Shown piece after piece: positions 1-64,000 of a DNA stretch of 64,000 bases. Numbering within the stretch: position 1 is the first letter of the stretch; every line of letters begins with the position of its first letter. The DNA lies in the NCBI GenBank assembly GCA_951406725.2, contig OX597815.1, forward strand, positions 163,494,001 to 163,558,000, given 5' to 3'. Source of the stretch: Octopus vulgaris. Lineage: Eukaryota. The translations under genes and the position numbers were made by a program. The notes beneath the pieces were generated by a model that was not told the DNA's origin, did not search any database, and saw only the letters and a list, made by a program, of their open reading frames with translations.

Positions 1-123
1 CAATCCAACTAAGTCCATCTTGTCTTTTTATATAAGCATTGTACACACCGGATTATTTTCCCCCTAAGAATGTAGAGCGTAATTTTTTTTCTTCCTTTCT
101 TCGTACTATACGTACAAGGAATG

Positions 124-295
124 GGATTTGGGAGAAGAGACTAGTCGATCACATAGGTCTCAATGCTCAACTGATACTTATTTTATCGATTCCGAAAAGA
201 TGAAAAATAGGGACAACCTCGGCGGAATTTGAGCCCAAAATGTAAAGAACCGGAAGAAACGCTACTGAGCATTTTGACCGACATGCTAACGATTT
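124..295 (-). mobile_element. SINE family A, degenerate copy (tail type 2)
   Basis: Reverse complement matches the family A core (aattccgccgaggt..tttcatc..tcggaatcgataaaataagta) seen in about 10 copies in the window. Confidence 0.7.
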
Positions 296-299
296 TTAT

Positions 300-712
300 T
301 TTTATTTACTGCCCACAAGGGGCCACACAGAGGCAACAAACAAGGACAGAGAAATGGATTAAGTCGATTACATCGACCCCAGTGCGTAATTGGTACTTAT
401 TTAATCGACCCCGACAAGATGATAGGCAAAGTCGACCTCGGCTGAATTTGAACTCAGAACGTGGCAGCAGACGAAATACCTATTTCTTTATTACCCGCAA
501 GGGGCTAAACACAGAGGGAACAAACAAGGACAGACAAATGGATTAAGTCGATTACATCGACCCCAGTGCGTAATTGGTACTTATTTAATCGACCCCGAAA
601 GGATGATAGGCGAAGTCGACCTCGGCGGAATTCGAACTCAGAACGTGGCAGCAGACGAAATACCGCTAAGCATTTCGCCCGGCGTGCCAACGCTTCTGCC
701 AGCTCGCCGCCT
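300..712 (-). mobile_element. SINE family A (tRNA-like head, MetaSINE-like core), head plus two tandem 184-bp units
   Basis: Head ggcggcgagctggcagaagcgttggcacgccgggcgaaatgcttagc, B-box-like gagttcgaattcc, core gtcgacttcgcctatcatcctttcggggtcga; unit ends (gaaatacc) at 480 and 664. The MetaSINE label is from recalled similarity. Confidence 0.85.
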
Positions 713-799
713 TTCTATCCCATTATATTCTGATTGAAAATCTCACCGAGATCAGTATTGTCTTCCACCCATCTATAGCCAATGAAACAAGGACCAGTG

Positions 800-1040
800 A
801 TTTTCTAAGCGTTGTAGGCATTTTTTACTGACTAACCTGTTGCAGCACAACTGCAGATCATGGCCCAAATCTCTCCATCTCTTAGCAATTTGAATATAGT
901 GTGTAATCTGAACAGCGTTGATGGGCTGCATAAGCTGTGAGAGATATGTGTCTCGGAGAGAAACAGGATGTATGGGTTATGTGTTTGTAGGCAACGATAT
1001 GTAGGGCTTGATTAGATATTTGAAAAGAGGAAGAATAGTC
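800..1040 (-). pseudogene. Possible very decayed APE endonuclease start of a CR1/L2-like LINE
   Basis: The minus strand reads PYILFLSETHISHS, resembling the APE motif 'PDILxLSET'; flanks are interrupted. Confidence 0.3.
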
Positions 1041-1934
1041 CAGCGGTCTTAAGGTTATTTTGCAGCAAAGACATTTAGGAAAGTGTTGTGGGTATCGGTA
1101 TGACGTCAGTCCACGAAAACCTCCTGCCGTGAATTTAATCCGAATGTTTGAAACCGAAACAAATAAGATTCTCTAAAACGTACATAAACCAAGAAGTGGT
1201 ATCAGCAGACGGCATGATTAGTCTGTTCCGCATAACAAAAAGAATAAATAAATAAAATGTAGCTTTCATGATTAGTCTTTTAGAACTGAGGAAATCTGAA
1301 GGCTGTTGGACAGATTGGATGTGTAAACTATTTCTTGAGTCTTTTGAGACAGACATATTAACAAAAAGTTTTTAAAATTACTCAAGAAAAGCATCACATA
1401 CAATATTCGACCAAAAGATTTTGTTAACACCAAAATGCTTAGTTATTCTCTTTATATTAAATTAGCTGTGATACAATAATTTCATGAAAGCTATGGATTG
1501 CTATAGTATTGGTGAATATAATCTCCAGGGAAAACACAGGAAGATTGAATAGAAAATTAAAGATAAAAAAAGCATTTTTTCTTTGTGGAACTAGAGTTAT
1601 GAAAGCAATTTTTGGTGAAAGGTTTGAAGAAAAGCTGAACTTCACCAAAAGATAAGAAAGTGAGAAGCCTGTGTATAAATTGCTTCTCAGATGTGGAGAT
1701 TATATTATTTTAGCTCCAAACTTGCTCGAAACAGTCAAAGAATTATGCTGCAGAAGTTCATTAAAAATAAATTTTCTGCAATCATATCTATACTTTCCTC
1801 GAAATACGAGGCAAGTATTTAGATAGATTTCACTAAGATATTTATTTGAGGGAAATAAGATGATACAATCCATATGTGATGTAAGGTACACTAGCTCTCT
1901 AAAATTCAACTAAGAAAAACGAATCCTCAATAAA

Positions 1935-2356
<422 letters not shown>

Positions 2357-2769
2357 TTTTGTTTATAATTGTATGTTTTGTAGATGCTTTGTAAATACAA
2401 AAAAAATGTTCGGTTAAGTATGTGAAAATTAATTTTGATTATCGAACTAAAGTTAGTATTTTAAGAAAACAGTAAAGATTGATTACAATGCATTTTGAAA
2501 ATGCCTTAAAGTTCTGATGTGCTTAAAGATGACTAAACGTTAATTTGAACACAAAAATAATTCAAAGATATATTTACTTACATACGAGATATTATTGTTA
2601 TTGTTGTTATATTGCTATTGTTGTTGATAGCATGTACAGCTATGATCAAAAGTATCATAGTCGTTCTGGTTTTGTCGTTGTTTTCATGAGTGTAATATAT
2701 ATTGAAGTGCATTGTCTAATGTCCTTTTTTTATCTTATTGCCATGAGGGAAGACAGTACACATGACCCG

Positions 2770-3462
2770 CTATAGTGCCTCCGGTTCGACTAACGCTTTC
2801 TAGTGAATTTGACGGAAACTGAAAGTCCGTCGTATGTATGTACGTACGTATATATGTATGTATGTATGTATGTACGTACGTACGTACGTATGTATGTATG
2901 TATGTATGTATGTATGTATGTATGTATGTATGTATGTACGTACGTATGAACGTACGTACGTATGTATGTATGTATGTATGTATGTATGTATGTCTACGTG
3001 TATGTATGCATATACGCATATATGTATATATGTATGTATGCGTATATGTATGTATGTATGTATGCATGTATGTATGTATATCTACGTGTATGTATGTATG
3101 CATATACGCATATATGTATATATGTATGTATGCGTATATGTATGTATGTATGCATGTATGTATGTATGTCTACATGTATGTATGCATATACGTATGTATG
3201 TATATATGTATGTATGCGTATATGTATGTATGCGTATATGTGTGTGTGGCTTTGTGTTTTTGTGCGTCCTGCACCACCTTTTGACAACCGGTGTTCGTTT
3301 ATTTACGTCTCTGTAACCTAGCGGTTCTGTTTAATGACTGATAGAATAAATACCGGGCTTAAAATATAAGTACTGGGATCGATTCATTCGACAAAAAAAT
3401 CCTTCGCGGTAGTGCCCCAGCATGACCGCACTACAAATAAAATGTGAAAGATAAAAGATAAA
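2770..3462 (+). mobile_element. SINE family B with expanded (TATG)n interior
   Basis: gacggaaactgaaagtccgtcg, about 410 bp of TATG-derived repeat, then the family B 3' half. Confidence 0.75.
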
Positions 3463-3584
3463 ACGGGAACCCTAAAAATGTCTTACATGCGAAAGAAGAT
3501 CACACTTTACTATTCAGTCTTTCATTGCAGTTTTAGAATATGAAGTGGGAGATCTATATGAGATTAATTCTATATAGCCATTCC

Positions 3585-3714
3585 ATCGAGGTCGACTTTG
3601 CCTTTCATCCTTTCGGGGGTCGATAAATTAAGCACCAGTTGGGTACTGGGATCAATCTAATCGACTTCCTCTCCCCCAAAATTTCAGGCCTTGTGCCTAG
3701 AATAGAAAAGAATT
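3585..3714 (+). mobile_element. SINE family A, 5'-truncated (tail type 2)
   Basis: cgaggtcgactttgcctttcatcctttcgggggtcgataaattaag..cccaaaatttcaggccttgtgcctagaatagaaaagaat. Confidence 0.8.
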
Positions 3715-3814
3715 CTATTGGGTTGTCTGGAAAATTCGTGCTGATTTATAGCAGTTTATCTTTCGACTTATTTTAGAACAACCACGAAAAGATAGCTTAA
3801 ACTGTGCTCTGAGT

Positions 3815-4283
3815 CATATCTTCATTTATTAAAAACATTCCCTATGCCTTGCCAAGATGACGTACCATTAGCAATTCGAAGAGATATGTGATTTCAACAG
3901 GATGGAGCTCCGCCACATTATACGAAAGATGTGCACAGTTTTTTGGACAATATATTTCCAAGAAAATGAAATGGATGTCGAGGACCTGTTGAATGGCCAC
4001 CGAGATCTCCGGATTTGAGCCCTTTAGATTTTTTCTTTTGGGGATATCTTAAATCAGTGGTCTATGCTAACGGACCAAGAACATTACAAGCTCCAAAACA
4101 AAACGTCACACAAGAAATTGGAGCCATAAGAGGGAACAATTCAATACACAGAAATGTGAAAAGATCATGTGTCTCCCGATTAACAAAGTGTTTGGAGGGT
4201 GGAAATCAGTTCGAACACTTATTGTAAACTGTAAATTGTTATATAATAAATTGCGTATGGGTCCAAACTTTTGCTCCACCTTG
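3815..4283 (+). mobile_element. Tc1/mariner-superfamily DD41D (rosa/Visitor-type) transposase 3' remnant with right TIR
   Basis: Reads M*FQQDGAPPHYTKDVHSFLDNIFPRK*NGCRGPVEWPPRSPDLSPLDFFFWGYLKSVVY, with 41 residues between the last two catalytic Asp and two TGA stops at Trp positions; ends ..actttTGCTCCACCTTG|TA. Confidence 0.85.
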
Positions 4284-4297
4284 TATATATATATATA

Positions 4298-4485
4298 CTT
4301 CGCCATGATTGATCGCTAGCCACTACACATTCTTTATTTTGTCTCCTTGTTCCTTTCTGTGTCCCTTTCTGTGGAAGAGCGTAGGCTCGAAACGTTAAAG
4401 ACTTTTTCACTTCCCGAACGTTATACTAATACATCTGTTTGTTGTCTACACCACCTCTCTTCGTCTTTTTTTTTTTGTGAATTCT

Positions 4486-4489
<4 letters not shown>
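4298..4489 (+). mobile_element. Small repeat family E (PLE-terminus-like) with a minimal hammerhead-like motif at 4365-4400
   Basis: CTTT-CTGTGGA-A-GAGC-gtag-GCTC-GAAA-CG-TT-AAAG; flanked by (TA)n; further copies at 32002-32115 and 42108-42292. Confidence 0.7.
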
Positions 4490-4566
<77 letters not shown>

Positions 4567-4801
4567 GGGGTGGGTGGGTGTGTGTACACAGAGAGAGAGA
4601 GAGAGAGACAAACAGACAGACAGACAGAGGGAGAAAGAATAGTTGTATACTGTCAACTTAACGCGACAGTCCCATAAAGGGAATCACACTACTGCTATGT
4701 AGCCCTAGGAAGCATCAACGCTTCCTGTCGGCCTTGACACATTTCCTGAGTCCTTATGTTTACAAGGGGAGACAAGCACCTCCATCTAGCTAAGCCTGCA
4801 C

Positions 4802-4842
4802 CCAGAGACAAGTTTCTGAGTATTTGATCGTCATCAGTCTGG
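4802..4842 (-). ncRNA. Type I hammerhead ribozyme motif, intact core
   Basis: Minus strand: CCAGA-CUGAUGA-C-GAucaaauacUC-A-GAAA-CUUG-UC|UCUGG; perfect 5-bp stem I, GUC triplet, weak stem II. Confidence 0.7.
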
Positions 4843-4918
4843 AGTAGCATGGCCTGCTAGTTGGAGATGCCGGTCTAGCCCTTGTAAACATATAAGAATT
4901 CTCTCTCTATATATATAG

Positions 4919-4949
<31 letters not shown>

Positions 4950-5471
4950 TGTATGTATGTATGTATAGATAGATATGTTTGTATACATACATATGTGTGT
5001 GTGTCTGCATTTGTATGACTGTCTGTGTGTATGTATGTGTGTATGTGCGTATGTATGTATGTATTATGTGTGTATGCTTGTATGCAAGCATATACATACT
5101 AAATTATTTGTTTTGATGAAATGTAAAGGTCAATATAAATGTCCAATTTTTTTACTCTAATCTGATTGCATGTATGTTTTATGATTATATTTAACTGTTT
5201 TTTATTTTCGTTATACAGCATTGTAATTGTTATTCGTTTTATATTTTGTTTCCTTATTCGTTTATCCTTATATAATTTACTTTATTATGAAAAGAAATTT
5301 TCATAATATTTCTGTTCCTTATGGAGACGGACAGTACACTATAATTACCAAATTGTATTGTTATAGAAATAAGCGAAACAGCAAATAAAAAAATGAGGTA
5401 CTTTTTTTGAAAAGTCACCGGATCAGAGGCGTCTGCACCTACGATGCATGACAATGGTTTGTTTAGCATCT

Positions 5472-5515
5472 CACCTGTGAAGACCCGGTTTAGGATGGGT
5501 CGAAACGATCGTAGT
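5472..5515 (+). ncRNA. Degenerate hammerhead motif at the 3' end of a PLE-like remnant
   Basis: CUG(-)UGA-A-GACCC-loop-GGGUC-GAAA-CGAUCG-UA, followed by AATAAA and a (TACA)n tract; one core base is missing. Confidence 0.55.
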
Positions 5516-5674
5516 CGTTCTAAATAAAGAGTCTTGTGAATTTCATTTTCTTTCTCTCATATACATACATACATACATACATACATACATACATACATAC
5601 ATACATGCATGCATGCATACATACATATATGTATGTGTGTGTATGTATGTATGTATGTCTTTTATTTATCTTTT

Positions 5675-5852
5675 ATTTGCTACAGTCATTAGATTTCGGC
5701 CTTGCTGGAGTACCGTCTTCAATTTTTCAGTTTTTAGTCGAACAAACCGACCTCAATACTACTTTTTAAAGCTTGGTACTTATTCTGTCGATCTCTTTTG
5801 ACGATCCGCTAAATTACAGGGACGAAAACATGGCAATCCCAGTTGTCAAGCG
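5675..5852 (-). mobile_element. SINE family B, degenerate 3' half
   Basis: Similar to the reverse complement of the 2200-2350 segment. Confidence 0.6.
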
Positions 5853-5981
5853 TCCTACAATTAATCGATATTATTCACAGTCTCACAAAGATGGTTTCAC
5901 ACATATCTAGGTGTAGGATTTTCTCTCGCGTCTATTTCCGCAGCGACAGATCTTATCAAATCCGAATTCACTCGAACGTGT

Positions 5982-6190
5982 TACGAGGTGGAATTAAAAA
6001 GTTCCCGGACTAGTTTTACTGCGACGTTTTGAAGCATTTGAGGGAGAACATTCGGTGAAAGCGCTGACAATGTACCCTTTCACCAAACTTTGCTCACTTG
6101 TGAGTTTCTCACCAAAAACAACATAGTACCGCTTCTGCACCCGCCCTATCCGCCAGATTTAATATCAGCGGACTTCCATCTCTTTTCCAA
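5982..6190 (+). mobile_element. Internally deleted mariner (DD34D-type) remnant
   Basis: TA-CGAGG.. TIR start, then YCDVLKHLRENIR..DN..H..EFLTKNNIVPLLHPPYPPDLISADFHLF (mariner HPPYSPDLAPxDF motif). Confidence 0.75.
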
Positions 6191-6197
6191 TTCTATT

Positions 6198-6411
6198 TAC
6201 GAGGGGTGCTGAAAAGTTCCTGGCTTTAAGGGTATCATGAAGGCTTGGGCTGGAGACCCACTCTTCCGATTTCTTTTACTGTGCTCAGAAGAACTGAAGG
6301 ACTGCTGCAATAAGTGTGTGAATCTGAGAGGGAAATATGTTGAACAAAATCATAATTAACAGATTCTCCGGTATTTTCTGTTACCCAAAACTAGGAATTT
6401 TTCAGCACCCC

Positions 6412-6417
<6 letters not shown>
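6198..6417. mobile_element. Mariner-derived MITE (about 220 bp)
   Basis: TIRs cgaggggtgctgaaaagttcctggcttt / aaaactaggaatttttcagcaccccctct with TA flanks; the interior keeps the C-terminal CNKCVNLRGKYVE. Confidence 0.8.
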
Positions 6418-6449
<32 letters not shown>

Positions 6450-6452
<3 letters not shown>

Positions 6453-6566
6453 GAGGGGTGTATGAAAAGTGTTGCGCCTTTGAGCCTTGCGCCTTTGAAC
6501 CTTGAAGTCTTGTACCATATTTTATTATTTTTTTTGAGGTTCAAGACTTTTCATACACCCCTCGTA
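6450..6566. mobile_element. Mariner-type MITE (about 117 bp)
   Basis: TIRs gaggggtgtatgaaaagt / acttttcatacacccctc with TA flanks, inside (TA)n. Confidence 0.8.
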
Positions 6567-7584
6567 TATATATATATATATATATGCATGTGTGTGTGCA
6601 ATTGTGTGTGTTGCAGGGTGTACAAATATACACATGCATACACTCACATATACGCATATACATATATTCAAGAATAAAATTGTAAAGTAGCTAATATTAG
6701 TGAATTTCGATGCCTTGATGATATCGAAGTTAGCTGGGTATTTTCTTTTGTATCTCAGCGTTTTTGTCATCAGACTATTCTATACTTTTCTTACAGAAAG
6801 CATCTGTTATATTTCTATTCTGACAGAAAATTGTAGAACTGACAGAAAGAGTAGAGGACCATAGTAAATGTTACTTAGGTGTTTAGTTTCACCTTCTCTG
6901 GATCTAAGATTAAAACGTTTCCAGTGTCGACTAACGCTCAATCACGGAGGGACTGCACGACGAAACTTATTACGAACTGACACATTTTATGATACGTTGT
7001 ATAATATATACATATAGGTATACATTCATACCTACCTACATAAATACGTACATACATAAATACATACATGTATACATACATACATACATACATACATACA
7101 TACATACATACATACACACACTCACAGATATATATATTTAATCATGCATGTATACATACACGCGTATTTGCATAGATGGTTGTAAAGTTTGAAAGGAAAG
7201 TATGTATTTAACAATACTCAAATTGCACGAGGGAAAATGAGAAATATATAGAAATGAAATGTAAAATATTTAATGACAGCAGAAATTACAATTCAAATTA
7301 CAATTCAAAAATCAAAAAGAAAATGTTCCCTGTTTAGTCTATCTCTCAAAACATTCTTAAAATAAGGTAAACTATAAAAGGGAATAGGATTTAAAAGCAT
7401 ATTATTTTATATAAAAAAAAAAGAATTTATAAGAATATTTAAAAGTATATTGTTGTTAGTACCAGGTCTGGCCTGTCCGTGCAAATTTTGATGAAATTCT
7501 TTCTAACTGGTCCCATCCTATGTTTACAGAGTTACAGCGAATCTACATTTCCCAATGTACTCCGTTGTTATAAGAGACAGTAGC

Positions 7585-7802
7585 AAGACGGAAGGCTGGC
7601 AGAATCCCTTGCACGCTGGACGGAATGCTTAGCAGTATTTCGTCTGTCGTTACTCTCTGAGTTTAAATTCCGCCGCGGTCGACTTTGCCTTTTATCCTTT
7701 CGGAGTCGATAAATTAAATACCAGTGAAACGCTGGGATCGATTTAATCGACTAGTCCCCTCCTATCAAATTGCAGGCTTTGTACCTATAGTAGAAAGGAA
7801 TA
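7585..7802 (+). mobile_element. SINE family A (tail type 2)
   Basis: gctggcagaatc..aaattccgccgcggtcgactttgccttttatcctttcggagtcgataaatt..tacctatagtagaaaggaat. Confidence 0.75.
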
Positions 7803-8029
7803 TTAGAGACAATAGTGTAGGATTTCCAGAAAAGTGTTCGCTGCTGATTTTAGCAAGTCGAGTGACTACAGAATGGCTCATAAATTTAGCAACTGTCCAA
7901 CTTTACTGCCAGCAACCAAGACACAGAGACATATATATTCAAAAAGAATAGGATATGTTTATGACCGAAATAATTTGTATAATTCAAACCAAAATGAGCC
8001 AAATATAACGGAGTGGCCACTGGCCTACA

Positions 8030-8438
8030 ATATTCTTTTCTTCTCAAGGCACAAGGCCCGGAAATTATGAGGGAGGGGTGCTAGTCGATTAGATCGACCC
8101 CAATACGCAACTAGTACTTAATTTATTGACCCCAAAAGGATGAAAGGCAAAGTCGACCTCGGCGGAATTTGAACTCAAAACGTAGCCGCAGACGAAATAT
8201 CTATTTCTTTACTATCCACAAGGGGCTAAACACAGAGAAGAAAAACAAGGACAGACAAACGGATTAAGTCGATTATATCGACTCCAGTGCGTAACTGGTA
8301 CTTATTTAATCAACCACCCCGAAAGGATGAAAGGCAAAGTCAACCTCGGCGGAATTTGAACTCAGAACGTAGCGGCAGACGAAATACCGCTAAACATTTC
8401 GCCCGGCGGACTAACGTTTCTACCAGCTCGTCGCCTTA
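8030..8438 (-). mobile_element. SINE family A, chimeric dimer (tail-1 unit followed by tail-2 unit)
   Basis: Head at 8438-8390, first unit with the ttaatccgtttgtctgtcc tail, junction at about 8200, second unit with the ..gggccttgtgcc tail. Confidence 0.85.
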
Positions 8439-8497
8439 TCCCACCATATATTTTCCTGCAGAGGTCGGCTTGGTCTTATGGTATTTTTTCCAGTCTT

Positions 8498-8920
8498 AAG
8501 GCGGTGAGCTGGCAGAAACGTTAGCCGGATGAAATGAGTAGCCGTATTTCGTCTGCCGTTACGTTCTGAGTTCAAATTCCACCGAGGTCGACTTTGCCTT
8601 TCGTCCTTTCGGAGTCGATAAATTAAGTACCAGTTACGCACTGGGGTCGATGTAATCGACTTAATCCGTTTGTCTGTCCTTGTTTGTTCTCTCTCTGTTT
8701 AGCTCCTTGTGGGTAGTAAAGAAATAAGTATTTCGTCTTCCGTTACGTTCTGAGTTCAAATTCCGCCGAGATCGACTTTGCCTTCCGTCCTTTCGGGGTC
8801 GATAAATTAAGTACCAGTTAAGCACTGGGGTCTATATAATCGATTTAATCCGTTTTTTTGTTGTCCTTGTTTGTCCTCTCTGTGTTTAGCCCCTTGCGGG
8901 TAGTAAAGAAATAGGTATTT
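8498..8920 (+). mobile_element. SINE family A, head plus two units, with an 18-bp target-site duplication
   Basis: ggtattttttccagtctt at 8480-8497 and 8914-8931; unit period 184 bp. Confidence 0.9.
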
Positions 8921-9504
8921 TTTCCAGTCTTCTCTTTCCATGGACAGACATTTGTACAGAATTTTCTTTCTTCGGTTGCCTCTAGCAGGTTTTGAGGCAC
9001 ATTTAGTGTGGCCTTTCTTTCTTCCCGTCTTATAATCCTCTCAGCTTCCTTTAAATGTTCTTCTTTATTCTCTAACGACACAATTTCAAAAATTATTTGT
9101 AACTTTTACGAAAGAAACGTTATTTCTATTTGAACCTTGTTTTTCTTTGTTTGAAATTTTACTAATTTGTGTGGTGATGATGGTGATATTTTCCTTGCAC
9201 AATTGGCTGCTGCTAGCTATAATTCGCGCTTCCTTGATCGAATTCTTTTTACTCGTGACACTTCCACTCTGGTTGTTGCTGTCATTGTTGTTGCTACTCC
9301 TCCCGCTACTACGACTATCATTTGCATCTAAAGTGAGTAGGGGCGAGTGAAGACGAAAGTCAATTTCGCCTTGCATATCTCCTCCCACTTCCCTCTCTTG
9401 TTGATTTGCTGAAAAAGACGACGCCATATTAAATTTTGCAAATTTTGAAAGGAAAATTAATTTTCTTTCCGAGTGATTTTTGCCACGCAGGGCAAAAACC
9501 CCCC

Positions 9505-9969
9505 GGATCTTTTTGGTTTGAACGGCAGCTTTTTCTAGCGGTGTCATATGAAATTGTCACCCATAATTATGACCCTAGTATCGATCTATTGCATTTCAAT
9601 CTATTTTAAGTTTAGGGTTAGTTAGGGTTAGTTAGGGTTAAGGTTAGGGTTAGGGTTAGGGTTAGAGTTAGGGGTGGGGTAAAGGTATCTTTTTTTCTTC
9701 ACAAATGTAAATAAACCCAATCTGTTTCTTAATCGAGGGACATATTCATACGGCACAGAATGTTGTTTACCTCAATGGCCGTCAGTGATTGGTTGAAATT
9801 GCAGAAATTGAAGAAAAAACAACAAATATCTTACAAACTATAGAATTTTCTCAATAAAGCCAAGAGAAAAAGATGTTTTATAAACACATTCTACCAGTAT
9901 ACGAAGTTTAAATTTTTTTAGTTACCTAGAAATTATGTTAAAAAACTGCCGTTCAAACCGAAAAGATCC
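9505..9969. mobile_element. MITE-like element with about 30-bp TIRs and internal (TTAGGG)n
   Basis: ggatctttttggtttgaacggcagcttttt / aaaaaactgccgttcaaaccgaaaagatcc; telomeric-type repeats at about 9612-9672. Confidence 0.8.
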
Positions 9970-10263
9970 CAAACCCCAATTAATCAGACCGATATGGTCT
10001 AGATTAACTTCGTCACAAGTTATAACAATAAAATGTAACAATAACAATCTTTTTAAAGGTAAACAAGGCACACACAGAGCTCCGAAATATACGCCTAGCT
10101 CTGGCGGCGACGACGACGACGACGACAACAACAACAACAACAATGGAAGAAATAAATATTATTTTCTACAGTACCCAAAAATATAAAACATTTGAGGTAC
10201 AAAGAAAAAAAAACACGTCTAATGTTCACTTTGAGGCTTAAATGTGCTCCTAATGTGTGTATA

Positions 10264-10324
<61 letters not shown>

Positions 10325-10486
10325 GTGTGTGTGATTGTGTATAGAAGAATATATTAATAAAAAGAATTCCAACCTTGTCTGATTTTCACGTTTTATTTAC
10401 AATCTTATAATGATATATTATAAGATAATATATTATAATTGAATAAAATAAAATGAAATAGTAGAATGTTAAATATTCATTCTGAT

Positions 10487-10531
10487 TGAACTAGTACTTT
10501 CATGCATTGAATTCTGCAATCTTCGGGTTCA
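10487..10531 (-). ncRNA. Type I hammerhead motif of a PLE (U4C variant)
   Basis: UGAAC-CCGAAGA-U-UGCA-gaauucaa-UGCA-U-GAAA-GUAC-UA|GUUCA; 5-bp stem I, palindromic stem III. Confidence 0.7.
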
Positions 10532-11025
10532 TGTAGTAGTGTTGACAGTCATGCTTCACAATTTTTGACTGTAGCAAGATGAGTGATTCTGTGCTATAAA
10601 TACAGCTGGGTAGGCTCCAGAGTGCTAGGTTTTGCAAACTGTATTCTGACCAATCAGTGTGTAGTATCACTCAATTACTTAAGCTGATTGGTTGGTTGAG
10701 CTGATTGGTTTAGGCATCACGCTTTGTTGGACAGGTCAAGAGTCCTGTATCTTGACCCTGGCCGAAGCAGCAATTGTTGGGTTATTTTTAGAAATGTTGT
10801 AAATATCCTTTGTCAGAGATTTTTATATTTTTATATTTCAATTGTCATCATCATCATTGTCAGCACCTTAATTATTGTTGCTAGTGGTGATGGTGGTGGC
10901 AATAGAACTTTTAACCCTAAATAAGATAATTTTCCTGCTATCTTCGTCTTGATCACCTTTAGTATTGTTGTTGTTGTTAGTGGTCATGGTCGTAGCAGTG
11001 GAAGTAATACCTCTAAGTATTATTA

Positions 11026-11310
11026 TTATTGCTTATTTAGCTTGGGTTCGAATTTATCAATAAAATTCTTTTCTCTGATTTTCCTCTCGATTTCACTTGG
11101 GCTGTGTAATTTGTAGAATGGAAATATTATATATATTTTCCGACCACATGTTGCTAGGTGGTTACTCAAAGGTATCTGACGGACCTCTGGGTCTCTAATC
11201 TGTTGCCGGTGTACACGTGAGCGTTCTAATAGTGCGTTTCCCGTCTGACCTACATATATTTCTTCACAATTTGGGCATTTGATGCAGTAAATTAAATTTC
11301 TGCTTTTGCA
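11026..11310 (-). pseudogene. GIY-YIG endonuclease domain of a Penelope-like element (Neptune-like), open frame without a start
   Basis: CKSRNLIYCIKCPNCEEIYVGQTGNALLERSRVHRQQI..PLSNH..RKIREKNFIDKFEPKLN: LIY/YVG motifs, catalytic R, E and N, CxxC..H..H. Confidence 0.85.
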
Positions 11311-11311
11311 G

Positions 11312-11343
<32 letters not shown>

Positions 11344-11344
11344 C

Positions 11345-11957
11345 ATGGTAAATGTTTTTCATTTCCAAATTTTGTTCCTGTCGAATCTTATCCGTTATTT
11401 TTGTGGTTCTATGTGTTGAATTTCACCCTAAGTGTGGACTCCTTATGTGTATAAATATACACTATCGTATAACTAATAAATAGTCTTCTTGACTAATTTT
11501 TTACACGTTAGACCACTGGAAATGTAAATTTTGATTGAATATTTTAAATTTAATTAAATTCCATTTCCCTTTTGATATGATTAAACATTATAACTTTTTG
11601 GATAATTTTCGGTTAAAGTTGGCGGTTTATTGTAGCTAACGATAGGACTGCGATTGCGCAGAAAAATTTGAAAAGTTACTTCGTATAAACAGTAGACAGA
11701 TAGCAGTCCTTGTCTTCTGTCTTATATGTTTTAACGCCAGGTTGGCCCTCGCCGATGAAGATCAGACCTTGTGAGTTCCCCTGACTTGCTAAAAGAAGAT
11801 CAGAAACCAATTTTGGTCTGGGGTATTAAATGGTAAATGTTTTTCATTTCCAAATTTTGTTCCAGTCGAATCTTATCCGTTATTTTTGTGGTTCTATGTG
11901 TTGAATTTCACCCTAAGTGTAGATTCCTTATGTGTATAAATATACACTATCGTATAA
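11345..11957 (+). mobile_element. Non-coding 485-bp monomer with 128-bp terminal direct repeat and hammerhead motif (retrozyme/pLTR-like)
   Basis: 11345-11472 matches 11830-11957 (3 mismatches); HHR at 11746-11823: CCCUCG-CCGAUGA-A-GAUC..GAUC-A-GAAA-CCAAuuUUGG-UC|UGGGG; microsatellites on both sides. Confidence 0.75.
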
Positions 11958-11959
11958 AT

Positions 11960-11993
<34 letters not shown>

Positions 11994-12033
11994 CTATTTT
12001 TATATATATATAAACACATATATATATATATAT

Positions 12034-12083
<50 letters not shown>

Positions 12084-12167
12084 GCACATATACATATATA
12101 TATATATACAATTATATATATATAATATTTACACACATATAATAATGTGTATATAATATATATTATA

Positions 12168-12220
<53 letters not shown>

Positions 12221-12480
12221 TTGATGGAAGTCATAGATTTGACTTTTTTTCTTTGCAAAAAGCTGCTTAATTGATTAATAAATTTGTTTGCAGGTGAGAC
12301 AGTATACTAAGGGACATAAGAGACTACTAAAAAACAACTTGAAAGAAATATTTCAAGATCCAGACTAGAACTGAACGGTAGTGATGGTTCACACACACAC
12401 GCACACACACACATACACACACACACACATACGCAATTATGCGCACACACACATATATTATGCGAATATGTATGTACACG

Positions 12481-12511
<31 letters not shown>

Positions 12512-12534
12512 TTACAAAAAGAAATACATGTAGC

Positions 12535-12583
<49 letters not shown>

Positions 12584-12608
12584 GTGTGTGTGTTTTTGTG
12601 TGAGTGCG

Positions 12609-12652
<44 letters not shown>

Positions 12653-12657
12653 TGTGT

Positions 12658-12706
<49 letters not shown>

Positions 12707-12877
12707 CTTGAAAACGTTAAGAACTGAAAGCGCTTGCACATTTATAAAAGCAAAGGCTGCACACATTTTGTGAAATCTCTTCCCAAAGGTTAGCGACTTT
12801 CGACTTTCTAATTTCTCAATTTTAACTCTTTGCGAAAATCTTCGCCCCAAATATTACAACTGTATCAAGGAATTTCC

Positions 12878-12962
<85 letters not shown>

Positions 12963-13135
12963 TAAAATTATAAGTATATGAAAGAATGGAGTTGAACGAC
13001 TAGTTTACAAATATCCTTTATTCTCGACATATGTTTCGTAGCTTCAACCATGTTCTTTCTGATGTGAATTTGCTACCCAGGTATCGGTTATCTTTCGAAT
13101 TATCCTTAATAAGATAATTCATTCAACTACTCATA

Positions 13136-13195
<60 letters not shown>

Positions 13196-14549
13196 CTATA
13201 TACAGAGAGAGAGAGAGAGGAAAGAAAGATATGTTTGGATGTGTTTATATGTGCGAAAGACTTGAATAATCATTTTGATCAATTCCTTGTGATCAATATA
13301 TTTGGGTAACCAACAGAATATGTTTGTTCAATAGATGGGAAAACGTGTATATATATATATATAGCTTCATTTAATTATATGTGTGTGTGTGTATACATAT
13401 ATGCTGACCAACTAATACATGGGAAAATATACATACAAACACACACACAAACGTACGCACGCGCGCACACATAGACACACACACACACACACACACACGT
13501 ACCAACACACATACAAACACACGCGGGCACATATATACATACATATATTTATGTATTTATTTTTATATATCTAATTGTATTCACATAAGTATATGCTTAC
13601 TCGTAAATCCATATGCACTTTCCAATGTGTCTTAATATTGATATGCATGTGTATGTGTCATGTGTGTGTGTGTATGTGTGTGTGTGAGAGAGAGAGAGAG
13701 TGAGTGACTGTGTATGTGTGTGTGCATGTGCGTATGTTTGGCGCGGTTTCTTCTGGAAACAATTGACAAATGTTCGGTCAGGTCGTGATTTTACATCAAA
13801 CAACAGTCATCCAGTCATCAAAAATCAGCCAATCAACCAACCAACCAGCCAACCAACCAGTCAGGCAGTTAGCCGTATAACCGATTAACCGGCAAAGAAT
13901 CTAAGAAACAAACAAGCGTATAGTAAGAATCGAACCAACAATCATTAGCGCAAATACTCCGACAAACATTACAAACATAGATAGAAATATCGAAAAATAA
14001 ATAAAGATAAATGAAACACTAATACAATACAATAAAAAAGAGACAAATATGACACGCATAAATGAAAAATCTTATCGTAAACGAATGAAAAAATGGCGTA
14101 GCAAAAATATACAAAATAAATCAAACGTATCAATTTTTTATTAACGCAAATTTCTCCATTTTGCTGTAACTTTTTCAGTATTTTTTTTTGTCATTCATTT
14201 CTTTCATGTATTGTTTGTTTTGTTCATTCATCCATTCAGTCATTGTTTTTCTTTCTTTTTCGTTCCTTTTACAATCATTAAAAAAAAATTTCATTCTATC
14301 TTGTATTAGCTTCTCCTTCCTCTTATCCTCTGTTTATGTAATTTTTGCCTCTGTATTTTCCTTCCGTCATTCTCTCTCTCTCTCTTTCTCTTCTTTGCTT
14401 CTTTGTTTTTCTTTCTTTTATGGTTCTTTACTTTTGTTTTATTTTTGTTTTGCTTTTAGCTTTCATTCGTTCCTTCTACAATTTTCTTTATTTCTCTCAC
14501 ATTATCAAATCACAAATCGGAAATTCTGGTGTCAAAAACGAATACAGAG

Positions 14550-14917
14550 GCAAATGATACGTACATACATACATACACACACACACATACACACACACAC
14601 ACACGTACATACACACACACACACATACATACATACATACATATATACATACGTGCATACATAAATACATACATACACACATACACACATATGCACATAC
14701 GTATGTGTGTGTATGCATGCAAATATAAATATTGTATATGCATGTCTGCCCGCATTTTGTACATACATACGTACATTCATACATACATACATGCATAGAG
14801 ACACACATACATACTCATATATACATAAATACGTACATACATACATACAGTGAGACATACGTACGTACACGTATATATGTATATAAATTTATATACATAT
14901 ATATGTATATGTATATA

Positions 14918-15012
<95 letters not shown>
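14550..15012. repeat. Compound (CA)/(TACA)/(TA) microsatellite
   Basis: Seen directly. Confidence 0.95.
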
Positions 15013-15016
<4 letters not shown>

Positions 15017-15149
15017 TCATAGTAATACTCTTATTTCCTCTTGTTATCCATGCAACCATCTTACCAAAGGATGAGTTGCTGTATCTAGCCAACGATTATT
15101 TTGTTTTAATAATTGCTGAAGATACATTCTTCATTCTCTGTTTTGAAAT

Positions 15150-15600
15150 TCCTCTCACATAATCTCTGAAATATTCATAATGCCGCAATCTCTGATACTC
15201 TCTGCAGGCTTCGAATACATACGCCGCAATTCTTCTTAAGCCCAATACCAATCAGGTAGGGCATAATTGATCTAGCTACATTTTCACTACGTCCTACCTC
15301 TAAGGGAAATACTATGTAAAGAACTATTTTCGGGACTCACAACTCTTATTAAATCCCTCATATATTAGCTCTCCCTTTTATATATATCCACTCCATGATT
15401 CCTTTTTATGATATCATTAACTCGACAACCAGAACTTGTCAAGACATACCATAATGCTGGAGCGTTATTTCAATATCGATTGGGAACAAGAACGTTTCTT
15501 GCAGATCCAACATATTTATCGGTTTGTTGGATGTTGAAACTTCATGTTATCACTACAACTGACAGTTCTTCGTTTCTGTTTCTCTCTTGAAGGTCACTAT
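15150..15600 (-). pseudogene. Decayed RLE-endonuclease C-terminus of a HERO-like non-LTR retrotransposon
   Basis: Minus-strand pieces DLQETFLFPIDIEIT..VLVVELM..FPLEVGRS..ARS..YLIGIG match the recalled DL..L.FP..I..T / ELTVP / P.EVGCRG pattern; many frameshifts. Confidence 0.55.
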
Positions 15601-15654
15601 AAAAGGATTCTGATTTTCTGATTTTTATCGGTATCGGGATATACATGTAAGTAT

Positions 15655-15706
<52 letters not shown>

Positions 15707-15880
15707 TTATATATTTACGTATGTGTTTGTGGGTGTATATGTATGTATGTATGTATGTATGTACGTATGTATATATTCAAGTGGAAACTAGCGAGAGATC
15801 AGTGAGTTGTCGTCACTGGAAAAAGTATATATATATATATTTGCATAGAGAACCACATCCCTTCGCCAACAGGTGGTTGT

Positions 15881-15925
15881 CATACGCTGATGAGGGGTCA
15901 ACACCCAGAAACTCGGGTCCGTGTG
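15881..15925 (+). ncRNA. Type I hammerhead ribozyme, intact core
   Basis: CAUACG-CUGAUGA-G-GGGU-caac-ACCC-A-GAAA-CUCGGG-UC|CGUGUG; 6-bp stem I; predicted cut after C15919. Confidence 0.8.
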
Positions 15926-16057
15926 TATCACGACAGGCTGGAGATGGGAAATACTGATAGGGCACAGAAAGTGTGTCAATAGCCAGCTGGAGGAGATGTC
16001 GTCATGGGACTACAAGCTACAATAGCATCAACCCTTAAGGGTTAGCCACATTTAGGA

Positions 16058-16158
<101 letters not shown>

Positions 16159-16281
16159 GTATGTATATATATATATATATATGTATATATATGTATGTAT
16201 ATATATATATACATATAAATATATATATATGTATATATGTATATATATGTATATATGTGTATATATATATATGTGTGTGTA

Positions 16282-16617
<336 letters not shown>

Positions 16618-16626
16618 GTATGTATG

Positions 16627-16669
<43 letters not shown>

Positions 16670-16823
16670 ATGTATATATATATATATATATATCTGTGTG
16701 TGTGTGTGTATGTATATGTATATTTAAGAAAAAATGTAAAAACGCATAGGAGATTTGTATAATAAAATCTATGTTAATATTAATATCATAATTGTATAAC
16801 AACATTGTATAATAAAATAAACT

Positions 16824-16862
16824 GGGAGTACCGATTTCGCGTCTTACGCTTATCAAACTTCC
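16824..16862 (-). ncRNA. Degenerate hammerhead motif
   Basis: Minus strand: UUGAUAA-GCGU-aag-ACGC-GAAA-UCGG-UA|CUCC; two transitions in the core. Confidence 0.5.
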
Positions 16863-17099
16863 AAAGTCTCAGTTTTAACTCATGGGGACGCCATTTTTGT
16901 TGTTGACAATAATTTTTGCAGTCAAGGGATGTAACTCTTCAATTTATTTGAAAATTACAAGTTACTTTCAAAATATTGCTAGGATCTTTGGACTGATATT
17001 CTTAATGTATACAGATATGTGTGAGATATACACAAGTGGTTCATTTAACTACTGTAAATACATATGATACTTCTTCACATGTAAAATTTAGACACAGGT

Positions 17100-17930
17100 C
17101 AAATGGGTATGTATTCGAGCGAAGCTAATTCTCGTCGAACTTTCGAATATCAACGAACACCATTTCGGAAATACACAACACTGTATCCAGTCATGACCCA
17201 CCTCCAACAAATAAGTGAATCGTTAGTCTCAGCTTAGGAAGATTGCTTACTAATAGTTAACGTCACTAAAATTCACAGTGATCCTCATTCCAAGTTCATT
17301 CAACAACACATTGACCCATCAACAGCAACCAAATTGAAATGGTCTTCCTTACGTAGGTACCAATCTTTTCTTGAAATGAGACCTTCATTAACGAGATATG
17401 TGCAGCCCAATTTGCGTATAGAGAGCTTTATCAAAGATTCTTCAAGAACAGTGGATACAAATCTACTAAGAAACTGGCCGTGTATAGATATCAAAACATT
17501 TATTTATACATACAAGACGTGGATTCTTATCGACGTCGCACCAAACATCTCGAATAGCTCCACCAATTAAAGCTTCGTGCGTTTCTAGGCATTAACTGAG
17601 AAGGAAAAAAAATGATCAAAATTTATGTTTTGGAACAAGCAAAAGTGACAAGCATCGAAGCAATAAACATGAGTCATCAGCTGAAATGGATTGACCATGT
17701 TGAAAATATGGACAAAGAACTCCTAAAAACTCTTTCATTTTGAACTGTTAAACAGGTGAACATCACCATGGGAGACTAAAACTAAGAGATGACATGAGTC
17801 AGAATCGTACACTCTACAGTGTCCAATAGAAAGGGCGCGGAACAGTCTTGGATTAGGGAACAATTGGAAAATTTCTGTAATCTTGTCTGCTAATTCCTTG
17901 AGTGAGAGAGAAAAGATAAATAGTGCCTAA
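17100..17930 (+). pseudogene. Decayed RTE-clade LINE, RT C-terminal region
   Basis: Frames give KTWIL/YRRRTKHLE*LHQLKLRAFLGIN* and LEQAKVTSIEAINMSHQLKWIDHVENMD, matching RTE 'ETWTLYRRH..LR.ILGI.W' and 'SIE..QLRW.GHV.RM'. Confidence 0.7.
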
Positions 17931-18132
17931 GGGAGCACATCAGAAAGAAAAATCACTCACTGTCAGTTGTCAACAATCGTCGTAAAAGCCATCAACCACC
18001 CTATGCAGAAAATATTCTCAAAGGTTTCAAACGGACCTGAGTTTCGAATGCCTCATAAAATCCCGAATTACAAATATTAGTATACCAAATAAAAGCAATT
18101 AAAGTGGGTGGGTTTTGAGAAAGTTAACAACG

Positions 18133-18269
<137 letters not shown>

Positions 18270-18371
18270 CTAGCTAGCTATTTACTTAGTAGATTATAAT
18301 AATAAGTAGATGTGCTTGAAGAGGACACAACTTCGATTTTTCCTTACCAATATATATATATATATATATAT

Positions 18372-18580
18372 TCTTTTACTTGTTTCAATCATTTACTGCG
18401 GTCATGCTGGAGCACAGCCTTGAAGGGTTTTAGTCCAATAAATCGACCCTTGGACATATATCTTAAGGCTAGCACTTATTCTATTGGTCTCTTTGTCGAA
18501 CCGCTAAGTTACGGGAACGTAAGCTCACTAACACCGGTTGTCAAGCTGTGATGGGGAGACAAACAAAAACACACACACAC
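18372..18580 (-). mobile_element. SINE family B, 3' half
   Basis: tcttttacttgtttcaatc..gaaccgctaagttacggg..gtcaagc. Confidence 0.75.
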
Positions 18581-18963
18581 AAATTTAACTGGAGGGTATG
18601 CTAACCTCGTGAAGAAATGATTGCATCCCAGGAAATACTGGTTCAATACCTAGTATTGTTAGGGAAAGGAATTCCCTTAAAAAATAGGTTTATATTAAGC
18701 ATATAGTCAACTGAAACGAATTGATAGGTCCAAATATAACATCCCATGGTAGATCTTTTTGCTCTGAGGAAATCATGTTCATGTCACATAAGTGCATTTA
18801 ATGTACAAATTCTTAATTAGATTTTTGAGTATTAATTGAAACTGTTGTAAGCAGCGAAGACAATCAATTTCTTAATAATAAATAATTGCTAGCACCTTTA
18901 TCTCCACTTTCTCTTCCATATGTATATATATATATATACATAGATAGATAAATAGACAGACAG

Positions 18964-19249
<286 letters not shown>

Positions 19250-19991
19250 TATATATTCACATACATACATACATACATACATACATACATACATACATAC
19301 ATACATACATACATACATACATGCATGCATACATATATGAGTGTGTGTGTATAGTATATGTATATGTGTGTACACACACACGCATATGTATATATATATA
19401 TGTATATATATTTAAACCATGCTATGGGCCCTTAAGTTCTTCATGGACTCTAAGGTACGGTGCGATTTATATATATATATATATATCCTTACGGATCCCA
19501 TCCCTTCCTACGTCTGACTATAATCGATTTCATGCAACTTCAAGAGAGGGGAAAATGAATCTAAGCATAGGATTTGTATTTTACATATCAACTCCGAATG
19601 TACGAATGGCTAAGTTAACTTGGACAAGATTTGAAACTAGAGCAGATATCTGGGACAATGACAATCTGCCCGACGATTTAACGGTTCTGCCAATTGGCGG
19701 TATCATAAGGCACAGATCTAAACACTCACAAACACATACACACATACGCACGCGCGCTCGCGCTCATGCAAGTATATTGTTGACAAATGTTTGTGTAGAG
19801 GTATGTTTATGCATATGTATATAGATATAAATACATACAGAGAGCGAGAGACAGAGATGGCAAGAGAGAGGGAAAAAGATAGCGAGCGAGAGCTAGAGAG
19901 AGAGACAGAGAGAAAGAGAGAGACAAACAAACAGAAAGGCACTATATGCCTATATATATGTGCACAGATATGCATGCATATATACATACAC

Positions 19992-20042
<51 letters not shown>

Positions 20043-20357
20043 CAGACAGGGAGAGACACAGAGAGAGATAGAGAGAGAGAGTGAGAGAGAGAAAAAGAGA
20101 GAGGCAGACAGACAGACAGATAGACGGACAGACAGATAGACGGACAGACAGATAGACGGACAGAAAGACACGTATGAACCTCTACGGATGCTTATTGAAC
20201 ATTGAACATTTTACTCATACACTTTTACGCGTATAACACTGACATTATACACGAAAATATTCTATGTCCAACAAAAACTAATTATAAAGCACACACATAC
20301 ATACACTCACACACAGACACATACGCACGCCTACACACTTTCACGCACACTCATATA

Positions 20358-20392
<35 letters not shown>

Positions 20393-20441
20393 CCATATAC
20401 ATACATACATATATACACATACATACATATATATATATTCA

Positions 20442-20473
<32 letters not shown>

Positions 20474-20585
20474 ATACATATACAGATATATACATATACA
20501 TATATATATACATAAATACGTGCATACATATATACATACGTGCAAAAACTACATATACATGCATACGCTCATGCACACATACATA

Positions 20586-20642
<57 letters not shown>

Positions 20643-21010
20643 GCATACATATATACACACGTGCATAAATAGACACAGTCAGACACAGAAATATATACAC
20701 AAGCATATAAAGACAACTTGTTTCGTAACAACTTGACCTATAACTAGAAATAACAGCTAAATATATCTCATTCAAATCACACAATGCCTTGCTATAATAA
20801 TGGGAAAGGCAACATTATGTAATGCAAATATAAATATAGATATAGATGTAACTATACTTAGAACAAAAAAAAAACATGGGCTTTGATCATGTATGTGTTC
20901 AATGAAGCTTGGCCCTGGGTTAAACAACCACGATAGCAACAACAATTGACCACATACACATATATGTTTTATACGTGTGTGCCGGTGTGTTTGTGCGATA
21001 TAAATACATA

Positions 21011-21058
<48 letters not shown>

Positions 21059-21591
21059 GCTGAAATGGGAGATATTTCAGTGAACGCTTCTCCAAAATAA
21101 AATAACTCTTTTACTTTAAAGGTAATATTTTTGCAATAATATATGAATAATAGTCTGTATTTCCGTTTGTATTTCTCTGTGTTTGTACAAAAATATATCT
21201 TCATTCGTTGTTGTTTCCTGTGATGTATCGGAAAGTACATCATTTTAACTCATTTGATAATATTATTTAAGGGAAAACAATGCTGATTCCAACTTTTTTT
21301 TTATCTTCACGTTATTTAATAATACATACACCGACAGAAATGTAAGCGATGTAAGGTTGACAAGCAATATAACTGACTGTGTATACATGTATATGTATGT
21401 AGGTATGTATGTATGTATGTATGTATGTATGTATGTATGTATGTATGTATGTATGTATGTATGTATGTATATAACATACAATATATATATATATATACAC
21501 ATAATTATATAATATATATATATATCTATATATAATATACAATATATATAAATATATATATATACACGCACATATATATATACAAACATTA

Positions 21592-21638
<47 letters not shown>

Positions 21639-21867
21639 CATATATACACACAGCAAATTCGCAGAAAATGGCTAGGCACACACATACACACATGCACACG
21701 CACAAACACATACGTACACATAAATGTGTATATGTGTGTATACATTTATATCTATGTATGTGTATATGCATGTACGCATGTATATGTGTGTTTGTATTTA
21801 TCCACACATTCATGCATGTCAATACTCTTGGATGTAGCTGTAAACAGTCAATGCGTTTCGTTGTAGT

Positions 21868-21884
21868 TGTTATTATTATTATTA

Positions 21885-21960
<76 letters not shown>

Positions 21961-22006
21961 CGTTATTATTATTATTATCATTAGTATTATTATTAGTATT
22001 ATTATT
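21868..22006. repeat. (TTA)n microsatellite
   Basis: Seen directly. Confidence 0.95.
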
Positions 22007-22775
22007 AATTTGTTTTCTTCCTCTATAATATTGCTATTAGAAATCAAACTACCAACCGTTCAGTTATTTATTGATGTTTTGACGAAAAAGTGCAATAAAA
22101 ACTGGAAAACTCGACGATAAAATACAAAAATAAACATTTCGAACGAACCGAAGATATATAAAAAGTGTATGTATATAATTCCGGCTTACTTACTTAGAAA
22201 GCCACAGAAGAAAAAAATCCTCATAAATAAAGCAACAAATACGATTTTTTTTGTAAAAAATAGGAAACAAAACGAAACTACAGTACATCATATAAATATA
22301 AATAAGGCAACTAAATGTAAATTTTTCACATATTCTCTGAAAGTGACTGTTTTTTCGATGAATTTAATGTTGCTTAAATCTCTGGCAGATTTTAGACAAA
22401 AAAACCCCAAACAAAACAAAACATGCAATGAATTTATCTCGCTGGACTTAGTTTGTACATCAAACTTTTATTTCCTTCGATTATGTCATAAATCAAACCA
22501 CCAGGAACATATTCTTCTGTTCTTCTCTCTTTTCTATGGGTTAGATTAGCATCGAGAAGTTTTTTGTAAAAGGCTGACACTATTCGGTGAACTAATATGG
22601 CCGATAGTTTACGAAGAAGCTTGCGTATCGATTAAATTATTCTATTAGAAGAATATCGAATAAATATGTTGAGACTTTAATATGTAAGAGACTGTTTTCT
22701 TCTTGTTTAAACTCCAGGTCAACCAAGATGGAGCAGACATATGAAAAATGTAATTTTGAGCAGGGGTGCACGATG

Positions 22776-22900
22776 AAGGCGTGTGGCGTAGGAGTTAGAC
22801 TGTTTAGCTCACAATCTCGAAATATTTAGTTCAATTCTCGATCCAAATGGCGGATGCGTTGTGTTCCTGAGCAATTTGAATTTCACTTCACGTTACTCTC
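22776..22900 (+). mobile_element. SINE family C, degenerate 5' part
   Basis: gaaggcgtgtggc..gcgttgtgttcctgagcaa..ttcacgtt resembles the 27110 copy. Confidence 0.5.
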
Positions 22901-23734
22901 AACTAGTACCACTTGAATGTTGATGCAATCATCTTCCCTCGAGCTGTCAAGCCTGAGGTGTTTCAGTGAATTTAAGGTAAAGGGTCCGACAAGGTGGCTA
23001 GGTCTGCTGGTGACTTTGTAGGCATCTTAAACAATTATCGTTAATAAAAATAAAACACGGTACATGTTTACAGCCGTACAGACGGTTGGTTGCATGTAAC
23101 TTATTTTTGCAGACATTCATTATCTAGTATTATATTCTTCAACGAGACCGTCATTTTAAGAAATGACAGTATAATTTGAAGGAAATATGACTGCTGCTTA
23201 GAACATGGCGAGCGACCATATAAGGGTCCATATATGTAATTTCTTTTTGTTATTTTTCAAAAATATTTTTCTTGTTGTGTGTACAGAGAAAAAGGTCAAA
23301 GGATCAGCATGACTGTAATTTAAACGGTGCATTTTCAGCTTTTCCGTGGAGTCGATCCCAAGAAAAAAAGTAAAAGAAGAGAGAAAGGGAGGGAGTGAAG
23401 AGAGGGAGAGACGGAGAGAAAGAGAAGGAGAGAGAGATAAGGGGAGATGGAGAGGGGAAGAGAGAAGGGGAAAATAAGAGGGAGAGCATTTTACCTCAAA
23501 TACTTCAATATTTGACTGGAATTTTCATCGATGTAGTCGGATAAAAGGCGAAGGATAAAAGGCGAAGTTGAACTCGATGTGATTTTGAGACGAGAATAGA
23601 GAGCTGCAGCCAAAAATACTGCAAGGCAGTTTATCTACACTTTTACCGCTCATCCTTTTGCTGCACTGTATGTGCAATGCATTTAAATTTTTAATGACTT
23701 TGGACGCCAAGTAAATATATATATATATAACTAT

Positions 23735-24044
23735 AAACGTCGCCCTTTTCAAGCCTAGCCAGGATCATGAGCCCGGTTTCCCGGTTTCTGTGGTGTATGT
23801 GTTCCCCCCTCCGCTGGACGGGACGCCAGTCCATCGCAGCGTTACTCAAGAAACAGGAAGCGAGAGTGAGAGAAAGTTGTAGCGAAAGACTACAACAGGG
23901 GTCGCCACCCACCCCCTGTCGGAGCCTCGTGGAACTTTTAGGTGTTTTTGCTCAATAACCACACACAACGCCCGGTCTGGGAACTGAAACTGCGATCCTC
24001 CGACCGCGAGTCTGCTGCCCTAACCACTGGGCCATTGCGCCTCC
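23735..24044 (-). mobile_element. SINE family D (tRNA head, V-SINE-like segment)
   Basis: Head ggaggcgcaatggcccagtggttagggcagc; ctgcgatggactggcgtcccgtccag resembles the recalled V-domain; second copy at 38656-38941. Confidence 0.8.
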
Positions 24045-24057
24045 ACACACACACACG

Positions 24058-24190
<133 letters not shown>

Positions 24191-24289
24191 GCACGTAAAT
24201 ATAGAGATACATTTATGTATATTATAAGAAGAAAATGGAGAGTTTATGAGGTAAACATCTATTTATTAACATATTGTCAATTTCATATT

Positions 24290-24382
24290 ACCTACAATTG
24301 TTTCCGTATTCACTCCATTCAAATTACACATAATAAATTAAAGATGTATTTGAAAATATTGAGTTGAATATTTCTTCAGGGT
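24290..24382 (-). ncRNA. Type I hammerhead motif with long stem II, intact core
   Basis: ACC-CUGAAGA-aa-UAUUCAACUC..GAGUGAAUA-cg-GAAA-CAAUUG-UA|GGU. Confidence 0.65.
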
Positions 24383-25273
24383 GAGGAATTGACATGAATA
24401 GGAATCATATCTTAATCGATCGAGTGATCATCGACAGACTCAACTCATTAACAGTTGTTTATTTATGTGTGCGTGTGCGAGTTCATGTTTTTTTTTGTAA
24501 ACCTGTTACATGTGTATATGCAATTTTGTTTTTATTTCTATTTGTTTCTATGTGTTTGCATTAACATATTTGGAAACAAAGGAACTGTTAGATTTGCTTG
24601 AAAATACTTTTCAGTATACAGTTAACGGTAAGTAAATTTATTTATTTCCTAAATTTCTATTATTAATAGTGAGAGTATGAAATGTTAGTGTAGTTTATAT
24701 AAGTTAATTAAAAATTATTTTCTAAAGCTACTTAGTCATAATTGCTGTTGTTAAGGGTTAATCGCAAATTTTTAAATTATTCAACTTTTACTATTAATCC
24801 AGTTATACACAGTTTACAGTGTATAACCTGATGACCGCGATGGATTCAATTTACTTACTATAACATGGTAGTTGCATTTCTACGTTATAAAGATTTGCGT
24901 TGCATATATTTTATTTATTATCATTATTATATAAAACAAATACAATAGGACAATATTCGAGAAATGCACCTTTATTCACAAAACTATATCTATTAAAAAA
25001 TTAATTTATACCTTATTTCGCTTTTCATTCACTTTTTTGCTTCACTTTTTTATTTCACTTTATCGTAGGTAAAATGAAATTGACAATATGTTAATAAATT
25101 GATATTTGTCTGTTAAACTCCCCATTTTCTTATCATATACAAAAATGAAAATATACCCATTTGTATCGAAGTGAAACTAACGTCTTTTTTATTATTTCAC
25201 CGACTCATAAGATTAAACCGGGAAACTTAGATGCTAATATACCTTCAAGAGGTATCTATATCCTCACAATAAC

Positions 25274-25451
<178 letters not shown>

Positions 25452-26138
25452 GTAAGCACATACATGCAAAATGCGCTGGAAAATATAGTATTTGAGTACC
25501 AAAGGTAGTATACTATACTGTTTCTTAAAGCTGAAACAAATTTTCACACACTGTTAATCAGAATTTCACGTGAGCTTTCGTAGGACAGTTGCCATGATAC
25601 TGAATAAAAACATGTAAGGGTATATATAATATGATATAATATAATATAAGATTGTCATTAAGAGTTCAACGAATAAGCAATTGAATTTGATTGGGTGACT
25701 GATTTCAAAATAATAACGGTGTGATTAGGCTGCCAAAAGGAGGTTAACTTTAACGGTGGAATAAATTATAATTAATTATCAAATCGAAAAAAAGCTGTGT
25801 AAAAGGGAATGAAAATAAGCAGAATATATACGGAAATAGGAGTTGCAAGTAATTAAAAGGAATAATAGGAAAGCAAAATTAGGTATTTATAAGTTGAAAT
25901 TACTATAAATGACAAAAATAAAGCTATGGAAGAGAAATTAATACAAGCAAATATCCAAAAATACATAACGCCACAAATACAAGAAAAAGAAAGAAGAAAT
26001 TATAACAATAAAAAGGAATCGAAGTAAAAAGCTCAAGAGAGAAAAGGGGGAGGAGGGAGAAGAAATAAAACAAAACAGGGAGGGGAGAAGGAAGAGAAAA
26101 CTGGGAGAAGACAAGAAAGTAACAATAACTAATATAAG

Positions 26139-26169
<31 letters not shown>

Positions 26170-26171
<2 letters not shown>

Positions 26172-27000
26172 ATGCACATCAAGTACAGGACATCACCAAC
26201 GAGTGAAAAATACGCAAACACACGAGAGACAAGTGTAGGGCAAAATACCAAAAAAATATACAGTAAGAACGGGACATCATCAACGAGTGAAAAATTCTTA
26301 AACACATAATGAGTGACAAGTCCGGGACAAAATGCCAAAAGAATTCTAACCCCTCCTCTGTTGTCGACTGTTTATTACTCCCTATTTCGAGCATTCAACG
26401 ACAAGATAGGAAATCTTCATAAAACAGCGGCATAGAGGAATTTCAAAAATACAAAATTTGTGGAGAGTTAGAGTTTCGAGCGAACAAACAACGGCAGAGT
26501 GGACGTACAGAGTAAATAATTGACGAAGGCAAATATTAAGGGACGTTAGGTCAAGACGCATTGTAGTGTCTAACGCCTGGGATAAATTTTGAAAGAATAT
26601 AGAATCAATAGAAGCGAACAAAATGGTAGAAGAGCAAAAAAGAGAGAAAATGTCGCGAGGCGAGAAAAATGGCGTCTAAGAAGACGTCACGTCCAGAAAA
26701 GGCAGAGGTGAGATAAATGGCCTGTAGTCATGTGCGAGCAAACAGGCAGAGGAAAAGGTGGACTAGAGAGAGGACGAAGGAAAGAAACAAAGGAAGTGAG
26801 GAGAAACGAAAGACAGTAAATGTGGTAGAAAGATAGACAGGGGACAGCAATGTAGAAGGGGGAGAAACGGAAAATAAAGTAAATTATAGAATGATAGTGA
26901 GAAAGAAAGAAGGAAAAAAATATTGTGTATTTTGTCCTATACTTATCTCTTGTGTGTCTACGTATTTTTCACTCGTTGGTGATATCCTATACGCAATGTA
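26170..27000 (-). mobile_element. Decayed family F-related element with internal about 85-bp direct repeat and an inverted copy
   Basis: caacgagtgaaaaat..gacaagt..caaaat at about 26197 and 26281, inverted at about 26925-26990; the same sequence occurs at 61065-61150. Confidence 0.55.
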
Positions 27001-27109
27001 TTTTATATTTATTTATAATCGAACGTTACGCAGCTTTGTTCACAGTAAGTTATATATGTATAGAGAGAGAGAGACACACACAGATATATATATATATATA
27101 TATATAGTA

Positions 27110-27432
27110 AAGGCGCATGGCTCAGTGATTAGAGCTAATGATCGTGAGGTAGTGAGTTCGATTTCAGGACCGGGCTGCGTGTTGTGTTCTTGAGCAAGAC
27201 ACTTTATTTCACGTTGCTCCAGTTCACTCAGCTGTAGAAATGAGTTGCGACGTCATTAGTGCCAAGCTGTATCGGCCTTTGCTTTCCCCTTGGATAACAT
27301 TGGTGGTGTGGTGAGGAGAGGCTGGTATGCATGGGCGACTGCTGGTCTTCCATAAACAATCTTGCCCAGACTTGTGCCTCGGAGGGTAACTTTCTAGGTG
27401 CAATCACATGGTAATTCATGACCGAAGGGGGT
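27110..27432 (+). mobile_element. SINE family C (tRNA head, CORE-like segment)
   Basis: aggcgcatggctcagtg..gagttcgatttc..ttgagcaagacactttatttcacgttgctccagttcactcagctgtagaaatgag. Confidence 0.85.
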
Positions 27433-27449
27433 AAATATATATATATATT

Positions 27450-27827
27450 ATTCTTTTATTCTTTTATTTGTTTCAGTCATTTGACTGTGGACACCGCCTT
27501 TAGTCGAAGAAACCAACCTCTGGACTTATTCTTTGTGAGCCTAGCATTTATTCTATCGGTCTCAGTTGCCGAACCGCTAAGTTACGGGGACGGAAAAGCA
27601 CCAACAACGGTTGTCAAGCGATGGTGGGGGGGGGGACAAACACAGACACACAACCATATACATATACACGACGGGCTTCTTTCAGTTTCCGTCTACCAAA
27701 TCCACTCACAAGGCTTTGGTCGGCCCAGGCTATAGTAGAAGTCACTTGCCCAAAGTGCCACACAGTAGGACTAAACCTCTGAAGTATCTGTTGGTAAGCA
27801 AGCTGCTTACCACACAGCCACTGCTGC

Positions 27828-27829
<2 letters not shown>
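27450..27829 (-). mobile_element. SINE family B, near full length
   Basis: Both halves present with a short internal repeat. Confidence 0.85.
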
Positions 27830-27899
<70 letters not shown>

Positions 27900-29265
27900 G
27901 TTTATATATTTGTTGCGCAAGATTTTTTATGTGAAGTCGTGTGTTGAAACAGATATTTTTATATTTCGGAATGGTCATTTTGCCAGTTTAGCCGATAAAA
28001 TCACACGCACTATATATTTGGTGTTATTTTGCTTCAGTGTTATTTATTTTTTACATTAATCTTAATCTTATTTCGGCCAGAGTTCTGTCGTCACATTCCT
28101 GTGACCGCATCAGTGGTCCTTTGTTTTCTTCTTTTTTATTTGTGTCTCTCCTTACTAACAGTCAGCTATTTTGTATTTCTATAGTATGTCTTCATTTGCG
28201 CATGCTTATATCTCTATGTGCGTCTATGTTTATTTAGTGTGTGTGTGGGGGGATGCCTGTAATATTTTTATCTTCTGTTCATATACGTTCATGTAATTTG
28301 TTTTTGTTGTTGTTGTTTTTGTTTATTCTTATTTTGTTCATGTGTTTACATCCACTTATTATTATCATTACATATGCTTGTATGTATGTATAACAACAAT
28401 ACTAGTAATAATAATAATAAAAAAAAACTTATATTGTTATTTATTTCTATTTGTTTATTTATCTGTGTATTTATTCTGTTTTCGGGATCCTCTACCGTCA
28501 TATGTTGTAGTGTGTGCTAGTGTTCCATCCTAGTTTCCTATTCAGGCTAGGTTTATTTTCTGTTATGTGTGTAGCTTCTGTAATTTGTCTGATTGTTGCA
28601 TCTGTTCTATGTGTGGACAATATTTTAATTTCTATGTTGTTGATTGATCCCCCGTGTTTCTATTCAGCGTGTTGGTACAGAATCGATGAGCTTTTACCTT
28701 CCTTGAGTTCTCTCCAATGTCATTTACCCGCTCTCCTATGCTTCTTGCCGTTTCCCCTACGTATATCGTTGTCTTGTTACTGCATCGTCCCTCTATACAT
28801 CTTATACTATAGACTACATTTCTGGCTTTACAGTTTGTTTGTGGGCTAAATCTACATACAGTACAGTACTTATCCGTACTGGGGGTTCTACTAAAATGAT
28901 AGGTTCTACCAATTATAGATTTGATAGGGTTGCCTGGCTTTTCAACAACCTTAATCCTTAGCTTAAGTTTGTCTAGGGTCCTTCTAAAGCGGTACGCCAG
29001 TCCACCTCCAGGGGTGGTGTCAACGAACATGACACTCTGGTATTTATGGCTATCATACCAAGAGTTGGCCTTCCCTATTTTCTTTTTTGTCCTTTCTATA
29101 GTGTTCCATGACTTGTTCCTATAGAGTGGGCAAATCCTATTCCTATCATTATATAATATATTATCAAATTTCTTCATGGTTCCTTTGTATACTCTGATCC
29201 TTTCTTTATGGCTGTAACCTGAGAACTGTATGCGGTGAATGAAATATTGTATGTGTCTCTTTAAC
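27900..29265 (-). mobile_element. 5'-truncated Penelope-like element: RT C-terminus, Cys linker, GIY-YIG, 3' UTR with decayed HHR
   Basis: FSGYSHKERI..VMFVDTTPGGGLA..IKVVEKPG..CTVC..NCKARNVVYSIRC..C..YVGETARSIGER, then (frameshifted) HWREL..H..RQITEA..PSLNRK; HHR relic at 28075-28119; (TA)n at both ends. Confidence 0.85.
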
Positions 29266-29340
29266 TATATATATAGGGATCAAAGAGGCTATTTTAACCT
29301 TATAAGACTGTAACGAATATAAGTATAGAAGATTATAGTG

Positions 29341-29650
29341 AAGGCACATGACACAGTTGTTAGAGTGTCATGTTTACAATCGTGAGGTTGTGGGTTCAAT
29401 TCCCGGACTGGGCTGTGTATTGTGTTCTTGAGCAAGGCACTTTATTTCCCGTTGTTCCAGTTCATTCATTTGTAGAAATGAGTTGCAACATGACTGGTGC
29501 TAAGCTGTATCGGCCTTTGTCTTTCCCATGGATAACATCGGTGGTGGAGAGAGGTGAGGCTGGTATCCATGGTCGACTGTTGGCCTTCCATAAATAATCT
29601 TGCTCGGACTTGTGCCTCGGAGGGAAACTTTCTAGGTGCAATCCCTACGT
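29341..29650 (+). mobile_element. SINE family C
   Basis: Colinear with 27110-27432. Confidence 0.85.
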
Positions 29651-30092
29651 GCAATATTACTGAAGTGGTAGTGGTGGTGGTGGCGTGTCTAAAAGTTGAT
29701 ACCAAGTTTTATGGATAACAGAGTAGTGAAAGATAGAAAGATTAAAACTTTTAATAAGAGAGAAAAGTTAGGAGAATAATATACGAACACAGACTATAGA
29801 AAGTGTAAGTGAAAAATATATAAAATATATACGCAAATTATAATTATTTAAGCATTGGGTATGTATCTAATAGTTAGCCGGCGAAGCACGTTCATTACCT
29901 ATGGCTGCTTTACATCATCCACGGTATTTACGCAACTGGCGTGGTATTTACCTCAGGAATTCCTTGGTGTTCGTCGAGTATATAATTAATCATAGGGACG
30001 GATGCAGGAGAGCTCGAAACGATCGTTGTGAACAATAAAGTGTCTCGTATATTCCATTTTCTGTCTCTGTAATAATAAAAATATATATATAA

Positions 30093-30482
30093 CTAGCAGT
30101 ATCGCCCAGCATTGCTCGGGTTTGATTCGACCCTTTAGAATTGGAATTTTTGAAAACTAAAACTTTTGCATTATGTGGTTTGTTATTCTCTTTAAGTGAA
30201 CGTTTTTCTGGTTGAGATACACTGAAAAATGGCGACACAGCAGTCAAAAAATCGTTAAAAATAGGGATTTTCATAGAAAAAAAGCACCTTTTTGATGTAA
30301 ATAATTTTTGGTCTTAACATGGTTCGATTTGAAATTTATCTTCTACGGAATAAAGAGCAAGTCTTCTTCTATTAGACTCTCAATTTTGGTTAACTTGCGC
30401 CGCAGGTTCTCGGAGGAGATAGTGTTAGTTGAAGGCTACCAAACCTGCCACACACAGACAACTTCAGCTTTATATATATAGA
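30093..30482 (-). mobile_element. Non-autonomous Helitron
   Basis: Minus strand begins A|TCTATATATATAAAG and ends with hairpin cccgagcaatgctggg plus CTAG|T; no TSD. Confidence 0.8.
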
Positions 30483-31316
30483 TATAAAAATACATCTACA
30501 TCTGTGCGTTCTCACAAATACACATATGCACATGCTTATTAATACACATAAAATACAACACATAAATCAAAATATATTTACAAACATTTATATGTAGATG
30601 TATTTGGGCACACGCATGCCCAAATATATAAACACACACGCAAAACAACATACGAATATACACAAATACATTCATTTTCAGACATTAATGTATACACTCA
30701 CCTACACACAAAATATATACTTGTAGAAATATACAAGTACGTTAAGCATATACAAACAAGAAAATAACAAAGAAAGTAAGGCAAGTTGTATACAGAGATG
30801 AACAGAAGTAATTTAGGATGAATTAAAAGTTATGAATAATTAAGAGAAAATATAAGTATATTGCCCAGTGAGATTACTAGCAATTGAAATGTTTACAGAT
30901 TTAATATACGTATTTTATGATAAAAAAACTATGATTTTATAAAAACGTAAAGTCCTAGTTATAGCATGCCAAACAAAGTGAATACGAAGCATAAAAAACG
31001 AAATAATATAAAATGGGGAAAAAATGAATAGAAATTGCAAAAACCTTCAGAAATATACAATGATATTAAAATAATGATATTAAAAAGTTCGTTCTGGACA
31101 TGAGATTAAAATATACATGTATAACACTGTTCCAAAAACCATGGACGAAATGCTGTATATAGCAGCAAAAAAAGAATCTACCATACTATATACATACATG
31201 TGTGTGTGTGTGTGTGTGTGCGTGTGTGTGTGTGTGCATGCATATCTATCCGTATATATAATTTATCTATTCGTATGTATGTGTGTAGATATATGATATA
31301 TATATATATATATATA

Positions 31317-31609
31317 CTAGCAGTATCGCCCGGCGTTGCTCGGGTTTGTAAGGGAAAGAACTATATAAGCATTTTTAGAGAGTTATAGCCAAAAATAGCA
31401 AAAAAATGCATTAAAAATGGAAAAAAATGATGGTAAATTTTTTTTAATCATAGGCTTATCGTAGACGCGCGCTAATACCCAGAAGGGCTCGATATGAATC
31501 ACGACTATAAGATACCTGGTTTTGGTTAAACTGCACCGCAAAATGTGGGAGTAGTTAGGAATCTAAATCGTAGGAGACAGACACACAACTTGACTTTTAT
31601 ATATAAAGA
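31317..31609 (-). mobile_element. Non-autonomous Helitron (same 3' end, different interior)
   Basis: A|TCTTTATATATAAAAG..cccgagcaacgccgggcgatactgCTAG|T. Confidence 0.8.
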
Positions 31610-32001
31610 TACATATATATGAACAAGCTAACATTTGTTTTTTTTATAAGCGTCTACAATGTGTATTATATGATACAAATAAAATGATTTTTTTTCCAAC
31701 CTAATATTTCTGCTGTTCTAACGGCGTTTTTGTGCTAAAATAAAAGAATCATCTTATTTGCATCGTATAATATGTGTGTGTTTATGCACGTGTGCGCACT
31801 CGCGCGAGCCTGTTTAAGTGTATGTCTGTGTTTGTTTTTTTGTTCTGTTATAATAAGAACGATTTTAAGCTAATCTGATTGCTACTATAAACTTTTGTAG
31901 AGTACAAATTTATTATTCTTAAAAAAGAATGTTTCTGACAATGACTTCGAAATTTCAGCCGGTTAAACAATCGTCGGACTCCAATGCATCAAATTTAATC
32001 T

Positions 32002-32115
32002 TAGGCTCGAAACGCAAAAGCCTTTCTCACTTCCCGAGGGTTAAACTAATACATCTGTTTGTTGTTTACACACCCGTCTTCATCTTTCGTTTTTTTTTTT
32101 TGTAAATTCTTTCTC
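32002..32115 (+). mobile_element. Family E, 5'-truncated within the HHR-like motif
   Basis: taggctcgaaacgcaaaag..actaatacatctgtttgttgtttacac matches 4382-4489. Confidence 0.65.
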
Positions 32116-33266
32116 TCTCACTATATATATGTATATGTATATACACACATATATAAGTGCATGTGTGTGTATGTATTATGTATGTATGTGTACCTGCATA
32201 TATATATATATATATATATACAAATATATATGAATGAGTGTGTGTATGCGTGCATGCGTATGACTTTAAATGAGCGTGCACCTGCACGCACGTAGGTATG
32301 TGTATGCGCACGCATATTCGTGTATGAATATATCTACGGATGCGCGTGAGTATGCATGTGTATATATGCGTGTGTATGTATAGGCGTATGTATGTATCTG
32401 TACATATGTGTGTATGTGTGTATGTATATATATATTCGCAAGTATATATATACGTGAGTGCATGCGTACGTATGGAATTATACCTTCTTTCCTCCTCTCC
32501 TATTCCTACCTACAAATAACATATCACATAGTCTATTTATAGTAAGTTGACATCTTTGTATTCTTCCCTCCATCTCAAATTTTACTACCAAATCTACTAC
32601 TCACTTCGGTATCACTCACCTATACCTTTTCTCTACTTTTTCTCTACCCATCCCTTAATGCAGCTGTCACATCACCCCTACTCAAATATCTCACATTCTT
32701 TTACTCCTTACCTTCTCATCTCTTCCTATCCGTCCCTCGCACTTCTCCCTTCCTCCCATCACATTATCTTGACCACCAACTAACACTCCCTTTCTCACTT
32801 CTTTCGCTATTCTTCACTTTTTTCACACTTGGTTTTTTTCCCTCTCCCTTTTTCTCTCCCCCTTTTCTTTTTTCCTTTTTCTCTCTTTCTTCTTCTCATT
32901 TTCTCTTCCTGTCTTAAATTTGACCTACCTCCTCTTTCTATTCATACACATCTCTCCTCCCTCCAACATATCCACAAATAATGCCAATACATTCTCAAAT
33001 TTTCATTCACACCACAAAACCCTTTCGAACGAGCAACACTGATTTCACGGCTCCATACTTTGAAATGACTAAACATGAACTACTATTGTAACTTACCATG
33101 TACAGGAAATTTTTTACCACTTCTATGCAGCATTTTCCTCGAATAATGGAACTACAACTACAATATCTTTGTATATCTTATTTCTACTTTCATTCTCTTA
33201 TTTCCCTCTATATTCCCTATCTCCTCCTTTTCCCCAATAATTCGAACTCAAATATTTTCTCACACC

Positions 33267-33314
33267 GTCTCTGGTGAAGGGACATCCATAATATCCCAGA
33301 AACAGCTGTAAGAC
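33267..33314 (+). ncRNA. Type I hammerhead motif (A6G variant) ending a pyrimidine-rich PLE-like tail
   Basis: GUCU-CUGGUGA-A-GGGA-loop-UCCC-A-GAAA-CAGCUG-UA|AGAC; (CA)n about 60 bp downstream. Confidence 0.7.
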
Positions 33315-33402
33315 ATTATAAATGTTCTGAAAACTCTTCACAGCCTTGGATTTGTTATTTCATTCTGTCTAAAACACACACAGACACTCAAACACACACA
33401 CA

Positions 33403-33437
<35 letters not shown>

Positions 33438-33801
33438 TTTAATATATATATATGTATGTATGTATATATCTGTGCGTGTGTGTGTGTGGTTTGTGTGTCT
33501 GCCCAATATGGACCTTCCACATGTATATTATATGTATACTTATATATACACACATGTATACATATGTATACACACACTCACACACACACATGTACGTAAT
33601 ATTAATTTATGTATATATATGCATGCATGTTTATACACATACATATAACGAAAATGCAATCCAATTATTTAATAATTCATATATACTCATGAGAGAGAGA
33701 GATGTACATACAAAGACACGCATGTATATATATATGCTCTGGTGTGTGTATATGTATGTGTGCAGTGTGCATACATACATACATGCATACACACAGACAC
33801 C

Positions 33802-33863
<62 letters not shown>

Positions 33864-33887
33864 TATATATATATATATATGCATATA

Positions 33888-33923
<36 letters not shown>

Positions 33924-35604
33924 TATATTCATATATATGCTGTAGGCTAATAGAGAAAACGTAGCAGTTTATTAATGATGAAATTGTGCAAGTCAATTGT
34001 TTTATCATGCACTGCCTTCTTAACATCCCATCGGTTTATTCATAAAAACAGTTACTGCTTCGCCAAGCTTCTGTTACTTTATACACTCTATTTTATTCTC
34101 CATCCTATCTTCCGCTCATTTCTTAATTTCACGCATGCGTAAGCATCTAACTTGATGCTTGAATTGTTCTCGATCAAATTATTCGACACAAGCGTGTAGC
34201 GCAGACTTTTTAAAAGTTTTATTAAGAAAATGTCAACGTTTTTTTTTTCTTTGGCCGTGGTTTATCAACTTATTCTTTTTTAACTGTATTATCATTGATA
34301 TTTTGGTTTAATTTTTGAAAGAGCTAAATTTTCTTATGCTTTTCCATGCAAGCTCTAAATATGTGATTCATTCGGATATTTATTGAAGTAAATAAAGAAT
34401 AAAACAATAAAATGTCTTAATAAAGTATTTAATTTCATTCATACTTTCCTTGTTGATTTTTTGCCATTTTTTTCTATTTGTTTATCGTCTTTGAATAAAT
34501 ACCTCTGATGTCTATGATCTGTGTTGCCAAACAGTTCTTCACGTGTTGCCAAAAATTCCATTGCACATTGCCAAGCGTGCTAGTTGGGGCGTACGCAACC
34601 ACAACTCAATGAAATAGTGACACCTTGGTTACTATTTTCCTTCGATTCTTCCTAGTCTTTTTTTCTTTTATTTCTTTCTTTCTCTCCTCGTTCATTCTTT
34701 GTTCCTTCTTTTGTTTTCTCACAGAAAATATCGTCAGCATCACGTAACTATTTATATAAATGGCAAGCTTTGAACAGCAGCCTTGCTCTGCAAAAGGTAA
34801 TTGATGTTTCAAGCTGAATTAGGCTCTTTATGAATCAATGGCCTCAAAGAAAAACCAGTGTTCAAAGTTAGAAAATCCTTCGTTAAATTAAATAGCTCTA
34901 CTTCTTCATGATTTTCTAATTTTCTTTCTCTAAGTTCCTTGCATTATTTTAAAAAAAATAGCAATAATACGAATGATTGAAATGAAGTGAATTGAAGATA
35001 AGACAACTAAAGAAGAGTAACAAAAACACGAGGAAGCAATGCTTAGCTGATAATGTTAATTTCTAACTTTACCATTTTGGAGGAGGCTCCAATCGGTTAA
35101 ATCAGCATCAGTTTTTGATTGGTATTTTATCGATCCGGAAGAATGAATGGCAAAGTTTATCCTGTGGGATTTGAATGTAGAATGTGAAGTAACAATTTTA
35201 ACTATGTTAGGTATCTGTCTGGTGTTTTGTCGAGACTGCAATCTAGTGCTGAAATATTTTTCTGTCATTGTAGTCACATCACTGATACTCTTTCTTTTCC
35301 CGTTTAACTGGAAGGAAAACTGGAAATAGAATGATAAACGAATACGAGAGGAAAAAATAAAATGAAATATCTAACGTGAATGAAATAAAACAAAGCTGAA
35401 CTAAAAGAAACAACCCAACTGAAATATGGACTGGAGTGAATCAAGAGCGCTTTGGTGTGTGGAATGAATTGAAATTTGCTTCTTAGTCGGAGAATGAAAA
35501 AAGAAAACCCTAGCGGTAATCGTTAGCGATTCAAAAAGAAAAAAGTTGGATAATCTCAAGTAATTAAGAAGTAAAAAAAAATAACAATAGTAATTGCACG
35601 TGTA

Positions 35605-35747
35605 GTGAAATGTCTGCTTCCAAACCACACGGTTCCCGCTTCAGTGGTACTGTGTATCATTTTCAGAAAGTGTTTTCTAGTATAGTTCCGGGCCAACCAA
35701 ACCCTTGTGAGTGGATTTGGTAGACAGAAACCAAAATAAGCCCATCG

Positions 35748-35785
<38 letters not shown>

Positions 35786-35975
35786 TGTATGTGTTTGTGT
35801 GTATGTGTGTGTGTAAGAATCATCGTGCTTGTGTTTGCTCTCCACTACCGCTTGACAACTGGGGTCTGTTTGTTTACGTTCGCTTAATATAACGGTTCGG
35901 CAAAATTGGTCGATAGAATAAGTACCAGGCCTAAAAAAACGTTCTGGAGTCGGTTCGTTCGACTAACTCCCTTGT
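35605..35975 (+). mobile_element. SINE family B, degenerate, internal (CA)n
   Basis: cttgtgagtggatttggtagacagaaac..cttgacaac..cggttcggcaaaa..gatagaataagtacc. Confidence 0.7.
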
Positions 35976-36216
35976 GCCAAAGTTTGAAGCCACTATTATG
36001 CAGGTTACTGCTGGATAAAATATTCCGATCGCGCCTTTTCTATATGCAAATTTCTCTCTGCTTATCAGACGGGTTTGTGTAGATTGTACTTCGCGGATAA
36101 GGCCGAATGAGGCCGTTGCATATTCATTATAACCATTGGGCAACAAACAAAATTTTTCTTAAGTACGAAAATCAGTTATATTTTAGGTATGATTAGGTAT
36201 AATTTTGAAATTATAA

Positions 36217-36430
36217 AGCGGCGAGCTGGCAGAGCCGTTTGCACACCGGGTAAAATACTTAACGACATTTTGTCCGTCTTTATATTTCTGAGTTCAAATT
36301 CTGTCAGGGTCGACTTTACTTTTCATTCTTTCGGGGTCAATAAAACAGGTACCAGTTGAGTACTGGGATTGATGCAATCGACTTACCTCTTGCCCTGAAA
36401 TTCTGGCCTTGTCCGGAACATTGAAACCAA
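36217..36430 (+). mobile_element. SINE family A (tail type 2)
   Basis: gcggcgagctggcagagccgtt..ggtcgactttacttttcattctttcggggtc. Confidence 0.75.
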
Positions 36431-36950
36431 TTTCTTGAAATTATCTCCCCTTTTCTTTGTGAGTCACATTTAATACGCTAGGTTTCTGTATAACTTCTCC
36501 TACTAAGAGGCATTTTCGAAACAGCAAAAAAATTTTCATATATAAATGTCATTCGCTACATATACACAAATTTGATTCCTCCTGATAGAGCGCTTACATA
36601 TCTTAGTCAAGCAGATTATTTCAAACTAAACTTGTATTTTCAAGGATCATTGAAGTTGATGGAGTTACTTCTGTCAAAAACTTACGACTGTCAACACAAG
36701 TCGTTAGCTGCAACAGCACAATAGTACATCACAAAATGCACATAATAACAATAACGAGAGTACACAACAAGCTACGCGCAAACTATAGCCATTCGGGAAT
36801 AATGGATATTTAGGCCCTGCTACATAAAAATGCATCGTTATGGAAGGCCTGGTCATTTCACGCTTGCACACGCCTCTTCATTGTTTAAGAGATTTCTGCA
36901 CTTCACTATCAACATATAAAAACTGCCATATTCTGCAATCCAATTTATCA

Positions 36951-36951
<1 letters not shown>

Positions 36952-37009
<58 letters not shown>

Positions 37010-37025
37010 GTTGTTGTTGTTGTTG

Positions 37026-37093
<68 letters not shown>

Positions 37094-37131
37094 GTTATTG
37101 TTATTGCTGTTGTTGTCGTTGTTGTTGTTAT
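36952..37131. repeat. (TTA)n/(TTG)n microsatellite
   Basis: Seen directly. Confidence 0.95.
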
Positions 37132-37773
37132 TTGTGGATGGCATATAATTTTTTCAAATACTGCCAGCCATTTTCACTGCAGTGAACCATTGATTAGCCA
37201 ATAGTTCAAATGTCCAAATATGTTATTTTTCATGAATGCATTGCATGAAAAGACAAAAAAAAAAGAAAAGAGAAAAAAATCCTAAGAAAAAATAAAAGAC
37301 TTGTCTCAGACTTTATCGATTCCATCAACTTTCTCCATAACATTTATATTATTGGATTATCAATGAGCTTAAAGAAACTGATCGAATCGGTTTAAACATG
37401 ATTTATACGTAATACTAAAACATGTTTTTGGCCTGTATTATAATATTTATTTATTATTTCTTGTTGGACGTATAGATTTTCATTTTAAAATAAACCATAT
37501 CATTAATTTGATTATGGCAATGTTAATGCATTGTATTCTATACGCATTATGACATGTTATCATAGTCATTTGATATTTATTAATTGTTAAAATGGTTTGT
37601 GTTGTTTTGTTTTTGTTTTTGGGGTTTTTTTTTGTTCCTTGAAATGCTTTTCAATGTGTTTTTTAAAATTAAAATAAATTGAACTGAACAGGAACGAAAC
37701 GATATTTATGGAGTGTTACGATATCTATGGTGTCTTCGAGCAAGAGGAAGCAAGATTTAGCTGCTGCTGCTGC

Positions 37774-37807
<34 letters not shown>

Positions 37808-38655
37808 CAGCAACAAGACGGGTAAAGGTGATCAGGTGATGGTCTAGGGCTTAGGGGCGGGAGACCCCAGACCTTGGAAAAAAAAATCTTTGGTCGTCTT
37901 GTTGTAGTCGAGGGTTGTAGACGCCCGACACCACTGGGCCACTGGGTGTTGGCCCGTGAAGTCGCTGGAAATGGAGATCTCCAGGTCCAAATTCTTGGAC
38001 GGCTGCTGCTGCTGTTGCTGCTCTTATTATTTTTGGTGCTGGTGCTATTGTTGTCTTTAATCTTTAGCCCGGATCATTCCTGTTTAAATAGATGTATGCT
38101 CAAAGTTGTACTAGCTGTGGCTATCCTCTCTTATTCTCTGGCACCATGTATCTGGAACTACATAACACAATATATTTTACTCTTTTAAGACAATAAGTTG
38201 TAAACTGAGAGAGAAAGAGAGAGAGAGGGAGAGAAGAGGATAGAAGGAGGGAAAAAGAGAGTCAGGGAGGGAAGGAAAGAAAGAGAAAGTGAAAAAGAGT
38301 GAGAAAAAGAAAATGGGAGAGAATTTTGACTGTTCCTTTTGTATGTCGAGCAAAACATGTAGAGGTGAGTCTTTTGAATGACATTTTAAATCTAAAGTTT
38401 AAAGAAATATAACTCTTTAACCGCCGTTCTTTAAAATTGCTGAAAATTTTAAGAAGTATAAACGCTTTGAACTGTAACATTCTGTATACCTTAACTTAAT
38501 GTGGATGTACTATGAAAAGCTCTAAAACTGTAGTGTTCGTCAGTAGAGGCTAAATTTATTTAAGCATGCAGTTGATAAGGGAGGCTTGCTACTGATGATG
38601 TGCAAAGAGACAGAAATCACTATTTCTCAAATCCACCACAGTTGCAGGACGCATG

Positions 38656-38941
38656 TTTGTTCCTTCTCGAGCCATGCCTGGCTCATAAGGGCCGGTTTCC
38701 CGGTTTCCTTCGCGTATAGGTTCCCCACCTGGACGGGACGCCGGTCCGTCGCAGGTGAGCTGCAAGATGCAGGAGGAAAGAGTGAGAGAAAGTTGTGGCG
38801 AAAGAGTCAGCAGAAGTTCGCCATTACCTTCTGCCGGAGCCGCGTGGAGCTTAGGTGTTTCGCTCATAAACACACACATCGCCCGGTCTGAGATTCGAAC
38901 CCGCGATCCCTCGACCGCGAGTCCACTGCTCTAACCACTAG
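38656..38941 (-). mobile_element. SINE family D with a 12-bp TSD
   Basis: gcaggacgcatg at 38644-38655 and 38942-38953; B box ggttcgaatctc on the minus strand. Confidence 0.88.
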
Positions 38942-39304
38942 GCAGGACGCATGGCAGCAGTTCAATGAGTGAAACAAACAAAATACAAAAGCCATGTAAT
39001 TTTTAGAAAAATGTTTGTAATAGTTTCGTTACAAAAGGAAAAGTAAGGAACATGATTTTTCTCGTGGCTTGAATGACTGGCGGGAGGAGCCGGGAAAGGG
39101 TTGGCTCGAATCCTTGCAGCAGTCTAAGACTCAGTTAAATGCATTCAAGTGTCAAGTCGTCGAGTTAAACCGCACATACATTGTAAGTTAGTTGATCCTC
39201 AAGAAATTGAACGGTGTTTTCAGGCTTTTGAATGCACAGCCACACACATACACACACACACTCAAAGATCCCATCGATTAAGTTTCTCTCAACAAACATT
39301 GGGC

Positions 39305-39465
39305 AGTCGTGTGGCTGTGTGGTAAGAAGCTTGTATCCCAATCACATGATTCCAGGTTCAGTGAAACTGCGTGGTACCTTGGGCAAGTGTCTTCTACTAC
39401 AGCGTCGAGCCGACTAGAGCTATGTGAGTGGATTTCGTTGAGGGAAAACTGAAAGATGCTCGTCG

Positions 39466-39518
<53 letters not shown>

Positions 39519-39730
39519 TTGTTCGCCGCCTCCACCGCTTGAAAGTCGGTGTTGGTGTGTTTACGTCCCAATAACTTAGTGTTTCGGCAATAGAGGTCGT
39601 TAGAATAAGTACCAGATATAAAAAAAAAACACATACTGTAGTCGGTACATTCGACTATAAATTCTTCAAGGCGGTGCATGGTATGACCGCAGATTAATGA
39701 CTGAAGCAAGGAAATGATGAAAGATAAAAG
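39305..39730 (+). mobile_element. SINE family B, full length, diverged
   Basis: gtggctgtgtggtaagaagcttg..ccttgggcaagtgtcttctac..(TG)n..gcagattaatgactgaagcaag. Confidence 0.8.
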
Positions 39731-40055
39731 ATGGCTGTCGTAGAATAAATAATATACTTTTATACTTTTACCACGAGGGTCATGCGCAGCGGTTTTCGAG
39801 CCAGAATACGCACGCATTTCCCTGATCAGAATGAACATGCTTCTGTGACTCTAGAATACACAGTTTGGCAAATCAACTCCTTTTGTTTGAAGCATTGGAT
39901 ATGATGAGAGAAATGTTATGCAATATATTTTATTATTTGTGAGTCCATGAAATGACGTAATATCAAATGGAATGTCATAGCAACAGATTCTACGTGCAAT
40001 AGCATCTAGAGGAAGCGTTTAGCTTCCTTTCATTTTGGAATAGGTTTAATCCTCT

Positions 40056-40212
40056 TTGATCATCAACACCTTCGTCGTTATTACCGCCAACAGCACCGCC
40101 ATTATCGACACCATCACCATTACCACCGCTTTCACCAGCACCACTATCGCCACCACCACCATCACCTCTTCTATCATCATCATCATCATCGTCGTCGTCG
40201 TCGTCATCATCG

Positions 40213-40251
<39 letters not shown>

Positions 40252-40690
40252 CCACCATCATCATCATCATCATCATCATCGACACCGTCTTCGTCATTGT
40301 CAAAACCAGTAGCAGCCGCATCATCACAATCACCATCACCATCAAAGCCATTATCACCACCATCACCATCACTACCGCCATCACCACCAAAAACACCACC
40401 ACCATCACCCCCACCGCCAACAACAATTACAACAACACTATCAGCAGCAGCTGTACTAAAACCTTCATTAACATCATCATCATCATCATCATCATCACCA
40501 CCACCACCACTATCACCACTACCATCACCACCACCACCACAATCACCACTACCATCACTACCACCACCATGACCACCAACACCACCAGCAACAAAAACAA
40601 CAACACCCCTACCACTACCTTCACCACCATCATCACAGTCACCGCCACCACCACTGCCACCACAACCATCACAACCACCATCAATATGAT
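40056..40690. repeat. Degenerate (CAT)/(CAC) trinucleotide low-complexity tract
   Basis: Seen directly; open in several frames only because it lacks stops. Confidence 0.9.
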
Positions 40691-40929
40691 CACAAAAATG
40701 TTCATTTGAAAAAAAAACAAAGATGAAAAAGAAATACATTATCTTGTGATTCCAATTCGGTTACAGAAACATCGAAACACTAATGAAATGAGTTAGAATT
40801 AAAGACGAGGAGGAAAGGAAAACACTGTGTGTGTGTGTGTGTGTGTGTGTATGTATATATATATTTTTTTTTCTCTGGATTCAGCTCAGAGCTGCGGCCA
40901 TGCTGATGCACATATATAATTTATATATA

Positions 40930-40969
<40 letters not shown>

Positions 40970-41029
40970 TATATATTATATATACATATATATATATAAA
41001 ACACACATATATATATATGTACATATATG

Positions 41030-41101
<72 letters not shown>

Positions 41102-41773
41102 CACACACACACATATATATATATGACGAAAAAATATATAAACAACAATAAAAACTACATCAATGAAAAGGGTGCATAACTCCAAAAACTGTAACAGTAA
41201 GAATAACAATATTTATGAAGAGAACAACAACAAAAACAGCAACAATCACGAAGACGAGGGTGACGGCGACGGTGACGAATACAACGACAACTAAACAGCA
41301 ACAGCAATAACAATAACACGAATAGTTAGCAACAGTAACCATAAATCTAAAGAAACGCTTGATGAGTTCTGCTGGCAGTTTTGAACGAAACAGCAAGAGT
41401 AATTGACCTGATAAAAGCTTCGTAAATTTCTCCGCTGGTTTCTAAGATCAATGTAGTTGTTTTCTTTTGGCTTCTCGAAGATCTTTTTCAGCGTATGACG
41501 CTTATAATGCTGTTGGTGTTTGTCCTGGTTGTGGTGATGTTAGTGCTGCTGGTAGAGAGAATGGTTTTTGATAATGATTCTGATGCTAGTAAATGCTACC
41601 GGTGATGCTGGAGATACTGAAGATGACAACTCGAGTGTTCGTGTGAAACGTGTAGATAGTAAAAGAAATAATTACATATGTTGCTTAAATTCATTGTAGA
41701 ATCTTTTTTCAATGGTTTAAACGCGTGCACGTTTAACCGGTATAAACATTATAAATGCATCTCTGCGTAAACA

Positions 41774-41885
<112 letters not shown>

Positions 41886-41901
41886 TATGTTTATATATAT
41901 T

Positions 41902-42064
41902 AAGCGCAGGAGTGGCAGTGTGGTAAGAAGTTTGCTTCCTAACCATACGGTCTTGGGTTCAGTCTCACTGCGTGGCACCTAAGGCAATTGTCTTCTACTA
42001 TAGCCACGGGCCGACCAAAGACTTGTGAGTGGATTTGGTGGACGGGAACTGAAAGAAGTCCATC

Positions 42065-42108
<44 letters not shown>
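41902..42108 (+). mobile_element. SINE family B, 5' half
   Basis: gcgcaggagtggcagtgtggtaagaagtttgc..gtgagtggatttggtggacgggaactgaaagaag. Confidence 0.8.
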
Positions 42109-42110
<2 letters not shown>

Positions 42111-42289
42111 GGAGAATTCACGAAAACAACAAAAGACAAAGACAAGTGGTGTAGAAAACAAACAGATGTATTAGCTCGGGAATTGAAAAAAGTCTTTAAC
42201 GTTTCGAACCTACGCTCTTCCACAGAAAGGAACACAGAAAGAAACAAGGAGAGAAAAAAATGTGTGTAGTGGCTACCGATCTATCAATG

Positions 42290-42292
<3 letters not shown>
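42108..42292 (-). mobile_element. Family E element inserted in the SINE B microsatellite; HHR-like motif at 42194-42229
   Basis: Minus strand: CUUU-CUGUGGA-A-GAGC-guag-GUUC-GAAA-CG-UU-AAAG. Confidence 0.7.
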
Positions 42293-42330
<38 letters not shown>

Positions 42331-42629
42331 AGACGGGCTTCTTTTAGTTGCCATCTACTAAACCCACGCAAAGCTACGATAGGCCGGTCATGTTGCAAGG
42401 TTCAGAGGTAATCGTTGGACCCGTGCAGCTGTCGAGTGGTACCTGCACGAGCGGTAGAGACCACATGAAAAACCTACGATCAGGTAGGAAGATGATTTAA
42501 GAAAAATATTTGGAACAACGAGGAGGAGTGCACGATGGAAATAGACCGAACGCTGCGGCCGGCCAGCAGTACCGACTCAGCACCAGACCGCCTAGCCGAT
42601 CCAAGTTATCCAAGTGTGATATATATATA

Positions 42630-43235
42630 TACGAGGTCTGATGAATAAGTATCCAGACTGTTGCCATTGTAGTAAAGCTAAAGCACGCAGAGTGAAGCCG
42701 CTTGGGACAGATTCATCTTGAACTCTGCTGTGCATGCGCACTAAATATTAACGTTCTAGCTCACTTCCGCCGTTTACAGCGTTTACAGCAGTGCTTGGTA
42801 GGAAGTGTTGTAGCATGTGATAGTCGCATTGGCCATGACAGAGAAAGTTGTCATGGCGATACTTGCTCAGAATCCTACATAAAATTGCAGAAAGTCTATG
42901 GAATAGAGTATGAGTCGAACAGAAGTGTACAAGTGTTTCCGACGTTTACAAGATGGCCGAAAAAATGTCAATATTAACGAACGTTCTGGGAGACCCGAAA
43001 CCAGCAGAACTGAGAAAAACATTGCAAATGTGCGTGCAGCTGTGAGGGGAAATCGTCAAATCACCATCCGTGAGTTATCAGAGGATGTGCAGTCCATTAT
43101 CACTGAAGATTTAGGTATGAGACGCGTGTCTACAAAGTTTGTGTCAAAACTGCTTTCAGCTGACCAAAATGACACTGGAGTTTCAGTTGCACAAGATCTC
43201 CTTGATTGGGTTGAGAACGATGAAAAGGTTAAATA
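42630..43235 (+). mobile_element. Mariner 5' remnant: left TIR plus N-terminal HTH region
   Basis: TA-CGAGGTCTG..; LQKVYG / MSRTEVYKCFRRLQDGR..ERSGRP..ITIRELSE..LGMRRVSTKFVSKLLS (WVPxxL-equivalent linker). Confidence 0.85.
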
Positions 43236-43619
43236 GTAATTCCGTTTACGTTTGTGTAACCGAAATATTTTGGTTGGATTATATAGTCATTGGTGTTACA
43301 TTACATTCTATATTCTGTAACTGTCATAATAAACTTTTCTAGGCCTAAACTTTTTGTGGGGAGGGGGATAGTTGATTAGATCGACCCCATAGTTGATTTT
43401 ATCGAGCTCCATAGGACGAAAAGCAAAGTCGACTTCGGCATAATTTGAACTTAGAACGTAAAGGCAGGCGGTCATAATATACAAATATTTCTCATGGCAC
43501 CAGTACACTGTTTACAGATGCTTACATTTTTTATGTTTTCCGCGAATTTTTCACGGGTCCAGCTAGATATTATTATTATTATTATTATTATTATAGACGC
43601 CGCAGAGTATACAATATCG

Positions 43620-44152
43620 TGAGGTTGTTGATTAAAGATATTGTATCTTCCGGGGGTTTGTAATGTTTGTCAAGTCACAACAAGGACCTTAGACAGACTA
43701 CATTACGCAATATGCGTGCAGTTCCAAGTAATTCCGACTTTCGCAATACATCTAAATTGATTGTAGGTTATCTCTAAGGTGGCTGGCATTGAACCTAATG
43801 CTCTGATGACAATAGGGATAACCTTTATGTTCGACCGTCGTAGCTGCCACATTTTAGCGATCTCAATTCTCAGGTCTCCATATTTATCAACTTTTTCTCT
43901 TTCTTTCATGATGATATGTTGATCTCCTGGCACTGCTACGTCGATTATTAGGCACTCTTGTTTGAGTCCTCCTAAAGGTTACTATATCCAGCCTTTGTCT
44001 GTCTGGAAATCAAAGTCCCAGAGATTTTCGCCTTCCCCTTTTCGTCTATTACCTTTTCCAGTGTTTGTTGGTACCAAGCACTCATAACCTCATATCCATA
44101 CTTACGGCATTGTAGCCAGTGGGTGTTTTGGGCAACTTTGTCGTGTCTACGC
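43620..44152 (-). pseudogene. Dong/R4-clade non-LTR 3' fragment (RLE endonuclease) between (TAA)n tracts
   Basis: KRRHDKVAQNTHW..KAKI/WDFDFQTDK..IIDVAVPGDQHIIMKEREKVDKYGDLRIEIAKMW..VIPIVIRALG. Confidence 0.85.
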
Positions 44153-44219
<67 letters not shown>

Positions 44220-44236
44220 CATTATTATTATTATTA

Positions 44237-44292
<56 letters not shown>

Positions 44293-44322
44293 GTCATTAT
44301 TATTATTATTATTACTATTATT

Positions 44323-44540
44323 AAGGCGGTGCGTTGGCATAATCGCTATTACACCAGAGAAACTGCTTAGCGGCATTTCGACCGTCATTATATTTTGAGT
44401 TCAAATTCCGCTGAGGCCGAGTTTTGCCTTTCATCCTTTCGAACTGATAAAATAAGTACCAAACGTGCACTGAGGTCGATGTAATTGATTTGCCCCCTCC
44501 CCTAAAACTACTTCCCGTGTGCCATAATTTGAACCCATTA
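44323..44540 (+). mobile_element. SINE family A (tail type 2)
   Basis: aaggcggtgcgttggc..gagttcaaattccgctgagg..gcctttcatcctttcg. Confidence 0.7.
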
Positions 44541-44564
44541 TTACAAATATTTAACTCTTTTTGC

Positions 44565-44915
44565 GCTTTTACTTGTTTCAGTTATTTGACTGCGGCCATG
44601 CTGGAGCACCGTCTTTTGTCGAGCAAATCGACCCCAGGACTTATTCTTTGTAAGCCTAGTACTTAATTCTATCGGTCTCTTTAAACACACCAGCATCGGT
44701 TGTCATGCGATGTTGGGGGACAAACACAGATACACAAACACACACACACTTATGTATATACATATATACGACGGGCCTCTTTCAGTTTCCGTCTACCAAA
44801 TTCACTCACAAGGCTTTGGTCTGCCCGAGGCTATAGTAGAAGATACTTGCCCAAGGTCCCACGCAGTGGGACTGAACCCGGAACCATGTGGTTGGTAAGC
44901 AAGCTACTTACCACT
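44565..44915 (-). mobile_element. SINE family B
   Basis: Close match to the reverse complement of 1935-2356 with an internal deletion. Confidence 0.85.
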
Positions 44916-45472
44916 TGAACATGAATAATGAATTATGTAAATGTTTGTAAGCAAAACTTTCCTAACGAGGAAACTGCTACACGATAGTTCAACTAGCAAC
45001 AAATAGGAAACAAATCTCCCTAATTTCACATCCTAGCTACCAATCGACAGAAGGGGCAGATATGATAGAGAATGCAGTCCTCAATAGAGAAGAAAAGATT
45101 TGGTCATAGCTGGAATGCCTTTTGCCATGGGTTTGGTTCATCAGGACTGAGAAGGTGTTAACAACCTGTTTACTTGAGAGAAGTGAATAACAATGTCCCT
45201 ACTGATAGGATTATAACTAAGCATCTCATACTTACCAAGCTAAGAAGAAGAAAAAAGGAAAAAGGTTACCACTATTGCACATACAGCAAATTGTCTTTTC
45301 CTCTCAAATCGTGCGCACAAATATTTTATCAGTAATACGAAGCTAACAATCATATTATCTTTCCTCTCCAACTCACTTAGCTTCGACAGAGTTGATATTT
45401 TACCGACGTCTAAAATATTGATTAAATAATGTATTATGAAAAAGAACATGTTATAATGCATACACCTAAAAA

Positions 45473-45523
<51 letters not shown>

Positions 45524-47261
45524 ATATATATATATATATACATACATATGAACATAGTAGTAGGTGCGCCGTCAAGACATATGACTTGTTTTGTCCTTGA
45601 ACTAGCAGGGCCTAACTTTCTCTAAACACGAACACAGCCGATTTCTTTCAGAAAGAAATATGGTCAGACAGAAAGAAAGGAGTGAGATAAAGAGAAGAAT
45701 CGATCACAGGCGATTGAACCTCTACGTATAAACACGGGAGAAAAAAATAGAACTAATAAACACCAGTGACATTAAATATAGTTGAAGTCATATCTGTACT
45801 AATGTGACTGTGAGTTTCGACTTTTGATACAATCGGCCATACTATAGCCTGTCTGGGGTATCAACGAAAGATAAACAGAGGAAACATAGAATCAAAAGAA
45901 AATAGTGAAAATCTCTAAAGCTCAGCTTGCTTCTTAGAACAAAAATCATAGCAAAGTAAAAGAAAGCAGATACTATATGTAGGTAATTTTTACCAGCATA
46001 TCGCTTGATTGTTAGAACAATATTTGGTAATGAAGTTGTAGAAGAAATTGCTAAAACGTCACGCTCGTTAATATAGTCTGCAGAATAATAATTCCCTTGT
46101 CTTGTAACAGTGAAGCGTATATTTCTTTGGAAGTAGACAAATCGAATTGTTTCTTTATAATTTAATAAGTCAACCGAAATTAGCAGGAAAACGTAACTTA
46201 TTTGTTTCAGTTAAAGAAAGAACCAGAATAAGAAACCTGTCTTCATATTGCAAAGTTTCCAGAATATACTAGAAGCAACAATATACCGGATATTCAGAAA
46301 ATATTAGGGAAATGTATAAGGATAACTTGTGTTAGGTTTATGAAAAGTCACACGGCATGGTTTTACGTTTTACTTCATTGGGAAAGTAACTCATTCTGAA
46401 TACACAATGTAATTACTGATTTCTGTGCGCAAAACCCTTTGGTGGAAAACATTGTGAAGAATATGGAGTCTTTAATAGATCAGGTTGTATTAATAGCAGT
46501 TTTATGAAATCGAGACCTCTTAAAACTCTTCCCCTCAAACAGCTTTGTACAACTACAATTTTACGTGTACACTTAATTTTGTACACTGTAGTTAAAGGGT
46601 GACAGTATTCTTTCGTGTTCACAAGTTGTAAAGCAAATTGAAAGCATTTTTATTCTTGTTTCAGTCAGAACAAGAATTGTTATTCTACCGTTAAAGTAAA
46701 TTTTGATGTGGCAAGCTATATTACATTAGTCAACTATTTGGGTCTTTGAACTGTTGCGTGAATACTACTAGGTAGGAACCAAATAGATTCATTCCTATTG
46801 CCACAGTAATTTCAAATGTGTATGTGATTAAACTTGATCCTGCCTGTACTTCATGCGGATATAATTGTTCCTTGCTAGTAAATTTTGCAACATATATGAT
46901 ATAGTTACCTTCGTAAAGGGGTATCTGAAGTAAAGAAAGGTTAAAAGAATCTAAAATGAATTTCGATATTTAACTACAGAAAGTTGTATTTCGATTAAAA
47001 AAAAGTTTACGTCCGTTTCATTTGAATTTGATTCTACAGCCACTGCAGAAGAGCTAGCAGTTATTTCAAGTGATCATTATCTGAAGATGAAACATACTGA
47101 AGTACGACATAACATACTTCGGAGTTCTTTGAAAACTAAGTTTTCAGAAATCATTCAAATGTGTGCGTGCGTACGTACGTACGTATGTATGTATGTATGT
47201 ATGTATGTATGTATGTATGTATGTATGTATGTATGTATGTATGTATGTATGTGTATGTATG

Positions 47262-47319
<58 letters not shown>

Positions 47320-47969
47320 CTATCTATCTATATTTAACTAAAGGAATACATATACAAAAATAAGAAAACGTGTAGGTATATATCTCAAATATGTCCAAAT
47401 TTGAAAGAGGTAGCCAAAAATACAAAACATACAGTTCGTGGCTTTGTTCGAAACACAGGTAAAAATAATTCATTCATTTTACTTAAAGAAATTGTGTGCT
47501 TATAATTAATAGAATGTTTACCTTGTGGATCGTATTTGCTAAGATTGTCTATCCGGTGATTCGAATAAGGAAACGGTACCTTTTCCCATTTTCTGACAAT
47601 TAGACTTCTTCGAAAAAAAAAGGGGATGGGGATTCTATCCACGGTCACTCCACACTGCTAGATTTATCAACGAAATTCTCTAAAACGGAACCCTTACATT
47701 ATAATAAATTGAACTTTGTAGGATTAGATATTCAAAGCGAAGGATCACTAAGGCTCTGGTCAATCAAGGTCAATATGAGGGCTGAACGCCTCTACCAACA
47801 TCATCAACAATAAAAATAACAACCGTAGCAGCAACAACATAAATTCGTACTTCTTACGTTTGTCTTCAGATTTTTATACTTCATACAAACAATACCAGTT
47901 TCTGAACATTCTTAATCTTCATACAAAGTAACTTTAGGCGGTCGACCGATCGGATAGATATTACTGTTG

Positions 47970-48025
47970 AATTCTTTTCTCTTTTCTTGTTTTCTTCTCC
48001 TTCTTACAATTTCTCTTTCTTTCTC

Positions 48026-48092
<67 letters not shown>

Positions 48093-48150
48093 CTCTCTCT
48101 CTCTCCCTTTCTTTCTTTCTTTCTTTCTTTCTTCTTTCTCTCTCTCTCTC

Positions 48151-48212
<62 letters not shown>

Positions 48213-48230
48213 CTCTCTCTCTCTCTCTCC

Positions 48231-48277
<47 letters not shown>

Positions 48278-48306
48278 TTTTTCTTTCTTTCTTTCTTTCT
48301 CTCTCC

Positions 48307-48344
<38 letters not shown>

Positions 48345-48374
48345 GTCTTTCTTCCTTTCTTTATGTTTTCCCCT

Positions 48375-48446
<72 letters not shown>

Positions 48447-48655
48447 GTTTTCTTCCTTCCTTTCTTTCTTTCTTTCTTGTTTTCTTCCTTCCTTTCTTTC
48501 TTTCTTTCTTTTCCTTCCTTCCTTTCTTTCTTTTTCCTTTCTTTGTTTCTTTTTCTTCCTTTCTTTTTCTTTCTTTCCTTCCTTCTTTCTTTCTTTCCTT
48601 CTTTCTTTCTTTCCTTCTTTCTTTCTTTCCTTCTTTCTTTGTTTCTTTCTTTCCC
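47970..48655. repeat. (CTTT)n/(CT)n polypyrimidine tract of about 690 bp
   Basis: Seen directly. Confidence 0.95.
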
Positions 48656-49557
48656 AAAAAGACCCCGCCGAGTCTTAATAAAGTAGAATACATCGAATAA
48701 TGTAGTCCTTGATACACTTGTCTCTGAATAAAATACAGTGTTGCCCGGGTCAGAAGACATTTCATCGTACATTCGCAACGCAAGGAAGGACTGAGCAGAG
48801 AGGCTTTGAAACCACAGCAGTAAACAACATACAACGTCACCTATAACAACATCACCACCAACAACACCAACACTGCTGCTACCATCACCATCAACACCAT
48901 CATCACCACCATCACCACCAACACCACCAACACCGCCAGCACATAGCAGCTGCGCCAGCATCACAAAAAATAACAGCCGTTTCAAGTAGAGATGCTTGAA
49001 TTTAGTGAGATGTGATGCGCATCCTCTAGTACTTCAAAAGACTGATAGCAAAATGATACAATAAATCTGTTACGAAGAAGAACTAAGCTGATAGCAAGTT
49101 AGCAGACAACCTCGACTTGGTAATAATCAAGTAAATAAATAAATGAATAAATAAATAAATAAATAAATAAATAGATAAATAAAAATCAAGGGATGTAAGC
49201 TGCAGTAAAAAGTAATGTCAATTAATAAATACATCCAGTACCACTCCTAAAAAATCGTAATAAGATTGAATCTCGTCTAATCCTAAATATAGTTGCGGTT
49301 TTTGTATTTGATGCTGACTCGGGACAAACTCTCTGACATAACATTGATAAAGCGTAAGAAAGGGAAAAAAAATTAATATCTTCTCTAGTCTTCATCGATA
49401 TTTATTTCAGATAACAACTTGTTCTGATAACAGTGTATTTTTCTCTTCCCTACAGTTCTACAAAGATTCTTGTGAAATTCTCTCTAAAGTGAAAGTAGCG
49501 ATAATTCAGCTCGCCAAGAATTTTCATGAGTGTTATTCACCTAACTCTCCTCCTTTC

Positions 49558-49606
<49 letters not shown>

Positions 49607-49710
49607 GATTCCCTCTTACATCTCTCTCATATTTCTAACAATTACATTCTCTTTAAAAAAGTAGAGTTGCAAGGAAAAAAGACAAAATAAGAAAGAAACT
49701 AAGTACTGTA

Positions 49711-49743
<33 letters not shown>

Positions 49744-49855
49744 GCGGCCAGGATAATGATGGCAACAACGATGAGCCATCGTCCTGGTCATCATCATCAT
49801 CGTCATCATCATCATATCATCAACTTATTGACCATCATCTTCATCATCCTCATCA

Positions 49856-49909
<54 letters not shown>

Positions 49910-49925
49910 TTATTATTATTATTAT

Positions 49926-49979
<54 letters not shown>

Positions 49980-50642
49980 CAGTAGTAGTAGTAGTAGTTT
50001 GTTGTTGTTGTAGGAGTAGTAGTAATAGTCGTAGGGCATCATATCCACCACAAATGACAAAAATCATTATCAACAGTACAATATCTGGGATAAAAATAGT
50101 ATAAACACGCTCAGCTCTCCAAGATTGCAATTATCGGAAAATTGCGCGTTCGCTTCAAGAATGGTTTTGGCATTTTGGAAAAATGTGATTTTTACCCTCG
50201 TAATTTTCACTATTGGAAAGCTGTGACTGTCATGTTATTTACTAAGATTTTCCCCCATTCTTTCTTCCCAATTTCACACGCACACTGGCGTACACATACG
50301 CACCCGTGTATACGGACGCATTCACATATACATACATAGTATGTACTTACATATATATATATATATACATACAAGCGTGTGAGTATATGTGTGTGTGTGT
50401 GTAAGTGTGTGTAAGTGTGTGTGTGTGTAAGTGTATGTTTTTATGTGTAATTATCTATATGCATGCTGGTAAGGAAGGAGTATGCTGTTAAAATTTGGTA
50501 TTCGGTTATTATGTACGCGCACGCATATGCATCCCCACGCATATACACATACATGCACAACACATAGAAACAGTTACACCTCCCTAAGATATACATATAT
50601 ATATGTATGTATGTATGTATGCATATATGTATGTATGTATGA

Positions 50643-50677
<35 letters not shown>

Positions 50678-50688
50678 TGTATGTATGA

Positions 50689-50732
<44 letters not shown>

Positions 50733-50987
50733 TTCATATATACATATATATATATACATATATACGAAAATACATATCATACATACATACATATATATAT
50801 ATATATATGTATGTATGTTTGTATGTATGTGTGTGCGTATATATTTATGTATATGTATATACATATAGACATTCATTCATATACACGCATATACATAAAT
50901 ACTTGTGTCCGTGTAATGCTTATTATACACATGCTTACAATTATATAACATGATATACACAGCAAAGGAGACACACGTATACACACA

Positions 50988-51050
<63 letters not shown>

Positions 51051-51929
51051 GCAATGTACAGATGTATATTGATTTGTACATACGCACATAGACAAAGCTG
51101 TGTGTGAAAGGAATTTATGTGCGATTTGGCTCAGTATTCATAGGGAAAACCATAATAGCTTTATGAAAGTCATGTTTATTATATTTGGCAGGAATCTAAG
51201 AAACTAATAAACAATTGTTCCTGATAATAACAAATTATCATTTCTGAACTTTGCTACAACTATTAATGAAAACACATATAGCATTGCCATGTGTAGGCAG
51301 GCTTGGTTGTGTGTTGTTAAAAGGTTCGCTTCACTACAGCATTTGGTCGAGTTCGAATGTACTGTTTTGTGTTTGGTATGTCTTCTCCCATAAGCTTGCT
51401 TCACAAAAACCTGGTGATTGAAATTTGGTTGATGAAAAACTATGGAATTACTTAGGAGATATCTGTTTCTGTTCTAGATTGTTAGACGCAATTCATCATC
51501 CTGCGTGACACAAAATGGCTAACAATCTCTGTGGTGATTTTTTTTACAAGAATTCACCTTGCTTCAAAGGCATCAAATGTATTAAATGGTTTACAACGCC
51601 ATTTGAAGAATATGGTTATTCCCATTACAAAAAAATTATATAGAATAAAATAAATAAATAAATAGTTATGGCTCTTGGGTAAAGAAACTCGATTTCTAAT
51701 CACGTGGTTTCGTGGTCAGTTCCACTACATTGCATTTTTGGCAAAAGCCCTCTTCTATTGCCGTAGGCTGATCAGTGACTTGTGAGTGAACTTGGCAGAC
51801 GGCTACACCCATACACACACAAACACACACAGGCATACATGCACACAAACACACAAACACACATACACACACACGCACAAACACACGTACACACACATAC
51901 ACGAGTATACACAAAAAGGAAAAACGCGG

Positions 51930-52128
51930 TGGAAAAAAATAGTACTCGAATACCAAAGGTAGAGTAATATGCTTTTTTATTAAAGCTGTAAAAGCATCAT
52001 AAAAGAGCTTTTACTCAGAGTTTCAAGTTTTCGTTCGTCAGACTGTTGTGATCAAGACTGATCACAACTGTTCAACGAATGGAAACGTGAAGCTCAAAGT
52101 AGCATTTTGTTTGTGATGTTTTTGCAGC
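51930..52128 (-). mobile_element. PLE-terminus-like element with an inverted duplication and an HHR motif
   Basis: Minus strand CUGACGA-ACGaaaacuu-GAAA-CUCUGAG-UA at 52012-52041; imperfect palindrome 51985-52128; related decayed copy at about 25480-25590. Confidence 0.6.
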
Positions 52129-52196
<68 letters not shown>

Positions 52197-52734
52197 TAGA
52201 CAGAGAGAGAGAGAGGGGCAATTATGCGGATAACCAAATTAGATATGTTACATATAGCAGATTGGGTATGAAATACAAAATATGTTTATATGTATACATG
52301 CAAACACGAGAAAGCAAAAAGTCTTCACTCTACTTTCTCTCATTTTGCATGTATACATATATACATATTTTGTATTTCATACACAAACTGTTATATTTAA
52401 TATATTTCATTTGTCTATCCGCATAGTTGCCTCCGTATCCGCTCAACTTGATCCCTTTTATAGTCATTCTTTACCCTGTGGGATTGGTCCCTTGTAAAGA
52501 CATTGGATTCTACGTTTTAATCATTTGAGCAGTACTAAGTATCTTCTATACTGAGAATCTGTCGATCTCATCTGCTGACTGTATGTATATATATATATAT
52601 ATATATACGTACAAACGCAAACACACACGTGTACACACACAAGTATGGTGATGTGAGCAGGAAAATAGAACTCAAAATATGAATATATGTATATTTTATT
52701 AATATTTAGCAGAGGCAACAGAGTGATTCAAAGT

Positions 52735-53260
52735 CCGTGAGTTTCGTTCGTTGGCACGTGAAAGGCTTGATAGAAGGGAAGTAATCTAAAGTGAAAATCA
52801 ACAATGGTTCAATTGATTCGGGTTAAAAGCAGAAAAAGAGGAGACAGATTCATGCTGCGGACGACCAGTATCTGGCCACATTCAACAATAAAAATGATAT
52901 CAAGGAAAAGGAATCCTAAGACCAAGCGCAGTATGTAGAACCAGTACAATGAAATAATTGCTTATATCATCTCTGGTTGCCCAGTTTTTGCCAAATCTGT
53001 GTATATACACAGGCATGATCGTGTTGACAAATACATTCACATTCGCTGAGTAATAAGACGACACTTCTATGCGAAAACAAATAAGTGGTACAAGTATGTA
53101 CCCAACACAATACATGACAATGACCTGGAAAAATTATCAGGAATAAGGCCACTCAAACTGACAAGCAGATCAAGGTAACAAACCAGATATTATAATTGTA
53201 GATTGGAAACTAAAACACATGGGTACTGATAGACAACACCATATGTCTATCAGCTTTCAT
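52735..53260 (+). pseudogene. Old Dong/R4 fragment (zinc knuckle to RLE)
   Basis: HAADDQYLAT..IAYIISGCPVFAKSVYIHRHDRV..KWYKYVP..QTDKQIK..NKPDIIIVD. Confidence 0.7.
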
Positions 53261-53269
53261 ATAATAAAC

Positions 53270-53319
<50 letters not shown>

Positions 53320-53333
53320 TTAATAATAATAAT

Positions 53334-53645
53334 ATCGTAGGAGCACTAGGAATGATCAAGAAGGGAACCGAAAATTATATGAGAATGATCCCTGGCTTAC
53401 CATCCCTGCAAGAAGTGCAAAAGATTGTCTTAACTGGTACATCACACGTATTGAGAAGAGCATTGTCGATGTGAGAACTGTTGCTGCTCATGTATTTTAA
53501 TTTAACTTAAAAAAATAAAAAAAATGAACGAACTATTGAGTTTGGTTTAATGGCCTACCAATGTATACTATGAGTTTCTTTTCCCTAGGAGTCGGGAAGA
53601 CACTCGGCAAGAAATGGAAGCAAATTTGAAAGAAGAAAAAAAAAG
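53334..53645 (+). mobile_element. Dong/R4 extreme 3' end between (TAA)n tracts
   Basis: IVGALGMIKKGTENYMRMIPGLPSLQEVQKIVLTGTSHVLRRALSM*, 3' UTR, then (TAA)n. Confidence 0.85.
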
Positions 53646-54254
53646 TAATAATAATAATAATAATAATCATAATATGAAACATTGTTGCTCTCAGGCACCT
53701 TGCCACAGAAAGACAAGTGTGTGAAAATATAAACAGCACGCGGAGATGCGATTCGCCTATACAAGAATTGAAGCAATACGCGAGAATGCAATGTCGCTAA
53801 AAAACAAAAACAAAAAAAAAACCTGTGAAATCTTATATGCAGTTTCATTTCAACACAAATACACATAAATGTAATGTTTATATGATTCATACATGCACTC
53901 GTACATTTCGTACATGGACAAGACAACGTAGAATACACAGTGTCCAAAAAATTAAAAGAGACACATAATAATAGCAATAAATACAAACTGTAGTACGTCT
54001 CATTTAAATAGAGAAAAAAACAGATATACTCGGTAATAAAAAAAATCGAAAACAAATAAAGGCGAATTTTTATCTATGAGCTTGAGGCGCTCAAGATACG
54101 AAAGCAAAAATAGCATACAGCCAGAGACGGTGCTCTGCCAAAAAGTTAACTCTACATAAGCAGGTCCCTCTCCTGATGTCACTGCCCAAGCGAAAAACAA
54201 AATCAAAAGAGAACGGTGGACAGATAACGACAGTAGTAGAAGTAAAGAGAGCAC

Positions 54255-54660
54255 CTAAAGACGCTTACAATGCCAGTGATTATAGGAGCACTTGAAATGA
54301 TCAATAAAGGAACCGAAAATTATTTAAGAATGATCCCTGGATTACCATCCATGCAGGAAGCGCAAAAGATTGTATTAACTGGTACGTCACACACATATTG
54401 ACAAGAGCATTGCCGCTGTGAATTTTCATTTCCTTTTTTTTTTGCCCTTTATTTTCTTTGCTTACTTTTATATTTTATATTTTTTTCTTTTTCTCTCTGT
54501 CTTTCTTCCCCTTTTTCCGGTCACATAACTTTGTAAATGAACAATCTGGTGTGTTTATTTTAATGGCCTACAAATGTATACAGTGCGGGACTCTGCCCTA
54601 GGTGTCAGGAAGGCACTCGAAAAGAAAAGGAAGCAGACTTGAAAGAAGATTATAATGAAA
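54255..54660 (+). mobile_element. Second Dong/R4 3' end of the same family
   Basis: MPVIIGALEMINKGTENYLRMIPGLPSMQEAQKIVLTGTSH; UTR similar to 53540-53640; followed by (TAA)n. Confidence 0.8.
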
Positions 54661-54693
54661 ATGGTGATAATAATAATAATAATGATAATAATA

Positions 54694-54738
<45 letters not shown>

Positions 54739-55349
54739 TAACGAAACCCATAACAAAACCAAGCAAAAGAACGGCGGACAGATAATCATAAATGCTATAA
54801 AATAGTTGATTTAGGAGTTACACACACATACTACTATGCAACACCCCTCCTAAATCATACAAGAATAAACTCATACTGTAAATACCCAACAAAATTAACA
54901 AAATCCACATGTGTCATAGAAGGTCGATACCCTACAGAAGAACACGACCTGCGCTACACAAAAAACACACAAGATAAAAACTAATACAACCGAAGAATCA
55001 AGCAAAACCCCATAACAAAACGTACTGATACAATACACTATGCCCCCGCCGCCCAAAAAATGCAACACACACCACACCATACCACCAGTACAAAGGTGCA
55101 GCAAATAATGCAATAGAAAGTTGCTTGAAACTTTCAGATACCGAGAAACAATAGTGGTGATGACGATGGTGATGAACGTTGGATTACCTCAGTTTATGAG
55201 AGACAGGAGTTTCCGAAAAACTCTGGTTGTAACAGCGAAAAGGAAGGTGAGCTGTTAAGGGAAGACCATTCGCTCGGCAGTGGATCAGTAAAGATGCAGA
55301 CCGACCACACCTATCATCCTAATACACCATCAGCTGATAATAGAGCAAG

Positions 55350-57630
55350 GAGGGGGGAGTGAACCAGAGAAGAAAACAGGATAGACTGCTAGCATTAAAA
55401 GACATCAACAGAAGGAAGCTACAAGAAATGATTAGAAAAGTAGATTCTCTTATCAGGAGGATAAATACTACAAATATAGAAGACACTAATTTATTGATCT
55501 ATGCGGGAGTAGTAGTAGTCACCAGAAGAAGCAGAAAGGATTTGGGACAGTAATAGAAGAGTTGAAACAGCGTATCATAGCAGTAGCGGGCAAGCTCTCT
55601 AGATATCAGAAAAGAATAGATCAGTATCGATAAAATAGATTATTTGACACAGATCAGAGGAGATGTTATAACCAAAGAAATAGTGGAGAACCAAGTACTG
55701 AAGATGAGAAACCTAGTGCAGAGGAAGCTAGAAAGATCTGGAGAAATATTTGGGATAAACCAGTCAATGATAATGGAGATGCAGTATGGTTAAAAGAAGT
55801 GAGAGAAGAAGTAGTGAGTGAGAAGCAGCCAGATTTAAGATTAGCTAGTGCATTAATGAGTAAAGTGTTAGGAAAAATGCTAAATTGGAAGGGACCAGGA
55901 CCAGATTTTGTTCATGGGTACTGGCTAAAGAAATTCAGTTGTTTACATGAGAAGCTGGGGAACAACTTCAGGATTGCTTAAAGGAGGAATAATACTAGAT
56001 TAGATGACTAGAGAAAGGACAATACACATGAGGAATAAGAGCAGCAAGGGCGATACGGCTAGCAGCCAATCACTTGCTTATCATTAGTGTGGAAGCTGTT
56101 AACAGGAATGCTTTCAGAAAGCCTTTATGAGCACCATGACGACCAGAATTTTCTACCAGAAGAACAGTAAGTTTGCAGGAAGAAGGCTAGAGGAACACAT
56201 GATCTATTATATCTAGACAAAGCAGTTCTAAATGAAGTAAAAGTTAGAAAACAATAGCATGGATAGATTATAGGAAGGCTTATGACATGATCCCACACAC
56301 ACGGATAAGTGAATGCTTGAGTATGTTCAGTATAGCAGTCAATACAAGAGAATTAATTAGCTTTAGCACAAAGAAATGGAAAGTCAATCAATATTCAGGT
56401 GACATACTCATAGGGAAAGTTAATATAAAAAAAGGAATTTTTGAGAGGAACGCGTTTAATGTTTGTTCTATGTTTGATCTCCACTCAGTTTGGTATTAAG
56501 GAAGGCTAAGGGAGGGTATCAGTTCAGAAAGAGTAATGGTAAAATTTGCTCTACATGGATGATGCGAAATTTTGGTAAGAATGAAAAAGAGACAAATTCT
56601 TTAATACAGATTGTAAGTCTCTTCAGCAAAGGCATGGTATTTGGCATAGATAAATGTGCAATATTAGTCATGAGAAGGAGATAGGTAGTCAACAGCGAAG
56701 GCATCAAATTACCAGATGGCCACACATAAAAATCATTGAAAGCAGGAAAGAGTTATAAGTATCTAGGAGTATTAGAATATGACAGAGTAGGAGTACATCA
56801 GAAAAGGTGAGGAAACTAATGAAGTCAAAGCTAAATCGTCCGAATCTAGTGAAGGCTGTAAATATTTGAGCAGTATCATTACTTAAATACTCAGCAACTT
56901 TTGTAGAGAGGACAAAAACTGAATTTGCAAGGCTAGACAGAACAAGGAATGGATTCAATATGAATGGAGGACTCCACCCAAGGGAAGGAGAAGCAAGATT
57001 ATACCCACCTAGAAAGGAGGATGGAAGAGGCTTAATATCAGTGGAAGACTGCGTGGAGTTAGCTAGAGTAGATATAGACAACTATGTATTTAATAGTGAA
57101 GAAAGTTTATTAAAAGCTGCCAGAGTCACAGAAATACATAGGGAATCCAAAATACCAAACGAACTTAAGCATCAGAAAAAAGAACAGAAATTATTTGACT
57201 GGTAGGAGAATGCGTTGCATAGTAGATTCCCAAAGATAATTTCAGCAAATAGTAGTAGTGAGACATGGTTATGGTTGCAGAAGGGAAAACTGAAGAGGGA
57301 GACAGAAAGTTTGTTAGAAGCTGCACAAGATCAAGCATTAAGGGCTAATTGGATAAAAGCCAAAATAGACAAAAGCCAAGTTGATTTCCAATGTAGATTA
57401 TGCAAATCAAAAGAGGGAATAGTTACTCATATAGTGATTGTAGCATGCTGTCACAGAAAGAACACAAGAAAAGACATAACAATCTAGGGAGAGCAATCCA
57501 CTGGGAGCTTTGTAGAAAGCTAGAATCTGAACACACTGATAAAAGATATGAACATGAACCTAGTAAAGTACTAGAAAGTAAGTAATACAAGATGTAGGAC
57601 TTTAACATTCGGACTGACAGAGCAATAGAA
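55350..57630 (+). pseudogene. Decayed Dong/R4-clade reverse transcriptase polyprotein
   Basis: NWKGPGPDFVHGYWLK, PITCLSLVWKLLT, LPEEQ, AWIDYRKAYDMIPH, LYMDD, FGIDKCA, YKYLG, RLYPPRKEDGRGL, AAQDQAL, CRLCK..HI..C, RHNNLGRAIHW; many stops and frameshifts. Confidence 0.92.
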
Positions 57631-57634
57631 TGAT

Positions 57635-57790
57635 ATTTTCTACTCTAGGCAAAAGGCCCGAAATTTTTGAGGAGGGACCCAGTCGATTAGATCGACCCCA
57701 ATGCTCAACTGTTACTTATTTCATCGACTCCGAAACGGTGAAAACGCGTAATTTGAACCCAGGACGTAAAGCCGGAATATATGCTGCAAC
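57635..57790 (-). mobile_element. SINE family A (tail type 2) truncating the Dong remnant
   Basis: tactctaggcaaaaggcccgaaattttt..gtcgattagatcgaccccaatg. Confidence 0.7.
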
Positions 57791-58234
57791 ATATCAATGA
57801 AGATCATGATGATGATGATGATGATGAAGGTGGTGATGGTGATGATTATGGTAATTTTCCTTCCTCATCCTCTTCACCTGTGACTTTTATCTTTTATCCT
57901 TCTCCTTTCTCAACCTGCTTCAGATTGCTCTTCATCTTTTCTTTATCTTCTACATCACCAGTTATTTATATAGTCAGATCAGAGCGTCAGTGCCAGAGCA
58001 AGATGACCCGAATTGCAGATATTTGCATCCAATGTCTGAAAGTTTGTTGGTTCTCTTTTTCTTTCCTTTATATTTCTTTTCTTTTCTTTCTTTTTTTTTT
58101 GCTTTCTTTTGTGTGTGTTTCTGGCATGCTATACACATCAAAGTGGACTCGAGTCATTAGTAGAGCCGTGGACTTTGTGATAACACCTGACTGGTCAGTA
58201 CCAATAAAAAGAGTGTGGAGCTAATTCTGACTTG

Positions 58235-58373
58235 GCGATGACGATGTCGACGACGACGACGACGACGATGGCGACGACGGCGACGACGTTGATGATGACG
58301 ACCGCTACGATGACGATAATGTTCATGGTGATGAAGCTGGTGTTCTTAGTATATTGATGATGGTGATAATGAC

Positions 58374-58412
<39 letters not shown>

Positions 58413-58612
58413 AATGATGATGACGATGATGATGATGATGATGATGATAATGCTGATGATTGTTCATGGCTATGAAGTTGGTGTTGGTAGTATGATGATT
58501 ATGATGATGTTGAGGAGGAAGATGAGGATGAGGATGAGGATGAGGATGATGATGATGATGATGATGATGAGGATGATGATATGGAGAAGACCGACGACGA
58601 TGACGATGATTT
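58235..58612. repeat. (GAT)/(GAC) trinucleotide tract
   Basis: Seen directly. Confidence 0.9.
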
Positions 58613-58841
58613 ATTGTGAGGATAGCGCCCATGTTAACGCTACAAAATTTTGCCAACTTGGTTCGTTACCATTTTTGAAGTAACTGGCATATGTTTAACA
58701 TTCTACGGACGATTTCTCTTTTATTATCCTTTAATCAATGTTCCAACAAATTGATTCCAATACAGAATTCGAAATATTTGAATACTTCACTCTACACATC
58801 AAACACACAAATAAATAAACAGATACATACATACATACATG

Positions 58842-58914
<73 letters not shown>

Positions 58915-59094
58915 ATATACATCACACGCACATAAACCCGTTGGAACTCTCTCATACAGAAATACATTAATACTGCTTCTGTATATTCTCACAATAGTAA
59001 CACATTTCAGAAATTGATATCTACGCCATCTTTAATACATCTCAGTAGGTGTTAGTCCCTCGTATACATGAATACGTACAAGGATAGTAAGTAC

Positions 59095-59582
59095 AGTGGT
59101 GTGGCTGAACGTGTTTGTTAAGATGTTTGCTTCTAAATCGCATGGTTATGGGTTCAGCCCCACTGCGTGGAACCTTGGGCAAGTCTTTTCTGCTATAAGT
59201 TCCGTCCGACGAAAGCCTTCCTAGTGGATTTGATTGACGGAAACTGAAAAAAGCCCGTCGTATATATGTATATGTATATATACATTTATATATACATATG
59301 TGTGTGTATGTATCTGTGTGTGTGTTTGTATGTGTGTGCGTGTATCTGTGTGTGTGTGCGCGTGTGCGTCCTTGTGTTTGTGTTTGTCCCTCATCACTAC
59401 TTGACAACCGGTATAGGTGTGTTTACGTCCCCGTAACTTAGCAGTTCGGCAAAAGACCAATATAGTAAGTACTAGGTTTAGAAAAGAATAAATCCTGAGG
59501 TCGATCTATTCGACTAAAATCCTTCAAGGCGGTCCTCCAACATAGCTGCAGTCAAATGGCTGAAACAAGTAGAAGATAAAAG
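59095..59582 (+). mobile_element. SINE family B, full length
   Basis: ggttcagccccactgcgtggaaccttgggcaag..cgtccccgtaacttagcagttcggc..gaaacaagtagaag. Confidence 0.82.
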
Positions 59583-59711
59583 CTATATATATATGTATAT
59601 ATATAATGTAATATAATCTGATTACACTGCAGTTCTGTATCGTTTGTATCAGAGGAATGGTAGTAAAAGTTCTGTCTCAAATTTCACAGCATTTAAAAAA
59701 TTTTCTTTTTT

Positions 59712-59890
59712 ATCTTTTACTTGTTTCAGTCATTGGATTGCGGCCATACCAGGGCATGGACTGGAAGGGATTAATTGAACAAATCGAACCTGTAGGTATC
59801 TTTTTCTCTATTTTTTATTTATTTTACCTATAGTACTTACTCTAGCAATTCTCTTTTGCCGAACTGCTAAATTACGGGAATGTAAACAGG
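59712..59890 (-). mobile_element. SINE family B, 3' half (inverted relative to its neighbours)
   Basis: tcttttacttgtttcagtcattgg..ttttgccgaactgctaaattacggg. Confidence 0.7.
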
Positions 59891-60069
59891 CACAGCTAGA
59901 GTTGTGAATAAAGAAAAGCTTGGTTTACAATGTTTGCAGTCGTGTATGCTTGTCAAAAGCATCGATCATTAGGCATCAACGGAACCGCAAATGGAAATTA
60001 TAAGTTAGTCCTAGACTGCACAATGTTTCTAAAGGTCAGCAATGGTTTTCCTCGTTCACAAGTGGACGG

Positions 60070-60419
60070 CTGTGTGGCGCCTTGAGCAAGTGTCTTCTAC
60101 TATAGTCTCCCACCGACCAAAGCTTTATGAGTGGATTTGGTAGATGGAAAATGAAAGAAGCACGTCGTATATGTATATATTTTATGTATGTATTTTTGTG
60201 TCTGTGGTTGTCCCCTTCCCCATCACCCCTTGACAACCGATATTAGTGCGCTTACGTCCCCGTAACTTAGCGGTTCGGCAAAAGAGACAGATAGAATAAT
60301 AGATACCAGGCTTGCAAAGAGTAAGTCCTGGGGTCTATTTCTTCGACTAAAAAGTTCTTTAAGGTTGTGCTCATGCATGGCTGCAGTCAAATGACTGAAA
60401 TAATTACACGAATAAAAGA

Positions 60420-60420
<1 letters not shown>
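60070..60420 (+). mobile_element. SINE family B
   Basis: ccttgagcaagtgtcttctactatag..cgtccccgtaacttagcggttcggcaaaagagac. Confidence 0.82.
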
Positions 60421-60443
<23 letters not shown>

Positions 60444-60452
<9 letters not shown>

Positions 60453-60520
60453 TAAGAGAATGGTCACTATGTGGCTCATTCTAGCACACAAAAATAGTGA
60501 CCATTCTCTTATATTTATTT
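60444..60520. repeat. Perfect 27-bp inverted repeat with a 23-nt spacer
   Basis: aaataaatataagagaatggtcactat / atagtgaccattctcttatatttattt. Confidence 0.9.
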
Positions 60521-60644
60521 TTGTATAAAATATTATAATATATTATAAAATATTATAATAATCCAGGTTTCTCGAGGCACTGGGCCACTTGGTGTTGAAT
60601 AGTTATGCTATTAAATTAGTATCTAATTCTCTCACCCTTATTAA

Positions 60645-60725
<81 letters not shown>

Positions 60726-60788
60726 CATACATATATATATATACACATATATACTTATCGATTTATAGATTTATATATATATATATAT

Positions 60789-60824
<36 letters not shown>

Positions 60825-60827
60825 GTA

Positions 60828-60982
60828 GTTAATCCAAACATGAACAAATAGAAAACTCAACAACGCGAGGACGTGGAACAAGTATAGTGTTATTGGACAC
60901 TCAGGACAGGAAAGAAGGAGGAGTTAACGTTTCGAGCGAAGCTCTTCGTCAGAAACATAGAAAATGAAAAGGTCCAAAGAAG

Positions 60983-61049
<67 letters not shown>

Positions 61050-61234
61050 TAAGAAGAGAATATCAATAACGAGTAAAATATACGAAAACACATAACGAGA
61101 GACAAGTACAGAACAAAATACCAAATGAAGTCTAACTCTTCTTCAGTTGTACTCAGGACAGGAAAGAAGGAGGAGTTAACGTTTCGAGCGAAGCTCTTCG
61201 TCAGAAACATAGAAAATGAAAAGGTCCAAAGAAG

Positions 61235-61284
<50 letters not shown>

Positions 61285-61420
61285 AGAAGAGAATATCAAT
61301 AACGAGTAAAACGAGTAAAATAACGAGTAAAATATACGAAAACACATAACGAGAGACAAGTACAGAACAAAATACCAAATGAAGTCTAACTCTTCTTCAG
61401 TTGTCGACAGTTTATTACTT
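60828..61420 (-). mobile_element. Family F element with a 252-bp tandem duplication carrying two minimal HHRs
   Basis: Units 60899-61150 and 61151-61404; GUUU-CUGACGA-A-GAGC-uuc-GCUC-GAAA-CG-UU-AAC at 60923-60956 and 61175-61208. Confidence 0.8.
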
Positions 61421-61594
61421 TTGAGTATATCCTCTGGTACTTAGATGCTATTGTACATATTTTCGTTTCTGCCCTCTTCCCTCCACAATAATTTTATTTC
61501 TTTACTGAACAATGGTTTGTGAGTGAATTTAGTAGACGGGAAACTGTGAAAATCCATCATACATTTCATTAATGTATATGCATAATAAACATTC

Positions 61595-61776
61595 AGTTTT
61601 ACTTCTTTCAGTCAGTTGAGCGCCGCCTTTAGTCGAACGAATTGAGCCCAGGACTTAACCTTTGTAAGCCTAGTACTTATTCTTTCGATATCTTCTGCCA
61701 AACCGCTAAGTTACGGGGGCGTAAACACAGCAACATTGGTTGTCAAGCGATAGCAGGGGACAAACACAGACACACA

Positions 61777-61780
<4 letters not shown>
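61595..61780 (-). mobile_element. SINE family B, 3' half
   Basis: cgcctttagtcgaac..ccgctaagttacggggg..gttgtcaagcgat..ggacaaacacag. Confidence 0.75.
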
Positions 61781-61827
<47 letters not shown>

Positions 61828-62663
61828 TTGTGCGTGTGAAATGAGCACTGTGAAATACAGATAACGTCTCGCTGAGTTGTGTCTGTAATAGGATTTTAAT
61901 TCCAAGTTGTAGCCATTTCATTTCACTTATTGCGATTAATGCCCACGAGAAATACTTAAATATCACACTTGTTTCCTCCAATCCTATTAATCTGAAGCTT
62001 TGTGCCTATGTAAGAAATCAATATCCAATTAGCTGTTGATAGGATGGTGTCAAACCGGAGACCTCAATTTGAGATGTGATGCAAAACCGAAATTTCTGTT
62101 ATTCATTTTGCTTTCGCTTCATGCACACATACGCACGCATGTACGCACGCACGAACGCATGCACGCACGCACGCACACATACACACACGTGCGGGAGCAC
62201 ATGCACGTACGAATACGCACATACATTTACGCACACATATAACTTAGTTATGAATGATAGGTCAAATATTACAATTGGTTATAAAGTTTATGTTAAGGGA
62301 CATAATTCTCCTGGTGTAGAAGCAAAGGATACATATATGTATATATATATACATATATGTATATACATATATATATATGTATATATACATATGTATATAT
62401 GTATGTATATATACATATGCATATATATATGTATGTATATATCCACACACATCCTTCTATGAAGGACATTTAGTGATGGCGAATTGATAATATAAAATGG
62501 ACATAAAGTTAAATGCTCTTGGCTTTAGTAGTTGACATTACCGTTGCAAAATCGACAGGCTTCAAAACTATACTGTTTTTGAGGAGATGCCGAGAATTGA
62601 AGGGACTGACTTTAGGACGGTTAATGATAGCATAACTGTTTTTTTAACATTTCCCCCCCCCCC

Positions 62664-62711
<48 letters not shown>

Positions 62712-63055
62712 TGGAGCCATTGTACCTGTTGGGAAAAGAAATGAGAAAATGAAAATATATACTGTTATTGCATAGTAGCCTTAGAGACAATAGCCAACAT
62801 TCTATAGTTGAGGGTAACGGACGCACAAACTCTACAATCTTTGCGTATGTAAGTGTGGATAAGTATGTATGTATATATATATATATATATGTATATATTG
62901 GCAGGGCTGGCCTGCTAGGTAGCCGGCCAGAATGCTAGAAATAGATCATAAACGATCAAACTACAAGGGAAATTCTCTAGAGGAAGAATTCAGCGAACAC
63001 CAGAACCAAATTTGGCGGGCAGGACATATGAAAAATTAAATAAAAAACAGACTTA

Positions 63056-63131
63056 AATGCATACCTCGGTTTCGGTCTTAACAAAAGAATTACTTGCATA
63101 ATTCAAGTGTCCGTGACTTCTTCAGTACATT
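63056..63131 (-). ncRNA. Type I hammerhead ribozyme (inverted copy), intact
   Basis: AAUGUA-CUGAAGA-A-GUC..ACUUG-loop-CAAGU..GAC-C-GAAA-CCgaGG-UA|UGCAUU; 6-bp stem I. Confidence 0.78.
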
Positions 63132-63661
63132 CGGTCCCCGAGATGCAAACCGCAAGACTAACCCCAGCTCTCTGTGTCAAGACAGACACGTGCTTAGTCT
63201 TACTGATTACATCGGGAATAAAATTTCAAATGTCTTGGTTCCGGCGCGCTAAGAGACTCCTGAAGCGATCAAACTACAAGGGAAATTCTGATCGTTTATG
63301 ATCTATTTCTAGCATTCTGGCCGGCTACCTAGCAGGCCAGCCCTGCCAATATACACATATATTTGAATTTTCTCTGACTCCTCAGATTTTTTGAATGCTG
63401 GACTACTGGTTTTAAATTGATATTAAAATTAATATTAATTTATCTCCCTCAATTTTTAAATATTTAAATTAATACGTTCCCTAGTAGTAAGCTTTACCCG
63501 CAGTGAATTATTCACTGCAGCCCTTCGCTTCAGGAGTCTCTTAGCGCGCCGGAACCAAGACATTTGAAATTTTATTCCCGATGTAATCAGTAAGACTAAG
63601 CACGTGTCTGTCTTGACACAGAGAGCTGGGGTTAGTCTTGCGGTTTGCATCTCGAGGACCG

Positions 63662-63737
63662 AATGTACTGAAGAAGTCACGGACACTTGAATTATGCAAG
63701 TAATTCTTTTGTTAAGACCGAAACCGAGGTAGGCATT
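63662..63737 (+). ncRNA. Type I hammerhead ribozyme (tandem copy)
   Basis: Same motif, but the first base after GUA is G, mismatching the closing pair of stem I. Confidence 0.72.
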
Positions 63738-64000
63738 TAAGTCTGTTTTTTATTTAATTTTTCATATGTCCTGCCCGCCAAATTTGGTTCTGGTGTTCGC
63801 TGAATTCTTCCTCTAGAGAATTTCCCTTGTAGTTTGATCGTTTATGATCTATTTCTAGCATTCTGGCCGGCTACCTAGCAGGCCAGCCCTGCCAATATAC
63901 ACATATATTTGAATTTTCTCTGACTCCTCAGATTTTTTGAATGCTGGACTACTGGTTTTAAATTGATATTAAAATTAATATTAATTTATCTCCCTCAATT

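Follow-up and report, generated by a model that had tools for sequence, protein, structure and literature searches.

A very young, protein-free hammerhead element in Octopus vulgaris, probably inserted as a miniature Penelope-like element

The window, a stretch of 64,000 nucleotides from Octopus vulgaris (assembly GCA_951406725.2, contig OX597815.1, positions 163,494,001 to 163,558,000 of the forward strand), ends inside a repetitive element that carries a hammerhead ribozyme motif (HHR). Self-comparison of the sequence determined that positions 63289-63454 are identical to 63835-64000 (166 of 166) with a period of 546 nt, and that this match reaches the window edge. An inverted arm at 62894-63268 is complementary to 63525-63899 at 373 of 375 positions, with mismatches at 63061/63732 and 63138/63655. 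An earlier note, made from the sequence alone, had described both a 546-bp head-to-tail unit with 166 identical base pairs visible of a second unit and a 375-bp inverted copy with two differences, and both descriptions are confirmed. The alignment of the inverted arm can be extended to 62885/63908 through TA-like homology with one further mismatch, and a TA-like stretch at the left end of the element allows its exact limit to be put anywhere from 62885 to 62894. The left junction, placed from the sequence and the inverted alignment, adjoins a (TA)n/(GTAT)n microsatellite of the host at 62865..62893. The insertion into (TA)n claimed in the earlier note therefore holds for the left flank, the only visible (TA)n flank, while the right end lies beyond the window.

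The element features four segments. The first is the inverted 5'-truncated copy of unit positions 63525-63899, which lies on the minus strand at 62894..63268 with its 3' end toward the left flank. The second is a short inverted filler of 23-27 nt at about 63263..63289 on the minus strand, which aligns to unit positions about 63817-63843, is joined to its neighbours via microhomologies of 3 nt and 1 nt, and is likely a template-switch scar. This is followed by a 5'-truncated, pseudo-LTR-like (pLTR) partial repeat of about 175 nt on the plus strand at 63289..63463, which is identical to the window's last 166 nt over its visible counterpart and whose end at 63463 is inferred from the 3' ends of the family. 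The last segment is the full 546-nt non-coding unit with a GC content of 38.8%, at 63464..64000 on the plus strand, with bounds likewise set by the family 3' end. The right end of this unit is predicted at ~64007-64009, followed by (TA)n or a further unit. The order of the locus is probably (TA)n, inverted 5'-truncated copy, filler, ~175-nt partial repeat, full unit, and then (TA)n starting ~9 nt outside the window; alternatively, a tandem array could continue past the window edge in place of the (TA)n end. Two nearby repeat copies (families D9, D10, D12) are just 77-84% alike, and the 546-nt element is therefore very young.

The element appears to have no coding capacity. The longest stop-to-stop frame within it spans 97 aa and matches nothing in Pfam, a result that bears out the earlier statement that there is no credible protein, and a hidden protein was rejected as a candidate on these grounds. 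No ORF with RT and GIY-YIG domains was found between pLTRs in the unit (window sequence to 64000), and the unit closes on itself in public sequencing runs. Simple patterns for a Pol III A/B box, a TATA box, and a sense AATAAA had no match in the unit. The unit is, however, highly folded when set against shuffled sequence, with a fold of -149.1 kcal/mol (z = -5.2) that none of 100 shuffles equalled. The fold features a palindromic hairpin with 9-bp arms at 63500..63518 (+) and a long hairpin 5' of the HHR at 63582..63649 (+), and all three hairpins named in the earlier note are high-probability helices. It also features a GC-rich hairpin at 63864..63887 (+), located 12-21 nt upstream of a minor 3' end (63899-63908), and an AT-rich 13-bp hairpin at 63959..63988 (+), found also at 63413-63442, located ~20 nt before the major 3' end. 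This AT-rich hairpin and the inverted filler were overlooked in the earlier note. Relatives with different upstream sequence have the unit's last 60-70 nt in common, and the end that carries the AT-rich hairpin is a candidate RT-recognition end.

The HHR on the plus strand at 63656..63744 was assigned as a type I motif of the PLE (Penelope-like) variant using a descriptor, folds, and published hallmarks (PMC4209133). Its core consists of CUGAAGA at 63668-63674, GAAA at 63720-63723, and GUA at 63729-63731, with cleavage predicted after 63731. Helix I is formed by 63661-63667 and 63732-63738 plus a 4-bp extension. There is an extra nucleotide, A63675, and helix II is weak (63676-63678 with 63716-63719) and capped by a long insert; G63676 pairs with C63719, leaving C63718 bulged, or with C63718. 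Helix III, at 63723-63730, is palindromic and its self-complementary duplex has an energy of -6.6 kcal/mol. PLE hammerheads are described as having one additional nucleotide ahead of G10.1, a C directly before GAAA, and a helix III that is short and palindromic, and a bulge in helix II is possible, as in Penelope of D. virilis (PMC4209133). The octopus HHR carries the extra nucleotide, the C before GAAA, and the palindromic helix III, and judged by these hallmarks it is the PLE, dimer-type variant. Hammerheads of this type were reported to function as dimers with low activity (PMC4209133), and their dimer requirement has been reviewed (PMC6765202).

The two visible copies of the motif are not equivalent. 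G63732 is private to the direct copy and breaks pair 1.1, which results in an A.G mismatch beside the cut site, whereas T is found at 63732 in all four of the sequencing runs that were aligned. The HHR of the inverted copy, on the minus strand at 63048..63138 (core at 63125, cut predicted after 63062), has the family-type allele and is the only one with a full 7-bp helix I. The core, the GUA triplet, and the cut after 63731 given in the earlier note were correct, but the private mismatch beside the cut site is a correction to it. Similarly, its claim that each unit has one HHR stands for the first unit (63668-63731), while the HHR of a second unit would fall at ~64214, past the window, so one sense HHR is visible in the element. 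A strict HHR descriptor matched three places in the 64-kb window and, among 5000 dinucleotide shuffles of the unit, 3; the places in the window are 63668(+), 63125(-), and an unrelated site at 15887(+). Rfam, with its HHR families included, gave no match at the gathering threshold over the 64 kb, and at E<=10 it gave 10 chance-level matches and no HHR over 62800-64000.

Folding calculations support a dimeric active form for the family-type allele. Two copies of the inverted-arm allele adopt the active dimer in an unconstrained fold (-40.6 kcal/mol), and self-cleavage of the family-type dimer is predicted from this model. The unconstrained two-strand fold of the direct-copy allele loses helices II and III, and the active form merely ties. 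In the context of the unit the helix I pair probability is <0.1 and helix II is weak. Variation within the family revealed no significant constraint on the 22-nt HHR core (0 of 40 variants inside it, p ~0.19), nor on structure, since 8 of 40 variants fall in high-probability pairs, which occupy 138 of 546 positions, and 5 of the 8 break the pair. A transcript across the locus folds to a 375-bp duplex of -813 kcal/mol with the HHR buried inside.

Public sequencing runs reveal a multi-copy family. The unit is present in 20 of the 24 runs listed, from 10 studies with 4 organism labels, where 45-81% of sampled words were found; none of these runs is recorded as RNA, an outcome with no bearing on expression. 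Contigs from four runs (X1, X3, X5, and X15) were aligned to 63455-64000 at 85% likeness; X1 was covered to ~80%, X1, X3, and X15 are DNA-like, and X5 is a guessed RNA run that may hold DNA. X1 features 1023 contigs from ~80% of the run, of which 348 are at 99+% identity, 369 at 95-99%, 220 at 90-95%, and 86 below 90%. All 29 bins of the unit are covered in all four runs, and two tiling gaps in X15 are bridged by X3 and X5 records. The head-to-tail joint (64000 to 63455) was found in three of the four runs (X1, X5, and X15), in contigs that fit a circle or a tandem array alike and from which the unit number is unreadable. This joint, together with the end-to-end cover in all four runs, indicates that the unit represents a family rather than a single deleted copy. 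In X5 the unit is tiled into a loop by contigs, which by nature show neither RNA ends nor circles. The contig depth in X5 is level round the unit, although the run type is guessed and contig depth is no measure of expression. X3 and X15 both have greater contig depth at the 3' end, a weak signal as contig depth is no copy number.

The loose ends of the contigs define where copies of the family stop. In X1, X3, and X15, loose ends after 63997 continue for ten letters and then enter (AT)n, which places the major 3' end of the family at ~64007-64009. The (AT)n-terminated contigs differ from the window by two letters and are therefore sibling copies. A minor 3' end at 63908, seen in 3 X1 contigs in which 63908 is joined to an AT run, is the point where the inverted arm of the locus meets its flank. 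Among the rows listed there are two 3' ends, ~100 nt apart. In the DNA-like runs, shares of 0, 0.10, and 0.06 of the aligned sequence continue into unlike letters, compared with 0.32 in X5, which features diverged relatives with other upstream sequence; one X5 relative diverges over 176 letters before 63577. Relatives that share the last 60-70 nt only account for the loose ends before 63934 (X1) and 63941 (X5), and others skip 63862-63933. The diverged relatives in the X1 and X5 loose ends are possibly sister families or an autonomous partner. No RT-GIY-YIG ORF was found in contig exits among the rows listed, where the 3' exits in DNA-like runs are (AT)n; with the ORF-free unit, this supports the non-autonomy proposed in the earlier note. 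A further 60 loose ends, 2 variant rows, and 1045 pieces lie beyond that listing and may include an ORF exit or additional 3' ends. In searches for the motif elsewhere, a loose HHR pattern matched at least 120 loci in viral contigs, none similar to the unit at E<=0.01, which is attributed to chance, and specific patterns had no match in metagenome contigs or in prokaryote genomes.

A rare allele connects the three segments of the locus. T63843 is found at both tandem positions (63843 and 63297) and in the inverted arm (complement at 62950). In the family this position is G, with 252,157 of 252,783 summed depth in X1 and all depth in X3, X5, and X15; T accounts for ~0.25% of the X1 depth. The sharing of this rare T by all three segments suggests that one unit-length template was recopied, which could be a circle or else a cut monomer whose copying jumped from one end to the other. 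Alternatively, the T could derive from a homogenised tandem source or from a source subfamily that is lacking in the four runs.

The anatomy of the locus is that of a PLE insertion. Craig et al. 2021 (PMC8557442) described PLE insertions in which a partial tandem forms a pLTR and an inverted copy, truncated at its 5' end, lies beside it, and both are present here. A microsatellite or AT-rich target is also present, in the left flank and in the (AT)n exits of family copies in three of the four runs. The PLE protein was reported to nick and extend both strands, with an internal RT start at AT-rich targets (Frangieh et al. 2024, PMC11167929). The locus is probably a miniature PLE insertion made of an inverted truncated copy, a partial repeat, and one unit, and the recent, non-coding, multi-copy, PLE-type character put forward in the earlier note is supported. 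The locus has a 3' end on either outer side, as would be expected of a PLE protein with internal starts and with nicking and extension of both strands. Such outer 3' ends on both sides resemble L1 twin priming.

With moderate confidence, the locus is read as a single, very recent insertion from an Octopus family of protein-free 546-nt elements, for which a hammerhead-bearing PLE likely supplied the copying RT/endonuclease. That the element is of a non-autonomous PLE type is held with high confidence, and a unit-length template read more than once round is favoured, on balance, by the shared alleles. In the proposed sequence of events, a source locus with two or more units would be transcribed, and two hammerheads are predicted to pair via the palindromic helix III and to excise a unit-length RNA that is likely ligated to a circle. 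A PLE protein would then nick both strands of the (TA)n target. One nick would prime at the major start, ~64007-64009, and copy ~1.3 rounds, giving 721 nt (partial repeat plus unit), and the other would prime at the internal TA-like site 63899-63908 and copy 375 nt the opposite way. The two cDNAs would be joined through the short template-switch filler. The product, as the sequence and folding show, has a single sense HHR, privately mismatched beside the cut, and an antisense arm of 375 bp, features that make the window copy probably a dead-end daughter and not a circle factory. The template for the insertion was likely a circle. The earlier note had a read-through transcript of this copy cleave itself to a 546-nt monomer, which is not supported for this copy, given the one visible sense HHR, its private mismatch, the 375-bp duplex, and an element that probably ends ~9 nt past the window. 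Release of a monomer needs two sense HHRs and the one that is visible is damaged, so such a step is confined to family members at other loci; at the level of the family circular RNA may reasonably be inferred. A broader reading, that an Octopus family is currently spreading via a hammerhead-cut circular RNA of 546 nt copied in trans by a PLE, its insertions recording the reaction (more than one round per template, priming from both nicked strands, two RT starts), is put forward tentatively.

The same element and PLE partner could also have used a linear template. Here the template would be an uncleaved read-through RNA of a tandem source, RT would start internally, and the HHR would be a passenger of the pLTR with no circle involved. 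This main rival is considered unlikely, yet it has experimental precedent in the anole PLE (Frangieh et al. 2024, PMC11167929), where HHR mutants insert normally, no RNA reads end at the cut site, insertion does without cleavage, and the substrate is mainly uncleaved RNA. In addition, Naiads are described as spreading without an HHR (PMC8557442), and cleavage was reported in just 1 of 9 Xenopus retrozyme dimers (bioRxiv 10.64898/2026.07.22.740005). The poor folding of the HHR in the context of the unit agrees with a linear template, as does a 375-nt X5 record that runs 65 nt across the cut site, although the record could equally well come from uncleaved RNA, from a ligated circle, or from DNA. 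However, a linear template requires the rare T63843 to have been present beforehand in two adjacent source units, by way of a homogenised array or conversion. The family has also kept the full helix I pair at 63732, and in one relative, seen in one X1 loose end and thus weak, the 5' strand of helix I would, given an unaltered 3' strand, replace a wobble with a Watson-Crick pair.

Three further explanations place the origin of the locus elsewhere. The visible sequence could be the terminal-repeat region of an ordinary autonomous PLE with its ORF past the window, or a one-off internally deleted copy. Every structural hallmark is of the PLE type, the window edge falls inside the element, and the X5 relative with the 176-letter divergence and those sharing only the terminal 60-70 nt would suit such a parent; this explanation is nevertheless improbable because the 380 nt between repeats hold no ORF, the 3' DNA exits among the rows listed are (AT)n, and the unit recurs as a family. 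A satellite-like repeat derived from an old PLE remnant and multiplied as DNA, by unequal crossing-over or local duplication with inversion and with no RNA intermediate now, is very improbable. Li et al. proposed local tandem amplification from pLTRs (bioRxiv 10.64898/2026.07.22.740005) and T63843 would likewise be common to locally duplicated segments, but the defined (AT)n-joined 3' ends in several runs, the microhomology filler at the inversion point, and, weakly, the greater 3' contig depth in X3 and X15 fit target-primed reverse transcription. The near-perfect inverted repeats at or near a contig end could finally result from a fold-back chimera of assembly or library, and the G63732 of the window is matched by none of the four aligned runs, with no record that spans the locus. 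Such an artefact is extremely improbable, however, as the arms differ at two places, each off the family allele in a different arm (rows listed), the left end point recurs in X1 contigs, another strand-switch joint is also found in X1, and inverted copies are normal in PLEs (PMC8557442).

Compared with known systems, the sequence features point to an animal non-LTR retrozyme or non-autonomous PLE, a class known from mussels, corals, and vertebrates (PMC7229834; bioRxiv 10.64898/2026.07.22.740005; PMC8557442). Animal non-LTR retrozymes are described as non-coding type I HHR repeats whose RNA is found as circles in coral, mussel, and axolotl and with PLEs as the proposed partner (PMC7229834), and a 2026 preprint by Li, Clavereau & Pollet terms families of 51-972 bp related to pLTRs non-autonomous PLE derivatives (bioRxiv 10.64898/2026.07.22.740005). 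The octopus unit is likewise non-coding, AT-rich (<45% GC), highly folded, and multi-copy, with a type I HHR and head-to-tail junctions, and its 546 nt lie inside the range of the preprint. It also co-occurs with PLEs, as remains of a PLE ORF with a C-terminal GIY-YIG are present in the same window, and the mussel retrozymes of 350-390 bp provide a mollusc precedent (PMC7229834). Its length, GC content of 38.8%, lack of coding sequence, type I HHR, and PLE co-occurrence thus point to retrozyme membership at the level of sequence features. The differences are that the octopus HHR is the PLE-type variant and not the canonical retrozyme HHR, that the unit exceeds the 170-400 nt of invertebrate examples, and that the retrozyme descriptions compared mention neither an inverted copy in the manner of PLEs nor 3' ends defined by (TA)n. 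The preprint sets a rule of two consecutive complete HHRs, whereas the octopus locus, as far as it is visible, has one sense HHR.

EN+ PLEs of the Neptune/Poseidon type share the partial tandem, the adjacent inverted 5'-truncated copy, and the microsatellite or AT-rich target (PMC8557442), as well as more than one 3' start point and an HHR of the dimer type, in which helix III is palindromic and an additional nucleotide precedes G10.1 (PMC4209133, PMC11167929). In contrast, the octopus element is without an RT-GIY-YIG ORF, has a body of 380 nt instead of about 3 kb, and has 3' ends ~100 nt apart (rows listed), compared with a 30-40-nt tail between the RT starts described. In its sequence anatomy the element appears to behave like a non-autonomous PLE. 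The Chlamydomonas element MRC1, a non-autonomous Chlamys PLE, is similar in that it is a non-coding PLE parasite with pLTRs, head-to-tail insertions, and 3' ends common to other families, but it is from an alga and another PLE clade, and canonical HHRs are reported as mostly undetected (PMC8557442). Plant LTR retrozymes are also non-coding and HHR-bearing with a proposed circular intermediate (PMC7229834; bioRxiv 10.64898/2026.07.22.740005), whereas their HHR is of type III and sits in true LTRs, accompanied by PBS/PPT and by target duplications of 4 bp, and the octopus element has a type I HHR and no LTR pair. Penelope elements are abundant in coleoid genomes (PMC8967140). In agreement with the earlier note, no description of an Octopus or cephalopod family of this kind was found in the literature; Repbase, Dfam, and paper supplements were outside the scope of that search and may contain one.

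The mechanism of retrozyme mobilisation is stated to remain to be elucidated (bioRxiv 10.64898/2026.07.22.740005). The family bears on how retrozymes mobilise and on whether PLE hammerheads act in transposition; the one in-vitro PLE study cited above found cleavage dispensable (PMC11167929). In a young, multi-copy, ORF-free family with PLE marks, circular and linear templates can be distinguished in genome sequence using the private variants of the two repeats of each copy. Mobilisation from circles, if true, would provide direct insertion-level evidence that animal retrozymes are moved by PLE machinery from circles, and would be the first cephalopod case described within the literature searched. 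Such loci, if transcribed, would also give long perfect double-stranded RNA. Such RNA is relevant to animals in which A-to-I editing is heavy.

The window contains other PLE and hammerhead remains. A PLE-type GIY-YIG endonuclease fragment at 11029-11358 (-) matches Pfam PF01541 (E 1.2e-6) and starts at a (TA)n tract. A 5'-truncated PLE at 27880-29264 (-), identified by an RT-protein match, features an RT thumb, a CxxC linker, and the start of a GIY-YIG domain and ends on (TA)n. Its part at 28635-29264 (-) shares 89% identity with an O. vulgaris RT protein of 803 aa that carries a DKSG motif (1 match among 247 candidates), and a degenerate hammerhead-like core lies near 28110 in its 3' region. 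A second type I HHR is found at 15830-16062 (+) in a ~230-bp piece between (TA)n tracts, with its core at 15887, a 6-bp helix I, and a cut predicted after 15919. This piece is single-copy in the window, folds no better than shuffles (z 0.17), and is probably the 3' remnant of another PLE family. A similarity search of the unit against the PLE remains within the window gave no match, and both these remains and the 15830-16062 element are unrelated to the unit. The frames at 55634-57205 are like a decayed non-LTR retrotransposon protein, with no Pfam match for the two frames tested, and presumably are RTE-like. A local tandem duplication of ~252 bp at 60899-61404 features HHR cores on the minus strand at 60952 and 61204, with CUGACGA, a short helix II, GAAA, and an unclear helix I. 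Hammerhead cores of this type are probably abundant PLE 3'-end remnants. Degenerate versions of the same core are located at 4369(+) and 42225(-).
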